From the sequence record PZ386957.1: a stretch of DNA of 64,000 nucleotides; one strand, given 5' to 3'. Positions 1-64,000 of the stretch are shown here, one piece after another. This DNA comes from a phage. Within the stretch, counting starts at the first letter, position 1. Every line of letters begins with the position of its first letter. The notes below the pieces were generated by a model. The model made no database searches. It saw nothing but the letters and a program-made list of their open reading frames with translations, and was not told where the DNA came from. The position numbers were made by a program, and so were the translations under genes.

Positions 1-605
1 TTTGCGGCGTCAATAACAAGTAGTTTCTTGTACGCCTTCATTTTAACACTGTAAGTTTGCCAAATCAAGTCTTTGGCTACCTTGTCGTGTTCGTCGATTA
101 TATTTAGAAAGCTATCTAACAACATAAACGACTCAAACGATATAATCCGATTTTGCAGTAGTTTAAAAATACCGCTTGTTTCGGTTGCGGGATTATATGT
201 AATTAGCTCTTTAAGAGTAACCCCGCGTTTCTCTGAGAAGTATACCAGACTTTTAATGTCATCGTCAAATCGTGTTGCAGCATCAGTGATCTTACCGATA
301 TACTCCATGTAAAATCCGTATGCGTCAACATCAGTGATTTCACCTACCCATGCATCGGTATTAGCTACCAGATTGCTTAGGAATAGGAAGTATAATTCTC
401 TTAGATTGTACTTATCCGCTAATTTCGCGAAATAATACTTATCTCTGCGTTTATTGAATGCGGCATCAGACAACCGCATCCTCCAATTATATTTTACGCA
501 ATCATAACGCCCGTTCATATGAGCTTTCATCATGCAATATAACATATACACAGATTTAGCATTAACTCGCATATCTGGATCTGGAGGAAGACGGTTTCTG
601 ATCAT
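1..605 (-). CDS. 59: gp59 helicase loader (partial; 3' end lies beyond window start)
   Basis: Minus-strand translation from ATG at 605..603 gives MIRNRLPPDPDMRVNAKSVYMLYCMMKAHMNGRYD..., matching remembered T4 gp59 (KSVYKLY...HMNGKYD). Not in ORF track because it runs off the window edge. Confidence 0.8.
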   Translation of the reverse strand, partial: MIRNRLPPDPDMRVNAKSVYMLYCMMKAHMNGRYDCVKYNWRMRLSDAAFNKRRDKYYFAKLADKYNLRELYFLFLSNLVANTDAWVGEITDVDAYGFYMEYIGKITDAATRFDDDIKSLVYFSEKRGVTLKELITYNPATETSGIFKLLQNRIISFESFMLLDSFLNIIDEHDKVAKDLIWQTYSVKMKAYKKLLVIDAA

Positions 606-614
606 ACATACCCC

Positions 615-884
615 TTAAATATCGAGAGTGTTGGTCGGTTCGTCGATCACTCCCTTCCTGAGCGTTCTATTTACTATACATTCTTGTGTGATCTTGTCAA
701 TAATGGACACCGGAATATATTTCTGATAGTGACCATATTCTATAGAGTTTTCCTCTACAAACTGCGTTGTTGCTTCAAGATAAGTCAATCCCTCTTCAAC
801 AACCAGTTTTTCGATTGCAAGACCGTTTGCTGTTTTGTTCGCGGCTTTTACCGCATGTTCATTAAGCATTGAACACCCGATCAT
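615..884 (-). CDS. 33: gp33 late-transcription co-activator
   Basis: ORF track; segment EEGLTYLEATTQFVEENSI...IPVSIIDKI matches remembered T4 gp33; position between 59 and dsbA. True start may differ (overlaps upstream ORF). Confidence 0.75.
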   Translation of the reverse strand: MIGCSMLNEHAVKAANKTANGLAIEKLVVEEGLTYLEATTQFVEENSIEYGHYQKYIPVSIIDKITQECIVNRTLRKGVIDEPTNTLDI

Positions 885-1137
885 AGAGTTCTACCGCCTC
901 GTCGCGTTCTTCTTCGAATTGTTCGCGCTGCTGCTGGTGATACAGCTTAAACAGGATACCCCACATTTTACCGTCTACGCCCAATTCTTCTTTGGCGCGT
1001 TTCTTGATTTCCTTGATCTTATCGCCGTAGGCTTCTTGAATGGTTTTCTGATCGCTGGCTTCTTTAATCAGTTGTGCCAGGGTATTGCCGTGAATAGACT
1101 CGTCGAATACTACTTTATCTGCTTTTTGTTCAGTCAT
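862..1137 (-). CDS. dsbA: DsbA-like small dsDNA-binding protein (by size and synteny)
   Basis: 91 aa ORF directly upstream of gene 33 on minus strand, the T4 dsbA position; no motif independently recognised. Confidence 0.4.
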   Translation of the reverse strand: MTEQKADKVVFDESIHGNTLAQLIKEASDQKTIQEAYGDKIKEIKKRAKEELGVDGKMWGILFKLYHQQQREQFEEERDEAVELYDRVFNA

Positions 1138-1141
1138 AATA

Positions 1142-1744
1142 TTAACCCTCTTTACTAATTAATTGAAAACCACGTTCAGCTTTAGAAATCGTGCTAGGTT
1201 GTAAATCAGCGTTCACATATTCTAGCATCATTTCTCTGATAATGTCAAGTGCTTTTTCGTCACCTGATTTTAATTCGAACTCAAGTTCATAATGAGTATT
1301 AACAGCATCGAATTCACCATATACATCTCCATAGTAGAAATTGTCTTTGCACATTTCTACTATACCATATCCAACATCAAGTGTAAACACCCTGCGATTT
1401 GTCATTACTTGCAATCGCGGTAAAACATTATTGGAGTTTATGTCTAGACCATCAACAAACTTATCAAAATCAGAAAATGTTGAAAATGTAATTTCTTCTC
1501 GGTTGAATAACCCAGATTCACTACCACCAAACTTGACCATGATCAATTCTTTTTCAACGTCAAGTCGTGCGTAAATTCCTTTACGTCGTAGTGCTAGGTC
1601 ATCGGTGTCATAATAAAATTCGTTTTTGGTGTAGGCATTTCTGCTTACAATATGATAACCATCACACATTGCTACCCACGCATCTAATATAGAATCTTCA
1701 CCATCACATGAGCTTGCGTAGTATTTTAATTCAAGTTCTTTCAT
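1142..1744 (-). CDS. CYTH-domain (triphosphate tunnel metalloenzyme / CyaB-like) protein
   Basis: N-terminal ELELK (ExExK) motif, YYDTDDLALRRKGIYARL, and C-terminal LDVGYG...ELEFELK acidic strand pattern typical of CYTH fold; inserted between rnh and dsbA. Confidence 0.55.
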   Translation of the reverse strand: MKELELKYYASSCDGEDSILDAWVAMCDGYHIVSRNAYTKNEFYYDTDDLALRRKGIYARLDVEKELIMVKFGGSESGLFNREEITFSTFSDFDKFVDGLDINSNNVLPRLQVMTNRRVFTLDVGYGIVEMCKDNFYYGDVYGEFDAVNTHYELEFELKSGDEKALDIIREMMLEYVNADLQPSTISKAERGFQLISKEG

Positions 1745-1754
1745 ATGTCAACCC

Positions 1755-2702
1755 TTAGAATTCCCCTATTTTCTGCAACATTTTAACTAACGCATTTGTT
1801 ACAAAATAGTTATAAATTTTACCGCGTGGTGCTGGTTTAGATTTTTCCCATGACTCCAGAATCTGATTCTGGATATTGTCTGGGATCTCGTCAAAGTCAA
1901 TCAACTGACGGTTTTCATCAAATCGGCGTGCTTCTTCCTCTGTCATCAAAGACTTAGGATCTTCGGCATCGAAAATTTGCTCTAACCATTTGGTCGCAAC
2001 TGGTTTAGCTCGTTCACCTTCCAATCGAGAGATAATAAAATCACTACGGCACTTGACAGAAGCTACACCGTCTTTTGCGTCACCCTTAACACATTTTACC
2101 ATAAGGTCTTTGTACGGGCTACCATATTTGCATTTCTTCCATGCTTTTTGTACTGGTGCCCACTGCTTCACATTTTTGTATTTGTGTAACTGAGTGTAGT
2201 CACCGTCGCCGGAGTTAATAAGAACTTGACGTCCTTCAATAGAAAACTTTTTAGTTAATACAGCGATTATATCATCAGCTTCAACTTTGTCAACCTTAAT
2301 AACGTGATAAGGCATGTTTTCTTTAAACTCTTCGGTGATCTTATTGATCGCAGCAAAGATCATATCCCAATCACGCGGATCTGCGTCTCGCTTTTCCTTA
2401 CGGTTGCGCTTGTAATAAGGTGCAATATCGCGTCGCCAGTAACCTTTGCTCGAATCAAATGCAAGTACCGTAATCGGGTATTGCTCTTTGAATTTTGTCA
2501 TATTATAACGCATGGTGTCAAGGATAAGATGACGGATCATGCCTTCACTAATAGGATCTTCCGGTTTAAAGGTATGCGAGATAGTAGCAATCATAAGCTG
2601 TGACATATCAATCAAATGCACACCTTCCGGCAGTTTATCTTCTGGATCATCAAAAAAATCATTAAGTGTAGCGGTAGTTTTTGTAAACGGGTTATACGTC
2701 AT
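1755..2702 (-). CDS. rnh: RNase H (5'-3' exonuclease, FEN-1 family)
   Basis: 315 aa; GYWRRD, YYKRNR, KVEADDIIAVLTKKFS, SGDGDYTQLHKY, VKQWAP, ASVKCRSDF, PRGKIYNYF match remembered T4 RNase H. Confidence 0.92.
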   Translation of the reverse strand: MTYNPFTKTTATLNDFFDDPEDKLPEGVHLIDMSQLMIATISHTFKPEDPISEGMIRHLILDTMRYNMTKFKEQYPITVLAFDSSKGYWRRDIAPYYKRNRKEKRDADPRDWDMIFAAINKITEEFKENMPYHVIKVDKVEADDIIAVLTKKFSIEGRQVLINSGDGDYTQLHKYKNVKQWAPVQKAWKKCKYGSPYKDLMVKCVKGDAKDGVASVKCRSDFIISRLEGERAKPVATKWLEQIFDAEDPKSLMTEEEARRFDENRQLIDFDEIPDNIQNQILESWEKSKPAPRGKIYNYFVTNALVKMLQKIGEF

Positions 2703-2704
2703 AA

Positions 2705-2890
2705 TTAAGTTCTCTCCACTCTCACAACAACATATTCGCCAAACGAGCTAGATACTTCACGGTCATATCCGTACTTCTCCATAACTCGCAGAATTGCATT
2801 GTTTAATTCAGCACGAAAATAATTGTAATCCTTATCGGGGATTCTGTCAACTATCCATTTTGCACCATCTGACAAATCAACTTTAACCAT
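2705..2890 (-). CDS. hypothetical protein (61 aa)
   Basis: ORF track; stop abuts rnh start (2702/2705); no motif recognised. Confidence 0.4.
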   Translation of the reverse strand: MVKVDLSDGAKWIVDRIPDKDYNYFRAELNNAILRVMEKYGYDREVSSSFGEYVVVRVERT

Positions 2891-2925
2891 ATTATCACCC
2901 TCTTATTATTTGTCAAGTCTCATTT

Positions 2926-2933
2926 TATAAATA
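2926..2933 (+). promoter_or_regulatory. late promoter box TATAAATA upstream of gene 34
   Basis: Exact TATAAATA 29 nt upstream of gene 34 ATG, followed by AGGAG RBS. Confidence 0.7.
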
Positions 2934-2961
2934 ATCTCATACTATAACAGGAGATCATATA

Positions 2962-5900
2962 ATGGCAGATTTACTAAGTCAACATTTTAAGGCCACATTT
3001 GGCTTTGATGCTGGTAATGAAAAGGTCGTCAATGTAGCATTGGCTGATAAGAACACTCTCACCGATGCCGTTAACGTTGAATTTTTCAATTACCATAACG
3101 GTATTACGCAGTATGACACAACTCGCGGTTATGATCAATACGGTACTGCAATTTATCAAAACCGTCCTTACTATGCAAAGGAAAACATCGCGAAGCCAGC
3201 GGGAGAATTTGATCCGACTAAATGGCAAGCACTGCGTACTGATCCGCGTTGGGATTACATTGCAGCGACTTCCGGCGATACTCCCCTAAAGTCTGGTGAT
3301 TATATCGCTGCGGATTGCCAATTTGCAAACTTAACATTCTCCATGCCTACTAAGCCAGCCGAAGGCGATACTATAACAGTAAAAGATATCGGTGGCAAGT
3401 GCGGTGTAAACGAATTGTCGTTCCTCGCATCTGGTCATGAGTTCTATCATAATGGCACAGTATACAATAGAAAATGGTATTGCACAACTCCTTATTCGAT
3501 GATGTATTTCATCTTTGCTCGTGGACGTTGGCATGTATACCAGACTGGAACAGAGCCGCGCGGGGTATATGCACAGCCAGCTATTGATCCAATCCAGATG
3601 CAAAACGGAGATCAGGTATTCCGTCGCAGTTCATTAGGTAATATTGTATTGAAATTACCTAAGTTTGCAAATAACGGTGATATCATCAATACCACGGACC
3701 TGGATGGATTGACCGCAACAAATCACGTTACCATCAAGACACACGAAGGAGCGCCGGACCATTCTATTGGTGCAGTCGGTGTAAAAGAGATTGTAGGCAA
3801 ACGTAGTGGTCACGGTGTATTCATCTTTGATATTACTGAAAACTTATGGCGTGTTTGGGATGGTGATCAGTCTGTACGCTTAACGCCTATCGCATCGGAT
3901 ACCCGCTTGCTGCCTAACACGTATGTCGCTGTATTCGGTGATCGCAATGTCACTTTAACATTGCCTACTAACGTAGAGATCGGGGATCGTATTCAGGTCG
4001 CATTACAATACATGCACGGTACACAAACTTGCAAGATTGTAACGTCTGGGGCAGATACCAAAATTTTAATGCAGAAAAACATGCTGCAATTCCCTAAACG
4101 CAGCGAATATCCGTTTAATGGATCTGATACGTGGAAGGAAGTAACAGAGTTATCTTTCAGTGCTGCAACTGATTATGTTCCGTATCTGGAGTTCTCTTAT
4201 TCAGAAGGTGATGACGGTAAAAAACACTGGTTAGTAGCACATGCTCATCCTATCGTAGAACGGGTAGATCCGACTCGTAAAGATCGTGTGGGTGTAATTG
4301 CGCTGGCTACTCAAGACGAAACCAATAAAAACCATGAGCAGAATCCGAGCGACGAAGTAGCTGTTACCCCTCGTGTGTTGGCTAATAAAACCGCAACCGA
4401 AACACGACGCGGTATTGCAAGAATTGCTACGCAAGCAGAAACGCATCAAAATACTGGTTCTAACTTCCTTGATGATGTTATCGTTACACCTAAAAAATTA
4501 AATGATTGTGTTGCTACTGAATCACGTCGTGGTGTGCTGGAAATTGCAACGCAAGCAGAGACTAACGAAGGTTTAGACGATACCCGCGCTATTACTCCTA
4601 AGAAATTAGAAGAACGTCGCGCGAGTGAAACGTTGGCAGGGATTGCGGAAATTATTACGGCTGGCGGTAACGCTGCGGCAGTTCGTGGTCAAGCTGGTTC
4701 CGGTATCTACGATATCAATGACCATGCTAAAATCGTTACTCCCCATAACCTGAATGAAGTTAAAGCGACAGAAACATCTCGCGGTGTAGGTTATCTGGCA
4801 ACTGACGCAGAAGTACAGGGAGCGACCGAAGCAACACCGCAAGATGCATTGTTAATCACTACCCGTACTTTGACTAAGCGTATTGCAACAGAAACGCGCA
4901 CGGGGATCGCGGAAATCGCTACTCAAGCAGAAACCAATCAGGGGCAGCTTGATACCCATATTGTTACGCCGTTAAAACTCAATAACCGTCGTGCAACCGA
5001 AACGCTACATGGTCTAGCAGAAATCGCAACTCAGGTTGAATTTGACACAGGTCGAGATGATGCTCGCATTTCTACCCCATTGAAGATTAAAACCTTCTTT
5101 GAGAATGCACAGCGTTTGAAAGTAGATCCTACTCAGGGGCTTAACCTTACTGGCGATTTGTGGCAAGGTATTACTATTCGCGGTCTGGATGCTGACGAAG
5201 CAACTAAAGGCGTTGCTAAAGTCGCTACTGTCCAGTTAACCGACGCTGGTACTGATGATACCACAATCATTACGCCGAAGAAATTACAAGGTAAAAAAGC
5301 CACTGAAGTTAAAGAAGGTATTATTCGTGTTGGTACTCAAGCCGAAACCGTAGCAGGTATACTGGATGATGTGGCAGTATCGCCGAAGAACTTCAAATAT
5401 GTTGTTCAGGTTGATGACACATGGAAAGCAACGGAAGCGCGTCGCGGTTTTCTGAAAGTATCTACAAAAGAAAACTGTTTTGTTGGTAATGACCTTGCTG
5501 GTTCCACTCAAGCAATTGATCAATATCTGCATGATGGAATCGCAGTTACCCCGCGTGGTTTAAACTATGCACTGGCTAACTTCTTACCTAAAATGGCAAC
5601 CGCTCAGAATAGTTTGAAATTAGGCAACGTAGAAGCCGCTAAATGGGCGCGTAGAGACGTTGATCAGACTATCGAGGCCAATTACACGTTTAAGAAAAAT
5701 ATCAACGTGGAGGGTGATTTAGAGTGCTTAAAATCAGGTACGTTTGAAACACTGTATGTAACCAAAAATTCAACTGACGAGGCGAGCACCGGAAATCTGG
5801 TATTAGGTATCCGTGGTCAAAATGGTCATACCGGAATTGCATTGCATGGCACAACCGGAGATATTGAGAACTCATGGGCTATGCTCGTAGGCGGTACTGG

Positions 5901-6693
5901 TACTGGACAAATTACCAGCCCAACTGCAATTGCTTTCGGTGCGATTAGTGATATAGGGGCAATTGACCATTATGCATTCGCGGTAGAACGTAATGGTGAT
6001 GCGGCAGCATATCAGGACTTTATCGCAGGTCGTAACCTGTATGCTAAACAAGGTGGATTGTACATCGTCGATCACGAAAACGCAGCCATGACTTACTCAG
6101 GCGGTATTCTACATATTGGTCACGGTAAAGTCAATATTAAAGCTGGTTATCAGGAATTGACTACCGAAATCGCCGGACAAAAATATCAAATTGTCCATAA
6201 AGGAAACGCCGACGATGTTCTTGATCGTCAATTCGTCAAGAATGCTGGTGATACTATGGTCGGTAAACTGATTATGGACAATGCCGCAATTGTTTCTGTT
6301 AAGCATGAAGCTAGCGCAGCGACCGCCCCAGCCGTAGGTAATATCGGTTTCTGGAATATGCGCGTTACTACTCCATCAATCCGTGATTCTTATCCTGAAA
6401 AGAAAAACGGTACTTTGATGCAATGGGGTACTGATGCCGATGGTCTTACTCAGATGTGGTCGCCTGATGGTACACACAAACATTATATCCGTTCCGGTAC
6501 TGGTGGTCAATGGTCTGCGTGGGGTGAAATCTACACCAAACAGAACAAGCCTACCGCGCAGGAAATCGGTGCAATGGTTGCTGATGGCGGTTTAACCAAC
6601 TCTATGACCGTTCGAGATTGGGTTAAAATTGGTAACGTGAAAATCGTTGCAAATAACCTTACCCGGACAGTTGATTTTATTTGGGAAGATTAA
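2962..6693 (+). CDS. 34: gp34 long tail fibre proximal subunit
   Basis: 1243 aa; N-terminal NVALADK, repeated TETRRGIARIATQAET / TPKKLN motifs, C-terminal RDWVKIGNVKIV...FIWED as in T4 gp34. Confidence 0.92.
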   Translation: MADLLSQHFKATFGFDAGNEKVVNVALADKNTLTDAVNVEFFNYHNGITQYDTTRGYDQYGTAIYQNRPYYAKENIAKPAGEFDPTKWQALRTDPRWDYIAATSGDTPLKSGDYIAADCQFANLTFSMPTKPAEGDTITVKDIGGKCGVNELSFLASGHEFYHNGTVYNRKWYCTTPYSMMYFIFARGRWHVYQTGTEPRGVYAQPAIDPIQMQNGDQVFRRSSLGNIVLKLPKFANNGDIINTTDLDGLTATNHVTIKTHEGAPDHSIGAVGVKEIVGKRSGHGVFIFDITENLWRVWDGDQSVRLTPIASDTRLLPNTYVAVFGDRNVTLTLPTNVEIGDRIQVALQYMHGTQTCKIVTSGADTKILMQKNMLQFPKRSEYPFNGSDTWKEVTELSFSAATDYVPYLEFSYSEGDDGKKHWLVAHAHPIVERVDPTRKDRVGVIALATQDETNKNHEQNPSDEVAVTPRVLANKTATETRRGIARIATQAETHQNTGSNFLDDVIVTPKKLNDCVATESRRGVLEIATQAETNEGLDDTRAITPKKLEERRASETLAGIAEIITAGGNAAAVRGQAGSGIYDINDHAKIVTPHNLNEVKATETSRGVGYLATDAEVQGATEATPQDALLITTRTLTKRIATETRTGIAEIATQAETNQGQLDTHIVTPLKLNNRRATETLHGLAEIATQVEFDTGRDDARISTPLKIKTFFENAQRLKVDPTQGLNLTGDLWQGITIRGLDADEATKGVAKVATVQLTDAGTDDTTIITPKKLQGKKATEVKEGIIRVGTQAETVAGILDDVAVSPKNFKYVVQVDDTWKATEARRGFLKVSTKENCFVGNDLAGSTQAIDQYLHDGIAVTPRGLNYALANFLPKMATAQNSLKLGNVEAAKWARRDVDQTIEANYTFKKNINVEGDLECLKSGTFETLYVTKNSTDEASTGNLVLGIRGQNGHTGIALHGTTGDIENSWAMLVGGTGTGQITSPTAIAFGAISDIGAIDHYAFAVERNGDAAAYQDFIAGRNLYAKQGGLYIVDHENAAMTYSGGILHIGHGKVNIKAGYQELTTEIAGQKYQIVHKGNADDVLDRQFVKNAGDTMVGKLIMDNAAIVSVKHEASAATAPAVGNIGFWNMRVTTPSIRDSYPEKKNGTLMQWGTDADGLTQMWSPDGTHKHYIRSGTGGQWSAWGEIYTKQNKPTAQEIGAMVADGGLTNSMTVRDWVKIGNVKIVANNLTRTVDFIWED

Positions 6694-6696
6694 TTT

Positions 6697-6716
6697 AAGG
6701 GGGCTTTGCCCCCTTT
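6697..6716 (+). terminator. GC hairpin after gene 34 (weak terminator / attenuator)
   Basis: GGGGGCTTTGCCCCC followed by TTT then GGAG RBS of gene 35. Confidence 0.4.
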
Positions 6717-6725
6717 GGAGTTATT

Positions 6726-7865
6726 ATGTCAGAAGAAATCGAATTGCGCAATACAGGAATTAAATTTGCACATTTTGATCAAGATTCCGTAACATTTAAC
6801 AGCATATCAGAAAACAACTCTGTGATGTATAAGCTGGAAGTGCGCGGATCTAATAGTGATTCGACTAAACCAGCAAGGATCAGATTCAATGGCGTAGAGA
6901 TTACTGGCACTGGCTATCAAGTCGGTTTGAATTTTAAAGTGTTGACTCCAACCGGACAACTCCACGAAGAAAAGATATTCTATGGACGTGGTGCAGCCTT
7001 AGCAATGCGCGATTATCTCAATACCCTGAAAGGGGATTATATCATCGCAATGGCCTCGCATGGTAAATTGACACCTGATCCAGTAAATGATGAAATATTC
7101 AATCGATTAGGATCAGTATCATATCCAAATCATATTCTATTACAACAAATGCCGCAAGTTAGTTATGCAGCAATCTATTCTACTAAAATGGGTAAAGTCG
7201 TTTGTGAAGGTATGCAAGCATCACACGGAGAAGGGCAAGATTCATCTATACAAATAGAGAAAGTCTATGATACAATAGATGATTTGGCAATTACCGGAAT
7301 CCCTCAACGATTCTTAGATTATCCAGTGGAATATGTTAGCGAAGACGCAGAACACTTTGAATTAGTACAATGGCCTAAAAACGAAATATCCGCGCCTATG
7401 ACAGACTTTAATATCAAGGCAGGAGATAAGCTATCTATTTCATTTGAGCTATTCAGAGATGATGCAGCGGCTTCTGCTGGCGTGACCGCAAGGTTCTTCC
7501 ACAATTATTTTCTGGAAGGAACTTATAAAACTGGTGTACGTTACAATGCAACAAAACGCGATCAGTGGGAAAGGTTTGATGCGGTGTATACTGTACCGGA
7601 AGGAGTTGATAGTGTAGTAACTGGCTGTATCCGGTATCCAACTAACTCCAGTGAAGGGATTGTTAAGGTGCGCAATATTCTGATTACCCAGATTAGCGGA
7701 GTAGTCAAAACCGATGGTCCTACTTCCTTTGGTGTTAACGGTGTTAGAACTACAAGCATTCAAGATAACGGTGACTTCACTAATCCGGTTATGAGTCTGC
7801 TTAAATTACCGCGAGACAACAAACATCTTACTTCCAATAACTTTAAAGAATTTGATGTTGATTAA
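6726..7865 (+). CDS. 35: gp35 tail fibre hinge protein
   Basis: 379 aa ORF between 34 and 36, T4 gp35 size and position. Confidence 0.7.
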   Translation: MSEEIELRNTGIKFAHFDQDSVTFNSISENNSVMYKLEVRGSNSDSTKPARIRFNGVEITGTGYQVGLNFKVLTPTGQLHEEKIFYGRGAALAMRDYLNTLKGDYIIAMASHGKLTPDPVNDEIFNRLGSVSYPNHILLQQMPQVSYAAIYSTKMGKVVCEGMQASHGEGQDSSIQIEKVYDTIDDLAITGIPQRFLDYPVEYVSEDAEHFELVQWPKNEISAPMTDFNIKAGDKLSISFELFRDDAAASAGVTARFFHNYFLEGTYKTGVRYNATKRDQWERFDAVYTVPEGVDSVVTGCIRYPTNSSEGIVKVRNILITQISGVVKTDGPTSFGVNGVRTTSIQDNGDFTNPVMSLLKLPRDNKHLTSNNFKEFDVD

Positions 7866-7869
7866 CCAA

Positions 7870-7900
7870 AAAGCCGATCCTTGTGGTCGGCTTAATTTTT
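7870..7900 (+). terminator. rho-independent terminator after gene 35
   Basis: AAGCCGATCC-TTG-TGGTCGGCTT hairpin followed by AATTTTTAT. Confidence 0.65.
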
Positions 7901-8030
7901 ATGGGAATGGTTAAAACTTAACCAAAACGGTGATCTTTATTATCCTGAAAGATACACGTTTGATTAATAATTAATCATCAAACAAATAGTGCCTCCGGCA
8001 CTCGCGAAGCGATAATTTTTTACTTAATTT

Positions 8031-8038
8031 TATAAATA
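8031..8038 (+). promoter_or_regulatory. late promoter box TATAAATA upstream of gene 36
   Basis: Exact TATAAATA about 33 nt upstream of gene 36 ATG, with GAGGAAAT RBS. Confidence 0.7.
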
Positions 8039-8070
8039 CTCAGTATTATAACTAGATTTGAGGAAATCTT

Positions 8071-9561
8071 ATGGCAGATTTGAAACATGGATCTACAGTT
8101 GGTGGATCACCGATTTGGACTCAAGGTAACTTGACAATCCAACCAGCGGGAGATCAACTATTCTATAAAGGTCATAAAATATACACTGCTTCCGACCGAC
8201 CTTCTGCTGGTGATGTTGATTCGGTTAGTGCTACCGAAGGTGGTACATTTCAAAGACCAGTTCATTTCAATGAAGGATTGAGTGTAGGTAGCGCATCGGC
8301 AGGTGAGACAAAAAAGAACGGATTATTCCCCGGTCAAAGCGATGCTGCTAATTTTGACGGTGTAAGTTGGGGTTTGCATTCATGGAAGTCAATTGGCTTT
8401 GTAAATGCCCGTGATGGCGTTATAATGGCATATATTGACACAACCACAGGTGATTTTAATACTAAAGGTTCCATTAATGGTGTAAACGTCAAAGACTCAG
8501 GTCAACGCGTCTATAGTCCGGTTAATAAGCCGACAAATAATGATTTGGATTTAGTTTCTCGTCGCGGTGATACTCTCACCGGAACTTATAATCTAAACAC
8601 TGTTACCGTTAAATTGTCTGTTGATTCTAAATTGGTGGCGAGAGATCGTGATTTAATTAACTTTGATGCAAGCAAGATTTATTATGGGAATACCGTAGAT
8701 TCTTTGGTATTCCGTAGTAAAGCAGAGCCATTAATTTATGTTAATGGTAAAGAAGGTAAATTCTATCACACCAATAATAAACCGACTAAGGCCGACGTTG
8801 GTCTAGGTAATGTCACCAATGATGCACAGGTTAAGCGTGCCGGTGATATCATGGAAGGTAATTTGCAAGCGCCTAGAATGTTGGCTACAAATGATCCGGC
8901 TGGTCCTAATGAACTAGTTAGATTAAGCTATTTTGAGAAAAAATCAATGGTAGCCAATCCAACGATCATCGGTACTGCTGATTGGAATACACTTATTGAC
9001 CGTGGTATCTATCGTGTAGAGAATGCTGGTTCTGGTACTAATATACCCTCAGATAGTTATTACTATGGGGTGTTAATGATCTATCGACCAGAAGATGCAA
9101 CGGGAACTCGTCGAATTGTTCAAGTTTATTACCCAGAGTCGATTAATCATCCGGTTTGTTGGCGTTCTTGTTCTGGTACTTCGTGGACTGCATGGAACTA
9201 TGTAGATCACCGTAAATTGGCTGATGCTCGCTATGTTAATGTTACTGGCGATAAGATGTCTGGTGCTTTATCTGTTCCTGCTGGGAATGGTGTTCGTACT
9301 ATAAGCACTAACTATAACGGTGATAACTATTACGTTGGTCTTAATAGCTTAGACGGCGTTGCTATGATCGAGCGGGTGAGCGACCTTAAGGCAAAAGAGC
9401 GTTTAGGTATTACTCATGATTCTAAGATTGTATTTGTTCGTTCTAAGAACAACACACAAACACAAGAAACATTAGAATTATATCATGAAGGCCATAAACC
9501 TACTCCTGCCGAAGTTGGCGCTGTTCCGCTTAACGCAGTAATTGATTTCGGTACTTTCTAA
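8071..9561 (+). CDS. 36: gp36 tail fibre protein (enlarged, 496 aa)
   Basis: N-terminus MADLKHGSTVGGSPIWTQGN...PAGD resembles T4 gp36 N-terminus; position between 35 and 37. Confidence 0.75.
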   Translation: MADLKHGSTVGGSPIWTQGNLTIQPAGDQLFYKGHKIYTASDRPSAGDVDSVSATEGGTFQRPVHFNEGLSVGSASAGETKKNGLFPGQSDAANFDGVSWGLHSWKSIGFVNARDGVIMAYIDTTTGDFNTKGSINGVNVKDSGQRVYSPVNKPTNNDLDLVSRRGDTLTGTYNLNTVTVKLSVDSKLVARDRDLINFDASKIYYGNTVDSLVFRSKAEPLIYVNGKEGKFYHTNNKPTKADVGLGNVTNDAQVKRAGDIMEGNLQAPRMLATNDPAGPNELVRLSYFEKKSMVANPTIIGTADWNTLIDRGIYRVENAGSGTNIPSDSYYYGVLMIYRPEDATGTRRIVQVYYPESINHPVCWRSCSGTSWTAWNYVDHRKLADARYVNVTGDKMSGALSVPAGNGVRTISTNYNGDNYYVGLNSLDGVAMIERVSDLKAKERLGITHDSKIVFVRSKNNTQTQETLELYHEGHKPTPAEVGAVPLNAVIDFGTF

Positions 9562-9565
9562 TTTT

Positions 9566-9591
9566 AGCGGGGATTCTTTCCCCGCTTTTTC
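9566..9591 (+). terminator. rho-independent terminator after gene 36
   Basis: AGCGGGGA-TTCTTT-CCCCGCT followed by TTTTT. Confidence 0.65.
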
Positions 9592-9632
9592 TAAATAATA
9601 CTATTCTAATAACTGTTTAAGGATTTTATAAA

Positions 9633-12389
9633 ATGGCAGATTTAAGCAGAATCCAATTTAAACGCACTAGCACAGCCGGACGTAAACCTGATGCGAATAT
9701 TCTAACTCCGGGTGAACTTGCTATTAACCTAGCGGATCGAGAACTATATACAAAAGATGATGACAATAATGTAATTACTTTGGGACACTTTCGCGGTGAA
9801 TTGCCAACTGATGCAAATTTAGATAATTATGGACCTACTGGTAAGTTTACTGGTATTTGGTCTAAAGCAACTTCAACCAACGCTCAGCCAACACATAAAT
9901 TCCCAGAAGATAATGCTGTGGGTGTATTGGAAGTATTTGCCGCTGGACAATTTGCCGGAACTCAGCGTTATACTGTTCGGTCTGGTAACGTCTATATTCG
10001 TTCCTTATCTGCTAAATGGAATGGTGTAGATGGTCCGTGGGGTGCGTGGAGGAATATTCAAACTGGTACACGACCACTATCAACCACATTGGACTTGAAT
10101 ACTTTAGGTGATGCATCTCATTTTGGTTTATGGAGGAATAGTTCAAGTTCTATTGCATCATTTTCTCGAAATTACCCAGAAGAAGGCGGTCTCGCGCAAG
10201 GTCTTTTAGAAATTTATGAAGGCGGTAACTATTCGCGCACACAGCGTTATACTACACGTATGGGTGTTGTGTATGTTCGTTGTCTTGCTGGTGCATGGGA
10301 TTCAGAAGCACCGAATTGGGGAGCGTGGCAACAAGTTGGTAACGTGACACCAGCGACTTTCTATGACGGAGACCTTAATAATTTTCGTTCTCCTGGTTTA
10401 TATAATATTTTAGGCACTGATGCCGTTATTAACTGTCCTACAGGGGAAGGGCTACCAGCCGTTATTGTTGGTTTATTGGAAGTTAAACAACGTGCTTCTG
10501 GTGGTGCAATTTTCCAAAAATTCACTACTGCCGGAACGGGAACTACTACCCGTGGACGTATTTTCGAACGTGCGATGACCAATAATATTTGGGGTGCATG
10601 GAACGAAGTATATACGTCTTATTCTCTGCCAATTACTTTGGGTATGGGTGGTGTTAAAACTCAGTTAACCGCGCTTGACTGGCAAACTTTCGATTTTGTT
10701 CCTGGTGCTATGTATAGCGTACCGTTGAACAAGATGACCAATATACCAGCAAATATGGATTGGGGAACTATTGATGGAAACCTAGTAATGCTGGCAGTAG
10801 GTCCGAGCGAGCATACCGGAACAGGTCGCACCGTTCAGGTTTGGCGTGGTACTGTAAGTCAAGCGAACTACCGTTATTTTGTCGTTCGTGTCGCCGGTAA
10901 TCCAGGAAACAGGACTAACACTTGTCGCCGTGTTGTTGTGGAAGATGGTCGCCATACATGGACAGCACAACAAGATTTTAATGGTGCTGTTAACTTCGGT
11001 AGCTCAACAACGTTTAAATCAACTACGACATTTAATACAGAAGTTAAATTCCGCTCATCTAACGCATTTCGTATGTATGGTGGTAACTTCGGTGCATTCA
11101 TGCGCAATGACGGTGAAAGTCTTTATATTCTTTCCACCAACGAAAATGATCAAGATGGAAACTTTAACACCAATAGACCTTTCCGATATCAATTGAAAAC
11201 TGGCGATGTTACTCTTGGTGGAACTAGCGGTGCTAACGCTTTAGTATTAAAAGGTGGTTCTCTTGCTGCTACCTTTGGTGGTGACATTAACTTGAGTAAA
11301 GGATATTTGACGTTTGAGGCTGGGCGATTATATTCTCGCGATTACTTCCGGTTTAACCATTGGGGTGATAGTAATAATGCGCGTGATAACATTATTCAGT
11401 TAGAAGATAGTCAAGGAGCACATTTTTCTACTGAACGTCAAATGTCAAACGGTGCAATTAAAACTAAATTCTTTGGACAAGTTGAGTCGAATGGACGGTT
11501 AACAATCAATGCACCAGGTGATGCTATTGTATTATCAACAACTGCTGGTAATTCTTTGCATATTCGCGGTGACGTAGGCGGGAATAATAACTGGTATATT
11601 GGTAAGGGTGGTGCTGATAATTCGCTAGCATTTTATAGCTATGCTACTCAGGCGGCAGTACATATCACAAACAACGGTGAGATTGCGTTAAACCCGCAAA
11701 ATACCGCAGTGGTTAACGTTAACCGCGACCGTGTGCATATCAATGGAACAGGTTGGGTTGCCCGACATTCCGGCGCATGGGTTGGCCAATGGAGAGAAGA
11801 AGCACCATTATTCGTTGATCACGGTAACGTTGGAGAGGATAGCTATTATCCGATTTTGAAAGGAAAAAGCAACATCACGAATCAAGGATATACTACTGCC
11901 GTAGATTTTGGTATACGTCGTGTTCCTAGCAAATGGGGTCAAGCAATTATTCGAGTTGCTTCTGCGGAGGCTTCACCTGATGCTGGTCATCCTCAAGCTG
12001 TATTTGAATTTCATCATGACGGATTATTTTATTCGCCAGGTAACGGTAATTTTAACGATGTGTATATTCGTTCTGATTCTCGTCTTAAGATCAATAAAGA
12101 AGAATTGGAAGATGGTGCAGTTGAAAAGGTATGTAGACTGAAAGTTTATACCTACGATAAAGTTAAGTCTATTAAAGATCGTAGTGTTATTAAACGTGAA
12201 GTTGGTGTTCTTGCTCAAGATCTTGAAAAAGAATTGCCCGAAGCTGTATCTAAAGTTGAAGTTGATGGATCTGATGTTCTGACAATTTCTAACTCTGCTG
12301 TGAATGCTCTTTTAATTAAGGCTATTCAGGAAATGAGCGAAGAATTGAAAGCCGTTAAAGCTGAACTAGCGGAACTTAAAAAGAATTAA
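9633..12389 (+). CDS. 37: gp37 distal long tail fibre with C-terminal intramolecular chaperone (S74-like) domain
   Basis: N-terminus MADLSRIQFKRTSTAGRKPDANILTPGELAINL resembles T4 gp37; C-terminal ~110 aa (SDSRLKINKEE...VGVLAQDLEKELPEAV...coiled coil) resembles self-cleaving chaperone domains of tail fibres/endosialidases. Confidence 0.85.
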   Translation: MADLSRIQFKRTSTAGRKPDANILTPGELAINLADRELYTKDDDNNVITLGHFRGELPTDANLDNYGPTGKFTGIWSKATSTNAQPTHKFPEDNAVGVLEVFAAGQFAGTQRYTVRSGNVYIRSLSAKWNGVDGPWGAWRNIQTGTRPLSTTLDLNTLGDASHFGLWRNSSSSIASFSRNYPEEGGLAQGLLEIYEGGNYSRTQRYTTRMGVVYVRCLAGAWDSEAPNWGAWQQVGNVTPATFYDGDLNNFRSPGLYNILGTDAVINCPTGEGLPAVIVGLLEVKQRASGGAIFQKFTTAGTGTTTRGRIFERAMTNNIWGAWNEVYTSYSLPITLGMGGVKTQLTALDWQTFDFVPGAMYSVPLNKMTNIPANMDWGTIDGNLVMLAVGPSEHTGTGRTVQVWRGTVSQANYRYFVVRVAGNPGNRTNTCRRVVVEDGRHTWTAQQDFNGAVNFGSSTTFKSTTTFNTEVKFRSSNAFRMYGGNFGAFMRNDGESLYILSTNENDQDGNFNTNRPFRYQLKTGDVTLGGTSGANALVLKGGSLAATFGGDINLSKGYLTFEAGRLYSRDYFRFNHWGDSNNARDNIIQLEDSQGAHFSTERQMSNGAIKTKFFGQVESNGRLTINAPGDAIVLSTTAGNSLHIRGDVGGNNNWYIGKGGADNSLAFYSYATQAAVHITNNGEIALNPQNTAVVNVNRDRVHINGTGWVARHSGAWVGQWREEAPLFVDHGNVGEDSYYPILKGKSNITNQGYTTAVDFGIRRVPSKWGQAIIRVASAEASPDAGHPQAVFEFHHDGLFYSPGNGNFNDVYIRSDSRLKINKEELEDGAVEKVCRLKVYTYDKVKSIKDRSVIKREVGVLAQDLEKELPEAVSKVEVDGSDVLTISNSAVNALLIKAIQEMSEELKAVKAELAELKKN

Positions 12390-12431
12390 GGAAAACTCCC
12401 AGGGAAGGGAAACTACTAAGGAGAAACGGCT

Positions 12432-12671
12432 ATGGTCTATAATATCGTCATTGGTGCCTTGTCTAGTTTCGGAATGAAACTATTATCAAAGTTAATTAGT
12501 GAAAAGATGCTCACTAAAATTTTCTTCTATTGCGCTCGTCGTCTTGCGGCATATACCAATACGCCAATTGATGATCGTTTCGTGGAAGAACTTTATAAGG
12601 AGTTTAATAAAGATCAGTCAGAAGATAGCAACGAGCAGAATAAAACGGGTGACAGTCAAGTACCTAAATAA
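12432..12671 (+). CDS. hypothetical small protein with hydrophobic N-terminus (79 aa)
   Basis: Strong RBS AAGGAGAAACGGCT before ATG; occupies the T4 gene 38 position between 37 and t; no similarity to gp38 recognised. Confidence 0.5.
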   Translation: MVYNIVIGALSSFGMKLLSKLISEKMLTKIFFYCARRLAAYTNTPIDDRFVEELYKEFNKDQSEDSNEQNKTGDSQVPK

Positions 12672-12705
12672 TGGTACACTGTCATAGTTATTTTTAGGGC
12701 ATTAT

Positions 12706-13362
12706 ATGCAAGTTTCTGAAAAAGAGAAAGACTTTGCTATCTCAAATGTCCTGCGCGCTATTTTCACAACTAAAAGCACGGAGTTGCTCGTACTTCGTGT
12801 TTTTGCTGCCGTTGTGTTGTCTATATTAGCATTTGTCGTTTATAGCAAAAACGAGTTGTTTGCGCTTTATAAAGAAACTCGTTATGAGACTTATGCTCAC
12901 GTTCTCCAGGTAGAAAAAGACCGCAATTTTGATAATGCAGCACAGGAGCAGTTACAGATAGTTCATGTGTCGGCAGATGCCGATTTTTCTGCTGTTTTTA
13001 GCTTTCGTCCAAAAAACCTAAACTATTTCGTTGATTTGGTGGCATATGAAGGAAAGCTACCGCATACAATCGATGAAAAGAATTTAGGCGGATTCCCTAT
13101 CAATAAAACGAGTGAAGAATATCGTAGGCATCTTTTAGGTAAATCCTATTTTACCGATAAAGATTTCCAGTATATTCCGTCGAGGGAGAAAAAATTAGAG
13201 AATATCGATATAGGATTCATGTATTCTTGTCCTATATTCAATCTCGATAATGTCTATTCTGGTAGTATCGCCATTGCATGGAAGAATAAACCAGATATTG
13301 ACATTGAGAATTTAGATACTCTTTGTAGTCAATCTGCCAGAATCCTCGGAAGGATTAGATAA
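12706..13362 (+). CDS. t: holin T
   Basis: 218 aa; YKETRYETY, EQLQIVHVSADADFSAVFSFRPKNLNYFVD, YEGKLPHTIDEKNLGG, MYSCPIFNLDNVYSGSI, SARILGR match remembered T4 holin T. Confidence 0.95.
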   Translation: MQVSEKEKDFAISNVLRAIFTTKSTELLVLRVFAAVVLSILAFVVYSKNELFALYKETRYETYAHVLQVEKDRNFDNAAQEQLQIVHVSADADFSAVFSFRPKNLNYFVDLVAYEGKLPHTIDEKNLGGFPINKTSEEYRRHLLGKSYFTDKDFQYIPSREKKLENIDIGFMYSCPIFNLDNVYSGSIAIAWKNKPDIDIENLDTLCSQSARILGRIR

Positions 13363-13367
13363 ATTAA

Positions 13368-13400
13368 AGGGGGAGCCTTTCGGCCTCCCCTTCTTTTTTA
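13368..13400. terminator. bidirectional rho-independent terminator between t and the convergent minus-strand cluster
   Basis: AAGGGGGAGCC-TTTC-GGCCTCCCCTT with T-runs on both strands. Confidence 0.7.
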
Positions 13401-13646
13401 GTGACGCATAGAAGCGCCTGAATCGCATTTTGACGCAGTATGATGAAAACATGTGGCGTACCAGTCATCGGCTTGTTTGTCCTCGTCAGAGAACGCATAA
13501 TTTCGTTGTATGCCGTTTTCTACTTTGACCAGTGCAATAGCTGTTTCTGGAAGATCAATCAATCGGACAAAATCACCATCTTCCCACTCTACACGAGCAA
13601 TATCATAACCCATCTCAAAATATGCAATCGCTTGTTCTAATTTCAT
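13398..13646 (-). CDS. hypothetical protein (82 aa)
   Basis: ORF track; first gene of a tightly packed minus-strand array; no motif recognised. Confidence 0.45.
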   Translation of the reverse strand: MKLEQAIAYFEMGYDIARVEWEDGDFVRLIDLPETAIALVKVENGIQRNYAFSDEDKQADDWYATCFHHTASKCDSGASMRH

Positions 13647-13975
13647 TCTGGAAACTTCCCGTAAATGTTCTCTGCCAACATACGCGCATCGCTAATGATA
13701 TCTTTCATGCTATGACCGTAGTGTTCAGCCATTGAGTTGATACAATCAACAAATAAATTATAACGGCGACGGTTTAAGATTTCTTCTCTGTTATAGTTTT
13801 CATACTTGACGGTCGAGTGTGCTTTCTCGATTGCCTTAATCGCTATATTGACTTCATTAATAATGGTTTTAGCATTATATGCGCCACGACGGATCAGGAT
13901 ATTTGTCAATTCTCTTGCAATATCTTGCAATTCTTCATATTCATGTTCAAACATAATCAACCTCTCAAAATACAA
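13643..13975 (-). CDS. hypothetical protein (110 aa)
   Basis: ORF track; 4-nt overlap with neighbour; no motif recognised. Confidence 0.45.
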   Translation of the reverse strand: MYFERLIMFEHEYEELQDIARELTNILIRRGAYNAKTIINEVNIAIKAIEKAHSTVKYENYNREEILNRRRYNLFVDCINSMAEHYGHSMKDIISDARMLAENIYGKFPE

Positions 13976-13978
13976 TCC

Positions 13979-14311
13979 TTACAGATGAAAACCTGTTACG
14001 ATCACCGCATCGATCATACCGCTAGGGATAAACGGTTCGCCCTCTTTTATTTCAACTTTGAATTGATGCCATTTTGCTAATGCTTCTTCCGGTACACCCA
14101 GCGATTCGGCGTCTGCTTTAGTTTCATCCATAATCCAACTAGGCTGCATGAGGGCATAGTTTACATAGTCCATTTCTGGGGTCATGTCATCAATGTTAAT
14201 ATATTTGCAGTTGACGCGTTTCAGAATTTCAAATTCTTTATCGTCAACCTGTACCATATACAATTCAGTAGTTTCTGGAATCAGTTCCCATACAATCAGT
14301 ACATTTTTCAT
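13979..14311 (-). CDS. hypothetical protein (110 aa)
   Basis: ORF track; compact operon context. Confidence 0.45.
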   Translation of the reverse strand: MKNVLIVWELIPETTELYMVQVDDKEFEILKRVNCKYINIDDMTPEMDYVNYALMQPSWIMDETKADAESLGVPEEALAKWHQFKVEIKEGEPFIPSGMIDAVIVTGFHL

Positions 14312-14319
14312 AGTTCACC

Positions 14320-14688
14320 TCACTTAACAAAGATTTTCTTTAATGCTTTCAGGATCGTTGCTTCCGGCGCTTCTTCCGGTGGAGGAAGCAATTCTACCAC
14401 TTCCTCTTCCAACTCGATATAGTCTACCAGATATTCTACATAAAATGCAAGTGCTTCCATGAAATTAAATGCTACATCCGATTCACCGCACGCACCAACA
14501 TGCATTGTATAAACATCGCTGCGATCAAGTTTGTGGATACTGCCTAGATAGTTTCGGTTATACCAAACTTCCCACACTTTCAGTTTTCCGGTTTTGGTTG
14601 CTGTTTTATAGTCGGTTTCGTAGTGGTGCAATTGACGTTGCAGGTCATTGATAATAACACATTTTTCGTAATTGTTTTGAATTTCCAT
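14320..14688 (-). CDS. hypothetical acidic protein (122 aa)
   Basis: ORF track; compact operon context. Confidence 0.45.
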   Translation of the reverse strand: MEIQNNYEKCVIINDLQRQLHHYETDYKTATKTGKLKVWEVWYNRNYLGSIHKLDRSDVYTMHVGACGESDVAFNFMEALAFYVEYLVDYIELEEEVVELLPPPEEAPEATILKALKKIFVK

Positions 14689-14698
14689 GATGTAATCC

Positions 14699-14890
14699 TC
14701 ACTTATCGTTAAGAAGTTCTAAAACTTTCTGTCGTACTTTGTCAATATTAGTTGATTCAAAAACTGTACGGTATCCCCAGCTTTGACCGTATGATCGCGA
14801 GCAATCCCCATATCCCCATTGTTCAACCTGATAGTATTCAAGGAATGGGTGTTGCCGAACTATGATACCATCACGATTAAAAATTACCAT
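14699..14890 (-). CDS. hypothetical protein (63 aa)
   Basis: ORF track; preceded by the conserved AGAGGATTATATT-ATG style leader. Confidence 0.4.
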   Translation of the reverse strand: MVIFNRDGIIVRQHPFLEYYQVEQWGYGDCSRSYGQSWGYRTVFESTNIDKVRQKVLELLNDK

Positions 14891-14912
14891 AATATAATCC
14901 TCATGTCAAAAC

Positions 14913-15206
14913 TTATCTTCGGTTGTAATTCTGCCACTTTCGGTAATACTGCTTGTAAACCTGTTTTTCGTTTTCGCCATCTTTACTATACATGTTATCT
15001 ACCATCAAGTCAATAAGACCTTCCGGTGTCTGGTAGTTACCCGCTCGGATAAGTTCTTTAATTAAAGTGTCCTGATGATCTTTGTATACTACGTTAATGA
15101 TGGTCTTTTCTGCTTTCTTCGTCCCGATCATCCGGTGATTAGCTTTCATTGCATCCCACCAATCTTTTGTGATCTTCATGCTATTGAATTTCATAGTTAC
15201 TTGCAC
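14913..15206 (-). CDS. hypothetical protein (97 aa)
   Basis: ORF track; overlaps downstream gene start by 10 nt. Confidence 0.4.
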   Translation of the reverse strand: MQVTMKFNSMKITKDWWDAMKANHRMIGTKKAEKTIINVVYKDHQDTLIKELIRAGNYQTPEGLIDLMVDNMYSKDGENEKQVYKQYYRKWQNYNRR

Positions 15207-15961
15207 CCGTACTGGTCAATGTATGTTCTTGAATAATTTTTATGTACTTCTAAGCGAATCATATCTTGATTATCACGCCACACATAATATTTTTTGTTAT
15301 CCACTTGACCTTCATATTGCATAGCACCATTCTGATGCGTCACGGTTTTTGTTTTTGCTTTATGTGCGTTATAATTATCACGATACACAAATTCAATAAT
15401 TTCCCCGTCTTTTACTTTAAGTTTAAGTTCACCAGAGTTATAACGAGGATAACCAGGGTCTTTAACTACTTTTGTTTCTACCCCGTCGTGGATTTCCCAT
15501 TCATAGTGAACATCGCATTGTAATGTCATATCGCCTGTAAATCCTTTTGGTTTCTCTTCAACCTTCGGTTCTTCCACTACCTTTTCTTCCTGCTTTGGTT
15601 GTTCTTCAACCTTCACAGAAGTCTCTGAATCGCTCTCTGGCGATGTTTCTTCTTTAGGTAATACATTCATCAAGTTTTGGATTTGAGCGTTATACACAGC
15701 TTCCAGTGGCTGAATCTGCCCGATATTGATCATTGTATCACGAACAGTTTTATTCCAGTTGCGTTGCTCTTGTTTCAGAGACGGATCAATCTTAACAGCC
15801 TTAACATATACTTCATGGAGTTTAGAATCCAGTGCGGAGATTGACTCATTAGCACAAATAAACTTCTCTGATTTGGTAGTAGCCTTAGTGCAATCGAAGG
15901 ACGCAGCATTAGCACCGAAAGCAGTAGCAGAAAGAACTATAGCAGCGATAATGTTTTTCAT
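15197..15961 (-). CDS. secreted protein with N-terminal DUF1311 / LprI-like (lysozyme-inhibitor family) domain
   Basis: Signal peptide MKNIIAAIVLSATAFGANA; then SFDCTKATTKSEKFICANESISALDSKLHEVY...QRNWNKTVRD, the C..C...LD..L...Y...QR.W...RD pattern of DUF1311; Lys/Glu-rich linker; C-terminal beta-rich domain. Confidence 0.6.
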   Translation of the reverse strand: MKNIIAAIVLSATAFGANAASFDCTKATTKSEKFICANESISALDSKLHEVYVKAVKIDPSLKQEQRNWNKTVRDTMINIGQIQPLEAVYNAQIQNLMNVLPKEETSPESDSETSVKVEEQPKQEEKVVEEPKVEEKPKGFTGDMTLQCDVHYEWEIHDGVETKVVKDPGYPRYNSGELKLKVKDGEIIEFVYRDNYNAHKAKTKTVTHQNGAMQYEGQVDNKKYYVWRDNQDMIRLEVHKNYSRTYIDQYGCK

Positions 15962-15989
15962 AATATATTCCTCAGTGTTTTGTCTTGAT

Positions 15990-16024
15990 GGGAGTATCTT
16001 ACTACTCCCTTAATCCGGTGTCAA
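15990..16024 (-). promoter_or_regulatory. early sigma70-type promoter with inverted repeat around -10 (PeSL-like)
   Basis: Minus strand TTGACA-17 nt-TAAGAT; GGGAGTA/TACTCCC inverted repeat flanks the -10; AGGAATATATT ATG follows. Confidence 0.65.
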
Positions 16025-16031
16025 CTACTTT

Positions 16032-16187
16032 TTAAATTTCTTCTACAGTAAAGTCTTCAATGTTGTTGTGCTCGGAGAACGTTGCCAGACCAGCATCCCA
16101 CGCATCATCCTCAGAGAAGAATACACCATAACGTTCATATCCTTTAGCGCCTTCAAATTTAACCATTAATTTGTGAGTATGTTTCAT
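16032..16187 (-). CDS. hypothetical protein (51 aa; start moved to internal Met with RBS AAGGAGAATC)
   Basis: Track ORF 16032..16250 would overlap the promoter; internal ATG at 16187 has strong SD. Confidence 0.4.
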   Translation of the reverse strand: MKHTHKLMVKFEGAKGYERYGVFFSEDDAWDAGLATFSEHNNIEDFTVEEI

Positions 16188-16218
16188 TTTGATTCTCCTT
16201 CGTTGTCTTGATGAGTTC

Positions 16219-16247
16219 ATTGTAGGGGATCGGCGATCCCCTGTCAA
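16219..16247 (-). promoter_or_regulatory. early sigma70-type promoter with palindromic spacer
   Basis: TTGACA-GGGGATCGCCGATCCCC-TACAAT on minus strand. Confidence 0.6.
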
Positions 16248-16257
16248 CAACTATTTT

Positions 16258-16470
16258 TTAATTTTTACCCGCTAGTGCATTAATACGCATTTTCTGAATA
16301 GCCATGATCTGGCTTACTGCTTCTTCTTTACGTTCTTGTGTGATAACGTGACCAGATTCCGCAAACTCCCCCGCAACATCTTCTACAATCTCGCGAACTT
16401 GAGAACGTCCAAAGATGCGGTTTCCTTCGTAGCTCATAAACTCGGTCACTACTTGCTCAATAGATTTCAT
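16258..16470 (-). CDS. hypothetical protein (70 aa)
   Basis: ORF track; RBS AAAGGAGAATCATC before ATG. Confidence 0.45.
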   Translation of the reverse strand: MKSIEQVVTEFMSYEGNRIFGRSQVREIVEDVAGEFAESGHVITQERKEEAVSQIMAIQKMRINALAGKN

Positions 16471-16495
16471 GATGATTCTCCTTTCGTTTGGTATG

Positions 16496-16529
16496 GGAGT
16501 ATCTTACTACCGACGACCTTTGGCGTCAA
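16496..16529 (-). promoter_or_regulatory. early sigma70-type promoter (TTGACG-17-TAAGAT)
   Basis: Minus strand TTGACG, 17-nt spacer, TAAGAT, then ACTCCC. Confidence 0.6.
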
Positions 16530-16718
16530 CTAATTTTTATGGAATTTTAAATTATTTTCGACCTTCATCCATTCCGCGTATTCTTGCGCGGCTACTTTCG
16601 GATTTAGTCCGTCTTCGTACATTGCATCAAGTAATTCTTCGTCGGTGGGCTTATACCCTAGATAAGCCGCAACCTGATTTTTCCAAATCTTATACCAGTT
16701 CATATTATCACCAATCAA
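16530..16718 (-). CDS. hypothetical protein (62 aa)
   Basis: ORF track. Confidence 0.4.
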   Translation of the reverse strand: MIGDNMNWYKIWKNQVAAYLGYKPTDEELLDAMYEDGLNPKVAAQEYAEWMKVENNLKFHKN

Positions 16719-16980
16719 GAGCGCGTGTCTCTGCGTCTTCCCATGCTTGATTCATTACCGCCGTGAAAACATATTCTAAAGTATCATCTTTCGCAAATCC
16801 AAAGATCTTAGACGGGATATCTTCAATTGCTACTCCAGCAACTTCTGCATTACGCGCTTGGCAATAATGCAACTCTAAGTTATCGAGATAACGACCGCCT
16901 AATTTCTCCATATCATCCCAGCATTTCCAATAGCCTACTTTATCTGCGATTGCTAACACTATGCTGTTTTCGTTGTTCAT
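16708..16980 (-). CDS. hypothetical protein (90 aa; start moved to internal Met)
   Basis: Internal ATG at 16980 preceded by AGGAGAATCAAAG; track start 17046 would overlap the promoter. Confidence 0.45.
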   Translation of the reverse strand: MNNENSIVLAIADKVGYWKCWDDMEKLGGRYLDNLELHYCQARNAEVAGVAIEDIPSKIFGFAKDDTLEYVFTAVMNQAWEDAETRALDW

Positions 16981-17014
16981 CTTTGATTCTCCTAGTTCGT
17001 TTCGGTATGTGTGT

Positions 17015-17043
17015 ATTATGCAATGTTGGATTCTGGAAGTCAA
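17015..17043 (-). promoter_or_regulatory. early sigma70-type promoter (TTGACT-17-CATAAT)
   Basis: Minus strand TTGACT, 17-nt spacer, CATAAT. Confidence 0.6.
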
Positions 17044-17057
17044 CAACTTTTTTCAAA

Positions 17058-17084
17058 TAAAAAAGCCGACCACAAGGGTCGGCT
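17058..17084 (-). terminator. rho-independent terminator
   Basis: Minus strand GAGCCGACC-CTTGT-GGTCGGCT followed by TTTTTTAT. Confidence 0.7.
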
Positions 17085-17094
17085 CAATAATCAG

Positions 17095-17475
17095 TTACTT
17101 GCTAAATTTCTTTTTAGCTTCATCGACTGCATGAGATGCCAGCACCGCCGCCGCATGTGCACTTTTATCTGTGTTACAGAGAACACCCAGATAAACATCA
17201 CGCCAAAGTTTAATCATCTCATAGATCATATCAATATCATTTTCTTGCTTGTTGGCGATGGTATTCGTCGTTATCTGGTACGGTGACGGCTTAACCTGTG
17301 CTGGATCTGCCATCGGGCTAATCGGTGTCGAATCAGTCATAGGCTTTACTTTAAATACGTCATCATACCACGGTTTAACGGTTGTACCGTACAGTTTATA
17401 AGGATTTTTGTCTGGATCAACCATCCATGTATGATGAATATCTAAACCATTTGAAGTAATGCGTCGCTCAGTCAT
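17095..17475 (-). CDS. hypothetical protein (126 aa)
   Basis: ORF track; 4-nt overlap with upstream ORF. Confidence 0.45.
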   Translation of the reverse strand: MTERRITSNGLDIHHTWMVDPDKNPYKLYGTTVKPWYDDVFKVKPMTDSTPISPMADPAQVKPSPYQITTNTIANKQENDIDMIYEMIKLWRDVYLGVLCNTDKSAHAAAVLASHAVDEAKKKFSK

Positions 17476-17681
17476 GTTTTGCCCCCCTCTGATAATTCTT
17501 TCATCAAATTGTCAATCTTTGCTCGGTGTTCTGGTGTGTTTGTTATCTCTGCTAATTTGTTCAGAGATTCAATGGTGATGCGGTTTGCCTCTTCCATCGT
17601 TTCAACAACCATTGGCACGATCTTTTTATTGTTTAATAAGAAAGCGACATACCCACCAACCGGATAATCTTTCATAATCAC
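17472..17681 (-). CDS. hypothetical protein (69 aa)
   Basis: ORF track; 4-nt overlap with gene 52. Confidence 0.45.
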   Translation of the reverse strand: MIMKDYPVGGYVAFLLNNKKIVPMVVETMEEANRITIESLNKLAEITNTPEHRAKIDNLMKELSEGGKT

Positions 17682-19036
17682 CCCTTCAATTCTTTAAGGT
17701 CTTTCTTATACTCTTTCAAAGATGTGGTTTTCATCCAATAATCATATTCCTTATGGTGTTTTTCTGCATCTTTGACCAGTCGATCATATTCTTCTTGCGT
17801 TACGCTGTACAGTGGCATAGAAACGAGTTTATCAGCGTACTGGCGCAGTTTTTCGTGTTCCTTGATGGATTGCATTACCTCGGTCTTTTTCTTTCCCTGT
17901 AACGCGATCTCGCCCTTAATTACGCGATCAATAAATTCGGCTTTAGCCATTGCATAATTGTAGGCTTCGAGTGTCTCCGCTTGCATATGCTCAATTCGTT
18001 TATCGACATACCCTAAACGAATCTCGACAAATCGACGAATTAGGTCGCTTGCTTTCTCGAATACCTCTACTCGTCCACGTTCATTAACAACGACTATATT
18101 TTGTGCGACAAGCTGTGTCAGCTTAAAATCTTTCATGATCTGCTCATGTCGATGATCTTCGTTGTCGCTTTTGAAGTAGTCACGTTTCAGAGTAACTTCA
18201 AACCGAAAACCTTCTTTAGAGCACCGATCATTATATGAGACAATAGCGCCTTTTTCTTCCAGTACATCAAGTACAGCGACATAGCTTTCACGGTCAAACT
18301 TATAGGGAACTTCTGTTATTGTCAGCTTAGTTTTGCCGTTTAGTTCATATGTACCCTCTAGAATAACACCATCTCGGTCATCACGCGGGATAACTTTACC
18401 AGTAAATTTCGGGAATTGAACACTAGGTTCTTTATCCAGTTTTCCGGCTAGTGCTAGCTCTGTGCATTCAATAAGGCTTTCCAGTGAATGCGGTAAAATG
18501 TCAGTTTTATACCCTGTAGCAATACCACTAACACCATTAGCTAATACCATTGGCACAACTGGCAAGTAGAACGCTGGCGGAATATGTTCTAAATCTTCGT
18601 GCTTTGGTGCGCATTCCATATCTTTATAGATTTTAAAGAAGTTTTCATGCACACGAGCGAAGATATAACGTGCTGCACCTGCTTTCTGGACTAAACGCGA
18701 TCCAAAGTTCCCTTGACCGTCAAGCAGTGGAGTATTATTGCTCCACGTATTCGCCATGAGTGATCCTGCTTCTACGGCATTAGTTTCCCCGTGGTGATAA
18801 CCTAACTCAGCGACACCCGATCCAATATCTGCCATCTTACGGAATTTCTTACGGTCGCCTTTACTCTTTTGTAAAGCACATTCCATAACAAAGCGTTGCA
18901 CTGGTTTAAGTCCATCTACTAATTGAGGAATACCGCGTTCCTCTGCGGAATAGATCGCATATTCCTTAGCTTCATTATGTACAATGCTTTCAAGGCTGCG
19001 GTAAGTAACTGATTTATTCATCTTCACCTCATACAC
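17678..19036 (-). CDS. 52: DNA topoisomerase II medium subunit gp52 (GyrA-like)
   Basis: 452 aa; PQLVDGLKPVQRFV, GNFGS, ARYIFARV, GVSGIATGYKTDILPH are GyrA/ParC-type motifs as in T4 gp52. Confidence 0.92.
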   Translation of the reverse strand: MYEVKMNKSVTYRSLESIVHNEAKEYAIYSAEERGIPQLVDGLKPVQRFVMECALQKSKGDRKKFRKMADIGSGVAELGYHHGETNAVEAGSLMANTWSNNTPLLDGQGNFGSRLVQKAGAARYIFARVHENFFKIYKDMECAPKHEDLEHIPPAFYLPVVPMVLANGVSGIATGYKTDILPHSLESLIECTELALAGKLDKEPSVQFPKFTGKVIPRDDRDGVILEGTYELNGKTKLTITEVPYKFDRESYVAVLDVLEEKGAIVSYNDRCSKEGFRFEVTLKRDYFKSDNEDHRHEQIMKDFKLTQLVAQNIVVVNERGRVEVFEKASDLIRRFVEIRLGYVDKRIEHMQAETLEAYNYAMAKAEFIDRVIKGEIALQGKKKTEVMQSIKEHEKLRQYADKLVSMPLYSVTQEEYDRLVKDAEKHHKEYDYWMKTTSLKEYKKDLKELKG

Positions 19037-19391
19037 GCTTACAAATCACATTCTTTACTTTATCAGATTTATCAGCCCAATCCAATAGCCATTTTAACGG
19101 AAGGATTGACACAATAAACGGGGCAGCAATCAAAGCAAACATGATACACCGGATAATCAAGAAAACGCAAGTAACAAAGCTAGCGATAGTGATCCCGACA
19201 AAACAAAATACCATAGAAAACAGAGTAATGATATAGAAAGGCCAGAATACCCACTCCCGCATCTTAACGCCTTTGTATTCCCTGAATTGCTTAAAATCTA
19301 CAAACAATTCTCGGATAGACGCATACAGGACCGAAAAATCATCTTTCATTGCTCGAAATGAGCAATCTTCTATTTTGGAATGACCTAGCAT
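19029..19391 (-). CDS. small membrane protein (2-3 predicted TM helices)
   Basis: Hydrophobic stretches WVFWPFYIITLFSMVFCFVGITIASFVTCVFLII and FALIAAPFIVSILPL; real start may be internal Met. Confidence 0.45.
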   Translation of the reverse strand: MLGHSKIEDCSFRAMKDDFSVLYASIRELFVDFKQFREYKGVKMREWVFWPFYIITLFSMVFCFVGITIASFVTCVFLIIRCIMFALIAAPFIVSILPLKWLLDWADKSDKVKNVICKRV

Positions 19392-19393
19392 TA

Positions 19394-19687
19394 TTAACCG
19401 CCTTTCATCATTGATACTGGAATTGTTTTCTGATTTGTGTATAAGTGGCCTACTTCAAATTTTTCCTGAATCACCACAACGTTACAATATCCACTGTCTT
19501 TAAGTTTTCTGATAATGTCTCGCTTTTGTTCGTCGGTGATAGGATTGACGGTTCTCACCAATTCACCGCAAATAATAGCACCATCTTTACAATTACCAGT
19601 AACTTTCATGCTACGACCGTGAACAACAACCACATCACCGTAAATCACATTTTCGTCGTCGTATTTGGTAATAATCGTGACCGTCAT
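19394..19687 (-). CDS. hypothetical protein (97 aa)
   Basis: ORF track. Confidence 0.4.
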   Translation of the reverse strand: MTVTIITKYDDENVIYGDVVVVHGRSMKVTGNCKDGAIICGELVRTVNPITDEQKRDIIRKLKDSGYCNVVVIQEKFEVGHLYTNQKTIPVSMMKGG

Positions 19688-19732
19688 AATGTATTCCCTC
19701 TAAGAAAGGCCGCGCAAAGCGGCCTATGTTGA

Positions 19733-20050
19733 TTATTGTTCTACAGTATAGCCGTTGTTTTCAAGCCATGCAATAACAATCTTTTCACCAATTTCATCGA
19801 GCATTTCATCAGCGCCATATTCTTTAATGAAAGTCGATGGATCGTTATTGCTTACTACGTGCTGAATAACAACATGTTCAGGGATTGCATCTAGCAGTTC
19901 GCTATGATCATACTCATTAACGATATCTTCAACGGTAACATTATTAGCCAGATCCACATCGTCTAAAGTCACCGTAACGCGTCGAGATGTATATACTACC
20001 TGTTCTACTTCAACATGTGCACTTTCGCAAGTGACCTTCATATCAATCAT
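19733..20050 (-). CDS. hypothetical acidic protein (105 aa)
   Basis: ORF track. Confidence 0.4.
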   Translation of the reverse strand: MIDMKVTCESAHVEVEQVVYTSRRVTVTLDDVDLANNVTVEDIVNEYDHSELLDAIPEHVVIQHVVSNNDPSTFIKEYGADEMLDEIGEKIVIAWLENNGYTVEQ

Positions 20051-20064
20051 AATTAATTCCTCTA

Positions 20065-21066
20065 TTAGTAATGGCTAAAACCTTCGGTTACATCTTCAAC
20101 CACATAGTAACGATGACAGCGCATTTTGGCATTCGCATAATCTTTCGGGATACTTACAACGTGACGCGGATCAACTTTGCATTTAATGATTCGGCCTCGC
20201 CCACCGCCATAGTGCGGAATATAGTGTTTCGCTGCAACGTGGAGGCCATTAGAGCAAGTACGGTCATCATCTGGGTCCACATCTTTACGTTTCATTTTAA
20301 CCGTTCGTCCTGGGCTATTATCAAACGTATGCGTAAAGAAATCTTTATAATCAACATCAACACGTTTCCATGCATAGAAACAACCGTCTTCCACGATCTC
20401 AATGTCGTTGTGCTCTAAGAAGTCAAACAAACGATCTACAGCCTTACGGCTAGGGTTTTTCTTGCACTTCTCAAAGAAGTTCAGATAGTGCGTATATGGC
20501 TTATTCTCTTTAATCGACTCCACAACTCGACGAGTCAGATTATTATCAAGAACAATATTATGATAATACACAATACCATTTTCGATACGGAAAGCACCGT
20601 GATAATATACTTCAACCGCTTTCTTAATGTCAATCAGCGTAATTGCTTTAATGAAATCATTCTGCTTAACTGCCTCCAGTGCTTCATTAAAGTTAACATG
20701 TGATGGATCAGCAGTATAAACAATGTCACCACATGTAATAGTAATAAATTTAGATGAGGCTATTGCTACGATTTTTGAGGAAGTAGTCACGGGCTTTTTT
20801 GCGCGTTCACCACCTTTTCCTTTACTGGTTTTACGGCGTGTTTTACGGTTTTCTAGTGCCTTGCGACCTTCCGCTACTGCGTCTTTCTGAATCAGTAATA
20901 CACGGGAGGCAGTGCGACGAGATACGCCAAATGCTGCCGCAAGTGCTTCGCGGGTAGTAAACTTACCTTCGCCCCACTGTTTAGCCAGTTTGATTTGTTT
21001 TGCAGAGTCCAGACATTGAACGTTACGGTCAGAGACGGTGATTTTTGCTTTAGTCATATTATTCAT
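20065..21066 (-). CDS. rIIB: RIIB lysis-inhibition / rapid-lysis protein
   Basis: 333 aa; N-terminal HTH (TTREALAAAFGVSRRTASRVL) and C-terminal CSNGLHV...KVDPRHVVSIPKDYANAKMRC...VVEDVTE resemble remembered T4 rIIB; immediately downstream of rIIA. Confidence 0.75.
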   Translation of the reverse strand: MNNMTKAKITVSDRNVQCLDSAKQIKLAKQWGEGKFTTREALAAAFGVSRRTASRVLLIQKDAVAEGRKALENRKTRRKTSKGKGGERAKKPVTTSSKIVAIASSKFITITCGDIVYTADPSHVNFNEALEAVKQNDFIKAITLIDIKKAVEVYYHGAFRIENGIVYYHNIVLDNNLTRRVVESIKENKPYTHYLNFFEKCKKNPSRKAVDRLFDFLEHNDIEIVEDGCFYAWKRVDVDYKDFFTHTFDNSPGRTVKMKRKDVDPDDDRTCSNGLHVAAKHYIPHYGGGRGRIIKCKVDPRHVVSIPKDYANAKMRCHRYYVVEDVTEGFSHY

Positions 21067-21119
21067 TCCTCTATTAGTTGGGCGACTCTCGCCGCCCGAT
21101 TCACATCATTATACCAGAA

Positions 21120-21251
21120 TTATTTTGCTTCTACAACCTTGCGGATTGTGCGGTCTGATACATTATAGATTCGTGCCAGTTCGCCTTTAGTCAAGCCGCG
21201 AGCGTATTGTTTACGGATGGTTTCTTTCTGGATAGCGGTCAGTTTAGTCAT
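21120..21251 (-). CDS. small HTH protein (43 aa) between rIIA and rIIB
   Basis: Not in ORF track (<60 aa). ATG 11 nt after rIIA stop, SD AAGAGGTGA; MTKLTAIQKETIRKQYARGLTKGELARIYNVSDRTIRKVVEAK, an HTH resembling the rIIB N-terminus. Confidence 0.5.
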   Translation of the reverse strand: MTKLTAIQKETIRKQYARGLTKGELARIYNVSDRTIRKVVEAK

Positions 21252-21262
21252 AATATCACCTC

Positions 21263-23371
21263 TTAAAATTTAACATTCTTAACCAGTTTCATAAAGTCTT
21301 GTGCGCGTTTGTCGTTATGTAGAATACGATACCAGTTATCTACAATATCATACAGTAACGGGCTATTCTCTTTAAACTTCGCACAGACTGCTTTAATTCG
21401 TTCGTTTGCTGCCGTGAATTTTTCATCACAGATCTTTTTAGTTTCTTCGTCCATAATCCAACGAGTACGAAGGAGTAACTTGGAAACCTCTTTATTATAA
21501 TGACGACCGTACAGTCTGTCAATAAATTCTGGAATACAGCGTTCTAATTCATCGTCATGATACAGCATAGTGATCACGCCCAGATATTCGCCATACCCCA
21601 GATGGTTGGTCTTAACCTTCTTAGCCAGACCAGCCAGCTTACCGCGAACAAATTCTAGCGCACATTCCAGTTGTTCGTCAACGAGATATTTTTGTGTCTC
21701 GTTACGGGTAATAATATACTTTGTTACCCCGAAGTAGTCAAGCGCCTTGTGTAAGGTATCTTCATTGTAAATCGATTGACGGCTGCGGCTTTCAAATGCA
21801 TCACCTACACGGAACATATGCAAACCGGACAGTTCGCGGATCTCAGCCGCTTTCATGTGATGGCTGGTTTGGTGCCAATCATCACCAATCTTTTCCATGA
21901 TATACACGTTAGGCAGCTTAGGAGTCGTTTCACGCTGTGTACGCTCGGTCTTCTCCGGCTTAACTGCTTTAGCACGCAGATCATCGGCCTCAGACACTTT
22001 AATCACGGTCATTTCCGATTCATCATAATACTGTTTGATATACTCGAAAGTCTCCATGTGTTTTTCGTTGCTCTGACGGAACACCAGTACTTTTTTATTG
22101 ATGCCGTATTCCTGGACCATGCCGTTAAGAGTCAGTGCACGCAATTTCGGTTTATCGGTATCATCAATTACACACAGAATATCTTCTTTATGAATCCATA
22201 CAAAGTGCGTAATGTTGTATTGACTGCTAACGAAAGCAGGGCGCAATTTGCTGATCGTGTGTCGAGTACGATACAGAGTATACACTTGACCTTCTACGTC
22301 ATTAGGTGAATCTTTACCAGCATTCACAAACTTATTATAGATTTCTACCGGGTCATCCCACTGTCCGATCTTACCCATCTTGCTAATAATATTACGTTGA
22401 GTCGATGAATACTCGCTCATAAATTGCGCAAGTTTACGCTCTGTTTTAATGTTGGCGATCTTCTCTTTAACCTTTTCCAACATCATTTCATTGATTTCTG
22501 CAATGCGTTTTTCGATGTTCGCTTTAGTCTCAATTGACAAGTGAACTTCTTCACGCGATGGCATCAGGTCCAGATCACCTAACTCGAAATTGATGTAAAT
22601 GGTCTGGTGCTGGCGGTTTACAGCTTCTAACCATGTCCCGCGAACATATTCATACGGGATCGGATACTGGATCTTACCCATGATTGCATATACCACGTAG
22701 GAATCGTTATCACGTCCATCACAAACATAATAATTATCAAAGCTAGGGAAATAATTAATTTCGATTGCATTGATATTAGGTTTGTGTTCCCCAAAATGAC
22801 GCAGTACAAATTGCGCTTCTCGATGCCATGTCTGAATGTCTTTTTCTTTCACTGGAATAGTGATTTTCAGACCATTGTCTTCATCGGTCGGTTCGTCGAA
22901 AATCTGCACCATTTTCGGCATAGAGTTTTGCACAAATGCCGTAAAGCCATAAGCGCGACCATTGTAATAGTTTACGATTGTAAAGGTGTCGGTGTAGCTA
23001 TACGCAGATTTCGCACCTAAACCAAAAGATCCAATATAATCATTAGTCTGGTCTTTTGTTGATTCAAAGTAAACCGTAAACAGTTTTTCTAATTCCTTCT
23101 TAGATACAATGCCAGTACCATAGTCACGCACAGAGAAATAAGGTTCAATTGCGGTAGGCAAATGAATATCAAACGGACGATCTAAGGTTCCGGCTTCTTT
23201 GTGAGTGTCGGTAGCATTGCATGAATACTCACGGACGCAAGCACGCTCACAATATTGATAAGTGTTCTTAGAAAGCACCATAAAAGCCTTGCTGCTTGCT
23301 TTCAGAGAAAAATCAACCGCACCGCTCAGATCACTGCCAAATACTTCTTCATTATCAATATGCATTTTCAT
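21263..23371 (-). CDS. rIIA: RIIA protein (GHKL-type ATPase domain)
   Basis: 702 aa; SVRDYGTGI, DYIGSFGLGAKSAYSYTDTFTI, YGFTAF and overall architecture match remembered T4 rIIA. Confidence 0.88.
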   Translation of the reverse strand: MKMHIDNEEVFGSDLSGAVDFSLKASSKAFMVLSKNTYQYCERACVREYSCNATDTHKEAGTLDRPFDIHLPTAIEPYFSVRDYGTGIVSKKELEKLFTVYFESTKDQTNDYIGSFGLGAKSAYSYTDTFTIVNYYNGRAYGFTAFVQNSMPKMVQIFDEPTDEDNGLKITIPVKEKDIQTWHREAQFVLRHFGEHKPNINAIEINYFPSFDNYYVCDGRDNDSYVVYAIMGKIQYPIPYEYVRGTWLEAVNRQHQTIYINFELGDLDLMPSREEVHLSIETKANIEKRIAEINEMMLEKVKEKIANIKTERKLAQFMSEYSSTQRNIISKMGKIGQWDDPVEIYNKFVNAGKDSPNDVEGQVYTLYRTRHTISKLRPAFVSSQYNITHFVWIHKEDILCVIDDTDKPKLRALTLNGMVQEYGINKKVLVFRQSNEKHMETFEYIKQYYDESEMTVIKVSEADDLRAKAVKPEKTERTQRETTPKLPNVYIMEKIGDDWHQTSHHMKAAEIRELSGLHMFRVGDAFESRSRQSIYNEDTLHKALDYFGVTKYIITRNETQKYLVDEQLECALEFVRGKLAGLAKKVKTNHLGYGEYLGVITMLYHDDELERCIPEFIDRLYGRHYNKEVSKLLLRTRWIMDEETKKICDEKFTAANERIKAVCAKFKENSPLLYDIVDNWYRILHNDKRAQDFMKLVKNVKF

Positions 23372-23385
23372 AATATAATCCTCAA

Positions 23386-23643
23386 TTAATTAAACTCTTC
23401 TTTGTCCATTTCTGCGTAGATTACATCCCACGCCCACAAATCAACAAATGCATTATATGTCACTGTGCAATCGTTGTCAATCACTTCTTTCGCATATTTC
23501 TTGATGTTTTGGTAGGAAATTTGCGAATCAATTTTGTGCTTACGAAGGTGCGCATATTCAAACCTCAAGCATTTCATAAACAAATCCATTGATTTCTTGT
23601 CTCTGTTGTGATGCGAGACCATAAAATCAAAACTTCGATTCAT
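23386..23643 (-). CDS. hypothetical protein (85 aa)
   Basis: ORF track; upstream of rIIA. Confidence 0.4.
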   Translation of the reverse strand: MNRSFDFMVSHHNRDKKSMDLFMKCLRFEYAHLRKHKIDSQISYQNIKKYAKEVIDNDCTVTYNAFVDLWAWDVIYAEMDKEEFN

Positions 23644-23654
23644 TTTTCTACTCC

Positions 23655-23849
23655 TTATACATTTTCAATCACCCATTGCAGATGGGCTTCTGCGTCAACC
23701 AGTTCAGCGCGGCTTTTCTCTAAGCACTTGCTGTATTCTTTACGTTCCCAATCAGCAATTTCGTTATTCAGGACTTCTTCATAGTAAGCAATTACGCCTT
23801 TCAGGTCTGAAACTTTACGGCTTGCCAGTTCGATGTAATGGTTACGCAT
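23655..23849 (-). CDS. hypothetical protein (64 aa)
   Basis: ORF track. Confidence 0.4.
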   Translation of the reverse strand: MRNHYIELASRKVSDLKGVIAYYEEVLNNEIADWERKEYSKCLEKSRAELVDAEAHLQWVIENV

Positions 23850-23887
23850 TTTGATTCTCCTACTTGGTATCTCGTTTCGATGGGGAC

Positions 23888-23916
23888 ATTATGATATATC
23901 CCCGATCCAGTGTCAA
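23888..23916 (-). promoter_or_regulatory. early sigma70-type promoter (TTGACA-17-CATAAT)
   Basis: Minus strand TTGACA, 17-nt spacer, CATAAT, flanked by GGGGA/TCCCC. Confidence 0.55.
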
Positions 23917-23924
23917 CAACTTTT

Positions 23925-24224
23925 TTAATCTTTTTTCAGTGCATCCATTACTCGCTCTGCGATCAGTTCTCTTAAGCACTGATAACCATGATATTTGATT
24001 GCAATGTCACGCAGATCATTAACCAGTTCCCGTACTTCATGGTCTTTCAAATCGTCTCTGTATTTCGATTTAACCGTGTCTTTAGGTGGATTGCGGATAA
24101 CCTGAAAACCTTGTTCTGCAATCACTGCGGCTTCTCGTTGGCGTTCATGCTGTACGGTGTTTTTGATCAAATCAGCTTCCATGAACTTTAATACATTAGC
24201 CATCATATTACCTTTCTTACTCAT
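23925..24224 (-). CDS. hypothetical protein (99 aa; start moved to internal Met MSKKGN)
   Basis: Track start 24305 overlaps the promoter and gene 60 end; internal ATG at 24224 has SD GAGGA. Confidence 0.45.
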   Translation of the reverse strand: MSKKGNMMANVLKFMEADLIKNTVQHERQREAAVIAEQGFQVIRNPPKDTVKSKYRDDLKDHEVRELVNDLRDIAIKYHGYQCLRELIAERVMDALKKD

Positions 24225-24258
24225 TGTTAAATCCTCATAAAATAAAAGGGAGACTCTC

Positions 24259-24286
24259 ATTATAGAGAATCTCCCTTGTATGTCAA
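24259..24286 (-). promoter_or_regulatory. early sigma70-type promoter with inverted repeat around -10
   Basis: TTGACA-16-TATAAT with GGGAGATTCTC / GAGAGTCTCCC flanking the -10. Confidence 0.6.
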
Positions 24287-24289
24287 GTG

Positions 24290-24815
24290 TTATGATTGCA
24301 TCCAATCACGGCGTAAACTTGGATCATCGCCGTAGAGCATATCGAATAGCTCTTTGTAATTTTCTGGTAAAGTGATAATTTCCGTAACTGGTTCGTTAAT
24401 CACCTTGTGATAGTCTGATTCAGTCAAAGATGCCAACCCTTTGATGTATCGAATGTTATAACCTTTGATGTTATCACGGTCGGCTTCAAAGTCGTCAAGG
24501 CTATAGTACCAGCGTACATCATCACCTTTCTTTGGTTCCGCAATGATAATAGGTGTTTTCACAAACTTAATTCTACCTTCCTCGAACATTTCAGGCCAGC
24601 GAGCAAAGAAAGAAATAAGAGACGGTTTAATAGACCCTAAGCCAATAATCTCGATGTAAAGTTAGTTAGCCCGAAGGCTAACCATCGGTATCTGCGTCAG
24701 TCATTATCGCGATGTTTTTATACATTGTCGTTGGAGTCCGACGACGGCGTACATTCGTTTGCGCTTTGTATGCTACCATGTTCACATTCTGTGTGTCGAT
24801 TTTCTTTAATTTCAT
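24290..24815 (-). CDS. 60: gene 60 topoisomerase II subunit (GyrB C-terminal-like) with programmed translational bypass (coding gap)
   Basis: Segment 1 (24815..24681) encodes MKLKKIDTQNVNMVAYKAQTNVRRRRTPTTMYKNIAIMTDADTDG then TAG; after a 37-nt gap the frame resumes at GGC 24643 as LGSIKPSL...RYIKGLASL...DWMQS (track ORF 24290..24589). Both halves align with remembered T4 gp60 either side of its hop. Confidence 0.8.
24644..24680 (-). other. translational bypass (hop) coding gap with take-off hairpin
   Basis: Take-off GGT (24683..24681) followed by UAG and hairpin AGCC-UUCG-GGCU, as at the T4 gene 60 take-off site; landing GGC at 24643..24641. Confidence 0.75.
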
Positions 24816-25650
24816 CGATATACCTCACTAATTCTTCGTCATTATATGGATTATAACCATCTTTAAATCTGTCAAACATCTTAACGACCGATTTTCTAGG
24901 ACAGCTAAGGTTTAACGCTTTATGACATTTAGCCGCGCCAGTAGCTTTAAATCGATTAGGATCGTAGTTTGACACAAACCAATCATAAATGTCAATCGTG
25001 TGGATAATCGCTTCTTTTGGTGTTAATGGTTGTTTATACCATTTCATGCTACGCATTACAGCAGCACCAGCAAGAGACGCTTTTCTAATTAATTCTTTGT
25101 TGTGTTTGTTTATTCCGTAGAACTCACCTGATAGAACAAGCGGATCATCGACCGCTAATTGTCTACGTTCGCCTTTATCGTTGATATAGATTGTTCTGCC
25201 TTTTGCTTTCTTATTATCAAAGTGTCGGCCTTTATTCAGTCCTACATAAAGATCCTTGTTTTGTTTGTATTCCTCTTTAGAAATTATAACACATTTACCA
25301 TCACTGACGCGTTTAACAGACAAACGACCTACCATCATTTCTTTAGAGAAGTTGGAAACTACTGTTCTATGTTGTTCTCTCGCGAATTGGTACATTGCAC
25401 CTGTCTTATATTTTCCGCTATTTGTCATGCGGTTTAAGGCGTAGTGCATTTTTCTGTTGTTATAAATCTTGGTTAACAGTATATGAGCAAGAAAGTGCTC
25501 TCTATATGTAAACGAAACAAGATTGGAATCGTCATCACTCCCACCCATAGATTTGGGTAGGATGTGATGAACTTCGATACCTTTATCACGAACGAGACCT
25601 CGTAACCGGCCTTTTTCTACTAGTTGGTTATAGATCTTTTGATAATTCAT
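24718..25650 (-). CDS. HNH homing endonuclease (MobA-like) inserted between gene 39 and gene 60
   Basis: 310 aa; EVHHILPKSMGGSDDDSNLVSFTYREHFLAHIL is an HNH motif; 4-nt overlap with gene 39 stop; 3' end overlaps gene 60 segment 1 in another frame. Confidence 0.8.
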   Translation of the reverse strand: MNYQKIYNQLVEKGRLRGLVRDKGIEVHHILPKSMGGSDDDSNLVSFTYREHFLAHILLTKIYNNRKMHYALNRMTNSGKYKTGAMYQFAREQHRTVVSNFSKEMMVGRLSVKRVSDGKCVIISKEEYKQNKDLYVGLNKGRHFDNKKAKGRTIYINDKGERRQLAVDDPLVLSGEFYGINKHNKELIRKASLAGAAVMRSMKWYKQPLTPKEAIIHTIDIYDWFVSNYDPNRFKATGAAKCHKALNLSCPRKSVVKMFDRFKDGYNPYNDEELVRYIDEIKENRHTECEHGSIQSANECTPSSDSNDNV

Positions 25651-27185
25651 AACATTCTCTTAACCTCCACCCATTCACCGTTAATCAATACTTCATCGTT
25701 AATATTAACAATAATTTTCTCACCTTGCAAGTCTAGCTCGAAAAACTCACCATCTACCATTTCTTCGGAGGTGGGAACACCAAACTGTAAACCAGTGATC
25801 GCCATAATGTTAAAAATTTCGGCATTTTTAACAATTGCAGTTTCTGGTTGTCCCCACGTTGTAAGAGTTTTACCTCGCAACGGGAAACCGCCATGTAAAT
25901 CTTGATCACGTACAGAGATCAGATAGTTGATCGCGGAATCACCTTCCGTCAAAAACAGGGTAGTTTCTGCGTCAGTTCCAATAAGGTTAGCTTTAACGTG
26001 TTTTGCTACCTTAGCCCGTTTTGCTGCCTTTGCTGCCTTAGTCGCTGCCGCTTTATCTGCTGCCTCTTTGCGTGCCAATACGACCGCGATAATAGGCATG
26101 ATAATATTTTCTTTCTTCGCAATGACTTTAGCCAGCTTTTTAAAATCCAGATCAATGTGACGCTTGATATCACCAGTAGGGTTAGTCAAACGTTCTTTCG
26201 TCTGGGAATCAAAACGCAAGTTAGGCAATTCACGAACAATCAAAATACAGGTCAAACCAGACTTAACCGCAGCTTTAGTAACATCAACTTTATATTCTTT
26301 CTTGATTCGTTTTACAATTTCCTCACATAGATCATCTGTTACATAGTCTACGTGTGTTCCCCCGTTTTTGGTAAACAGACCATTAGCAAAGGATACTGAT
26401 TTAAAACCTTCACCTTCAACCGCAGGAACTAGAGCAAGTGAAAAGTTTTTATCCTCGATGACAAACGGATCATCATTGTAGAGTTTAGCATACTCTTTGA
26501 ACTTGCTGGTGATTCTCTTTCCGTTAAACTTAAACGTGATTTTAGGAAAGATAACACTCAAAGAATACAGACGGTCACAAATCACATCTGCAATCTCTTG
26601 TGACATAATCATCCCTTCAAAATGATCAAAATCAGGACAAAATGTAACCTTTGTTCCCTTTAATTTTGATGGCTTAGATGACCATGTAATATTTTCCGCA
26701 CCGTTGGTACATTGTACGGTTAATTCATTCTCGCCATCGCACGTTACACCCGTAAACCATGCGGAGAAGTATGCAGTTAACGCGCTGCCGATCCCATTCA
26801 TTCCCATAGTAACGCGGTTGGTATCATCAAAGTTAGATCCGGCTTTAGCTCGTGTCCATGCAGCGACTGGTTGCGGGATCTGTTTTCCTTCCGGTGTCGT
26901 TACGATATGTTGAGGAATACCGCGACCATTATCCGTTACCGATACAATGTTATCTTGAATATCTACGCTGATTACATTAGCAAAATCAAAATTTGTTCGG
27001 ATTGCTTCGTCTACAGAGTTGTCGATGATCTCATCGATGATTTTAACTAGCCCAGGAACATATGATACAGTTGTCCATTTACCATACAGGAATCTATTAT
27101 GTGATTCGTATGTAGTAGACCCGATATACATCGATGGTCTCTTAAGGCAGTGAGCACGATCATCTAAGAGTAAAAATTCACTCAT
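25647..27185 (-). CDS. 39: DNA topoisomerase II large subunit gp39 (GyrB-like ATPase/Toprim)
   Basis: 512 aa; IIDNSVDEA, DNGRGIP, GKQIPQ, GLTCILIV and Toprim region typical of GyrB-type ATPase, as in T4 gp39. Confidence 0.92.
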   Translation of the reverse strand: MSEFLLLDDRAHCLKRPSMYIGSTTYESHNRFLYGKWTTVSYVPGLVKIIDEIIDNSVDEAIRTNFDFANVISVDIQDNIVSVTDNGRGIPQHIVTTPEGKQIPQPVAAWTRAKAGSNFDDTNRVTMGMNGIGSALTAYFSAWFTGVTCDGENELTVQCTNGAENITWSSKPSKLKGTKVTFCPDFDHFEGMIMSQEIADVICDRLYSLSVIFPKITFKFNGKRITSKFKEYAKLYNDDPFVIEDKNFSLALVPAVEGEGFKSVSFANGLFTKNGGTHVDYVTDDLCEEIVKRIKKEYKVDVTKAAVKSGLTCILIVRELPNLRFDSQTKERLTNPTGDIKRHIDLDFKKLAKVIAKKENIIMPIIAVVLARKEAADKAAATKAAKAAKRAKVAKHVKANLIGTDAETTLFLTEGDSAINYLISVRDQDLHGGFPLRGKTLTTWGQPETAIVKNAEIFNIMAITGLQFGVPTSEEMVDGEFFELDLQGEKIIVNINDEVLINGEWVEVKRML

Positions 27186-27284
27186 TATTAAACCTCTTCA
27201 TAACATATCCATAACTTACTGCAACCGACACAAAGACGGCTGCAACAATCATATTAAAAATTGAGTGATTGTCAAGTATATGAC

Positions 27285-27458
27285 TCATGATACGCGAACA
27301 TTTTTATCATAATACCCGCCATTGATACCGCGCGGGGCAGTTAATCCCTGTTTGCATTCTTTACCACATTCAGGGCATTCTGCCTTTTCACGCTCTGAAA
27401 TTTTGCGGATTTTCTGAAACTGACCGTGTTCTTCACAAGAATAATCATATAACGGCAT
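27285..27458 (-). CDS. FmdB-type zinc-ribbon protein (57 aa; start at internal Met)
   Basis: MPLYDYSCEEHGQF...CPECG; CxxC...CxxC zinc ribbon; ATG right after dexA stop with SD AAGGGGA. Confidence 0.5.
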   Translation of the reverse strand: MPLYDYSCEEHGQFQKIRKISEREKAECPECGKECKQGLTAPRGINGGYYDKNVRVS

Positions 27459-27459
27459 A

Positions 27460-28128
27460 TTATCCCCTTTGTTTCTTAACTGAATTTGGATCTGGATTTT
27501 CTGGTAGGTCTTCCAGACCCATAGCATAACGTTGTGCATAGATTAGCATAAGAATATCGCGAGCGCAATCATGAATTGCATCATGCGCGATAAATCCGTC
27601 TAGCGTACCCATTGGTAAAGGACATTCACACATACCACGATGCATTAATGTACGCTCAATGGCGGTACGAACATCTCGGATATTCCAGAATCGCACAGGT
27701 TCAAGATTGAACGTCTCACGGGTATTATGAGCACGTCGAATCATATCAACTAGCAACGGAATATCAAAAGCATTACCGCGTGACCACATTACGGATTTAA
27801 CCGGATCTACCCCTATAGACTCACAGAAAGCGTTAAAACGAGCTAATCCGGTGTTGGTTGATACTTCCGTACCATTTGTGATTAATTGCTTTCTCATGCC
27901 TTCTGAGGCGGTATTCTTCCACCATTCAACCACACCATGATCAAACACCCTTACACCTTTCTGGGAAGGAATATCAAATTTTACCAGAAAGGAATTATCA
28001 ACCAGTTCTTTAAAAGTCGGTGGATTGTGCGGATCTTCTTTAAAACCAATTGCAGCCATATTGATTACCGCTCCATCAGGCGGATAACCTAGACTTTCAA
28101 AGTCAATCATTAAATCCACTGGAAGCAT
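27460..28128 (-). CDS. dexA: exonuclease A (DnaQ-like 3'-5' exonuclease)
   Basis: 222 aa; IDFESLG, VEWWKN, NAFDIPLL, LEPVRFWNIRDVRT, CPLPMGTLDGFIAHDAIHDCARDI, YAQRYAMGLED match remembered T4 DexA. Confidence 0.9.
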   Translation of the reverse strand: MLPVDLMIDFESLGYPPDGAVINMAAIGFKEDPHNPPTFKELVDNSFLVKFDIPSQKGVRVFDHGVVEWWKNTASEGMRKQLITNGTEVSTNTGLARFNAFCESIGVDPVKSVMWSRGNAFDIPLLVDMIRRAHNTRETFNLEPVRFWNIRDVRTAIERTLMHRGMCECPLPMGTLDGFIAHDAIHDCARDILMLIYAQRYAMGLEDLPENPDPNSVKKQRG

Positions 28129-28371
28129 TTAAATATCCTCCGCGATGTGTCGGCATAACTCCAGATCGTTTTTATCCAGAATGAAACCGCTACAATCAAT
28201 AATTCCTTTACCGTAATTATCGGCTAACAGTCGGTCCGTTGCCATGTATGCGCGTACCTTGTTGTTAAAATTCATTACATGTTGTGCATAATCACAATGA
28301 ATCTTTTGACGGTTCCACGCAACAATTGATTGTAGATGTATTACATTAGCCATATCATTAATAACAACCAT
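28129..28371 (-). CDS. hypothetical protein (80 aa)
   Basis: ORF track; abuts dexA. Confidence 0.4.
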   Translation of the reverse strand: MVVINDMANVIHLQSIVAWNRQKIHCDYAQHVMNFNNKVRAYMATDRLLADNYGKGIIDCSGFILDKNDLELCRHIAEDI

Positions 28372-28372
28372 A

Positions 28373-28555
28373 TCAAAAACCTCGCTTAGTGAAATGTTCG
28401 ATCATTTTATTGATACATGCAGCTTCACTATCGCCGGACACGTTCCAGCCGTATAGACCCCATCTAAAACACATGGTAACAGTTCCATTGTGACGGCTGA
28501 CCGTCACATTATCAAATTCTGGGATACTTCGCATAATCATAATAATATTCCTCAA
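28373..28555 (-). CDS. hypothetical protein (60 aa)
   Basis: ORF track; 4-nt overlap with dda. Confidence 0.35.
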   Translation of the reverse strand: MRNIIMIMRSIPEFDNVTVSRHNGTVTMCFRWGLYGWNVSGDSEAACINKMIEHFTKRGF

Positions 28556-29943
28556 ATATAGTCTACACGATACCGCGCACGGGTAACACCGACATATAAT
28601 AACTGCATTGCCAATTCAAAGTCAACATTATCTGTACACATGCAAGGAGTATACAGGAACACGCGGTCTACGCTGATCCCTTGTGACTTATGAATGGTGC
28701 AAGCTGGCAATGCTTTTACATTCAAGAACATACGTTTCATCGTCCAGAAGGAATCCCAATCTGGTTTAAATTTTGGATTCTCTTTCTTCATTTCGCGATA
28801 TTGTCCGGCGACCGTATTCAGATAGATATAGAAAATGTTCTTCTGACGTTGTTCTGTCAGAATGTTGATTTCTACCAAATCTGGTTTATCTGTAGTGATT
28901 CCGACTGCATCTAAACCGACTTTCTGATTTAGGATTTCTTTGTCTTCGTCATCATCGACGCTTTCCACTTTCAGAGTATAGCCTAAAACTGGTTGCGGAT
29001 CTACCCCCGTGCAACGTAATGTAAATTCGCGCGGGATAACCTCTTTAACTCGGATCATCTCACCATTGTTAAAAATAACATTGGGAATCTTCTTCCCGCG
29101 TTCATCTCGCAGATATTCGATCAACGGTTCCTGAGTAACCAGAATTTCATCTACAATCACGGGTTCATCGGTGTTATAAACGCGCTTACGCACAATTTCA
29201 TTGAGTTTTTCGACGCTCTTGTTAGTGTAGGCCAGAATACGGTTTTCCAGCAAGTCTTCCGGCGTTTTAACGGCTTCAAAATAATGCTTCATGAACTCTG
29301 GCAGCGTTGAGCTATGGAATACACCCTCGTTGTCGCACTGCTTTTCGAATACCCATTTACCATTACGGACAGCGGTCGCCACATCAATTATTGGTGCATT
29401 GGATCGTTTAATCTCTGTAAGTTCTACATTCTGGAACTTTTCATCCGTGAAGAAAGGAGAAATTGACGTTGCACCACTCGGATCGACTGGTCGCAACTGG
29501 TGCGGATCTCCTACTGCAATAACCACAATTCGCCCGTTGATACTCTTCATGAGGATATCAAATAGTTTCTTATCGACCATACTCGCTTCATCAACAATGA
29601 TGATCTGCACATCATCAAGTTTAGGAGTATCTTTTTGCTCAAATACTTGAGTGTCTTCATAGTTGGTCGGATTGAGTCGCAGAAGTGCATGTAAGGTAAA
29701 CGCTTGACGGCCTACCGCTTTACTCAAAACCTTTTTAGCCTGGTGGGTAGGTGTTGCCAAAACCACACCAGTTACACCACGGCGGACCATTTCTTGAACA
29801 ATGAATTTCATCATTGCAGTTTTACCAGTACCAGCCGCACCACGGACCGTTGTGTGCTTCTTTTGTTCAATGCGTTTCATTAGAACATCAAAAGCATGTT
29901 TTTGTCCGTCTGTCAACATATCGAAAGTTAATACTCTGCTCAT
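28552..29943 (-). CDS. dda: Dda DNA helicase (SF1B)
   Basis: 463 aa; GAAGTGKT, ATPTHQAKKVLSK, VDEASMVD, GDPHQLRPV, ISPFFT, EIKRSNAPIIDVATAVRNGKW, LYVGVTRAR match remembered T4 Dda. Confidence 0.92.
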   Translation of the reverse strand: MSRVLTFDMLTDGQKHAFDVLMKRIEQKKHTTVRGAAGTGKTAMMKFIVQEMVRRGVTGVVLATPTHQAKKVLSKAVGRQAFTLHALLRLNPTNYEDTQVFEQKDTPKLDDVQIIIVDEASMVDKKLFDILMKSINGRIVVIAVGDPHQLRPVDPSGATSISPFFTDEKFQNVELTEIKRSNAPIIDVATAVRNGKWVFEKQCDNEGVFHSSTLPEFMKHYFEAVKTPEDLLENRILAYTNKSVEKLNEIVRKRVYNTDEPVIVDEILVTQEPLIEYLRDERGKKIPNVIFNNGEMIRVKEVIPREFTLRCTGVDPQPVLGYTLKVESVDDDEDKEILNQKVGLDAVGITTDKPDLVEINILTEQRQKNIFYIYLNTVAGQYREMKKENPKFKPDWDSFWTMKRMFLNVKALPACTIHKSQGISVDRVFLYTPCMCTDNVDFELAMQLLYVGVTRARYRVDYI

Positions 29944-30257
29944 TATCCTAAAATCCTCACCTTGCGAACACAGATAGTATTGAGTTCTCGTCGTACCCGT
30001 TCTTTTTCATATTCAGGAATTTTGTATTCTATACCATCCCGAACAATTTCAGAAGACCGGATTATACCAAATTTTCGTTTAGGTACAACCTTGTATTTCG
30101 GTTCACCCGCCAATAGACTCTCACAATAATCTATCTGATCACACATTGACGCTAACGCAGCATCATGTGTTTCGCAAGTTAGGACGCGACCTTTAGCGTC
30201 CACCGAGTATTGAAAGAATCCGTCTTTATCACGATAACATACAGCAAATACATGCAT
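29943..30257 (-). CDS. hypothetical protein (104 aa)
   Basis: ORF track; start overlaps dda stop. Confidence 0.4.
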   Translation of the reverse strand: MHVFAVCYRDKDGFFQYSVDAKGRVLTCETHDAALASMCDQIDYCESLLAGEPKYKVVPKRKFGIIRSSEIVRDGIEYKIPEYEKERVRRELNTICVRKVRILG

Positions 30258-31012
30258 TATAAACCTACCTTCGCTTTCATCAATTCAATCCACGACGCAT
30301 CAATCGGAAGCCCGTATTTCACGCGTTCTTTTTGTGCTGGCGTTAAGTTCTCATACTTAGAAAGAGATTCAATCAAAACGCTGGTATATTTTAGCACGAT
30401 TTCGGTATTGTTTGCAATAGCCTTAAGTTTTTCCTCTTTCTTGTTTATTTCGCTAAGGGCTTGCTTGAGATCTGCGATTTTCTGATAACGTTCCTCCATA
30501 CGGAAGAGAGTATTTTTAATCGCTCTTTCTGCTGCCTCTGCTTTCTCCGGTTCGTTGTGCTTTTTGTGGCGCTCGATTGCTAATTTCTTTTCTTCGATCG
30601 CCATTTCCTGATTCTTAATGCGACTCTCGTTAAGTTCGATCCATTCGATGTACTTCGCACGTAGGGCAATTTCATCATCAGAAAGTTTACCGTTAGTTCC
30701 TAGTTCCTGGATCTCTTTAAGAGATTCGATAGTGTGATTACCACGGAAAGAATTGTATTTCAGTTTAACCGGAATTACGTTGCCATCAACATAGCCCAGA
30801 TTGCAATCAATGCGCTCTAAGGAGAGTCCATCATCACCTTCACCGAAAGCCTCACCGGAATAGGCGCAATGAGTCTGACGGTAAATGTTGCGAACAGTGA
30901 CTAAGCTCATAGAGAAGTCTTTGTTACGACGTGAAGCGCCAGCCATGATAGAGTTCAGACGGAAAACAACCAGCGCCAATTCTTCGTTAGATTTAAAAGC
31001 AAACAGTTTCAT
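30257..31012 (-). CDS. srd: Srd-like protein (tentative, by size and position after dda)
   Basis: 251 aa with long C-terminal coiled coil; located where srd lies in T4. Assignment is from synteny and size only. Confidence 0.35.
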   Translation of the reverse strand: MKLFAFKSNEELALVVFRLNSIMAGASRRNKDFSMSLVTVRNIYRQTHCAYSGEAFGEGDDGLSLERIDCNLGYVDGNVIPVKLKYNSFRGNHTIESLKEIQELGTNGKLSDDEIALRAKYIEWIELNESRIKNQEMAIEEKKLAIERHKKHNEPEKAEAAERAIKNTLFRMEERYQKIADLKQALSEINKKEEKLKAIANNTEIVLKYTSVLIESLSKYENLTPAQKERVKYGLPIDASWIELMKAKVGL

Positions 31013-31073
31013 AATTGATTCTCCTTAGTTGGTATGTGTGTATTATTGTCTATCTGGTTTGTGTTGTCAACAC

Positions 31074-31577
31074 TTAAATTAAAGAAAATTTGTAAATTTC
31101 TATCAGGTCGCCGTTGCACGCGTAAACTTCCTCGATCTCATCTAAGATCATGGTCGTTCCGATCTTGTAAATGCACTCTCGCTCATCCGCTAACATCGCA
31201 TACAGAGACAAACGGGTAGTCGGGTTATCATATTCTTTCGACACCACGCGATCAATAGCATGTTCGTAATAATTCATGCAAGGCTTAGTTGGTTTTATTG
31301 CAATAACCTTCCCGGTTGCATAAACATCTGTTGCAAAGTCTTCTGCTGTTGATTGTAGTGGCGTAAAGCTCATAGGACGCTCTACAACGAAAGAATCACC
31401 CACAATTAAGGTATCCAGCTTACGACCTTCTCTTTTGCTCACACCGCGATACAGGGCTTCGTGGTGCACTAATCTTTCTGTCTTCTCAATAAGTGAATTA
31501 AGGATGTTCATGTCGATGTTATCCTTAGAGTTCATCACTTCATCAATAACATTAAGTTCTTCCGGTGTAAATTGCAT
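31074..31577 (-). CDS. putative ADP-ribosyltransferase (ModA/ModB-like), tentative
   Basis: R (LYRGVS), S-T (PLQSTAEDF) and E-x-E (ADERECIY) elements in ART-like order; start moved to Met with SD GGAGG. Low confidence. Confidence 0.35.
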   Translation of the reverse strand: MQFTPEELNVIDEVMNSKDNIDMNILNSLIEKTERLVHHEALYRGVSKREGRKLDTLIVGDSFVVERPMSFTPLQSTAEDFATDVYATGKVIAIKPTKPCMNYYEHAIDRVVSKEYDNPTTRLSLYAMLADERECIYKIGTTMILDEIEEVYACNGDLIEIYKFSLI

Positions 31578-31644
31578 AATAAAAAGCCTCCAATCTTTCG
31601 ACTGGAGGCATGATAAAACCATTATAGAGTAGTGTCAACTAATT

Positions 31645-32169
31645 TTAGTAGCCGCGTTCTTGACGGGCGAAATTTTCGGCATTTTTCAGGTAATACAGAA
31701 TAAACAATTCTTTAGCATCAATGCCCAACGGAATCAACTTAGACAAAATGAAATGGAGTGCGTCCACGGCCTCAAATTTCGCCTCAAGTTGGTCTTCTGG
31801 TGACAGTTCGGAGAATTTACGCGCTCGCGCTTCCCCGTGGTTCTTTTTCCATACTTTCCAAACCGCGCTTGCATCTTTACCGTTAGACATTCCACCTAGT
31901 GATGTGTAAAGCTCTCGTGTTTCGTCTGCGATTGCGTCATCCATCAGGCGCATCCAATCAAGGATTTCACCACAAGTCTCTAGCTTAGTTGGGTTCGCCA
32001 CCCAATCAAATTTTTCTGATAAAGAAACCTGTAGACCTGTTTGCATGTCCAGCATCACCTGAAACGGATCTTTACCGTCCATAATCGCACCATGATAAGC
32101 GGCGATTGCCGCATCGAGATCTTTTTCGTTAACCAGTTTAGCGCAAGAATTAAATTCTGACATATTCAC
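31645..32169 (-). CDS. 56: dCTP pyrophosphatase gp56
   Basis: 174 aa; DPFQVMLDMQ, ASAVWKVWKK, SPEDQLEAKFE, LYYLKNAENFARQERGY match remembered T4 gp56. Confidence 0.85.
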   Translation of the reverse strand: MNMSEFNSCAKLVNEKDLDAAIAAYHGAIMDGKDPFQVMLDMQTGLQVSLSEKFDWVANPTKLETCGEILDWMRLMDDAIADETRELYTSLGGMSNGKDASAVWKVWKKNHGEARARKFSELSPEDQLEAKFEAVDALHFILSKLIPLGIDAKELFILYYLKNAENFARQERGY

Positions 32170-32173
32170 CTCA

Positions 32174-33202
32174 TTAAAATTTACAATATTTCATAAACCG
32201 CATTTTAGCCATCAGACCTTGTACGGTGTTCTCTTTGATATATTCCATGATCTGGTCGCGTGTAGCGCCCTCGTCCTGAATCATGGCGTTAACGTCTTTA
32301 GAATGCCACGGGCAACGATCCCACAAAACAATCTTTTCCCCCGCATTGATAAACTTTTCCAGTCGGTGCATTGTATCGGCTGACCGTGGTTCCGCATCAA
32401 GTACAAACACTCGCTGGTCTGGGAAAGGGATTTCATCTAATCCCAGAGTACCGCCAGTAATTGCACACCCGTTATCAATAAACAATGAATCGATCGGACC
32501 TTCTAAGAAATACACTGGCTTACTCGGATCGGCGCGTTCAAGACCATAGACCTTACTCGCTAACTCGTGAGTTTTAATCGTCATATATTTGGTCTTTCCG
32601 TAATCCTTTCTCAATGCTCGCCCCTGAATGGATTCTATCTTGTTCTCGCGGTTAAAGATAGGAATCACTAAACGCGGTTCAGGTTGTGGATTCTTGAAAG
32701 TATCAGCCTTAATGTGATTTGCTACCTTTTGCCATTCTCTCGTGAAATACAGAAGATCCCATTTATCGTGGGGAATGCAACGATCACTGACATACTTTAT
32801 TATAGGATGATTAGCCGGAAGAGTATCTAATCTTTCACAGAAAGGCAATGTTTGCACTTTCTTAATTTCCGGCTTTTCAACTTTTTTCAGTGGTTTAAAC
32901 GTAGTGCTTTTATGATCGCCTTGTTCTTTTCGTCTTTCCATAAGCCATTCCCTGAATAGGTCCGGCTTATACTGCTTGAGGAACTCCCCTAGCGGCTGAT
33001 TATAGTTACAGTTGAAACAGCCGCATCGCAAACTATCTTTATATGTATAGATACGGAATCGCGCTTGAGTATGATTTTTCTTTGAGTCACCGCAGATCGG
33101 ACAACTTGCTACCAGTGTAAATGAGCTAGTATGCAACCGTTTAAAATTTCGTTCGCCGTATATGGCTTTTTCCGCTATTTCATAATCTGCGTAGTAAATC
33201 AT
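32174..33202 (-). CDS. 61: DNA primase gp61
   Basis: 342 aa; N-terminal zinc ribbon CPICGDS...CGCFNC, Toprim FLEGPIDSLF and VLDAEPR; T4 gp61 size. Confidence 0.9.
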   Translation of the reverse strand: MIYYADYEIAEKAIYGERNFKRLHTSSFTLVASCPICGDSKKNHTQARFRIYTYKDSLRCGCFNCNYNQPLGEFLKQYKPDLFREWLMERRKEQGDHKSTTFKPLKKVEKPEIKKVQTLPFCERLDTLPANHPIIKYVSDRCIPHDKWDLLYFTREWQKVANHIKADTFKNPQPEPRLVIPIFNRENKIESIQGRALRKDYGKTKYMTIKTHELASKVYGLERADPSKPVYFLEGPIDSLFIDNGCAITGGTLGLDEIPFPDQRVFVLDAEPRSADTMHRLEKFINAGEKIVLWDRCPWHSKDVNAMIQDEGATRDQIMEYIKENTVQGLMAKMRFMKYCKF

Positions 33203-33211
33203 AATAACCTC

Positions 33212-33415
33212 TTATAGCTCAAATTTCATGAAAGTTCCCACACTTTCATTTTCATTCTCTCCGTTTTCATCTAAGCCAAATTTGTAGACACTACCATCTG
33301 GCGATGTGTAAGAGAATACACGAAAACGGCCTACCGGATCAAGTTCTTCAAGAACATATTCTTTTCCGGCTTCAAAAAGTGCATATGTGCTTTTAAGACA
33401 TTTCATCGTAATCAT
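33212..33415 (-). CDS. hypothetical protein (67 aa)
   Basis: ORF track. Confidence 0.4.
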   Translation of the reverse strand: MITMKCLKSTYALFEAGKEYVLEELDPVGRFRVFSYTSPDGSVYKFGLDENGENENESVGTFMKFEL

Positions 33416-33603
33416 TTAAGCGCCACCGACAACAGAATGAGAACTACACCAACATACATTGTGATCTCGGATAACTTTTCTGTTTTTGTTTTGTGTCCAG
33501 ATAATCCGAAAACAACAACACCGATAATAGCGGACAGCAAGCCAACGATAAACATGATGATACTAAGCACCGTCTTTCTCCTTCTTGCGTTTTTCTTTAC
33601 CAA
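33412..33603 (-). CDS. small membrane protein (63 aa, two TM helices)
   Basis: Basic N-terminus then LSIIMFIVGLLSAIIGVVVFGL and ITMYVGVVLILLSVAL hydrophobic helices. Confidence 0.45.
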   Translation of the reverse strand: MVKKNARRRKTVLSIIMFIVGLLSAIIGVVVFGLSGHKTKTEKLSEITMYVGVVLILLSVALK

Positions 33604-33735
33604 CTACACTAGGTCCACGATTGGTAATAGATCCGCTCGTTTCCCCTGCTGCGATCTTCTCAGGATTGCCGCCAGCATCGCCAGCGGTCATATCTTCTTT
33701 GAGTTTATTTTCTTCAACAAACTGTTTAAAGCCAA

Positions 33736-34110
33736 TCATAGAATAATCTCTTTCAGTAAGTCAACAATCTGGTCTTTCGTCAGTTTATCCTGATTCTCTA
33801 CAATCTTGATAACACAAGCGTTAACGTCTTTTCGAGTCACGCGGGAGATCGTTTTAATACGATGAAACGGTTCGTAGAAATATACTGCTTCATTATAGAG
33901 CGCAGCAATTTTTCGACGCATTTGATCTTTATCCGCCAGAAAAACAATTGCAGTTTTCGGATCTACACCAGCCACATCATAAAGTTCGGCGACTCCCCAG
34001 CGTCCTTCCGGTTCAACCATACCAGCATGTTTACCGTTAATGAAGATGAGAACATCCCCGTTGTTCGCGGTTTTAAATGCTACATCTTCCGGCGTAATCA
34101 TATTTTTCAT
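33736..34110 (-). CDS. hypothetical protein (124 aa)
   Basis: ORF track. Confidence 0.4.
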   Translation of the reverse strand: MKNMITPEDVAFKTANNGDVLIFINGKHAGMVEPEGRWGVAELYDVAGVDPKTAIVFLADKDQMRRKIAALYNEAVYFYEPFHRIKTISRVTRKDVNACVIKIVENQDKLTKDQIVDLLKEIIL

Positions 34111-34140
34111 AATATAGTCTCCTTAGAGTTTCATTATAGA

Positions 34141-34776
34141 TCAATCGAATGTAGAAAGCAAATGTTTTGTTTCTTTCAGTTGTCGTTCAAGATCTTTGCG
34201 TTTCTCTTTAAGTTGCATTTTAGCATTATTTCGCTCTCTTGTAACCTCTTTATCAATGCTCTTATTCCACTTATCAATATCAGAATAAGTTGGCATACCC
34301 AATTCTAGACCTAATGCGGTTGGATACAGGGTAACAGTCCATAAACCGCTAATCTTCTTAAATAGGTCGGGGTGTAGTGTACTATCTACATCTTCCGGTG
34401 TCAACTCTTTTTCTTCTTTCAGTGGTGGGATCTCGTCATATGGTTCCAGTGCATTTACTTTAATATCAGATACCTCATCAAAGAATCCGCGTACATCCGC
34501 AGGAAATACACAAGCAATTTCCCAACCGTGATCACGCAGAGAAGTAATATTTTTCACTCCCCCACCATGTGTGATGATTGATGTGACATTGCCATCAAGG
34601 TCCACCGAATTTACGAGAAATGGCTTATCGTCTGTCAGATCATTATAAAACTGTGCTTCGGCTGTAGTCATCTCCAGAAACAGATCTCGGATCGGACGAC
34701 CATCAGGTGCGTTACCTTCCTTGAGAGTATAAAAGCGACTTACGATCCATTTTTGCGGTAAAGCATTAGCGATCAT
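34141..34776 (-). CDS. hypothetical protein (211 aa)
   Basis: ORF track; C-terminal coiled coil. Confidence 0.45.
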   Translation of the reverse strand: MIANALPQKWIVSRFYTLKEGNAPDGRPIRDLFLEMTTAEAQFYNDLTDDKPFLVNSVDLDGNVTSIITHGGGVKNITSLRDHGWEIACVFPADVRGFFDEVSDIKVNALEPYDEIPPLKEEKELTPEDVDSTLHPDLFKKISGLWTVTLYPTALGLELGMPTYSDIDKWNKSIDKEVTRERNNAKMQLKEKRKDLERQLKETKHLLSTFD

Positions 34777-34826
34777 GTTATATCTCCTATCAAATCATTC
34801 ACCAGCGCCCCGTAGGGCGCATTTTA

Positions 34827-36239
34827 TTAGAAAGTCATGTTATTTGCTAGCTCGTCGAGTTTTTCGCGTTTCTCGGCTTGCTGTGCGCTTTGTGGTTTAA
34901 TTTGTGCGTTCTCCTGGTCGGCGATCTGGTTTGGAACTTCATACCAACGCTGATTTCCTTTTTTCACACCAACGTTAAAGCGAGAATAATAGTTCTTATC
35001 GCCGTAACGAGATTTGATCTGCTTGAGCAGTTGAACGCCCATTTTTGCAAGGTCTTCGGTTTCAATCACACCCAACATAAAATCGGCTGTAGCCGGAAGA
35101 CCTGCGGATTCAGCGGTATCACTCATGTTAAGGTCCGATGCATCCCATCCCGCGCGAGTAGTCTGTGCCGCAGTCCAGCCAACAACATCCCACTTAACAA
35201 AAAATCCTCGCAGTTCTTCCGCAATAGCCTTAACTAGTGTGTAACTGTTTTCAGAGTATACACGCAAACGAGACGATGCGCAAATCCCCAGATAGTCAAC
35301 AATTACAACATCAGGTTTAAACTGTTTCTTGAGTCGCAATTCATTCATTAACGCCTCAAAGTGGTTGGAGTTCGCGCCACCAGTCGGATATTGCTTGATC
35401 ATCAGCTTGCCGATTGGACGTTCTCCGGCTTTCTTATTCTTAACACGTTTCATACGTGCCGAATATTCAGCAAAAGAAACATTACCATTATCCAATTCAT
35501 CTAAGGTAATGTCAAGCAAGTTTGCGTCAATACGTTTTGCTACTACGTGCTCTGCCATCTCCATTGAGATATACAGGACATTATAACCACATTCCATATA
35601 ATCGGCAGCGAGAGAACATAAGCCCAATGATTTACCAACGTTTACACCAGCAAGCAACACATTCAAGGTCTTTTTCTCTGCCCCACCTTTCGTTATTTTA
35701 TTCAGACTAGGCAGCTTAAACGGGATCTTATTCGCTTTAGTCTGATATAACAAGAATCGTTTTTCAAAGTCATTAAACCAGTCATGACCTACATCAGAAT
35801 CAAACGTAATGGATAGTGCCTCCTGCATGATCTCAGGAATAGCGCCCTCGCCTGGCAATTTCTTATTCTGTTTTTCTTTTGGTAGCTGTGCGTTCGCCTG
35901 AATCTCTAGCGCCCGTGACATTGCATTATACATAGCACGGTCACGAATAAATTTTTCTGTTTCCTTCATTAACCAATCAAGGTCTTCCGGTGTATTCTCC
36001 AAAGAATCAAGAAGAGTTTTAGCCCCTTCATATGTTGTCTGATTGCCTCTCTCCTTGTCTAAAGCAATCTGTAATGCTGTAGGGGTAGGAATATTGGAAT
36101 ATTCGTCTACATGCTTTTTAATCAGCTTATAAATCAGTTTTTCTTCGTCTTCGGTGAAGTAGTCCGCTTTAAGATGAGGCCATACATTCGTGAAGAATGT
36201 GCCATTATAAATCAACTGTGAAAAGATAGTTTTAATCAT
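34827..36239 (-). CDS. 41: replicative DNA helicase gp41 (DnaB-like)
   Basis: 470 aa; Walker A GVNVGKS, VLYISMEM, PDVVIVDYLG, RecA-like core as in T4 gp41. Confidence 0.9.
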   Translation of the reverse strand: MIKTIFSQLIYNGTFFTNVWPHLKADYFTEDEEKLIYKLIKKHVDEYSNIPTPTALQIALDKERGNQTTYEGAKTLLDSLENTPEDLDWLMKETEKFIRDRAMYNAMSRALEIQANAQLPKEKQNKKLPGEGAIPEIMQEALSITFDSDVGHDWFNDFEKRFLLYQTKANKIPFKLPSLNKITKGGAEKKTLNVLLAGVNVGKSLGLCSLAADYMECGYNVLYISMEMAEHVVAKRIDANLLDITLDELDNGNVSFAEYSARMKRVKNKKAGERPIGKLMIKQYPTGGANSNHFEALMNELRLKKQFKPDVVIVDYLGICASSRLRVYSENSYTLVKAIAEELRGFFVKWDVVGWTAAQTTRAGWDASDLNMSDTAESAGLPATADFMLGVIETEDLAKMGVQLLKQIKSRYGDKNYYSRFNVGVKKGNQRWYEVPNQIADQENAQIKPQSAQQAEKREKLDELANNMTF

Positions 36240-36241
36240 AC

Positions 36242-36553
36242 TTAGCCTCCAACTACACGCATAACAAAGGTCTTGAGTTTATACCAGAAAGTTTCTTTTT
36301 TCAACTTTTCTTCTGCTTCTTTGATCTGCGCGGTTAACGCCTTAATGACGTGAGGATATACCACATCACGATCTGACGGCGTGGAGTAGTCGACCACAAT
36401 ACCTTTAGTGTCTGGATCGTATTCAACATTATGAATATAGACAATATGATGCTCTCCCTCTTCATCAACAATTATCAGTTCCTGAATAACTGTCTTCATT
36501 GCTTCTTGAATCAAGCCGTGTGCTTCTTCTAAACTCGTTGGTTTCTTATCCAT
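36242..36553 (-). CDS. 40: gp40-like head vertex assembly protein (tentative, by synteny)
   Basis: 103 aa between 41 and uvsX as in T4; hydrophobic C-terminus. Confidence 0.45.
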   Translation of the reverse strand: MDKKPTSLEEAHGLIQEAMKTVIQELIIVDEEGEHHIVYIHNVEYDPDTKGIVVDYSTPSDRDVVYPHVIKALTAQIKEAEEKLKKETFWYKLKTFVMRVVGG

Positions 36554-36575
36554 AATATAATCCTCTCTAGATATG

Positions 36576-36598
36576 AAAAAGGGGCACGTAGCCCCTTT
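36576..36598 (-). terminator. rho-independent terminator downstream of uvsX
   Basis: Minus strand AAAGGGGC-TACGT-GCCCC followed by TTTTT. Confidence 0.65.
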
Positions 36599-36608
36599 AC
36601 TACCATTG

Positions 36609-37679
36609 TTATGCTAACATATCTTCGATTTCTTTGTCAACTGCTTCGTCGCTGATCACTTGCCCCAGCTTATAATGGTCATTGATTGCTTCGTTAAACT
36701 TATCGTTTGTCAGAAGTGGTTTCCAGAACTCAATGCTGTTGGTTTCTTTAGCACGGAACTTTCGTTCTTCGGTTTCCATCTCTCCGGTCTCAGTATTCAG
36801 GATGGAACGAGAATACCAGCCGTTTGACGGTTTCACTACCCAACCTAACTCTACAGCCAATTCTAGCAAACCGGAATAAGGATCGATACCACCGCTAAAG
36901 GTTACGCTAATCGGGAACTTAGATTTTTCTTTAACGGTTCGTGATTTTTCCGCATTCAGGATAAAATCATAACCAGTAATTTCGGTTCCTTCTTTCTGTT
37001 GACGACGACCGATAATAAAGCATTCGTTGGCGCTGTACATTGCGCCCGTACCACCGGACATAACGGTCTTGCTAAACATTTCTTGCGTTTCGTATGTGTG
37101 GTTAATCGCAATGCACGGAATGTCATTCATAGTCAGATATGGTGTAATCATACGGAACAAGCCTTTAAGTGCTTTAGCTCGCGTCATATCCTGCGCCGAT
37201 TTCTCATTAATCGCGTCTTCAACTTCTTTTTTGCTTGCTAAGTTACCGATTGAGTCAATAAAGATGATCACTTTATCTTCACGGGTAATTTGCTCAAGCT
37301 GGTTCATGATCTCAAATTTAAGTTCTTCGATGTTCTTGATTGGAACGTGTACCACGCGATCAGGATCTACACCCATAGATGACAGATATGCGGAAGTAAT
37401 ACCAAACTCAGAATCAAAGAACAAACAAGCCGCATCAGGATTCTGTTTCATGTATGCACTAACACAAGTTAATCCCATGTTTGATTTAAAGTGCTTAGAT
37501 GGACCAGCAAAGAAAATCAGACCAGATTGAAAGCCTTTTTTAAGATCACCAGAAAACGCAATATTCAGCATCGGGATCTTAGTGCGAGTATTTGTTTTTT
37601 CGTTAAAGAAGCTGGATTTAGACAGTACCGCAGTAGTTTTCAGGGTAGAGTTCTTTTTCAGTTTTTCCAGTACAGACAT
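36609..37679 (-). CDS. uvsX: UvsX recombinase (RecA-like)
   Basis: 356 aa; TKIPMLNIAFSG, GPSKHFKSN, FDSEFGIT, CIAINHTYETQEMFSKTVMSGGTG, EKSRTVKEKSKF match remembered T4 UvsX. Confidence 0.92.
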   Translation of the reverse strand: MSVLEKLKKNSTLKTTAVLSKSSFFNEKTNTRTKIPMLNIAFSGDLKKGFQSGLIFFAGPSKHFKSNMGLTCVSAYMKQNPDAACLFFDSEFGITSAYLSSMGVDPDRVVHVPIKNIEELKFEIMNQLEQITREDKVIIFIDSIGNLASKKEVEDAINEKSAQDMTRAKALKGLFRMITPYLTMNDIPCIAINHTYETQEMFSKTVMSGGTGAMYSANECFIIGRRQQKEGTEITGYDFILNAEKSRTVKEKSKFPISVTFSGGIDPYSGLLELAVELGWVVKPSNGWYSRSILNTETGEMETEERKFRAKETNSIEFWKPLLTNDKFNEAINDHYKLGQVISDEAVDKEIEDMLA

Positions 37680-37690
37680 TATTAATACCT

Positions 37691-37918
37691 CTATTCAGTT
37701 AATCCGTAATACTTTAATTGCTTCATTGTTATTCGATCTTTGTAGTGCTCTTGAATTAACTTTTTCATCGCATCAACATCGATCGTCACAAATACTTCGT
37801 TGCTGTGATTTCCGTGAACTTTCTTGAAGTGCTCTATCGCGTCCTCTCGTTCACGTCTAATCTTTTCGATATCTCTCATAGTATATTTCTCACGCTGGCG
37901 GGTATCGTCACCCAACAC
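37691..37918 (-). CDS. hypothetical protein (75 aa)
   Basis: ORF track; only ORF between uvsX and polymerase 43B. Confidence 0.4.
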   Translation of the reverse strand: MLGDDTRQREKYTMRDIEKIRREREDAIEHFKKVHGNHSNEVFVTIDVDAMKKLIQEHYKDRITMKQLKYYGLTE

Positions 37919-37940
37919 CCGCCATTATACACACTTTATC

Positions 37941-39380
37941 TTAAATGTCAAACAGGTCCGTAAGCGATGCCACTTTTTCATATTGCAGCTTTGCAGCCGT
38001 GGTAATGTTCTCCAGTGGTTTGACGAAAGTCTTATTGAACAACAAAGACCAGTCCAACCACTTTAACACCTCTGATTCAATTTCTGGAGGAATACGAGTA
38101 CCAGACAACCAACCAAAACAGATTTCTCCAAACGGATTTCGATCTTTGAGCGGTACGATCATAACTTTCTCGCCCTCACGAATCGGATCTAGTCCAAATT
38201 TTCGAGCATTACGATTATAACACAATACGCTCTTAACCGCATACGGACAGCCCTTAATCGGATACCCGTTTGAATCGCTGTATTTCTGTAGGTTGTTTGC
38301 AGATGATACCGCAGCAACCTCAAGATAGTCAAGTTTTCTAAATTCTTGCTCAAAAATACCGTAGTATTCCTGCAATGACTCTTCACCTTCCTGCAACATA
38401 CGACGAATACATTCTTTCAGTGATTTCTGACATGCTTTAGGTGTAGAACTACGTTGCGTTTCTAAGCCCATGATTTTTAGCTTAGGTTCAGCAAAGCGAG
38501 TTCCTTCCATATCCCAAACATTAAGAGCATAACGCTTTTTACCAGTCCAGAATCCACCGATACCCGCAGATTTCAACGGAGGACCAGCAATTGCCTCACG
38601 GTCCATAAACATCAAGTGCTCATAGTTGTTCATGTACTCGCATAACTCGCGATATCCCTTGTCGATAATAGGTTCCATTCGATGTTTACCGAAATTATCA
38701 AGGAAGTCAACAAGTTTTTCGGTATCGTCGAAACGGTCTTCCCCACCAACCTTATCAACAACATTGTTAACCAGCACATAAACGGAGTCAGTATCACAAT
38801 AACGAACATATGCAAAATCGGTTGTTCCGCAAAGTTCGTTTAAGTATTCGTTAATCTTACGCTCAATCCACTGAATTGCAAGCTGACCGAACAAAGTGAT
38901 CGCACTAGCATTACGCAGATCATACAAACGAAATTTCGGATTTCCTACATATTTTCAATGAGTCGCGCAACCAACTCACCCGCCGTTAGGCTGCTGCATA
39001 TCGCTATGCAGATAAGACTATATCACCTATCAACCGAAGTCAATAGCCCACCATTTCGAGCGCCATTAGCTTGCACCCTACACCGTTACACTCATCACGG
39101 TTAGTCGTTAGGCATTTACAGCATTATAGCTGATTTAGCACGGGATTGTCAACCAGTCCGTATACGTTGATATTCCCCGTTTAGATGGGTTTAAGGTGCG
39201 CTAGGATGTTTACGCACCATAAAGGCTGTTAATCAATACCTTTCGTGAAAGTTGGTTTGTGTTACATAGAATAGACTCGTCTTGACATATCGCTAGATGC
39301 CGTTCTAATTCCTCGATTGGTAACGAATCAAGATAGGCCAATTCTTCATCGGTGAAGTCTTTACGATGATCTATATTCAT
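37941..39380 (-). CDS. 43: DNA polymerase subunit 43B (motifs B and C), interrupted by a group I intron; exon 1 39380..39212, exon 2 38947..37941
   Basis: Exon 1 from ATG 39380 encodes MNIDHRKDF...CNTNQLSRKVLINSLYGA (motif B); spliced to exon 2 gives YGA-LGNPKFRLYDLRNAS...YCDTDSVYV (motif C). Track ORF 37941..38927 is the exon 2 part. Confidence 0.8.
38948..39211 (-). ncRNA. group I self-splicing intron (td-like, subgroup IA2-type core), ORF-less, 264 nt
   Basis: Minus strand has ACGGGGAA, GACAATCCCGTGCTAAAT, TAAATGCCTAACGACTA, TAGGGTGCAAG, CTCGAAA, GATATAGTCT, CTGCAT...ATGCAG as in the T4 td intron; P1 pairs exon GGUGCGU with GCGCACC (U.G at splice site); ends in G. Confidence 0.8.
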
Positions 39381-40198
39381 GATATATCTTTCTCCTTAAG
39401 CCGACAATTGTTAAAATGCCAGCGTTTTAAAGACTGTGCAACTCCAGATTTACCGCAATGTGGACATACAGCAATAATTTTCTTGCTTTCTTCCCAGCGT
39501 TTCTTTGCGGCTTCTTTCATCTTTTCTTTAGAGTCGTCAGACATTTTCTTACCTTTCATGCCCTTAACGCAATCTGGATTTTCTGCTATTCTAGCAAGCA
39601 TTCTTTGTCTTTGCAACTCTTTTTTCTCGTCGCTCCACCCTGCGGATATTTTATCACGTTCTTCCTGTGATAGCGTCTTACCAACTTGTTTGTGTGGATT
39701 TTTAGAATAATATTCTTTTAATCCTTTAGCGATCTTTGCCTTTGTATCATCAGAGTGAGATTTGTCAATATCTTTGTTGCTATTATACTTCTCGATGTTT
39801 CTTTTTGAAACGGCATCATAAAATTCTTTGTTTGACTTTCTCGTCTTTTTGATACCGTTAGAAACTTTGACAGCAATTACCGGATTTTTCATCGGGTTAT
39901 TGTCGCCGGAAGTGTCGATGTGATAGAAGCCACCGACACCGCCTAACGTGATGTTATATGTATCAGACCGCTTTAGAAAGTCTTCGTTTACGATCTCGGC
40001 CTCTTTGTCATAAGCGTCTTTCTCGTTATCATATTCAAACAGAATATCTTTATGGAAGTTTTCGACCCCATACTTCGCGATAGCTCGTTTGATATGAATA
40101 CCGCTACCCATATATGAATCATCTGGGTCGTCGGTCTTGTGTACACCAACATAGATCATATTGTTTATCTTATTTGTGATCCGATACACATAATACAT
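39377..40198 (-). CDS. GIY-YIG homing endonuclease (Seg-like), free-standing between 43A and 43B
   Basis: 273 aa; N-terminal YYVYRITNKINNMIYVGVHKT...YMGSG GIY-YIG motif, basic C-terminal region with CPHCG zinc finger; ATG overlaps 43A stop (TAATG), stop overlaps 43B ATG (ATGA). Confidence 0.85.
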   Translation of the reverse strand: MYYVYRITNKINNMIYVGVHKTDDPDDSYMGSGIHIKRAIAKYGVENFHKDILFEYDNEKDAYDKEAEIVNEDFLKRSDTYNITLGGVGGFYHIDTSGDNNPMKNPVIAVKVSNGIKKTRKSNKEFYDAVSKRNIEKYNSNKDIDKSHSDDTKAKIAKGLKEYYSKNPHKQVGKTLSQEERDKISAGWSDEKKELQRQRMLARIAENPDCVKGMKGKKMSDDSKEKMKEAAKKRWEESKKIIAVCPHCGKSGVAQSLKRWHFNNCRLKEKDIS

Positions 40199-41715
40199 TA
40201 TTCACCTCGTCGTTTCTTTAACATCTCCTTAATCTTTTCAGCATTACGGTCACACGCCAACATCATGTTTTTGTACTGTTTACGCTGGTCGAACACCTTT
40301 TTGATTTCAATCGGTACTACACCCTGAATATCTTTTCGATACATCCAACCGTTAGGAGAACATGAGTATTCATCGCTAGGCCGTTCCGCTGTTTTATTAA
40401 TATAGTCGATCATTGGCGCGGTGTCAAATGATCCAGCTATAGTTTCCGGCGAAATGTTAACCTGTCGGATGATAGACGGATACAGACTTGTTAAGTCAAA
40501 GCTCATCATCCAACGGTAAGCATTAGGTACTGGTTCTTTTACAAAAGCACCTGGATACGTCTGCTTAGGCTGTATCTTATTTTCCGGTACTACTTTACCC
40601 TCAGCTTTCAGAGATCCGAAGATAATAGCATCCCATACCTTCATCGGGTTATACACATGGTTAAATTTAATCTTTGCATAGTAGCATAGACTATACACAA
40701 GATCGATAAATCCGCGCTTTTTATCAATCGCCAATACACGATCAACGTCGCCGATGTTATAATCGATGTAAAGTTGATGGTTGTCATCACGCAATTTCTT
40801 TAACGGACCATCATAATCAACCTTACCGATTCCTGTCTCATATTCAGCAACATAATCTAATGCATATGTTGGTTGAGTCGTAAAGCTGAATTTCTTGTAC
40901 AGGTCAATGTAATCAAGGCTTTCGATCCCCATGATCGTAAATGCTTCACGCTCGTTGCCAAAATCATCCTGTGAGATTCGGGATTTAATCTTACCGCACG
41001 GGCTTAATCGGTTTGCCGTTCGACTTCCAAACTTATTACTGATACGCTTAATGATATACGGGATATCGAATGTTTCTGTGTTCCAGCCAGTGAAACCAAC
41101 TGGTCGATTTTCCTCAAAGAATCGGATGTATTCTAACAGCAATTCATCTTCCGTATCGTAGACGTTATAAACAACACGCTCTACTATATCAGGTCGAAGA
41201 ATAGACTTTCTTGCTTCCCATATTTCACCGTTTTTGCCTTTCAAATCAAAGACAAAGAAACGATCATGTACGGAATCATAATGCGTAATTGCATCAATAG
41301 GATATTTTGCTTCTTCTGGCTTCGGGAATTCCGGCGCAGTAACCTCAATATCAACCCATGCTACACGGATTTTATTTCGGTCATATCGAATCTCACCCTT
41401 GTATGTGTCGGATAGATAGGAGATGATAAAATCATCCATTCCTAACGCCTCTTGCCCCATCTCTCCCATCTTTTTACGCCATTTGTTGGCCTCGTTCATA
41501 GATGGGAATTTTTTAGCAATGCAAGGCTTGCCATAGATATCTTTATAATTAGTAACCATACCAGGCGCGGCATGATGAAATAAAGTTGGCGTATACTCAA
41601 CGTAACGCTCTTGTTCTTGTCCGGTATCATCAATATAACGCTCGTAGATCTTATCACCTACTCTCTCACATGACAGAAAATACATAATATAAACTCCTTC
41701 ACTTACGAAAGACAC
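40198..41715 (-). CDS. 43: DNA polymerase subunit 43A (3'-5' exonuclease domain and polymerase motif A)
   Basis: 505 aa; exo motifs (VAWVDIEV, YNIGDVD) and motif A SFDLTSLYPSII; ends ~60 residues before motif B relative to remembered T4 gp43. Confidence 0.88.
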   Translation of the reverse strand: MSFVSEGVYIMYFLSCERVGDKIYERYIDDTGQEQERYVEYTPTLFHHAAPGMVTNYKDIYGKPCIAKKFPSMNEANKWRKKMGEMGQEALGMDDFIISYLSDTYKGEIRYDRNKIRVAWVDIEVTAPEFPKPEEAKYPIDAITHYDSVHDRFFVFDLKGKNGEIWEARKSILRPDIVERVVYNVYDTEDELLLEYIRFFEENRPVGFTGWNTETFDIPYIIKRISNKFGSRTANRLSPCGKIKSRISQDDFGNEREAFTIMGIESLDYIDLYKKFSFTTQPTYALDYVAEYETGIGKVDYDGPLKKLRDDNHQLYIDYNIGDVDRVLAIDKKRGFIDLVYSLCYYAKIKFNHVYNPMKVWDAIIFGSLKAEGKVVPENKIQPKQTYPGAFVKEPVPNAYRWMMSFDLTSLYPSIIRQVNISPETIAGSFDTAPMIDYINKTAERPSDEYSCSPNGWMYRKDIQGVVPIEIKKVFDQRKQYKNMMLACDRNAEKIKEMLKKRRGE

Positions 41716-41767
41716 TCATTATAGGGGAATCGACTTAGTTTGTCAATACCCCTATCCCATCAGTATC

Positions 41768-42130
41768 TTAGCGTCCGATCTGATACTTTTCGATCAGTGT
41801 CCATTCTTCTTTCTGTTTGAAAGACAGAACACGGAAGTTATTCACTTCGGTAGTTTCAAAATCACTATCAATCAGGGTACACAGATTCCACTGCGCAAGA
41901 AGTTTTGCAATGTTATTACGGCGTAACTCATCTTCCCACGTCATTTTAACACTACGACCATCTAATTTCAATAACTCCTTGAAGTGAACGATATAATAGC
42001 GCCCTTTCTTCTGGAGAATATGACAAGATTGATACAGTGTCTTGTCTCGATTATTGGCAATGCCGCAGCGGGTTAAAGTCTCCTTAATTTTAAGGAAGTT
42101 TTCAGGATTAATCAAATTAATTTCAATCAT
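41768..42130 (-). CDS. regA: RegA translational repressor
   Basis: 120 aa; PENFLKIKETLTRCGIANNRDKTLYQSCHILQKKGRYYIVHFKELL...NNFRVLSFKQK matches remembered T4 RegA. Confidence 0.92.
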   Translation of the reverse strand: MIEINLINPENFLKIKETLTRCGIANNRDKTLYQSCHILQKKGRYYIVHFKELLKLDGRSVKMTWEDELRRNNIAKLLAQWNLCTLIDSDFETTEVNNFRVLSFKQKEEWTLIEKYQIGR

Positions 42131-42131
42131 T

Positions 42132-42710
42132 TTACCACCTTTCTATAATCTTTTTAAGTCGTTTCCTTTCTGTTTGGTTCTTAGTAACACCCGCCAAAAG
42201 TTCATCGGTCGCATACGGTTTAATGTGCTTCAATAACTTGTCCATATATCCCTTTTCATTAGCCAAATCGAGATAAAACCGGGCGTCATCCATATTTACA
42301 CAATATGCTTTCGCCACTGCCATTAAAACCAATTTTTGGTCCAATTCTTCTGTTAGTTTAGCCCATTTACCGTATCGTTTCCCCTTAGAAATACTCTGTA
42401 AGAGATAATCAAAATGCATTTGATCTGGGAGGCCATGACCGATTAAATTCATCACATACGCGCTATATAGGCAATCTGCGTGCTGGGAAAGAGCGGTGTT
42501 AATCCATCTCTGGTTATATGCAGAATTGTTTCCCACATTAACGTGCTGTTTATCTAAGGTGATATGATCCATCAGAGCAAATAATGCATTGTCGGTTTTC
42601 TCGGTGAATGTATCCGCTAATTCAGACACCTTTTCCCAATCACGAGAGCGCCATGCAATTTCATGCTCGTTTAATTGTGTATCATCTTCACCGAAAAATT
42701 GACCTAACAT
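42132..42710 (-). CDS. 62: clamp loader small subunit gp62
   Basis: 192 aa between regA and gene 44; size and synteny of T4 gp62. Confidence 0.75.
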   Translation of the reverse strand: MLGQFFGEDDTQLNEHEIAWRSRDWEKVSELADTFTEKTDNALFALMDHITLDKQHVNVGNNSAYNQRWINTALSQHADCLYSAYVMNLIGHGLPDQMHFDYLLQSISKGKRYGKWAKLTEELDQKLVLMAVAKAYCVNMDDARFYLDLANEKGYMDKLLKHIKPYATDELLAGVTKNQTERKRLKKIIERW

Positions 42711-43699
42711 TATACGAACTCCAATTCAACCATTAATTGCATTAACAAAAAGACAATGTGAATCTCTTTATCAGCCGCGTGCGCAAACATCTGATTATTT
42801 TCACCGATAATCTCAGTGAGACGAATAATAGACGCTGGCTTAACTTGAGTATACAACTCATTATAAAGTTTCTTGACAAATTGAGCGTATGTATTGGTAT
42901 AGCGTGGTGCGAGTTTACGCACATTAGCAAACTGTTTAGTTTTAAGTGCTTCCACCACATCGGTTACTTCGGTATTGCTACTTTCGATAACCATGCTCAA
43001 TACGCCAGCATCAATTTTACCATGTTTAGCGTAGCGGTCCAAAAGTTTCATTACGCGTCGGAAGTCTGGGAAGTTCTGCTTAACCAGTTCCGCCAATACG
43101 CGCATTTCTTCTACTGGCACACCTTCTTTATCAAGAATTGCTTTGCACCGGACGATCATTTCTTTCATCATGCGAAGCTGATCATCTTTAGTCGGAGATC
43201 CAAACGTGATGGGATCAAATCGAGATCGCAACGCTGGGATAATACCTTCTAGATCGTTTGCTGTGATAATGAATGTCACGTTGTTTGAGTATGCCTCAGA
43301 GAAACTACGCAAGTGTCTTTGAGCGTCAGCCAACCCCGCTCGGTCATACTCATCGATAATAACAACTTTGCCTTTTTCTCGTTTTTCTTCATCGAGTGAT
43401 ACACTCTGCGCAAAGCGTGTAATCTCATCGCGGATAAAATCAATCTTACAATCTGCGCCGTTAACAAACAGATAATCAACACCCACATCTTCGCAAAGCG
43501 CCTTAGCAACGGTTGTTTTACCAGTACCCGGCGATGGGCTATGCAGGATCATAGAAGGGATTCGGCCTTGCTTAACAATCTGCGCGAAGATCTTTTTATC
43601 TGCTTCCGGCAGAATACATTCAGAAATTGATTTCGGACGGTATTTCTGTTCCCACTGAAACTCATTTTCATTAACACTCAGCATATAATCACCTCTCAC
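42710..43699 (-). CDS. 44: clamp loader large subunit gp44 (AAA+)
   Basis: 329 aa; Walker A SPSPGTGKTT, Walker B VIIDEYD, arginine finger region; T4 gp44 size. Confidence 0.9.
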   Translation of the reverse strand: MRGDYMLSVNENEFQWEQKYRPKSISECILPEADKKIFAQIVKQGRIPSMILHSPSPGTGKTTVAKALCEDVGVDYLFVNGADCKIDFIRDEITRFAQSVSLDEEKREKGKVVIIDEYDRAGLADAQRHLRSFSEAYSNNVTFIITANDLEGIIPALRSRFDPITFGSPTKDDQLRMMKEMIVRCKAILDKEGVPVEEMRVLAELVKQNFPDFRRVMKLLDRYAKHGKIDAGVLSMVIESSNTEVTDVVEALKTKQFANVRKLAPRYTNTYAQFVKKLYNELYTQVKPASIIRLTEIIGENNQMFAHAADKEIHIVFLLMQLMVELEFV

Positions 43700-43749
43700 A
43701 AATTACATCATTAAAACGGGGAGTATTTACACTCCCCACAAACATTATA

Positions 43750-44439
43750 TTAGTCGGTGTAGCTGGAGTCAAGGTCACACGCGATCATATAAGATACGGT
43801 TTCACTTGCCAGCCATACAGCCTTACGGCGAGTGAAGCTCAATTTGTAATCGCCGAAGTCGGTAGCAACCAGTTTCATGTTATCTTTACGAATAAAGAAA
43901 TGGAAGTCTGCGGTTCCGGCATATTCGCCCATATCAAGACAAAACATCTCATTCGGATTATTTTTGTCAATTTCTTCCCAACCTTTGATCATAAGACGAC
44001 CATCAATCGGTAGAAACTCAAGGCGATCCACTTTAAGCTGATTGCTCATTTTCATAAGCTGTTTCAGATCGTCGTTGCTCAGTTCGTAATCTACATCGCT
44101 TGCAGGTGGAGTAACTCGGCCTTTCGGTGATACGATAGCAGCAGCACTAGCACCAGGATAATTAATTTTCAGACGATCGTTAGACACACGAATGTTACCA
44201 GTGCGGTTATCAACCGTAATATCTGCTTCATCGCCTACCAGATTCAGGATACCCAAGAAAGAGTTAAGATCATAGATCCCGATTTCGTGTTCCAGTTCTT
44301 GATTCAGAGTCGCTTCACCATATACAACGTTTGTCATGTTTTTGGTGATCAGGACGTTTCCTTTTTTCAGGATGATACCTGGGTTAATAGCGGAAAAGTT
44401 TTTCAGGGTAGCAATGGTTTCTTTAGTCAGTTTCATCAA
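43750..44439 (-). CDS. 45: sliding clamp gp45
   Basis: 229 aa directly downstream of 44 on minus strand; T4 gp45 size. Confidence 0.85.
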   Translation of the reverse strand: MMKLTKETIATLKNFSAINPGIILKKGNVLITKNMTNVVYGEATLNQELEHEIGIYDLNSFLGILNLVGDEADITVDNRTGNIRVSNDRLKINYPGASAAAIVSPKGRVTPPASDVDYELSNDDLKQLMKMSNQLKVDRLEFLPIDGRLMIKGWEEIDKNNPNEMFCLDMGEYAGTADFHFFIRKDNMKLVATDFGDYKLSFTRRKAVWLASETVSYMIACDLDSSYTD

Positions 44440-44466
44440 ATCACCTTTATCATGTTAATCAATTAA

Positions 44467-44871
44467 TTACGGGTTTACTTCGTGTTCGTTACGAATCTTG
44501 AGCATTTTGTTTTGGAAGTTTTCCGCAGCTTGCTCATCAATAGTATGAGTATACTTAAATCCAATGTATGCTGTCAAGTATTGTTGCAGAGCATAGACAG
44601 TAACAGGATTCTTTGCGGTCTTCTTGCCTTCTAGATATACCAGATCACCACGAACATCAAACGCAAGTTTACGACGAATCACATTATCAACAAACTCATC
44701 AACAACAAAATGCCAAATGTTGCTATCGGTTCCAATATCAAAATTAATCACACAGCCTTGTTTGACATAATCAAACGGTATCGGGAATAGTTTATAGTCA
44801 AGTTCGATAAACATTAATTGTTCTTTTAAGCTCATACGTTTCATTCTATCACTTCCCATCAGCAATTGCAA
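44467..44871 (-). CDS. hypothetical protein (134 aa; possible RpbA by position)
   Basis: ORF track; between 45 and 46 where rpbA lies in T4; no motif recognised. Confidence 0.4.
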   Translation of the reverse strand: MQLLMGSDRMKRMSLKEQLMFIELDYKLFPIPFDYVKQGCVINFDIGTDSNIWHFVVDEFVDNVIRRKLAFDVRGDLVYLEGKKTAKNPVTVYALQQYLTAYIGFKYTHTIDEQAAENFQNKMLKIRNEHEVNP

Positions 44872-45241
44872 TCAGACGAGTTACCACTACGCTAGCGGCT
44901 TCAATCAGCAGTTCATCGGTGTCAATCTGATAACCCTTTTCGAGAATATCTTTACCACGAATAGTTTTAGCGCCTTTAGCAATTGAATCATCGTAATACT
45001 TGCGCATTGCCGCGATCCATTCTTTTTGTACCATATCATCAATATGCGCGTACAGTTCAAAGCGTGCTTGCTGCGGGATAACCTTCATTTTAGCTTTCTC
45101 GCTTTCCGGCATTTGCAGTACCCACGCTTTACGGATCTTGTTCATTGCTCGGTCAAATTCGAGGCTGGTTTTCTTGTTCTGAATGTCTGCTACAGTAATT
45201 TTAGCCAGGTTTGCGGAAGTAGTCATAATATTAATCTCCAA
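44849..45241 (-). CDS. hypothetical protein (130 aa)
   Basis: ORF track. Confidence 0.4.
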   Translation of the reverse strand: MEINIMTTSANLAKITVADIQNKKTSLEFDRAMNKIRKAWVLQMPESEKAKMKVIPQQARFELYAHIDDMVQKEWIAAMRKYYDDSIAKGAKTIRGKDILEKGYQIDTDELLIEAASVVVTRLIAIADGK

Positions 45242-45256
45242 AATAAAATCAGTATA

Positions 45257-45487
45257 TCACGTTCTAAAGTTTGTTGCAACCCCAGCATCAGGGTAATCAA
45301 GTTTATCAAAGTTGGGGACCAGCATAAACTCATGATGACGACAAGACAACATTTTTGTTATGTCTTCATCGCTGTATATGCTGTTTTTCATATCCCCCAT
45401 ACTAACGACATATTCTTCACCGGAATATAGATTGATTAAGGTATACAATTCTAACTCCGGCTGCGTTACTCTGTCAAATGTTAACAT
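45257..45487 (-). CDS. hypothetical protein (76 aa)
   Basis: ORF track. Confidence 0.4.
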   Translation of the reverse strand: MLTFDRVTQPELELYTLINLYSGEEYVVSMGDMKNSIYSDEDITKMLSCRHHEFMLVPNFDKLDYPDAGVATNFRT

Positions 45488-47171
45488 TCATTTCAGTGAA
45501 TCGCCCACGTTTAACCATCTTGAGATGACGGCTAAAATCATCAGGGTTATGGTCACGATGGCTGATAATATACACGTTATCATCTAACTTGTCAATGATG
45601 GAATCAAGTGCTTTTACGCCTTGAACGTCCGTAGCCCCATCATAAATTTCGTCGAGTACCAACAAAGAAATATTAGTACCAGATACTTTACCAGCAACAT
45701 CACGCCACGTAAAGAGCATCGCAAGATCAATACGTGCTTTTTCGCCTTGACTGAATGATGTATACGAAAACGATTCACGCCCCCGTGATTTAATTGTTTC
45801 GTTAAACTCTTCATCTAACGTAAAGATATAATCCGCTTCCATGATATCAAGATAATACGCAATCCGATCATTGAAATATGGAATATATTTCTTGACGATA
45901 GACGCCTTAACACCGGAATCCTTCAACATTTCTGTCACAAATCCACGATGATATTTTTCAAGAACTAGCTTTGATTTTTCATTAGTGATCTCTACCAGTT
46001 CGTGTTCCAGTTTAGCAAGTTCTTCGGAATTGTCAACCCTTTCTTTTTGCAATTCCTGCATTGCTTTCTGAATCTGTTTAGCACGACCTACAGATGCCGT
46101 TAAATTCGCTCTCTGCGACTCTATAGCGCGTTTAATTTCCAAGACCTTAGTTTGTGCTGTCTGGAAAGAATTGGCTTTCTCTGCGTATTCTACGCGTTTC
46201 TCGTCAATCAGAGACAGTTTATGTTCCGCTTGTGCTTTTTGTTCGCGTACAGCTTGATCATTACCTTGAATGATCGGTTGTGTGCACGTAGGACAGACCC
46301 CGCCTTTCTCATGCATATGAATAACACGGTCAAAGTTCTGGATCTGCGCACCAATCTGTGCGATAGCCGTATTAATTTTAGCCAATGCCGCGCTAGGATC
46401 TTCCGGCATAACAACAGCCAATAGCTCATCGGTCAAGCGAGTTTCTTCGGCTTTAAATGCTTTAGCCGATTCTACCTCTTTATCATACATATTCTGTAAA
46501 CGCTGGAGATTCTCGGCACTCGCCTTGCCAGCGTCTTCTATGTACTTTTTATGAGTGTTGATTTGTTGCTGAACGTGATTAGCTTTCATTTCCTGCATTT
46601 GGATATTCTGGGTTATCTCGCGCACATACGCTTTATTCAGTTTATCCATTTCGCCTAGCGTAGCAATATCAAGCAAATCCTCGACCAGTTTACGGCGACC
46701 CGCTGCCGGAAGACTCATAAACGGAACATAACCAGCAGTGCCTAAAACAACGATCTGTTTAAAGCTGGCTAGGTTCATGCCTATGATACCTTCAAAATAT
46801 TCCTGAAAGTCTTTGGTGCTTGCGCTCTCGTCGATCTTTTGACCGTCGCGATGCACTTCGAATACTTCCGGTTTTTGACCACGTTTGATGTAAAACTCTT
46901 TCCCGTCCAGTTCAAACCAGACTTCGACTAACAGTTTCTTTTTGTTGACGCTGTTAATCAATTGGCCTTTCTTGATACTACGAAACGGTTTACCGAACAA
47001 CACAAAGCAAAGCGCCTCGATCATTGTTGATTTACCAGCACCGTTAACACCAGTGATTAGTGTCTTTTTGAATCCGTCTAGCTGAATCTCAACAGGTTCA
47101 GCACCCACGCTCATTATATTTTGATAGCGCAAGGTTTTAAAATTTAACTTTGCCATTAATCCACTCCGCAA
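45474..47171 (-). CDS. 46: recombination endonuclease subunit gp46 (SbcC/Rad50-like ATPase)
   Basis: 565 aa; Walker A GVNGAGKST, long central coiled coil with CPTC zinc hook, C-terminal signature/Walker B LLVLDE. Confidence 0.9.
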   Translation of the reverse strand: MRSGLMAKLNFKTLRYQNIMSVGAEPVEIQLDGFKKTLITGVNGAGKSTMIEALCFVLFGKPFRSIKKGQLINSVNKKKLLVEVWFELDGKEFYIKRGQKPEVFEVHRDGQKIDESASTKDFQEYFEGIIGMNLASFKQIVVLGTAGYVPFMSLPAAGRRKLVEDLLDIATLGEMDKLNKAYVREITQNIQMQEMKANHVQQQINTHKKYIEDAGKASAENLQRLQNMYDKEVESAKAFKAEETRLTDELLAVVMPEDPSAALAKINTAIAQIGAQIQNFDRVIHMHEKGGVCPTCTQPIIQGNDQAVREQKAQAEHKLSLIDEKRVEYAEKANSFQTAQTKVLEIKRAIESQRANLTASVGRAKQIQKAMQELQKERVDNSEELAKLEHELVEITNEKSKLVLEKYHRGFVTEMLKDSGVKASIVKKYIPYFNDRIAYYLDIMEADYIFTLDEEFNETIKSRGRESFSYTSFSQGEKARIDLAMLFTWRDVAGKVSGTNISLLVLDEIYDGATDVQGVKALDSIIDKLDDNVYIISHRDHNPDDFSRHLKMVKRGRFTEMNVNI

Positions 47172-47400
47172 TCACACATTCCATAATATTAAATGCTAAC
47201 ACATCTTCATCAATGTTGTAAACACTTGCCGCCTTCACTTTAACTAATGTGTCTCTGCGATCTGGCAGCATGATCACATAATCCAGTGTCGCAGGGTCAT
47301 ATGTCATAAAGGGATCAATGTAAATCCCTTTATTCAATGCCAGATATTCGCGAAGACCTTCTATAACCCTGTGTCTAAGGTAGGTCATCGATAGAATCAT
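47137..47400 (-). CDS. hypothetical protein (87 aa)
   Basis: ORF track; between 46 and 47. Confidence 0.4.
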   Translation of the reverse strand: MILSMTYLRHRVIEGLREYLALNKGIYIDPFMTYDPATLDYVIMLPDRRDTLVKVKAASVYNIDEDVLAFNIMECVIAEWINGKVKF

Positions 47401-47981
47401 TTTAGTTTATGTTCCTCTAAAAATTCTTCAATTTCACCTTGCAGGTCTTCCGCTTGCTGTTCCAGAATATCGCGAAACTCACCTACACTCAAGCGGTAAT
47501 CACATTTCACCAGTCGATGCGGGAGAATATACCCTTTATACATCGTCTCTGACGCTTCCAGGAATACCCCGCTATGCATAACAGAGATCCACCCTGTTAA
47601 CGTCAAAGGTGTATTCGGAAAATAATATTTGCTGGATTGTTTCCACTGGACGAAAGCACCATATACAATCGGATTATATTCACCGACAACACTCTTAATA
47701 ATGGATTCTACCCTGTCTTTTACAAAGTCGCCAATGTCCATAGTCACCATCAACTCTTGTGGGTGAATCACTTTAAGGTAACGACGATAATCATCATCAT
47801 AGTACAGCTTAACCACTGGTCCACCCCACATAGACGAAATATTCGCTTTCAGATATCCATAAATCGGATTCTTATCATAGGATTGTTTTAGCGTGTAGTT
47901 ATGCAACAGCGTAATAAAATGTTGCATCACCTCAACCGCGCCCGTAATCGTATTCATAATATGTCCCCCTTTCAATTTCAT
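47397..47981 (-). CDS. hypothetical protein (194 aa)
   Basis: ORF track. Confidence 0.45.
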   Translation of the reverse strand: MKLKGGHIMNTITGAVEVMQHFITLLHNYTLKQSYDKNPIYGYLKANISSMWGGPVVKLYYDDDYRRYLKVIHPQELMVTMDIGDFVKDRVESIIKSVVGEYNPIVYGAFVQWKQSSKYYFPNTPLTLTGWISVMHSGVFLEASETMYKGYILPHRLVKCDYRLSVGEFRDILEQQAEDLQGEIEEFLEEHKLK

Positions 47982-48276
47982 ATTGTTTCAGGTCTTCTAA
48001 AAGCTCATCCATTGCTTGTTTCAGCACATGACGCAGAGTAAAGTAATAGCTTTCATCAAATTCTATTTCCGCGCGAGGGATAGAGCGAATCTTACACTTA
48101 ACGGTAGTATCAGTGAGTCGCTTTTCGACCATCATCCGAACTTCTTCATGCTCTTTGGAATACCATACATCAACGGAGATCCCCTTACGTCGAGCAAACA
48201 TAGGCAAAGCTGCATTAAATTCTACTACTTTTTGTGCAAGTGTTTTCATTTTACATACTCCACGATTCACGGGCAA
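47932..48276 (-). CDS. hypothetical protein (114 aa)
   Basis: ORF track. Confidence 0.4.
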   Translation of the reverse strand: MPVNRGVCKMKTLAQKVVEFNAALPMFARRKGISVDVWYSKEHEEVRMMVEKRLTDTTVKCKIRSIPRAEIEFDESYYFTLRHVLKQAMDELLEDLKQYEIERGTYYEYDYGRG

Positions 48277-48496
48277 TCACATTCTGGGTAATATCAGCAA
48301 TCTTACGGGATACGATGTTTGTTAGCCCCTCTTTGGTGATATTTTCACGATCAAATGGGATTTCGTCATGAGTCCATAACCCAGAGTTAGACCGAAATGA
48401 TAGCATATACTGACCATCTCGTACAACCTCAAATACATGGATCTTAGTGAACTTCGCTAAACCTTCGTTGATTTTGTTCAGTGCATCAGTAATCAT
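48251..48496 (-). CDS. hypothetical protein (81 aa; start moved to ATG with SD GGAGG)
   Basis: Track start is a non-ATG codon; ATG at 48496 preceded by GGAGGTTATATT. Confidence 0.4.
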   Translation of the reverse strand: MITDALNKINEGLAKFTKIHVFEVVRDGQYMLSFRSNSGLWTHDEIPFDRENITKEGLTNIVSRKIADITQNVIARESWSM

Positions 48497-48523
48497 AATA
48501 TAACCTCCAATCAATTTTTAGAG

Positions 48524-48552
48524 AGTATAACGGGGATTTCTCCCCGCGTCAA
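48524..48552 (-). promoter_or_regulatory. early sigma70-type promoter with inverted-repeat spacer
   Basis: TTGACG-CGGGGAGAAATCCCCGT-TATACT on minus strand. Confidence 0.55.
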
Positions 48553-49578
48553 CTAATTTTTTGCGCTATTTACTTCGGCTAAAAGTTCATCAGAAATACG
48601 CTTGACCGCCGCAAGTTCTTCCGGTTCTAGGTTTTGTTCTTCCAGATATTCATAGACCATCTGAATAGTGCTTTTAACCTCAATAACACCAGTTTCCTGT
48701 GATGCGCTACTCTCCAGCTTATGGACCACTTTTAGCTTGTGTACAACGGCCTCTAACGCGCTTTCTAACTTAGTTAACCCATTATCAGCGACCGTTGCGA
48801 TAAGACGCACACTAAGCCCCTTATAGCGTTCTACATCGATTTTATCATCTGACGGGTAAGTGATACGCACATGATAAGTTTTGTCGTTCTGGATAAACTC
48901 TTTTTTGTGTGTATCGGTATCAAATACCCAAAAACCACGCGGATCATTTTCGTCACCAGCCGTTAGTGTGTATGGTGTACCGATATACGTTACGTTACCG
49001 CCATCACTGATAGTATGAAAGTGACCAGAAAACACTTCACGGTATTTCTTGAGGAAGTCCGCGCTATAACCTTCGGATTTTAACCCTTTATAGAAATAGT
49101 AACCGGACAATTCCCAATGACCTACACAATATTCGCTAAATGAATTTTGAATAAACTCTAAAACCTCGGATTTATTGTCATCACAAAACCACGGGAACAG
49201 GTCGAATGATACCCCGTCAAAGCTAACGGTTTCCGGCTTATCAATGACCTTAATGCAATCATACTGGCTTAACACTTCACGCGGTGCGTTAGGCTGGATC
49301 TTGTTTCGTTTAAACATATCATGATTGCCTACCGTGATATAACAGGTGATTCCTGCCTCTTCCAGTAATGGGATGACCTTAGTACGGTTAAATTTCATGG
49401 TTTCATGAGTTATCGCCTTGCGGCAATCAAACCAATCCCCTGTCTGAATCCATGTCTTAATATCATGTTCTTTTGAGTATTCAACCGCTTTCTTGATGGT
49501 ATCAAGAATATAATCATGTACCCACGGATCATCGCCACCGATACCAGTATGCAGATCACCCAAAAGCAAAATTTTCAT
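48553..49578 (-). CDS. 47: recombination endonuclease subunit gp47 (SbcD/Mre11-like phosphoesterase)
   Basis: 341 aa; MKILLLGDLH, GDWFD, VGNHD, GHFH metallophosphatase motifs. Confidence 0.9.
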   Translation of the reverse strand: MKILLLGDLHTGIGGDDPWVHDYILDTIKKAVEYSKEHDIKTWIQTGDWFDCRKAITHETMKFNRTKVIPLLEEAGITCYITVGNHDMFKRNKIQPNAPREVLSQYDCIKVIDKPETVSFDGVSFDLFPWFCDDNKSEVLEFIQNSFSEYCVGHWELSGYYFYKGLKSEGYSADFLKKYREVFSGHFHTISDGGNVTYIGTPYTLTAGDENDPRGFWVFDTDTHKKEFIQNDKTYHVRITYPSDDKIDVERYKGLSVRLIATVADNGLTKLESALEAVVHKLKVVHKLESSASQETGVIEVKSTIQMVYEYLEEQNLEPEELAAVKRISDELLAEVNSAKN

Positions 49579-49668
49579 AGTCTCTTCCTCTCTTCGTTTT
49601 CGATGCTCTCACTATATCATAGAAAAATAAAAAGGGAAACCCCTTTCAGAGTCTCCCTTATAAAGCCA

Positions 49669-49956
49669 TTACAGCATACTTAATACCGTTTGACGTGTAC
49701 TAACCCACATAGCGGAAAGCAGTTCTGGAGTGTGTGGCTGTTTGTAGATATCACGTAATTTTCCGATAGCGTAGATATACGCATCACGGTTATCATCGAT
49801 GATAGCTTGTTCAGCCCACCGCTTAAGGCGTGCAATCTCTCGCGAGTTCTTACGCAAGATCTTTTCCGCTTTCTTAGCGGCTTTCGCCTCTAGTTCTGCT
49901 TGTACTTTGTCTACTTCATTCACTACAATCTGGTCATGTTGTTCATCGTAAGTCAT
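49669..49956 (-). CDS. hypothetical protein (95 aa)
   Basis: ORF track; between 47 and 55. Confidence 0.4.
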   Translation of the reverse strand: MTYDEQHDQIVVNEVDKVQAELEAKAAKKAEKILRKNSREIARLKRWAEQAIIDDNRDAYIYAIGKLRDIYKQPHTPELLSAMWVSTRQTVLSML

Positions 49957-49957
49957 A

Positions 49958-50191
49958 TTATTTTCCTTCTGGGATATAGTCGATGATTAAAGAAAATTCA
50001 TCTTCTGATACATTATAGCTATGTGAGATTGTACCCGTCAAGACCTCAAGATCCGGTGACTTGATATTACACGGATCGATAATCACCGGAACGCCGCAAT
50101 CTCTCAAAAATAATTTGGCGAAATACGGCACAAGGTCAGTTTCAAACTCTGCTTCTTCCAGCAAACGGGAAATATTAATTTTCAATCTCAT
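49958..50191 (-). CDS. hypothetical protein (77 aa)
   Basis: ORF track. Confidence 0.4.
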
Positions 50192-50708
50192 AGAATTGGT
50201 CCAGGCTAGGCAATTCCTCGGTCAATACATCTTCAACCTTCGGCGCTTTCGGCTTATTGACCGATTCCTCGTAATTGTTGATCTTATCGTAAATGTCCTG
50301 AATGAATGCCTCATCAGCAATCTGGCACATATCAGCGTCGCGTTCGTCATATACATGATGCACAAAATACTTATATTTTGCGGCTGTCGCTGTTCTTTCT
50401 TTTTTAATGCGCTGTACAAAGGCATTAAAGCACGCTTGCGTAATGTAAGCATGAGGATTTTTATACTTTGTCTCGTCAAAATTAATCAAACCTTTGACCG
50501 CCGCTTCGATTCCATCGTCGATCATTTCTTCGCGCCATGTTTGACTATAACCAGAAAAGTTAAAACGCCGTGATAGATTTTTAGAGATTTGCATAATTGC
50601 TAGACCGATTTGATCGCTCATTGGAACTTGTCGACCTTCGGCTGCAATTCGCTGTTTCCAACGACAAATTTCTTCGTAAAGTTCTTTATTGTTTACATAA
50701 TCAGACAC
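50175..50708 (-). CDS. 55: late sigma factor gp55
   Basis: 177 aa; [76 protein letters not shown] match remembered T4 gp55. Confidence 0.92.
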
Positions 50709-50748
50709 TTCGCACCCTCGCTATTATTTAGGAAATAACCCTTTCGGG

Positions 50749-52221
50749 CTATCTCCATTCTCGTTTATATTTGCGGTCTTTATCAATCCACTGTTGCACC
50801 ATCTCTATTGATTCAGGATCATTTTCATCAAGGGTAAACCCTTTCTTCTTCATGCGGTATTTGAAACCATCAAATCTTTTAGCCTCATCACTGGTCATAT
50901 TATGTTTCTTTTTAAATGATTGCTTACTCTTACGTTGACCACAATCAAGCTGAATCATTTTATCAGTGATAATTTTTGCATTAGGGAAAAATTCTTTGAT
51001 GTATTCAGCCAAAGGCCAATCAGGAACATAGAGATTTACTTCCTGTGTTGATTCGTTATCACGCAAATTGCTACGGAGACACAACTGAAAAGCCGAATCA
51101 AGATAATCGGTTAAATGACGCGCATCAACAAAATCATTGACAGGAAGATCACAACTACGTGCTAATCCGCGAAGAATATCAATTTCCCACGGACGAGCGT
51201 TATAGCTATACAATACCGCAACATTAGTATGATGTATATAATAGTTAAGACCATGTGGACCATATGATAAGCGAACACCTTTACCGCGTGTTGCGTATTC
51301 ACGGTCTTTGTTTACTGTATAGATGAAATTATCACCACATTCATTTATAACCAGGTCAATCATCTTTTCAAATGTACCATTAACCTTAGATTGATTTCGT
51401 GACCATCTCTCGGAATCGGTCATCAAAATGATGTTAACCCGGTGAGTATTCTTATACTCAGTAAAATACAATCTAGATCTTAACTCACTTTCGACAAATT
51501 CGCAACCAACATAATGTTTAAGATACTTCCCGCTATATGTTCGTTCCAGTTCAGCACTTGCTATAGTGACTTTCTTGAAATTTTCCCATACATGATGCTT
51601 TGTGTCGTTCAGGAAAATAACCCGTGATCCATTTTCTCGATGGCCATCATTATGCTTCACCATAACGCGAATCTTACTATTCAATAACGCTCCATAAAGC
51701 GATGTAAGCGCACTATCGATATAATCTAACCCTTTCTTACCCTCATCTAGTTTTTGCTTGATATAGGGCGTTTCAGAAGGTTTTAGAATTAATTCCTGCA
51801 TATCTTCCGATTTATCGGCTATTGGTTCGCAATATTTCAGAATCATACCCAAATTAGATTTAAGTGCGCATTCTTCAAACTCAACCAATTTAGGAACTTC
51901 GTCAATATAAAGGCTATAATCATTGAATAGCTTAGAAGGTTCCAGCGAGGCAAGCGCGTTATGTGTAATAAACAACACATCAATATCATCTCTAAGAGAT
52001 TGAATAATAGACGCTTGCACTGTCATGTAACTTTTTAGTTTGCTGTCACTATCAATCAAGACAGCACGACCGCCTAACTTCATAAACTTATTGTAAGATT
52101 GTTCACTTAAAACACGCGTTGGTGAAGCAATAACCGCTTTTTCTTTTGTCTCTAGGACGTGGGAAAGAATTGCGTCAGTCTTCCCCGCTGCTGGTAATGC
52201 GATTAATGTTTCAATTTTCAT
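50749..52221 (-). CDS. helicase-like P-loop NTPase (Walker A, motif Ia-like, DE-box)
   Basis: 490 aa; ALPAAGKT (Walker A), SPTRVLSEQ (motif Ia-like), LYIDEVP (Walker B/DExx), basic C-terminal tail; no T4 counterpart recognised. Confidence 0.5.
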   Translation of the reverse strand: MKIETLIALPAAGKTDAILSHVLETKEKAVIASPTRVLSEQSYNKFMKLGGRAVLIDSDSKLKSYMTVQASIIQSLRDDIDVLFITHNALASLEPSKLFNDYSLYIDEVPKLVEFEECALKSNLGMILKYCEPIADKSEDMQELILKPSETPYIKQKLDEGKKGLDYIDSALTSLYGALLNSKIRVMVKHNDGHRENGSRVIFLNDTKHHVWENFKKVTIASAELERTYSGKYLKHYVGCEFVESELRSRLYFTEYKNTHRVNIILMTDSERWSRNQSKVNGTFEKMIDLVINECGDNFIYTVNKDREYATRGKGVRLSYGPHGLNYYIHHTNVAVLYSYNARPWEIDILRGLARSCDLPVNDFVDARHLTDYLDSAFQLCLRSNLRDNESTQEVNLYVPDWPLAEYIKEFFPNAKIITDKMIQLDCGQRKSKQSFKKKHNMTSDEAKRFDGFKYRMKKKGFTLDENDPESIEMVQQWIDKDRKYKREWR

Positions 52222-52526
52222 TAGAAACCCTTACGTCGTGCTTTCTGGCATTTCTTGATCGCCTTATCCGAAATTTCACGTTTCGGGGCGATCTCTTTAA
52301 CGCCAAATGCTTTCACTCCAAATTCAGAAAGAATATATTCTACCATCAATTCACGCACACGCGCTTTACCGATATTCACACCATTATTTTTCAGATATTG
52401 CTGGCCTTCTACTTGCATAAGGTCCAGATCTGCATCAGTGATATTAATCTCTTCCATGCGTCCAAATCGAGAGTAAACCATGTGTGCGATTGCATTGTGT
52501 ACTAACATAATATATTCCTCACTCAA
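52221..52526 (-). CDS. hypothetical protein (101 aa)
   Basis: ORF track; start overlaps upstream ORF stop. Confidence 0.4.
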   Translation of the reverse strand: MSEEYIMLVHNAIAHMVYSRFGRMEEINITDADLDLMQVEGQQYLKNNGVNIGKARVRELMVEYILSEFGVKAFGVKEIAPKREISDKAIKKCQKARRKGF

Positions 52527-52529
52527 GAA

Positions 52530-52688
52530 TTACTTAATGATACTTACTTTACCAGATCCGTGACAATGAGCGCAACACCCATCACCACGCAATCCTGTTC
52601 CGTTACAGTGTTTACACTTCTTCAAAGGTAAAGCCATTATGGCAAATAAAGCAATAATGAACACCGAAACTAAATTCTCAATAATCAT
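52530..52688 (-). CDS. small membrane-anchored zinc-ribbon protein (52 aa; not in ORF track)
   Basis: MIIENLVSVFIIALFAIMALPLKKCKHCNGTGLRGDGCCAHCHGSGKVSIIK: one hydrophobic helix then two CxxCxGxG DnaJ-like units; SD GAGGG; alternative start at internal ATG 52637. Confidence 0.4.
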   Translation of the reverse strand: MIIENLVSVFIIALFAIMALPLKKCKHCNGTGLRGDGCCAHCHGSGKVSIIK

Positions 52689-52947
52689 AAATCGCCCTCA
52701 GTTCTTTATAGCCTCCAATGTGCTCGTTGTCAATGAATATCTGGGGGTATACAAATCGGAGGCTGTCTTTACCCAACCTCCCCGCCAGTTCTTCAATCAT
52801 ATCACGGTCGGGAATAATGTCAACCCCGACCTGCTTGAATACTGGTTTAAGTGTATACGGAATACCCAGATCATCCAGTAGCTTCATTGCACTAATACAA
52901 CCATAACAATGATAAGCCTCTTTCGGTATACCGTATATCTCGATCAT
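52678..52947 (-). CDS. glutaredoxin-like protein (NrdH-like)
   Basis: 89 aa; CYGC active site near N-terminus and VYPQIFIDNEHIGGYKEL glutaredoxin C-terminal motif. Confidence 0.75.
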   Translation of the reverse strand: MIEIYGIPKEAYHCYGCISAMKLLDDLGIPYTLKPVFKQVGVDIIPDRDMIEELAGRLGKDSLRFVYPQIFIDNEHIGGYKELRAIYDY

Positions 52948-53420
52948 TTCTCAGCCTTTAATCTTTCCAGTTCTTCTTCCAGTTCCTTGATGCGTTGTTC
53001 TCGTTCAAAATCACGCTGTAACTTAGTGGCGAATACTCGTTTAAACTGATTGTAATCATCGATTTTAAACACTTCTTCTTCGCCATAGCGACGTACAGAA
53101 ACTTCGTAGTTATTGAAGAATTGTTGCATCATTGCTTCGGATGATAGTTCTGCTGATACTACTTTAAAATATTGATCTTCTGTAGGCGAAAACCAATTGC
53201 AAGCATAAAGATAAACCTTTTCATTGTCTGGACACTGGTAAGCCTTACCATCGATTTCAATCACAGAAACATATTCAGGTATAGTAGATGAATCAATAGC
53301 TAAGACTTTAAACTGACGGTCCCCGATAAACTCGGAGATCGCACGATTCGCATCACTGATCGCAAATGCTTTACGCGCTTGTTCGTTTTTCCACTGATAG
53401 GTCATGCCAACAACAAACAT
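52944..53420 (-). CDS. member of repeat-containing paralogous family (one N-terminal repeat unit plus coiled-coil tail)
   Basis: MTYQWKNEQARKAF...FKVLAIDSS...IEIDGKAY resembles the repeat unit in neighbouring genes; start moved to Met with SD GAGG. Confidence 0.5.
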   Translation of the reverse strand: MFVVGMTYQWKNEQARKAFAISDANRAISEFIGDRQFKVLAIDSSTIPEYVSVIEIDGKAYQCPDNEKVYLYACNWFSPTEDQYFKVVSAELSSEAMMQQFFNNYEVSVRRYGEEEVFKIDDYNQFKRVFATKLQRDFEREQRIKELEEELERLKAEK

Positions 53421-53421
53421 A

Positions 53422-54255
53422 TTACCAACCTCGCTCTTTACCAATCAAAAATTCAACTTCACGACGTTTAATGTCTTCTTGAAGGTCTTTAATCTTCTGG
53501 CGATCTTGCATGATTTCGTCCATTTTGTCAAGTGCTGCGATGAAATCATCGAAACGTTCAAAGGTTTTACCTTCATTTGCTTCGCCAAATTTAACCATTG
53601 TCAGGCCGTAACGACTACTAAACAGACGTTTCAACTGTCCAACGACCTTAGAATCATCGTTCACCTTTTCTTCTGGTTCTTTCACTGTTTCAACTTCACG
53701 AAAATATTTTCGTTCAAGCCCAACAAACCACACAGCATCAACATCATCATCAACACCCGCCGAATGAGGATTAAATGTTCCACAAGCATTATCATTATTG
53801 ACGTCGATCATAGTAACGAAACCAACAGAATCAACGGAAGATACCGTAAAAGTCTCATCTCCTATCCAATCAGCAATTTTACGGTTGATATTAGAACAGT
53901 GAGAAAACGTCACTTTTGCGTTTACATCTTTCCAAGTATAAGTTTTACCAACTTCCCATTTAGGAGGAACTTCTTCAACTTCACGAAAGAATTTTCTATC
54001 GAATGGACTAAAGAAATATGTTGATGTCCAAATGTCTTTTCCTGTAGCAGTTTTCGCCGTATGATAAACACCGTCTAGCTCTATTGCATCAATCCAACCG
54101 TTACCCTCGATCTCGATGATGGTAAATGGCTTGTCACCAATAGCTACACTAATATCGCTGTTAAGTGGAGAAAGACAACCGTCTACGTTAGTAATAAACT
54201 CAGTTTTAGCGTTTTCGTCTTTCCAAGTGTAAGTTTTACCAATTTCCCATTTCAT
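53422..54255 (-). CDS. member of repeat-containing paralogous family (two tandem repeat units)
   Basis: KWEIGKTYTWKDENAKTEF...RKFFREV and KWEVGKTYTWKDVNAKVTF...RKYFREV; preceded by AGAGGATTATATT-ATG. Confidence 0.55.
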   Translation of the reverse strand: MKWEIGKTYTWKDENAKTEFITNVDGCLSPLNSDISVAIGDKPFTIIEIEGNGWIDAIELDGVYHTAKTATGKDIWTSTYFFSPFDRKFFREVEEVPPKWEVGKTYTWKDVNAKVTFSHCSNINRKIADWIGDETFTVSSVDSVGFVTMIDVNNDNACGTFNPHSAGVDDDVDAVWFVGLERKYFREVETVKEPEEKVNDDSKVVGQLKRLFSSRYGLTMVKFGEANEGKTFERFDDFIAALDKMDEIMQDRQKIKDLQEDIKRREVEFLIGKERGW

Positions 54256-54267
54256 AATATAATCCTC

Positions 54268-54732
54268 TTAACCGATTTTATCAAGTTCGTTTAATGCTTT
54301 CTCTGCTTCCTGTATAGCTTGCACCCTTTCCGGCATTTTGTCAAGAAAATCTTTCAACTCTTCAAAACTGGAGATATGACGCAAGGCGTTAGCACCGATA
54401 GCCGCATGTGATTTGCATTCAAAGCGAATTTTATAATTATCCATCGCCAACTTGAGAAGATCAATTAGTTTAGATTCTTCTGGAATAATAATTTCTTCAA
54501 ATCTGCTACGGTCATGATCCAGAAACCAACAAGATAGACCTACATCGGTTGAACTCATATAAGTTCCATCATGAAGATATACAGACCGCACGTATCCTTT
54601 TTTCGCATCAACCGACGCAACTTTAAACGGTAATCTCAGATATTTCAAATAATCAACATCATACCATTTAAAAAATTGGTTTGCATCTTTTACATCTTTC
54701 CACGCATAGGTCTTACCAGCTTCCCATTTCAT
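54268..54732 (-). CDS. member of repeat-containing paralogous family
   Basis: MKWEAGKTYAWKDVKDANQFF... plus conserved C-terminal helical module (FLDKMPERVQAI). Confidence 0.5.
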   Translation of the reverse strand: MKWEAGKTYAWKDVKDANQFFKWYDVDYLKYLRLPFKVASVDAKKGYVRSVYLHDGTYMSSTDVGLSCWFLDHDRSRFEEIIIPEESKLIDLLKLAMDNYKIRFECKSHAAIGANALRHISSFEELKDFLDKMPERVQAIQEAEKALNELDKIG

Positions 54733-54736
54733 AATA

Positions 54737-55267
54737 TCATCTCTCATTTTTGATACGTGATTCTAATTGGATCATACGGTCGCGCGTTTGCTTGTATTCA
54801 CGGATAGCACCGATCCGGCTAGGCATACCATCTAGGACGCTCTTAATCCCTTCTAGGGTAGTGATTTTAGCAATGCTATTATGTAACCCCATCTTATCGA
54901 TCAACTGAATGTCGTAGGCTTCCATAAGCAGTCCCAGACGTTCTAAGGTTAAATCTTGTTCTTTATCTTCTTCCGATTCTGGAATCTTAGGTTCAATAGT
55001 AACTTCGGTAAAGAAACGACGCTCACCACCCCAAAACCACACACCGGAACAGTCAATAGGGGATTCTTTTAAAGTCATGGAGTCGAAATCACTACCAATA
55101 ATAGTAATTTCTCTAACATCACCATCGTCGTCAATGTCTTCTACCTTAAACGGGCGACCAGCCAACAGGTCCATAATACATCTGTTAATACCAGACGAAA
55201 ATTTAGTCAGTTCGGCTTTCGACGCTTCGCATTCAATCTTGTAAGTTTTACCAACTTCCCATTCCAT
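54737..55267 (-). CDS. member of repeat-containing paralogous family
   Basis: MEWEVGKTYKIECEASKAELTKF...GERRFFTEV plus C-terminal helical module (VLDGMPSRIGAI). Confidence 0.5.
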   Translation of the reverse strand: MEWEVGKTYKIECEASKAELTKFSSGINRCIMDLLAGRPFKVEDIDDDGDVREITIIGSDFDSMTLKESPIDCSGVWFWGGERRFFTEVTIEPKIPESEEDKEQDLTLERLGLLMEAYDIQLIDKMGLHNSIAKITTLEGIKSVLDGMPSRIGAIREYKQTRDRMIQLESRIKNER

Positions 55268-55277
55268 AATAATCACC

Positions 55278-55787
55278 TCAAATAATTTTCACTGGAATAC
55301 TATTAACAATCTTGTATTGTACTTGATTGTCAGACCCCCGCCACGGCTTCTTCGTTGGCATATCTTTAATATAACGCCCATCGATGAACATGTCAACTGA
55401 TTCTACAATTTTTCTTTGCTCATCATTCAATTGGTCAAGGGTATAACCGGACCATAGCCAAATATCTTTATTTGGCATCCATGATTTTACTTCATCGATG
55501 ATCCGCTGTACACCCTTTAAATTGCGTTTATACAGTGGATCACCACCTAAGAATGTTAGCCCCTGAATAAAATCAGGTCTAAGCAGATCCAGAATCAATC
55601 CCATTGTATCATCGGTGAATGGTTCCCCGTTCTTAGGATTGAGTAGGCTAGCATTAAAGCAACCATCACATGCGTGTGAACATCCGGTAACGTAAAGGGA
55701 GACTCTCACTCCCTCACCGTTAACCATATCACAATCTTTAATATCGGCATAGCGTAGTTTGCCGTATGTATCAGAACTCATATTCAA
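55278..55787 (-). CDS. nrdG: anaerobic ribonucleotide reductase activating protein NrdG (radical SAM)
   Basis: 169 aa; CSHACDGC cluster motif (CxxxCxxC), GLTFLGGDPL; adjacent to the nrdD region. Confidence 0.88.
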   Translation of the reverse strand: MNMSSDTYGKLRYADIKDCDMVNGEGVRVSLYVTGCSHACDGCFNASLLNPKNGEPFTDDTMGLILDLLRPDFIQGLTFLGGDPLYKRNLKGVQRIIDEVKSWMPNKDIWLWSGYTLDQLNDEQRKIVESVDMFIDGRYIKDMPTKKPWRGSDNQVQYKIVNSIPVKII

Positions 55788-55923
55788 TTACCCCGAACTC
55801 GTTTACAATCTGCGCTTTATAGTAACCACCGCGAGATGCTAATAGATAAGCTGGGCTTAGGTATTCGTATTCACGGATTTCTACTTGTGCGTTTTCAGTT
55901 TCCCAAATCAGTAAAGTCCACAT
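55771..55923 (-). CDS. hypothetical protein (50 aa; start moved to internal Met)
   Basis: ATG at 55923 preceded by AGGAGAATCAAAT and an upstream promoter. Confidence 0.35.
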   Translation of the reverse strand: MWTLLIWETENAQVEIREYEYLSPAYLLASRGGYYKAQIVNEFGVIEYEF

Positions 55924-55965
55924 ATTTGATTCTCCTGTAAAGTTGTATCTCGTCTTGATGAATAT

Positions 55966-55994
55966 AGTATAGGGGATCTCGCGATCCCCGTCAA
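55966..55994 (-). promoter_or_regulatory. early sigma70-type promoter with palindromic spacer
   Basis: TTGACG-GGGATCGCGAGATCCCC-TATACT on minus strand. Confidence 0.6.
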
Positions 55995-55998
55995 GCAT

Positions 55999-56547
55999 TT
56001 ATTTTAAATTTTTTCGAATGTATTCAGACCATTCCTTCCCTGTCAGTTCGGTCCCATTCTGGAAACTGAAATATTCATACGGCATCGAGTCAAGATAAAA
56101 CAGGATCATACATCGCGCCATATAATACCAATCACGATTAAAGTAAACTACGTTATCACCAGTACCATCAACCCCTTTATCATAACCATCGCTGGTACGG
56201 GCGACCCATTGAATAGTATCATTTTTCTCACGGATAGTCACAGGTTCCCAATATCCAGCACATCCAGCATGACCACACGAACAAGTAAGGAAATATTGCC
56301 CTTTTGCTTTGTTGTCATCCCATTCACGATGGATTGGTTCGATCTCGTGAAACAGTGCCAAACAATCATGATTATGCAACACTGGCTTACCATCAATCAA
56401 TGCATGGAATGTATACAAACGACCCGTAGACAAATAGCTATCCTCACGCTCAACCAGTTCAATAGCAATCTTTTTAGCTCGTTCTTTGTGTCGTTGTGCT
56501 TTACGCTTACGGTTTAATGATTTCATATTCACCTCACACATTATCAA
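55999..56547 (-). CDS. hypothetical Cys-rich protein (182 aa)
   Basis: ORF track; HNHDCLALFH and CSCGHAGCAGYW could bind metal; function unknown. Confidence 0.45.
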   Translation of the reverse strand: MIMCEVNMKSLNRKRKAQRHKERAKKIAIELVEREDSYLSTGRLYTFHALIDGKPVLHNHDCLALFHEIEPIHREWDDNKAKGQYFLTCSCGHAGCAGYWEPVTIREKNDTIQWVARTSDGYDKGVDGTGDNVVYFNRDWYYMARCMILFYLDSMPYEYFSFQNGTELTGKEWSEYIRKNLK

Positions 56548-57083
56548 AGGTCGCGATATAGTACATTATGAAAATGAGAACTTGCATTACCAATATTGTA
56601 GATAACAAATTCTTCATCCGGCGCTTGCGCTACAAATTGAGTATGAGCAACCGCTACGACTTTAAAAATACGATCCGTGATCTTGTGCTTAATTTCTGCC
56701 CCTACTTCCATAGGAACATATTCATTTGTTTCTGTTTCAGTCGCAAAACAGCCATCTTCTTCATAAGCACGAACAAATCGGTCGCAATCAGTACGCTTAA
56801 CAAATTCAAGAGTATATAATTCTCGTGAATTGTCGGTATAGACCAATACAGAATTATTATGATAGCGAATCACATACAGGTTATTATCATCGTCAATTAC
56901 GCAAAAGCTACGGATTCCTTCGCCTTGACTCCAGCAGATATTAACCACCGTTCCTCTAATAAAAAAACTTTCCTTTAAATTAAAACTAGTCAATGTGCTA
57001 GCGTGCATTTTAACAACAACACCATCACCAATTTCCAGTTTACGAAGTTTAACTTCTTTGCTCAGTACACAAAACATCATCAT
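56544..57083 (-). CDS. hypothetical protein (179 aa; start moved to MMMF Met)
   Basis: ATG at 57083 preceded by AGAGAGGACAAT and promoter TTGACA-16-TATAAT. Confidence 0.45.
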   Translation of the reverse strand: MMMFCVLSKEVKLRKLEIGDGVVVKMHASTLTSFNLKESFFIRGTVVNICWSQGEGIRSFCVIDDDNNLYVIRYHNNSVLVYTDNSRELYTLEFVKRTDCDRFVRAYEEDGCFATETETNEYVPMEVGAEIKHKITDRIFKVVAVAHTQFVAQAPDEEFVIYNIGNASSHFHNVLYRDL

Positions 57084-57111
57084 ATTGTCCTCTCTTTGTT
57101 TCGATGTGAGC

Positions 57112-57139
57112 ATTATACATGAGCTAATCATGTTGTCAA
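57112..57139 (-). promoter_or_regulatory. early sigma70-type promoter (TTGACA-16-TATAAT)
   Basis: Minus strand consensus -35 and -10. Confidence 0.6.
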
Positions 57140-57150
57140 CACCCCAAAAC

Positions 57151-57177
57151 GAAAAAGCCGACCCTTTCGGATCGGCT
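57151..57177 (-). terminator. rho-independent terminator downstream of nrdD
   Basis: Minus strand AGCCGATCC-GAAA-GGGTCGGCT followed by TTTTC. Confidence 0.7.
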
Positions 57178-57182
57178 AAAAA

Positions 57183-59045
57183 TTACATGTGCTTAACGCG
57201 GTTTACCATCTCGGAGTGTTTCCCGTGGTTAAATGGACGCAGATCAACAGATCCAAGATATCCACTAACGCGGCGGATAACATTCATCTTTTCCAGATTG
57301 TCATTGCCGCAATCAGGGCAAACAAAACCAGACTCGGTCGCTCTCATTTCCTTATTAGATCCGCATACATGACATACATCAGAAGGAGTATTAACACCGA
57401 AGTAGTGCAATTTATCCATTGCATAGTCTACTACAGTTTCAAGACCTTTCAGGTTGTTTTTCATGTCTGGGAACTCAACATAAGAGATCATGCCACCGGA
57501 CGCCAGACAGTGATAATCTTTCTCAAAGTCGATTTTCTCAAACGGTGTAACCTTCCGGTCTACGTCAAGGTGGAATGAGTTGGTGTACCAGTCTTTATCG
57601 GTAGCACCCTTAACAATACCAAATTGCTCTCGGTCCAGTCGATTAAATCGATAGCAAAGGCTCTCGGCTGGCGTACCGTAAAGACTAAAACCAAGTCCGG
57701 TTTCGTCCTTCCATTTTTCAGTATAATGACGCAAGATCTTAAGAATATGTTTACCGTATCGCTGCGCATCTTCCGAATCAAACGGATGAACACCAAACAG
57801 GACGCTCAATACCTCATGTAAACCAATATACCCAAGAGAGATACTAGCGCGACCATCTTTCAGCACTTCCAAAATTTCATCGTTTTGATGAATACGGAAA
57901 AATGCACCTTCGGTATACAGTACAGGGGCAACATTGGCTTTAGCACCTTTTAAAGCGTCTACGCGACTCATGAGAGCATCAAAACAAATAGGCATACGAT
58001 TAGCTAGCTCTTGTTCGAATAGCTCAATTCTGCGCATTACAGACGCTTTACCAGCACGACGCGCGGCAATAAGGGCAATACGCGGAAGATTCAGAGTCAC
58101 AACACCCAAGTTATTACGTCCGTCTAATACTTCTTCGCCTTTCTCATTATGCCACACACCCAGGAAGCTACGACAACCCATCGGGCTAACCGGAACACTA
58201 GATCCGGTGATACTACGGTTATTCTTCGCAGAGATATAATCAGGGTAAAGACGCTTACTAGAACATTCCAATGCAAGTTGCTTAATGTCGTAGTTCGGAT
58301 CTTCCGGTTTAAGGTTTAATCCTTCTTCTAAGAACATCACCAGCTTAGGAAACACCGGAGTTATACCATCTTTACCTAAACCTTTAGTTCGAACTTTCAG
58401 GATCGCTTTCTGAATCAGTTTTTCTTCCCAGCTAGTACCCATACCAAAGGTTAAAGTCACAAAAGGCGTTTGACCGTTGGTGGAGAACAAAGTGTTGATT
58501 TCATATTCCAACGCTTGATACCCGTCTAAAGTTTCTTTTTCTGTCTTCTCTTGTGCATAGAGAGTATCAGCTTTGATTCCGTAGGTTTCGGCATCAGCAA
58601 GGTGTTTATGATATGTTTTCTCAACATACGGTGCTAACACCTGATCGATGTTTGCAATTGTGGTCCCGCCATATTGATGACTTGCCACCTGTGCGATAAT
58701 TTGAGCGGTTACAGCACAAGCAACGCCGATTGATCTCGGACTTTCGATTTGTGCACTACCCAATTTAAAACCATTCTCTAACATGTCCTTGAGATTAACA
58801 AGACAGCAGTTAGTAAACGGCATAGCGGGTGCATAATCCATATCATGATAATGAATATCACCGTCTACATGCGCTTTATAGATGTGCTCAGGTAACACGG
58901 TTTTAGCAATCTGTTTAGACACAGCGCCAGCAATCAGATCTCGACGTGTCGGGAATGTTCGCGCGTCTTTGTTCGCGTTCTCTTTGCTTACTTCGTTTTC
59001 TTTACCCGTTGCAATCTCTGTAATGTCTTTGATTAGTTTTTCCAT
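57183..59045 (-). CDS. nrdD: anaerobic ribonucleoside-triphosphate reductase NrdD (glycyl radical enzyme), uninterrupted
   Basis: 620 aa; C-terminal zinc ribbon CHVCGSN...CPDCG and glycyl radical motif RRVSGYLG; T4 NrdD size without intron. Confidence 0.92.
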   Translation of the reverse strand: MEKLIKDITEIATGKENEVSKENANKDARTFPTRRDLIAGAVSKQIAKTVLPEHIYKAHVDGDIHYHDMDYAPAMPFTNCCLVNLKDMLENGFKLGSAQIESPRSIGVACAVTAQIIAQVASHQYGGTTIANIDQVLAPYVEKTYHKHLADAETYGIKADTLYAQEKTEKETLDGYQALEYEINTLFSTNGQTPFVTLTFGMGTSWEEKLIQKAILKVRTKGLGKDGITPVFPKLVMFLEEGLNLKPEDPNYDIKQLALECSSKRLYPDYISAKNNRSITGSSVPVSPMGCRSFLGVWHNEKGEEVLDGRNNLGVVTLNLPRIALIAARRAGKASVMRRIELFEQELANRMPICFDALMSRVDALKGAKANVAPVLYTEGAFFRIHQNDEILEVLKDGRASISLGYIGLHEVLSVLFGVHPFDSEDAQRYGKHILKILRHYTEKWKDETGLGFSLYGTPAESLCYRFNRLDREQFGIVKGATDKDWYTNSFHLDVDRKVTPFEKIDFEKDYHCLASGGMISYVEFPDMKNNLKGLETVVDYAMDKLHYFGVNTPSDVCHVCGSNKEMRATESGFVCPDCGNDNLEKMNVIRRVSGYLGSVDLRPFNHGKHSEMVNRVKHM

Positions 59046-59089
59046 TGTATCACCTATGAAAAAGCGGGATTTCTCCCGCTCGTTGATAG

Positions 59090-59584
59090 TTATTTTACCA
59101 GTTCTGCTAATTCTTTTTCCGCCGCTTCCAGTTCAGCTTTCAGTTGTTTGATCTCTTGTCGCTTCTTATTAGCGGCTTCCTGCTTACTATTTCGGATAAC
59201 CTGATCTAGATACAACTCCCAATCCTGAATATTTTTGATAATGTAGCCGTCAACATTAATTGGTCGGAGATTCAGTACAGCTTCCAGTTTAGTTGCAAAA
59301 ACTTTAATTGCTGGGGTGAAGTATTCATATTCGTTATCTTCAAACCAATAACCTAGACTTGCATTCTCAATACGAAGATGAAGTTTAAGATCAAGGTCTT
59401 TATCATCGGTATATAGGTCTTTTACACACCCCATAGAATTAACAACAACTTTAAAACGAATTTTATCTACACCACCAAAAACATCTTCAAGAATATCAGC
59501 AATTGAGCTATTAGCGCAAGATTGGTCGCTGAATGCGTCAAGGTTTTCTTTAGTTACAGTATACCAAACATCTTGTACCCACAT
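59090..59584 (-). CDS. hypothetical protein with C-terminal coiled coil (164 aa)
   Basis: ORF track; AGAGGATTATATT-ATG leader. Confidence 0.45.
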   Translation of the reverse strand: MWVQDVWYTVTKENLDAFSDQSCANSSIADILEDVFGGVDKIRFKVVVNSMGCVKDLYTDDKDLDLKLHLRIENASLGYWFEDNEYEYFTPAIKVFATKLEAVLNLRPINVDGYIIKNIQDWELYLDQVIRNSKQEAANKKRQEIKQLKAELEAAEKELAELVK

Positions 59585-59614
59585 AATATAATCCTCTCGT
59601 TGTTAAGTGGGAGT

Positions 59615-59642
59615 ATTATAGCATACTCCCTTCGCATGTCAA
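59615..59642 (-). promoter_or_regulatory. early sigma70-type promoter with inverted repeat around -10 (PeSL-like)
   Basis: TTGACA-16-TATAAT with GGGAGTA/TACTCCC flanking the -10. Confidence 0.65.
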
Positions 59643-60817
59643 GCACTAACTTTTTTCTTTACTGCTTTCACCTTCTGGCGAATTGCTCGAATCTCTTCGA
59701 TCTCTTTTTCAGTCTCTTTAACAATTTCTTTGCGATTCTGAATATCTGTATCGAGATTATCATCAAGTTTAGGCAGCATGTCAATCAAGAACTTTTTAAA
59801 GTCTTTCAGGTTTCGAATAACAGCACCTTCGCCCATTACCGCAACACCCACACCATCCGGCAGATCACCAAACAGCTTAACCAGTTCAGACAGATGATCA
59901 TGATCTTCTAGTGCTTCTTCCGGTTCAGATGGCAGTTCAACAAAGTTATAACGTTCATCATTGCTGATCAAGTGATACCAGCAAAGCCCGAAAGATTTCG
60001 GTGTATATTCTACACCATCAATTTCAACCGCGTCAACACTTCCATAATCATCTACTTTAGTTACCTTAAATCCTTGTCCCAGCTTTTGAACAATTTCAAC
60101 AACATGACTTGATACAGTTTCAGCGGTAAACCAATATGGCAAATTATGCTGATTTGGCTTGTAGCGTTCACCTACTTTAAATCTCTGACCATCCGCTTGC
60201 ATAGAATGAAATTGTTGTTTCGTGATTTCCGCGAAGTATTCAAATTCGCCACCATCAAACACACAAGCCCATTGATCACAAAAACGATCTGCCTTAACAG
60301 TTTCACCTTTCGCGGTGATCATGGTAGCTGATCCGTGCAATTCTTCTTCAACTAAAAAGCCATATTCGACAAAATCAACAAGTTTCATAGCTTCTTTGTG
60401 ATCTGGATCATGCTCTCCCCAGAATCGCTTAAATTCTTGCAAACCTTCTGGGGTAAACGAATAACATTTACCTTTTTCAAAGTAAGTCGGCATTGCATCC
60501 TCTTTCTTGTTCATCGCTTCGTATGCCTCTTTTGAGATGCGTTTAAAGTATTTACGCTCATTGTGCATAATCATAGTAGCCCAATAATCAACAATATCAT
60601 TAGCGGAATAAACTACATCTCCAGCTTCAATAGTAATAACATGACCGTGGTCATCTTTTTCTAATACTTTAAAGCCCTTTTCTACGATTTCAGCAACCCG
60701 AATATGACCACGGCGCGAAGCATCGGTCAGAATAATTGAATAGCGAGAAAAGTCTAGAAACTCATCTTTACCGCCTTCACGGAATGCATAGTAATGACCT
60801 TCAAAGAATTTAGCCAT
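59639..60817 (-). CDS. member of repeat-containing paralogous family (three or more repeat units plus C-terminal helical module)
   Basis: 392 aa; repeated units around NERKYFKRISKEAYEAM, GKCYSFTPEGLQEFKRFW, GFKVLEKDD, GFKVTKVDDYGSVDAVEIDGVEY; C-terminal LKDFKKFLIDMLPKL module. Confidence 0.55.
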   Translation of the reverse strand: MAKFFEGHYYAFREGGKDEFLDFSRYSIILTDASRRGHIRVAEIVEKGFKVLEKDDHGHVITIEAGDVVYSANDIVDYWATMIMHNERKYFKRISKEAYEAMNKKEDAMPTYFEKGKCYSFTPEGLQEFKRFWGEHDPDHKEAMKLVDFVEYGFLVEEELHGSATMITAKGETVKADRFCDQWACVFDGGEFEYFAEITKQQFHSMQADGQRFKVGERYKPNQHNLPYWFTAETVSSHVVEIVQKLGQGFKVTKVDDYGSVDAVEIDGVEYTPKSFGLCWYHLISNDERYNFVELPSEPEEALEDHDHLSELVKLFGDLPDGVGVAVMGEGAVIRNLKDFKKFLIDMLPKLDDNLDTDIQNRKEIVKETEKEIEEIRAIRQKVKAVKKKVSA

Positions 60818-60848
60818 AATATAATCCTCTCGTTGTTTAGATGGGAGT

Positions 60849-60877
60849 ATCTTACTACTCCCGTTTCATCATGTCAA
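60849..60877 (-). promoter_or_regulatory. early sigma70-type promoter with inverted repeat around -10 (PeSL-like)
   Basis: TTGACA-17-TAAGAT with GGGAGTA/TACTCCC flanking the -10. Confidence 0.65.
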
Positions 60878-61440
60878 GCGTTAAATGACTTTTGGATCTC
60901 TTTCAGTTCAGCTACTTTATCGGCGCTATATTTTGCTTGATGTTCCATGCGCTTAAGCTCACCTTTGATATAGGTTTCTAGCTTAGGTTTATTCTCAATC
61001 AGAAAATCTTTCAAGTCATCGGCATTTTTAAAGTATAGCTGATTATCAAAGCTAAAATCTTCCAGCGTCAAGGATACCAAAGAAGATTTCGCAAACAAGT
61101 TAATCAGATCTTCCAGAGATTCTTCTTTCTTAACTGGTTTCATTTCTTCAAACTGCTTTTTAGTGATGCGTTTAAAGTATTTGCGCTCGTTTGCAGCAAT
61201 CAGAACAGATGCACCTTCATACCCATGAGTTTCTACCAGATACACACGCCCCATCGCATCAACAGTGAGAACTTTAAAGCCGTTACAAAGCACGTCATAC
61301 AAGAACTTATTATGTTGCGGACATCGTTTGATAAATTCTGCGGCTGTTTCTGCACTACGGAAAGTGTAATAACGACCTCGTTCAAAAGCAGCATCATTTG
61401 AAGACTTAGCCGGATACAATTTATACGTTTTCTGTACCAT
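60874..61440 (-). CDS. member of repeat-containing paralogous family
   Basis: GRYYTFRSAETAAEF...GFKVLTVDAMGRVYLVE...NERKYFKRITKKQFEEM plus C-terminal LKDFLIENKPKL module; start moved to Met with AGAGGATTATATT leader. Confidence 0.5.
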   Translation of the reverse strand: MVQKTYKLYPAKSSNDAAFERGRYYTFRSAETAAEFIKRCPQHNKFLYDVLCNGFKVLTVDAMGRVYLVETHGYEGASVLIAANERKYFKRITKKQFEEMKPVKKEESLEDLINLFAKSSLVSLTLEDFSFDNQLYFKNADDLKDFLIENKPKLETYIKGELKRMEHQAKYSADKVAELKEIQKSFNA

Positions 61441-61454
61441 AATATAATCCTCTA

Positions 61455-61727
61455 TCATTTCACTAATTGAACAGCACGAAACAGAATGCGGTCACACGGA
61501 AGAAGCATAAATTCCCAACGCGGATCAAAGTCTTTAGCGGTATATGTTTTCCCATCAACCGAGATTTCACTTACATAACCAATAGGTGACACTTTAAGAA
61601 CAGTAAACCCATTCTTGATGACTTCGTAGGTATCTTTCAAACCTTCGTAGTCATCCTCTAGGAAGTCTTTACGTGCTTGCTCAGATTTAAAAACATAGGC
61701 CACACCGGATTTAAACATCTTACGCAT
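61455..61727 (-). CDS. member of repeat-containing paralogous family (single repeat unit, 90 aa)
   Basis: MRKMFKSGVAYVFKSEQARKDFL...GFTVLKVSPIGYVSEISVDGKTY; start moved to Met with AAGGAGAATCAACA leader. Confidence 0.5.
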   Translation of the reverse strand: MRKMFKSGVAYVFKSEQARKDFLEDDYEGLKDTYEVIKNGFTVLKVSPIGYVSEISVDGKTYTAKDFDPRWEFMLLPCDRILFRAVQLVK

Positions 61728-61757
61728 TGTTGATTCTCCTTCTTGATTAGATGGGAG

Positions 61758-61786
61758 TATTTTACTACTCCCATTTCTTATTGTCA
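61758..61786 (-). promoter_or_regulatory. early sigma70-type promoter with inverted repeat around -10 (PeSL-like)
   Basis: TTGACA-17-TAAAAT with GGGAGTA/TACTCCC flanking the -10. Confidence 0.65.
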
Positions 61787-61790
61787 ACTA

Positions 61791-62279
61791 CTATCTTAAT
61801 CTTTGTATAAATTGTTTCTTATACTTCTTCGTGATCTCTTCTCTTGTATCAGCGTCACAGTAATCGAAACCTTCTGCGTCCATAATAGCAACCATCTCCG
61901 CGCGTGTCAAGCGTGAAAATCGTTTTACTTTATCAACAGCATATTGAGGATGTAAATGATTGTTGGTGTAGTCTCCTTTGATGTAATTAACATAGTTTGT
62001 AGCCCAAACAACGAAATCAGCACCTAAAGCACCAACACCAAACCGTTTAAAGTCTCCGGTCAACGATCCTTCTAGGCGGTTGCAACACGAATGAAGCAAT
62101 CCCCTTACGCGGCCTTGCCCTTTACCATCTAGATCGTGGTCGTGGTCAAGATGGTTTTTGCTCATATCCTCAAAAAGTGGCAATTGACAAAGGGGGCAAA
62201 TGCCCCCCTGTTTTTCGAATAGTTCTTGTTTGTACTCTTTAGCACTCTTAGCAGTCAGTAACATAAATTCACCCTCCAA
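61791..62279 (-). CDS. 49: endonuclease VII (Holliday junction resolvase) gp49
   Basis: 162 aa; CPLCQ...NHLDHDHDLDG...GRVRGLLHSCCN zinc-binding/HNH-like core and C-terminal helix match remembered T4 endo VII. Confidence 0.9.
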   Translation of the reverse strand: MEGEFMLLTAKSAKEYKQELFEKQGGICPLCQLPLFEDMSKNHLDHDHDLDGKGQGRVRGLLHSCCNRLEGSLTGDFKRFGVGALGADFVVWATNYVNYIKGDYTNNHLHPQYAVDKVKRFSRLTRAEMVAIMDAEGFDYCDADTREEITKKYKKQFIQRLR

Positions 62280-62288
62280 AGAAGGTAT

Positions 62289-62582
62289 TTAACCATGAAT
62301 CTTGTTTTTGACTACAAAGGATCGGAACTCATCAAAGCCACCAATATAATCACCATCATAGAAAATCTGCGGCATGGTGGCAATAACTTCTACCCCTGCG
62401 CGATCCTGAATATCGGCAATGATAGAATCAATCTTTACAGGGCGACCGTTTTCGTCCACACCATCATTAACCGGAATGTAGATGTAAGGGATCTTACGCG
62501 CTTCACAAAGGCGCTTTGCATTCTGGCAATACTTACAGTTGTAACCTTCAAAACCAAAAATTTCTACCATGTTATACCTCAA
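62289..62582 (-). CDS. nrdC: thioredoxin/glutaredoxin NrdC
   Basis: 97 aa; CKYCQNAKRL active site and MPQIFYDGDYIGGFDEF match remembered T4 NrdC. Confidence 0.88.
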   Translation of the reverse strand: MRYNMVEIFGFEGYNCKYCQNAKRLCEARKIPYIYIPVNDGVDENGRPVKIDSIIADIQDRAGVEVIATMPQIFYDGDYIGGFDEFRSFVVKNKIHG

Positions 62583-63391
62583 TCTACGTTAGTTACATAA
62601 ACTTCTTGCGTATCAGAAGACTTGCCACCTGAACGATCTAGGCAATAGGTCTTATTCAACAGGACGCAGTTTAAATCATTCCGCTTGATAAAATCAAGCA
62701 AATGGTTGTTAACTTTCCCTTTGTGGTGAGTAACATTGCTTAATCCAAACTTAGTACCGCTAGACATTAATGATTCTATCCACATGTAGAATTTAATCTC
62801 TTCTTCTTCACTCCAGAACTTATTATATTCTGCCGACGTGATCCAATATGGCGGGTCCAAATAAACGAAATCACCGGGCAAGATCTCGATCTCGTCATAA
62901 CGACCAGACGTAAAATTGATTCGACCGTCTTTGTTTTCTTCTTTAAAATTCAGGACACGCTCTACCGCGTTTTCGTTAAAAGTCCGGCGACCAAAATTAG
63001 CATTAAATTCGCCCTTTCGGTTATGGCGGTTAATGTTGCTAAAACTATGCTGAATCAGAACAAACAGAGATAGCGGATCTGGATTCTCGTTATACTTCTT
63101 GCGGAATGCCATATAAGAATCTTTATCATCACGAGACAAACCATTCTCGGCAATAATCCGCTTGATCGTAGAAACCGGATCAGGGCACTCGTCAATCGCT
63201 TTGTAAGCATCAATTAAGCGGTGATCATAGTCATTAGCCAGAACATCCCCTTCGACGTACAGAGACACGCTCAAACCGCCACAAAAGGCATCGACAAAGC
63301 GGTTATAGTGCTTAGGGAAATACTTACTAACACCTGGCAATAACTTTTCCTTATTGCCAGTATAGGGAATTAAACCTAATGCTTTCTTCAT
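62579..63391 (-). CDS. dam: DNA adenine methyltransferase Dam
   Basis: 270 aa; AYTGNK-like N-terminus (PYTGNKEKLLP), RFVDAFCGGLSVSL (motif I), DFVYLDPPY (motif IV), YNKFWSEEEE match remembered T4 Dam. Confidence 0.9.
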   Translation of the reverse strand: MKKALGLIPYTGNKEKLLPGVSKYFPKHYNRFVDAFCGGLSVSLYVEGDVLANDYDHRLIDAYKAIDECPDPVSTIKRIIAENGLSRDDKDSYMAFRKKYNENPDPLSLFVLIQHSFSNINRHNRKGEFNANFGRRTFNENAVERVLNFKEENKDGRINFTSGRYDEIEILPGDFVYLDPPYWITSAEYNKFWSEEEEIKFYMWIESLMSSGTKFGLSNVTHHKGKVNNHLLDFIKRNDLNCVLLNKTYCLDRSGGKSSDTQEVYVTNVD

Positions 63392-63822
63392 TATCCCTTC
63401 CTCAAATAAGTTCTTTCAATTTCTACCAGTTCGAAAAATTCATCCCAATCACACGGAAAATTGCAGTTTCCGAAATGATCCTCTTTGTAAAGTTCTTTAC
63501 CGGATGGCAGCTTAATATCTGTTACGCTGTAGTATCCGCAACAATCGCAATCACCATCTGTATATTCTGTTTTGGTAGGAATATCCATCATTGCCAGATA
63601 CAAAGGTACATCGTCTTGCTCAAAGTTCATGTAACCTTCATGGTCGAATGAAACAAAGTTATCATCGCCACCGAAAGGGATATAGTGGTCATAATCGGTT
63701 ACAGGTTGACCGTGCAATTCCCATTCTACAATTTTAACATTACCGCTAAACTTGATACCCATAATTTCAACAAGAAAATGAGTATCGTCAATGTAAATCT
63801 TACTAGGAGTTGGATAAACCAT
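63391..63822 (-). CDS. hypothetical Cys-rich acidic protein (143 aa)
   Basis: ORF track; DGDCDCCGYY and GNCNFPCDW Cys clusters; leader GAGGATTATATA-ATG. Confidence 0.45.
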   Translation of the reverse strand: MVYPTPSKIYIDDTHFLVEIMGIKFSGNVKIVEWELHGQPVTDYDHYIPFGGDDNFVSFDHEGYMNFEQDDVPLYLAMMDIPTKTEYTDGDCDCCGYYSVTDIKLPSGKELYKEDHFGNCNFPCDWDEFFELVEIERTYLRKG

Positions 63823-63832
63823 TATATAATCC

Positions 63833-64000
63833 TCATATCTCAGAGAATAGAATCTCTGTTAGCTTCACTGACTGCTCTCTGAATGTTAGCGTATACTCGA
63901 AAGGAAAGTCAACACCCAATTTCAGAAGAGAATAGCCTACCGCCTCTTTATGCTTGTCGGTTAGGGCGATCCTAACCAATTCCCGTTGAATCTCTTTAGG
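63833..64000 (-). CDS. hypothetical protein, C-terminal fragment (5' end beyond window)
   Basis: Open minus-strand frame to window edge ending ...FREQSVKLTEILFSEI with stop at 63833; its stop abuts the RBS of the next gene. Confidence 0.3.
   Translation of the reverse strand, partial: PKEIQRELVRIALTDKHKEAVGYSLLKLGVDFPFEYTLTFREQSVKLTEILFSEI

What the first reader, a model, noticed from the sequence alone, without database searches (positions are those of the whole stretch)
59639..61787. Second cluster of the same repeat family, including a 392-aa multi-repeat member
Three further ORFs (59639..60817, 60874..61440, 61455..61727) contain the same repeat unit (NERKYFKRI(S/T)K..(Y/F)E.M, GFKVL.VD..G.V, F..G..Y.F) and the same C-terminal module (LKDF..FLI...PKL). 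Each is preceded by its own PeSL-like promoter, and the two clusters are separated by nrdG/nrdD. The family therefore has at least seven members spread over ~9 kb, an unusually large paralog expansion for a phage early region.
Basis: seen in the sequence. Interest (0 to 1): 0.6.

Follow-up and report, generated by a model that had tools for sequence, protein, structure and literature searches.

The report
Expanded GoF-like gene family in phage
The three ORFs are real, related early genes of an RB49-like (Krischvirus) coliphage that belong to the recently described T4 GoF/Frd.2/MotB.1 small beta-barrel family, here expanded to nine genes with twelve domain copies, so this is a known kind of protein of unknown wild-type function seen in an unusually large and variable set.

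Summary
The window is a Krischvirus (RB49-like T4-type coliphage). The ORFs at 59639-60817, 60874-61440 and 61455-61727 (minus strand) share a ~95-aa domain with each other and with the four ORFs beyond nrdG/nrdD. An HMM trained on either cluster finds every member of the other (E 1e-3 to 1e-15).

RB49 carries 9 genes with 12 domains; T4 carries 3.

The 392-aa protein has three barrels only 20-31% identical to each other, plus a helical tail. All 59 Krischvirus genomes searched keep all three.

Variation lies elsewhere. One barrel of the 277-aa paralog is exchanged as a unit between isolates, two isolates carry one-barrel versions, and the 188-aa gene is mosaic.

PeSL promoter/stem-loop cassettes precede three of the four cluster-2 genes. 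The 188-aa gene has none.

Wild-type function is unknown. I infer early, dispensable binding adaptors. Interest is moderate to low.

The parts
61455..61727 (-). 90-aa gene (RB49 ORF060c homologue): a single GoF-like barrel with no C-terminal module. Slightly basic (pI 7.8).
   Evidence: Unit HMM E 2e-24. Cluster-1-only HMM E 3e-9. phrog_16115 E 1e-62. The start is the ATG at 61727 behind AAGGAG; the TTG at 61787 listed by the ORF finder is the -35 hexamer.
60874..61440 (-). 188-aa gene (RB49 ORF059c homologue): an 18-aa leader, one barrel (aa ~19-110), an acidic linker, then an alpha-beta-beta-alpha module and a long C-terminal helix. Basic (pI 8.8). It is the most variable member between isolates.
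   Evidence: AF2 model, pLDDT about 90 over the barrel. phrog_8944 'goF' E 6e-97. 71-99% aa identity among 57 genomes. 81% nt identity to RB49 against 98-99% in the flanks.
59639..60817 (-). 392-aa gene (RB49 'frd.2'): three tandem barrels plus a helical tail. Barrel 1 is aa 1-110 (60488-60817), barrel 2 is aa 109-210 (60188-60493), barrel 3 is aa 209-305 (59903-60193). The tail is aa 306-392 (59639-59902).
   Evidence: Three HMM domains. The AF2 model repeats the same strand/helix pattern three times; linkers have pLDDT below 50 and pTM is 0.33. dN/dS against RB49 is 0.11. All 59 genomes keep the full length.
59090..59584 (-).
   Evidence: Cluster-1-only HMM E 1.2e-3. phrog_3710, which cluster-1 proteins also hit, E 6e-5. 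A 163-aa ECD7 protein, presumably the orthologue of this gene (not checked), is the third-best structural match to the 188-aa model, E 2e-6.
61745..61787 (-). PeSL cassette upstream of the 90-aa gene: TTGACA (61787-61782), 17-nt spacer, TAAAAT, with the 9-bp stem AUGGGAGUA/UACUCCCAU (61751-61774) spanning the spacer and the -10.
   Evidence: Promoter scan 11/12. Fold -13.8 kcal/mol, z -4.0. Stem pattern found 5 times in the window against 0.01 expected.
60835..60877 (-). PeSL cassette upstream of the 392-aa gene: TTGACA, 17 nt, TAAGAT, stem at 60843-60862. The TGA stop of the 188-aa gene lies inside the -35 (gcTTGAca).
   Evidence: Fold -12.6 kcal/mol, z -3.2.
59600..59642 (-). PeSL cassette upstream of the 164-aa gene: TTGACA, 16 nt, TG-TATAAT (12/12), stem at 59609-59630. 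The TGA stop of the 392-aa gene lies inside the -35.
   Evidence: Fold -14.5 kcal/mol, z -4.4.
59062..59081 (-). GC-rich hairpin followed by a U-run after the 164-aa gene and just upstream of nrdD. Probable intrinsic terminator that closes cluster 2.
   Evidence: Fold -17 kcal/mol, z -3.7; sequence. The consensus terminator scan did not list it.
52944..55276 (-). Cluster 1: four tightly packed paralogs directly downstream of nrdG, five barrels in all. They are 54737-55276 (1 barrel), 54268-54747 (1), 53422-54255 (2) and 52944-53444 (1). Each has a helical C-terminal module.
   Evidence: All four hit phrog_5347 at E 1e-59 to 1e-70.
34141..34776 (-). Ninth member (RB49 'dc2', 211 aa), directly downstream of the gene 41 helicase: one barrel plus a coiled-coil tail.
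   Evidence: Found by an HMM that did not contain it, E 1e-7. A 211-aa ECD7 protein named Dc2 is a structural hit of the 188-aa model. RB49 annotation.

Best explanation
Cluster 2 is a block of four early genes of a Krischvirus. They are transcribed from strong sigma70-type PeSL promoter/stem-loop cassettes: one for the 90-aa plus 188-aa pair, one for the 392-aa gene and one for the 164-aa gene.

All four encode members of the GoF/Frd.2/MotB.1 family of T4-type phages. The shared unit is a ~95-aa SH3-like small beta-barrel with the order beta1, two inserted helices, beta2-beta3-beta4, a short helix, beta5. In eight of the nine genes the barrel or barrels are followed by an acidic linker and a helical C-terminal module ending in a long helix. 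The 392-aa protein strings three anciently diverged barrels in front of one such tail.

Shown here: the homology, the fold class, the gene count, purifying selection, the PeSL anatomy and the pattern of variation between isolates.

Inferred mechanism: these are abundant, individually dispensable early proteins that work as binding adaptors. Each barrel recognises a host or phage macromolecule. The candidates are an mRNA or, more likely for the acidic units, a protein of the RNA-handling or transcription-termination machinery, as hinted by T4 goF suppressors of rho alleles. The C-terminal helix pairs the proteins, so that multi-barrel members bind with higher valency or bridge several targets. 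The (E/D)R(K/R)(Y/F)F motif on beta5 probably lies on the working surface, because the T4 suppressor mutation G84R maps into it.

My confidence splits. Membership of the family and the fold is about 0.9. Early binding adaptors of this general kind is about 0.5. A specific effect on mRNA stability or Rho is about 0.25.
For: Host and lineage: 95-97.5% nt identity to Krischvirus genomes.

Family:
- A unit HMM built only from window sequences hits T4 GoF at E 1e-10, Frd.2 at 4e-6 and MotB.1 at 8e-3, each over the full N-terminal domain.
- PHROG 'goF' families are hit.
- The BFVD structure search returns 50 hits at E <= 1e-3; every named hit is a phage protein, mostly of T4-type phages, and one is an annotated GoF at E 7e-6.
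- The family and its barrel were described in PMC12152347.

Fold:
- In the AF2 model the barrel has pLDDT about 90.
- Foldseek on the 392-aa model gives the Mind bomb tandem repeat domain, then FeoA, SloR and IdeR.

Real genes: dN/dS is 0.03-0.68 for all nine.

Early expression: three PeSLs match the published anatomy of stop codon, -35, stem, -10, Shine-Dalgarno and ATG.

Dispensability and diversification:
- Whole-barrel allele replacement occurs at 53600-53950, and the 188-aa gene is mosaic.
- Isolates ELT4 and AV108 have one-barrel versions of the 277-aa gene, and ELT4 has a split paralog.

Pairing: GoF and MotB.1 run as monomer plus dimer (PMC12152347), and both models predict a long terminal helix.

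Functional surface: at the T4 G84-equivalent column 5 of 12 units have K or R, and 8 of 12 have R one position before it.
Against: - Wild-type function is unknown even in T4. Wild-type GoF and MotB.1 showed no strong effect on the reporter RNA; only the mutant D25Y did.
- No interaction partner was found in pull-downs.
- The alignments behind the models are shallow. pTM of 0.33 for the 392-aa model says nothing about how the barrels pack.
- Expression timing is predicted from promoter sequence, not measured.
- Homology of the C-terminal module across clusters is only marginal.
Confidence: 0.55

Rival explanations
1. Counter-defence or host-range toolkit. Each barrel is a decoy or inhibitor aimed at a different host protein, such as a defence-system sensor, a nuclease or Rho. 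The array is kept diverse by an arms race, and multi-barrel proteins cover several targets. This overlaps with the best explanation but places the selective driver in host immunity rather than in phage mRNA metabolism.
For: - The genes sit in hyperplastic regions flanked by PeSLs.
- Isolates differ sharply in a genus that is otherwise 95-99% identical. The 188-aa protein ranges from 71 to 99% identity. The window's 277-aa allele occurs in 3 of 60 genomes, with one barrel swapped.
- Barrel loss and pseudogenisation are tolerated.
- Most units are acidic, pI 4.4-6, which suits protein binding or nucleic-acid mimicry.
- In a distant relative the array sits near SIR2, NADAR and RlaP genes.
Against: - No member is linked to any defence system in the papers I found.
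- Average dN/dS is below 1 for every member, and no site-level test was run.
- The 392-aa gene itself is conserved at 90-99%.
Confidence: 0.25
2. True LSm/Hfq-type RNA chaperones. The barrels assemble into rings, for example three barrels times two chains giving a pseudo-hexamer, and bind RNA directly to protect phage transcripts.
For: - The published label is 'LSm-like fold'. GoF(D25Y) stabilises a gene 41 leader reporter RNA independently of Hfq.
- Three barrels plus a dimerising helix would give six barrels.
- The 188-aa and 90-aa proteins are basic.
Against: - There is no Pfam LSM or Hfq hit at E <= 1.
- There is no N-terminal helix; the helices are inserted between beta1 and beta2.
- Ten of twelve units are acidic.
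- The authors' AlphaFold3 runs gave no confident dimer or hexamer.
- pTM of 0.33 gives no sign of inter-barrel packing.
- Wild-type GoF had no strong RNA effect.
Confidence: 0.12
3. Recently amplified tandem repeat prone to copy-number change. This is the reader's implied idea that repeat number may vary between isolates of the 392-aa gene.
For: - Short direct DNA repeats exist at the conserved motifs, for example 53 nt at 77% between 60510-60562 and 61139-61191, and 73 nt at 66-74% in cluster 1.
- Copy number does change in the two-barrel cluster-1 gene in 2 of about 60 isolates.
Against: - The three barrels of the 392-aa protein are only 20-31% identical.
- All 59 genomes and 8 metagenomic clusters keep 391-392 aa.
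Confidence: 0.03

Closest known systems
T4 GoF (ComC-alpha), Frd.2 and MotB.1: the phage 'LSm-like fold' family (Kim et al. 2025, PMC12152347)
   Same: - The N-terminal ~90-aa five-stranded barrel is the same, with significant profile matches.
- The conserved positions are the same: F/W-x-x-G/N-x-x-Y, F, F-K-V/I, G, W/F and E-x-x-F-F-x-E-V.
- FeoA is the nearest solved fold in both studies.
- Both have an acidic linker plus a separate C-terminal part.
- Both are early genes in dispensable regions of T4-type phages.
   Different: - T4 has three dispersed single-barrel genes. This phage has nine genes, eight of them in two clusters flanking nrdG/nrdD, with two- and three-barrel proteins.
- Here the tails end in a long coiled-coil-like helix, whereas the T4 tails are short.
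- The paper does not mention RB49, tandem barrels or paralog arrays.
FeoA and the C-terminal SH3-like domains of DtxR-family regulators (IdeR, SloR, ScaR)
   Different: - Sequence identity is only 7-16%, and the scores are low.
- The reference paper notes that GoF lacks the metal-coordinating histidines of the regulators; I did not check these units for them.
- There is no iron-transport context.
- The resemblance is at fold level only.
Sm/LSm/Hfq RNA chaperones
   Same: A five-stranded bent antiparallel sheet of similar size, and a genetic link of one family member (the GoF D25Y mutant) to mRNA stability.
   Different: - There is no N-terminal helix and no Pfam LSM or Hfq match.
- These proteins are not among the listed structural hits.
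- Most units are acidic.
- There is no evidence for rings.
PeSL (promoter-early stem-loop) cassettes of RB49 and phi1 (Arbiol et al. 2010, PMC2839356)
   Same: The order of elements is the same: upstream stop codon, consensus -35, a stem-loop between or over the boxes, -10, Shine-Dalgarno and start codon. They sit in front of genes of unknown function.
   Different: Nothing essential differs; these are ordinary PeSLs. The 188-aa gene lacks one, and cluster 1 has none with this stem.
Mind bomb 1 MIB/REP tandem repeat domain
   Different: It is a eukaryotic ubiquitin-ligase substrate-binding module with about 10% identity. It is an analogy for tandem use of such barrels as protein-binding units, not a relative.

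Membership tests
GoF/Frd.2/MotB.1 phage barrel family (PMC12152347) | [quoted passage not shown] | tested here: met
   An HMM of 11 window units, with T4 excluded, gives GoF 1e-10, Frd.2 4e-6 and MotB.1 8e-3, each over about 90 residues. PHROG goF families 8944, 13003 and 2980 are hit.
GoF/Frd.2/MotB.1 phage barrel family (PMC12152347) | N-terminal bent five-stranded antiparallel beta-barrel joined by a flexible linker to a separate C-terminal domain | tested here: met
   In the AF2 model the strands are at 30-33, 61-66, 72-77, 80-87 and 95-98 with pLDDT about 90, the linker has pLDDT below 50, and a helical C-terminal domain follows. The pattern repeats three times in the 392-aa model. These are predictions, not solved structures.
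GoF/Frd.2/MotB.1 phage barrel family (PMC12152347) | Nearest solved folds are FeoA-type SH3-like barrels | tested here: met
GoF/Frd.2/MotB.1 phage barrel family (PMC12152347) | Early gene of a T4-type phage, individually dispensable | tested here: inconclusive
   Consensus sigma70 PeSL promoters lie upstream, and natural isolates have lost or split members. Neither timing nor dispensability was measured for this phage.
GoF/Frd.2/MotB.1 phage barrel family (PMC12152347) | Effect on mRNA level or stability, or suppression of rho (nusD) alleles | not testable with these tools
   This is known only for mutant T4 GoF. It needs genetics or RNA decay assays.
Sm/LSm/Hfq | Match to Sm/Hfq sequence profiles | tested here: not met
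   None of the eight paralogs has a Pfam LSM or Hfq hit at E <= 1. NCBIfam gives nothing either.
Sm/LSm/Hfq | N-terminal alpha-helix followed by the five strands, and closest structural neighbours that are Sm or Hfq | tested here: not met
Sm/LSm/Hfq | Ring-shaped homo-oligomer that binds RNA | not testable with these tools
   No multimer prediction was available here. The paper's AlphaFold3 multimers were not confident. The acidic pI of 10 of 12 units argues against general RNA binding.
PeSL regulatory cassette (PMC2839356) | Upstream stop codon, sigma70 -35 and -10, a stable stem-loop between or over the boxes, Shine-Dalgarno and start codon, in an intergenic region | tested here: met
   Met at 61745-61787, 60835-60877 and 59600-59642. 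Not met upstream of 61440, which has no hexamers and no stem (z +0.3).
PeSL regulatory cassette (PMC2839356) | Promoter and terminator/attenuator activity | not testable with these tools
   This was shown experimentally for other PeSLs of phi1 and RB49, not for these three.

The most novel reading that the evidence does not exclude
The GoF-like barrels are a modular, fast-exchanging recognition system. Arrays of SH3/Tudor/KOW-like barrels on a conserved dimerising tail are swapped barrel by barrel between co-infecting phages through recombination at the conserved motif-coding DNA and at PeSLs. This retargets host factors such as Rho, the RNA degradosome or immune sensors. Multi-barrel proteins like the 392-aa one would act as polyvalent inhibitors or bridges. 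That would make this one of the largest diversifying host-takeover families in T4-type phages, and it would explain the old goF-rho genetics.
Probability: 0.2. Interest if true: 0.65.

Novelty: new member of a known kind. Interest (0 to 1): 0.35.

Why it matters
The wild-type role of GoF/ComC-alpha has been open since the nusD/rho suppressor work. The family was recognised only in 2025, from three single-domain T4 genes.

Some T4-type lineages carry nine or more paralogs, with two- and three-barrel proteins and barrel-level allele exchange. They offer natural variants: barrel swaps, barrel deletions, and basic versus acidic units. These variants could guide binding-partner searches and mutational mapping.

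The results also caution against reading the database label 'goF mRNA metabolism modulator', or the name 'LSm-like', as an established RNA function. The practical gain is better annotation of several 'hypothetical' genes in each Krischvirus genome. These phages are used in phage therapy collections.

Tried and rejected
- Pfam and NCBIfam gave only sub-threshold noise (RecT, LYR, rpoE and others). T4 GoF itself matches no NCBIfam model; I did not scan it against Pfam.
- Rfam over the whole window gave no match.
- A sequence profile against PDB gave only chance-level partial hits: flagellin hook IN motif, RepX and CDPK.
- The search for homologous proteins with the unit profile returned only close Krischvirus relatives, because of its word index.
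- The afdb50 fold library was not available.
- In the 1.84-billion-protein search, the hits longer than 800 aa, and also the 797-aa P0028 and 476-aa P0110, match only profile positions ~22-65 many times over. P0028 and P0110, the two whose sequences I read, are long tandem-repeat proteins, and I rejected all of these hits as spurious.
- Weak unit-HMM hits to 56544-57131, 29943-30257 and 33212-33415 (E 0.02-1) fall in unrelated PHROGs and were not accepted as members.
- C-terminal module homology between the clusters is marginal with HMMER (only the 392-aa protein, E 8e-4) and uninformative with hhalign. I therefore describe it as a shared architecture rather than proven homology.
- The idea that the three barrels pack into a ring-like unit gets no support from the model (pTM 0.33), but this method cannot exclude it.
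Full report
**What the window is.** The region 59000-62300 matches 59 phage genomes at 90-99% nucleotide identity. They are RB49, JSE, phi1, ECD7, KMB43 and similar phages, all of the genus Krischvirus in the family Straboviridae. Every gene near the finding lies on the minus strand. The RB49 annotation gives the order 49 (endonuclease VII), ORF060c, ORF059c, 'frd.2', ORF057c, nrdD, three small ORFs, nrdG, ORF051c to ORF048c, nrdH.

**Checking the observation.**
- The three ORFs exist as described: 59639-60817 (392 aa), 60874-61440 (188 aa) and 61455-61727 (90 aa). The mechanical ORF list gives longer versions (194 and 110 aa). The sequence shows that the TTG at 61787 is the -35 hexamer of a promoter, and that 61440 is the ATG behind GAGG.
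- Aligning the repeat units shows one ~95-aa unit with the pattern W/F-x-x-G-x-x-Y ... F ... F-K-V ... G-x-V ... W/F ... (E/D)-R-x-(Y/F)-F-x-x-(V/I).
- An HMM of the units finds three copies in the 392-aa protein (E 4e-28, 1e-26, 6e-27). It finds two copies in the 277-aa protein and one in each of six others. One of those six was not used to build the HMM: 34141-34776, E 1e-7.
- The fairest test is cross-validation. An HMM of cluster-1 units alone ranks the four cluster-2 proteins directly after its own training set among 605 ORFs (E 1.5e-13 to 1.2e-3). The cluster-2 HMM does the same for cluster 1 (E 6e-15 to 1e-6).

**How large the family is.** I assembled the whole RB49 genome from five fetched pieces and scanned all six frames with an iterated unit HMM. 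There are exactly nine proteins with twelve domains. All lie in the part of the genome that this window covers. T4 has three members.

**What the family is.**
- PHROGs places the 392-aa and 188-aa proteins in phrog_8944, 'goF mRNA metabolism modulator'. The others fall in related families of unknown function.
- Pfam and NCBIfam have no model for the domain, and T4 GoF itself matches no NCBIfam model.
- A literature search found Kim et al. 2025 (PMC12152347). [quoted passage not shown]
- I tested membership directly. The HMM built only from window units matches T4 GoF (E 1e-10), Frd.2 (4e-6) and MotB.1 (8e-3) across their whole N-terminal domains.
- An AlphaFold2 model of the 188/194-aa protein, using the window's own paralogs as the alignment, gives a confident barrel (pLDDT about 90). 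Two helices are inserted between beta1 and beta2. A low-confidence linker follows, then a helix, two short strands, a helix and a 37-residue terminal helix.
- Foldseek against viral models returns 50 hits at E <= 1e-3. Every named hit is a phage protein, and most are from T4-type phages of Serratia, Aeromonas, Acinetobacter, Citrobacter, Edwardsiella, Pectobacterium and others. One is an annotated GoF. Two phages that I recall as not T4-type, phAPEC8 and CBB, also appear.
- No Sm or Hfq protein appears in either PDB list.
- I therefore file the proteins in the GoF/Frd.2/MotB.1 family. I treat 'LSm' as a fold-class resemblance whose defining features are not met.

**The 392-aa protein.**
- Its model repeats the same strand/helix pattern three times: aa 9-102, 118-209 and 218-295. 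The linkers have pLDDT below 50, a 55-residue terminal helix follows, and pTM is 0.33. This looks like three beads on a string with no confident packing.
- Single-barrel paralogs align to barrel 3 plus the tail. Two-barrel paralogs align to barrels 2-3 plus the tail. This suggests that barrels were added at the N-terminus.
- The barrels are 20-31% identical to each other. Barrel 1 is closest to the barrel of the neighbouring 188-aa gene, at 40%.
- At DNA level only short motif-length similarities remain.
- The protein is 90-99% identical and full length in all 59 genomes. In the 5.8-billion-protein collection it has only eight close clusters, all of 391-392 aa. Repeat number does not vary, and dN/dS against RB49 is 0.11.

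**Where variation does occur.**
- The window and RB49 are 97-100% identical along 52.5-62.4 kb except at two places.
- The first is 53600-53950 (43-74% identity), which is exactly barrel 2 of the 277-aa protein.
- The second is 60900-61100 plus 61200-61400 (61-83%), inside the 188-aa gene.
- The window's 277-aa allele occurs in only 3 of 60 genomes.
- The 188-aa protein ranges from 71 to 99% identity.
- Phages ELT4 and AV108 carry one-barrel versions of the 277-aa gene (178 and 177 aa). ELT4 keeps barrel 1 and AV108 keeps a barrel-2-type unit. This pattern is what recombination within the conserved KWE(V/I)GKTYTWKD or RKFFREVE coding motifs would produce.
- ELT4 also has the 166-aa paralog split into two ORFs.
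- Members are therefore exchangeable and individually expendable. Average selection is still purifying, with dN/dS of 0.03-0.68.

**Spread of the family.**
- A profile search of 1.84 billion representative proteins found 96 clusters at E <= 1e-3. After I discarded repetitive long proteins that match only part of the profile, about 80 clusters remained. These are small proteins with the barrel at the extreme N-terminus and a median length of 164 aa.
- Ten clusters have two barrels, and only two lineages have three.
- The second three-barrel protein, P0033, lies on a 71-kb T4-like metagenomic contig. It sits within a run of five adjacent multi-barrel genes with at least 11 barrels, immediately upstream of an nrdD gene split by homing endonucleases.
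- Large arrays next to nrdD are thus not peculiar to Krischvirus. T4 is the minimal case.

**Promoters.**
- Three intergenic regions have the published PeSL anatomy. The upstream stop codon comes first; in two cases its TGA lies inside gcTTGAca. Then come TTGACA, a 16-17-nt spacer, and a -10 of TAAAAT, TAAGAT or TATAAT. A GGGAGTA...TACTCCC stem overlaps the spacer and the -10 (-12.6 to -14.5 kcal/mol, z -3.2 to -4.4). A Shine-Dalgarno sequence and the ATG follow.
- These PeSLs precede the 90-aa, 392-aa and 164-aa genes.
- The 188-aa gene starts 14 nt after the stop of the 90-aa gene, with only GAGG and no stem (z +0.3). It is probably co-transcribed with the 90-aa gene.
- A hairpin with a U-run follows the 164-aa gene.
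- Cluster 1 is packed directly behind nrdG without this stem.

**Mechanism.** What is known comes from T4.
- GoF is an abundant early protein.
- Deleting it has no effect in the laboratory.
- The mutants D25Y and G84R let T4 grow on rho (nusD) alleles.
- D25Y, but not wild type, stabilises a gene 41 leader reporter RNA independently of Hfq.
- GoF and MotB.1 run partly as dimers.
- Pull-downs found no partner.
- A CRISPRi screen scored frd.2 as a fitness gene, while an amber mutant plates normally.

Three observations from this window add to that picture.
- Ten of twelve barrels are acidic (pI 4.4-6.1). Only the 188-aa and 90-aa proteins are basic.
- The most conserved polar motif, (E/D)R(K/R)(Y/F)F on beta5, includes the column of the T4 G84R mutation. 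Five of 12 units have K or R at that column, and 8 of 12 have R one position before it.
- At the D25-equivalent column, barrels 1 and 2 of the 392-aa protein carry F and W. The alignment of that loop is uncertain.

I therefore favour binding adaptors whose barrels recognise a protein or RNA of the host RNA-handling machinery and which pair through the terminal helix. A counter-defence role is the main rival, and a true Hfq-like chaperone is a weaker one. None of these steps has been shown experimentally.

**Verdict.** The finding is real, but it belongs to a family that is already described and already named in RefSeq annotation. The new points are the size of the expansion, the tandem-barrel architecture and the barrel-level allele exchange. 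The repeat-instability idea fails for the gene it was aimed at but holds for a paralog in cluster 1.

Noticed in passing
window 34141-34776 (-): A ninth family member (RB49 'dc2', 211 aa) sits directly downstream of the gene 41 helicase. In T4, the GoF D25Y mutant acts on gene 41 mRNA. This may be coincidence.
   Followed up: partly
window 15990-16009 and 43719-43736: Two further copies of the PeSL-type stem GGGAGT...ACTCCC lie elsewhere in the window. The one at 15990 is identical to the stem at 60843-60862.
   Followed up: no
window 60872-60877 and 59637-59642 (-): The TGA stop codon of the upstream gene is embedded in the -35 hexamer (gcTTGAca) of the next PeSL, so coding sequence and promoter overlap.
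   Followed up: yes
window 59582-59607, 60815-60840, 61438-61463, 57078-57103: A shared translation-start context, GAGAGGATTATATTATG and close variants, is repeated in front of four genes. One copy lies in front of the 56544-57131 ORF downstream of nrdD (family D3).
   Followed up: no
window 53600-53950 against RB49 (L001): One whole barrel of the two-barrel 277-aa gene is replaced by a very different allele (43-74% nt identity) while the flanks are 94-99% identical. The window's allele occurs in only 3 of 60 genomes.
   Followed up: yes
L008 2510-3046 (phage ELT4) and L009 2510-3043 (phage AV108): These are one-barrel versions (178 and 177 aa) of the 277-aa gene, produced by two different deletions. 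In ELT4 the next paralog is split into two ORFs at L008 3048-3344 and 3356-3544.
   Followed up: yes
L010 5887-11566 (metagenomic contig SRR14300940_297): Five adjacent multi-barrel family genes with at least 11 barrels lie upstream of an nrdD gene interrupted by SegE-like and I-HmuI-like homing endonucleases. SIR2, NADAR, RlaP, HD and TM2 genes lie just upstream.
   Followed up: partly
window 56544-57131 (-): This 195-aa ORF between nrdG and nrdD gives two weak, non-significant matches to the barrel HMM (E about 0.1-1). It belongs to an unrelated PHROG of unknown function, so it may be a very distant two-barrel relative or nothing.
   Followed up: partly
window 57112-57177 (-): A strong hairpin terminator (57156-57177) lies immediately after nrdD. 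A perfect 12/12 TTGACA-16-TATAAT promoter (57139-57112) follows it. This is a PeSL-like unit with the stem upstream of the -35.
   Followed up: no
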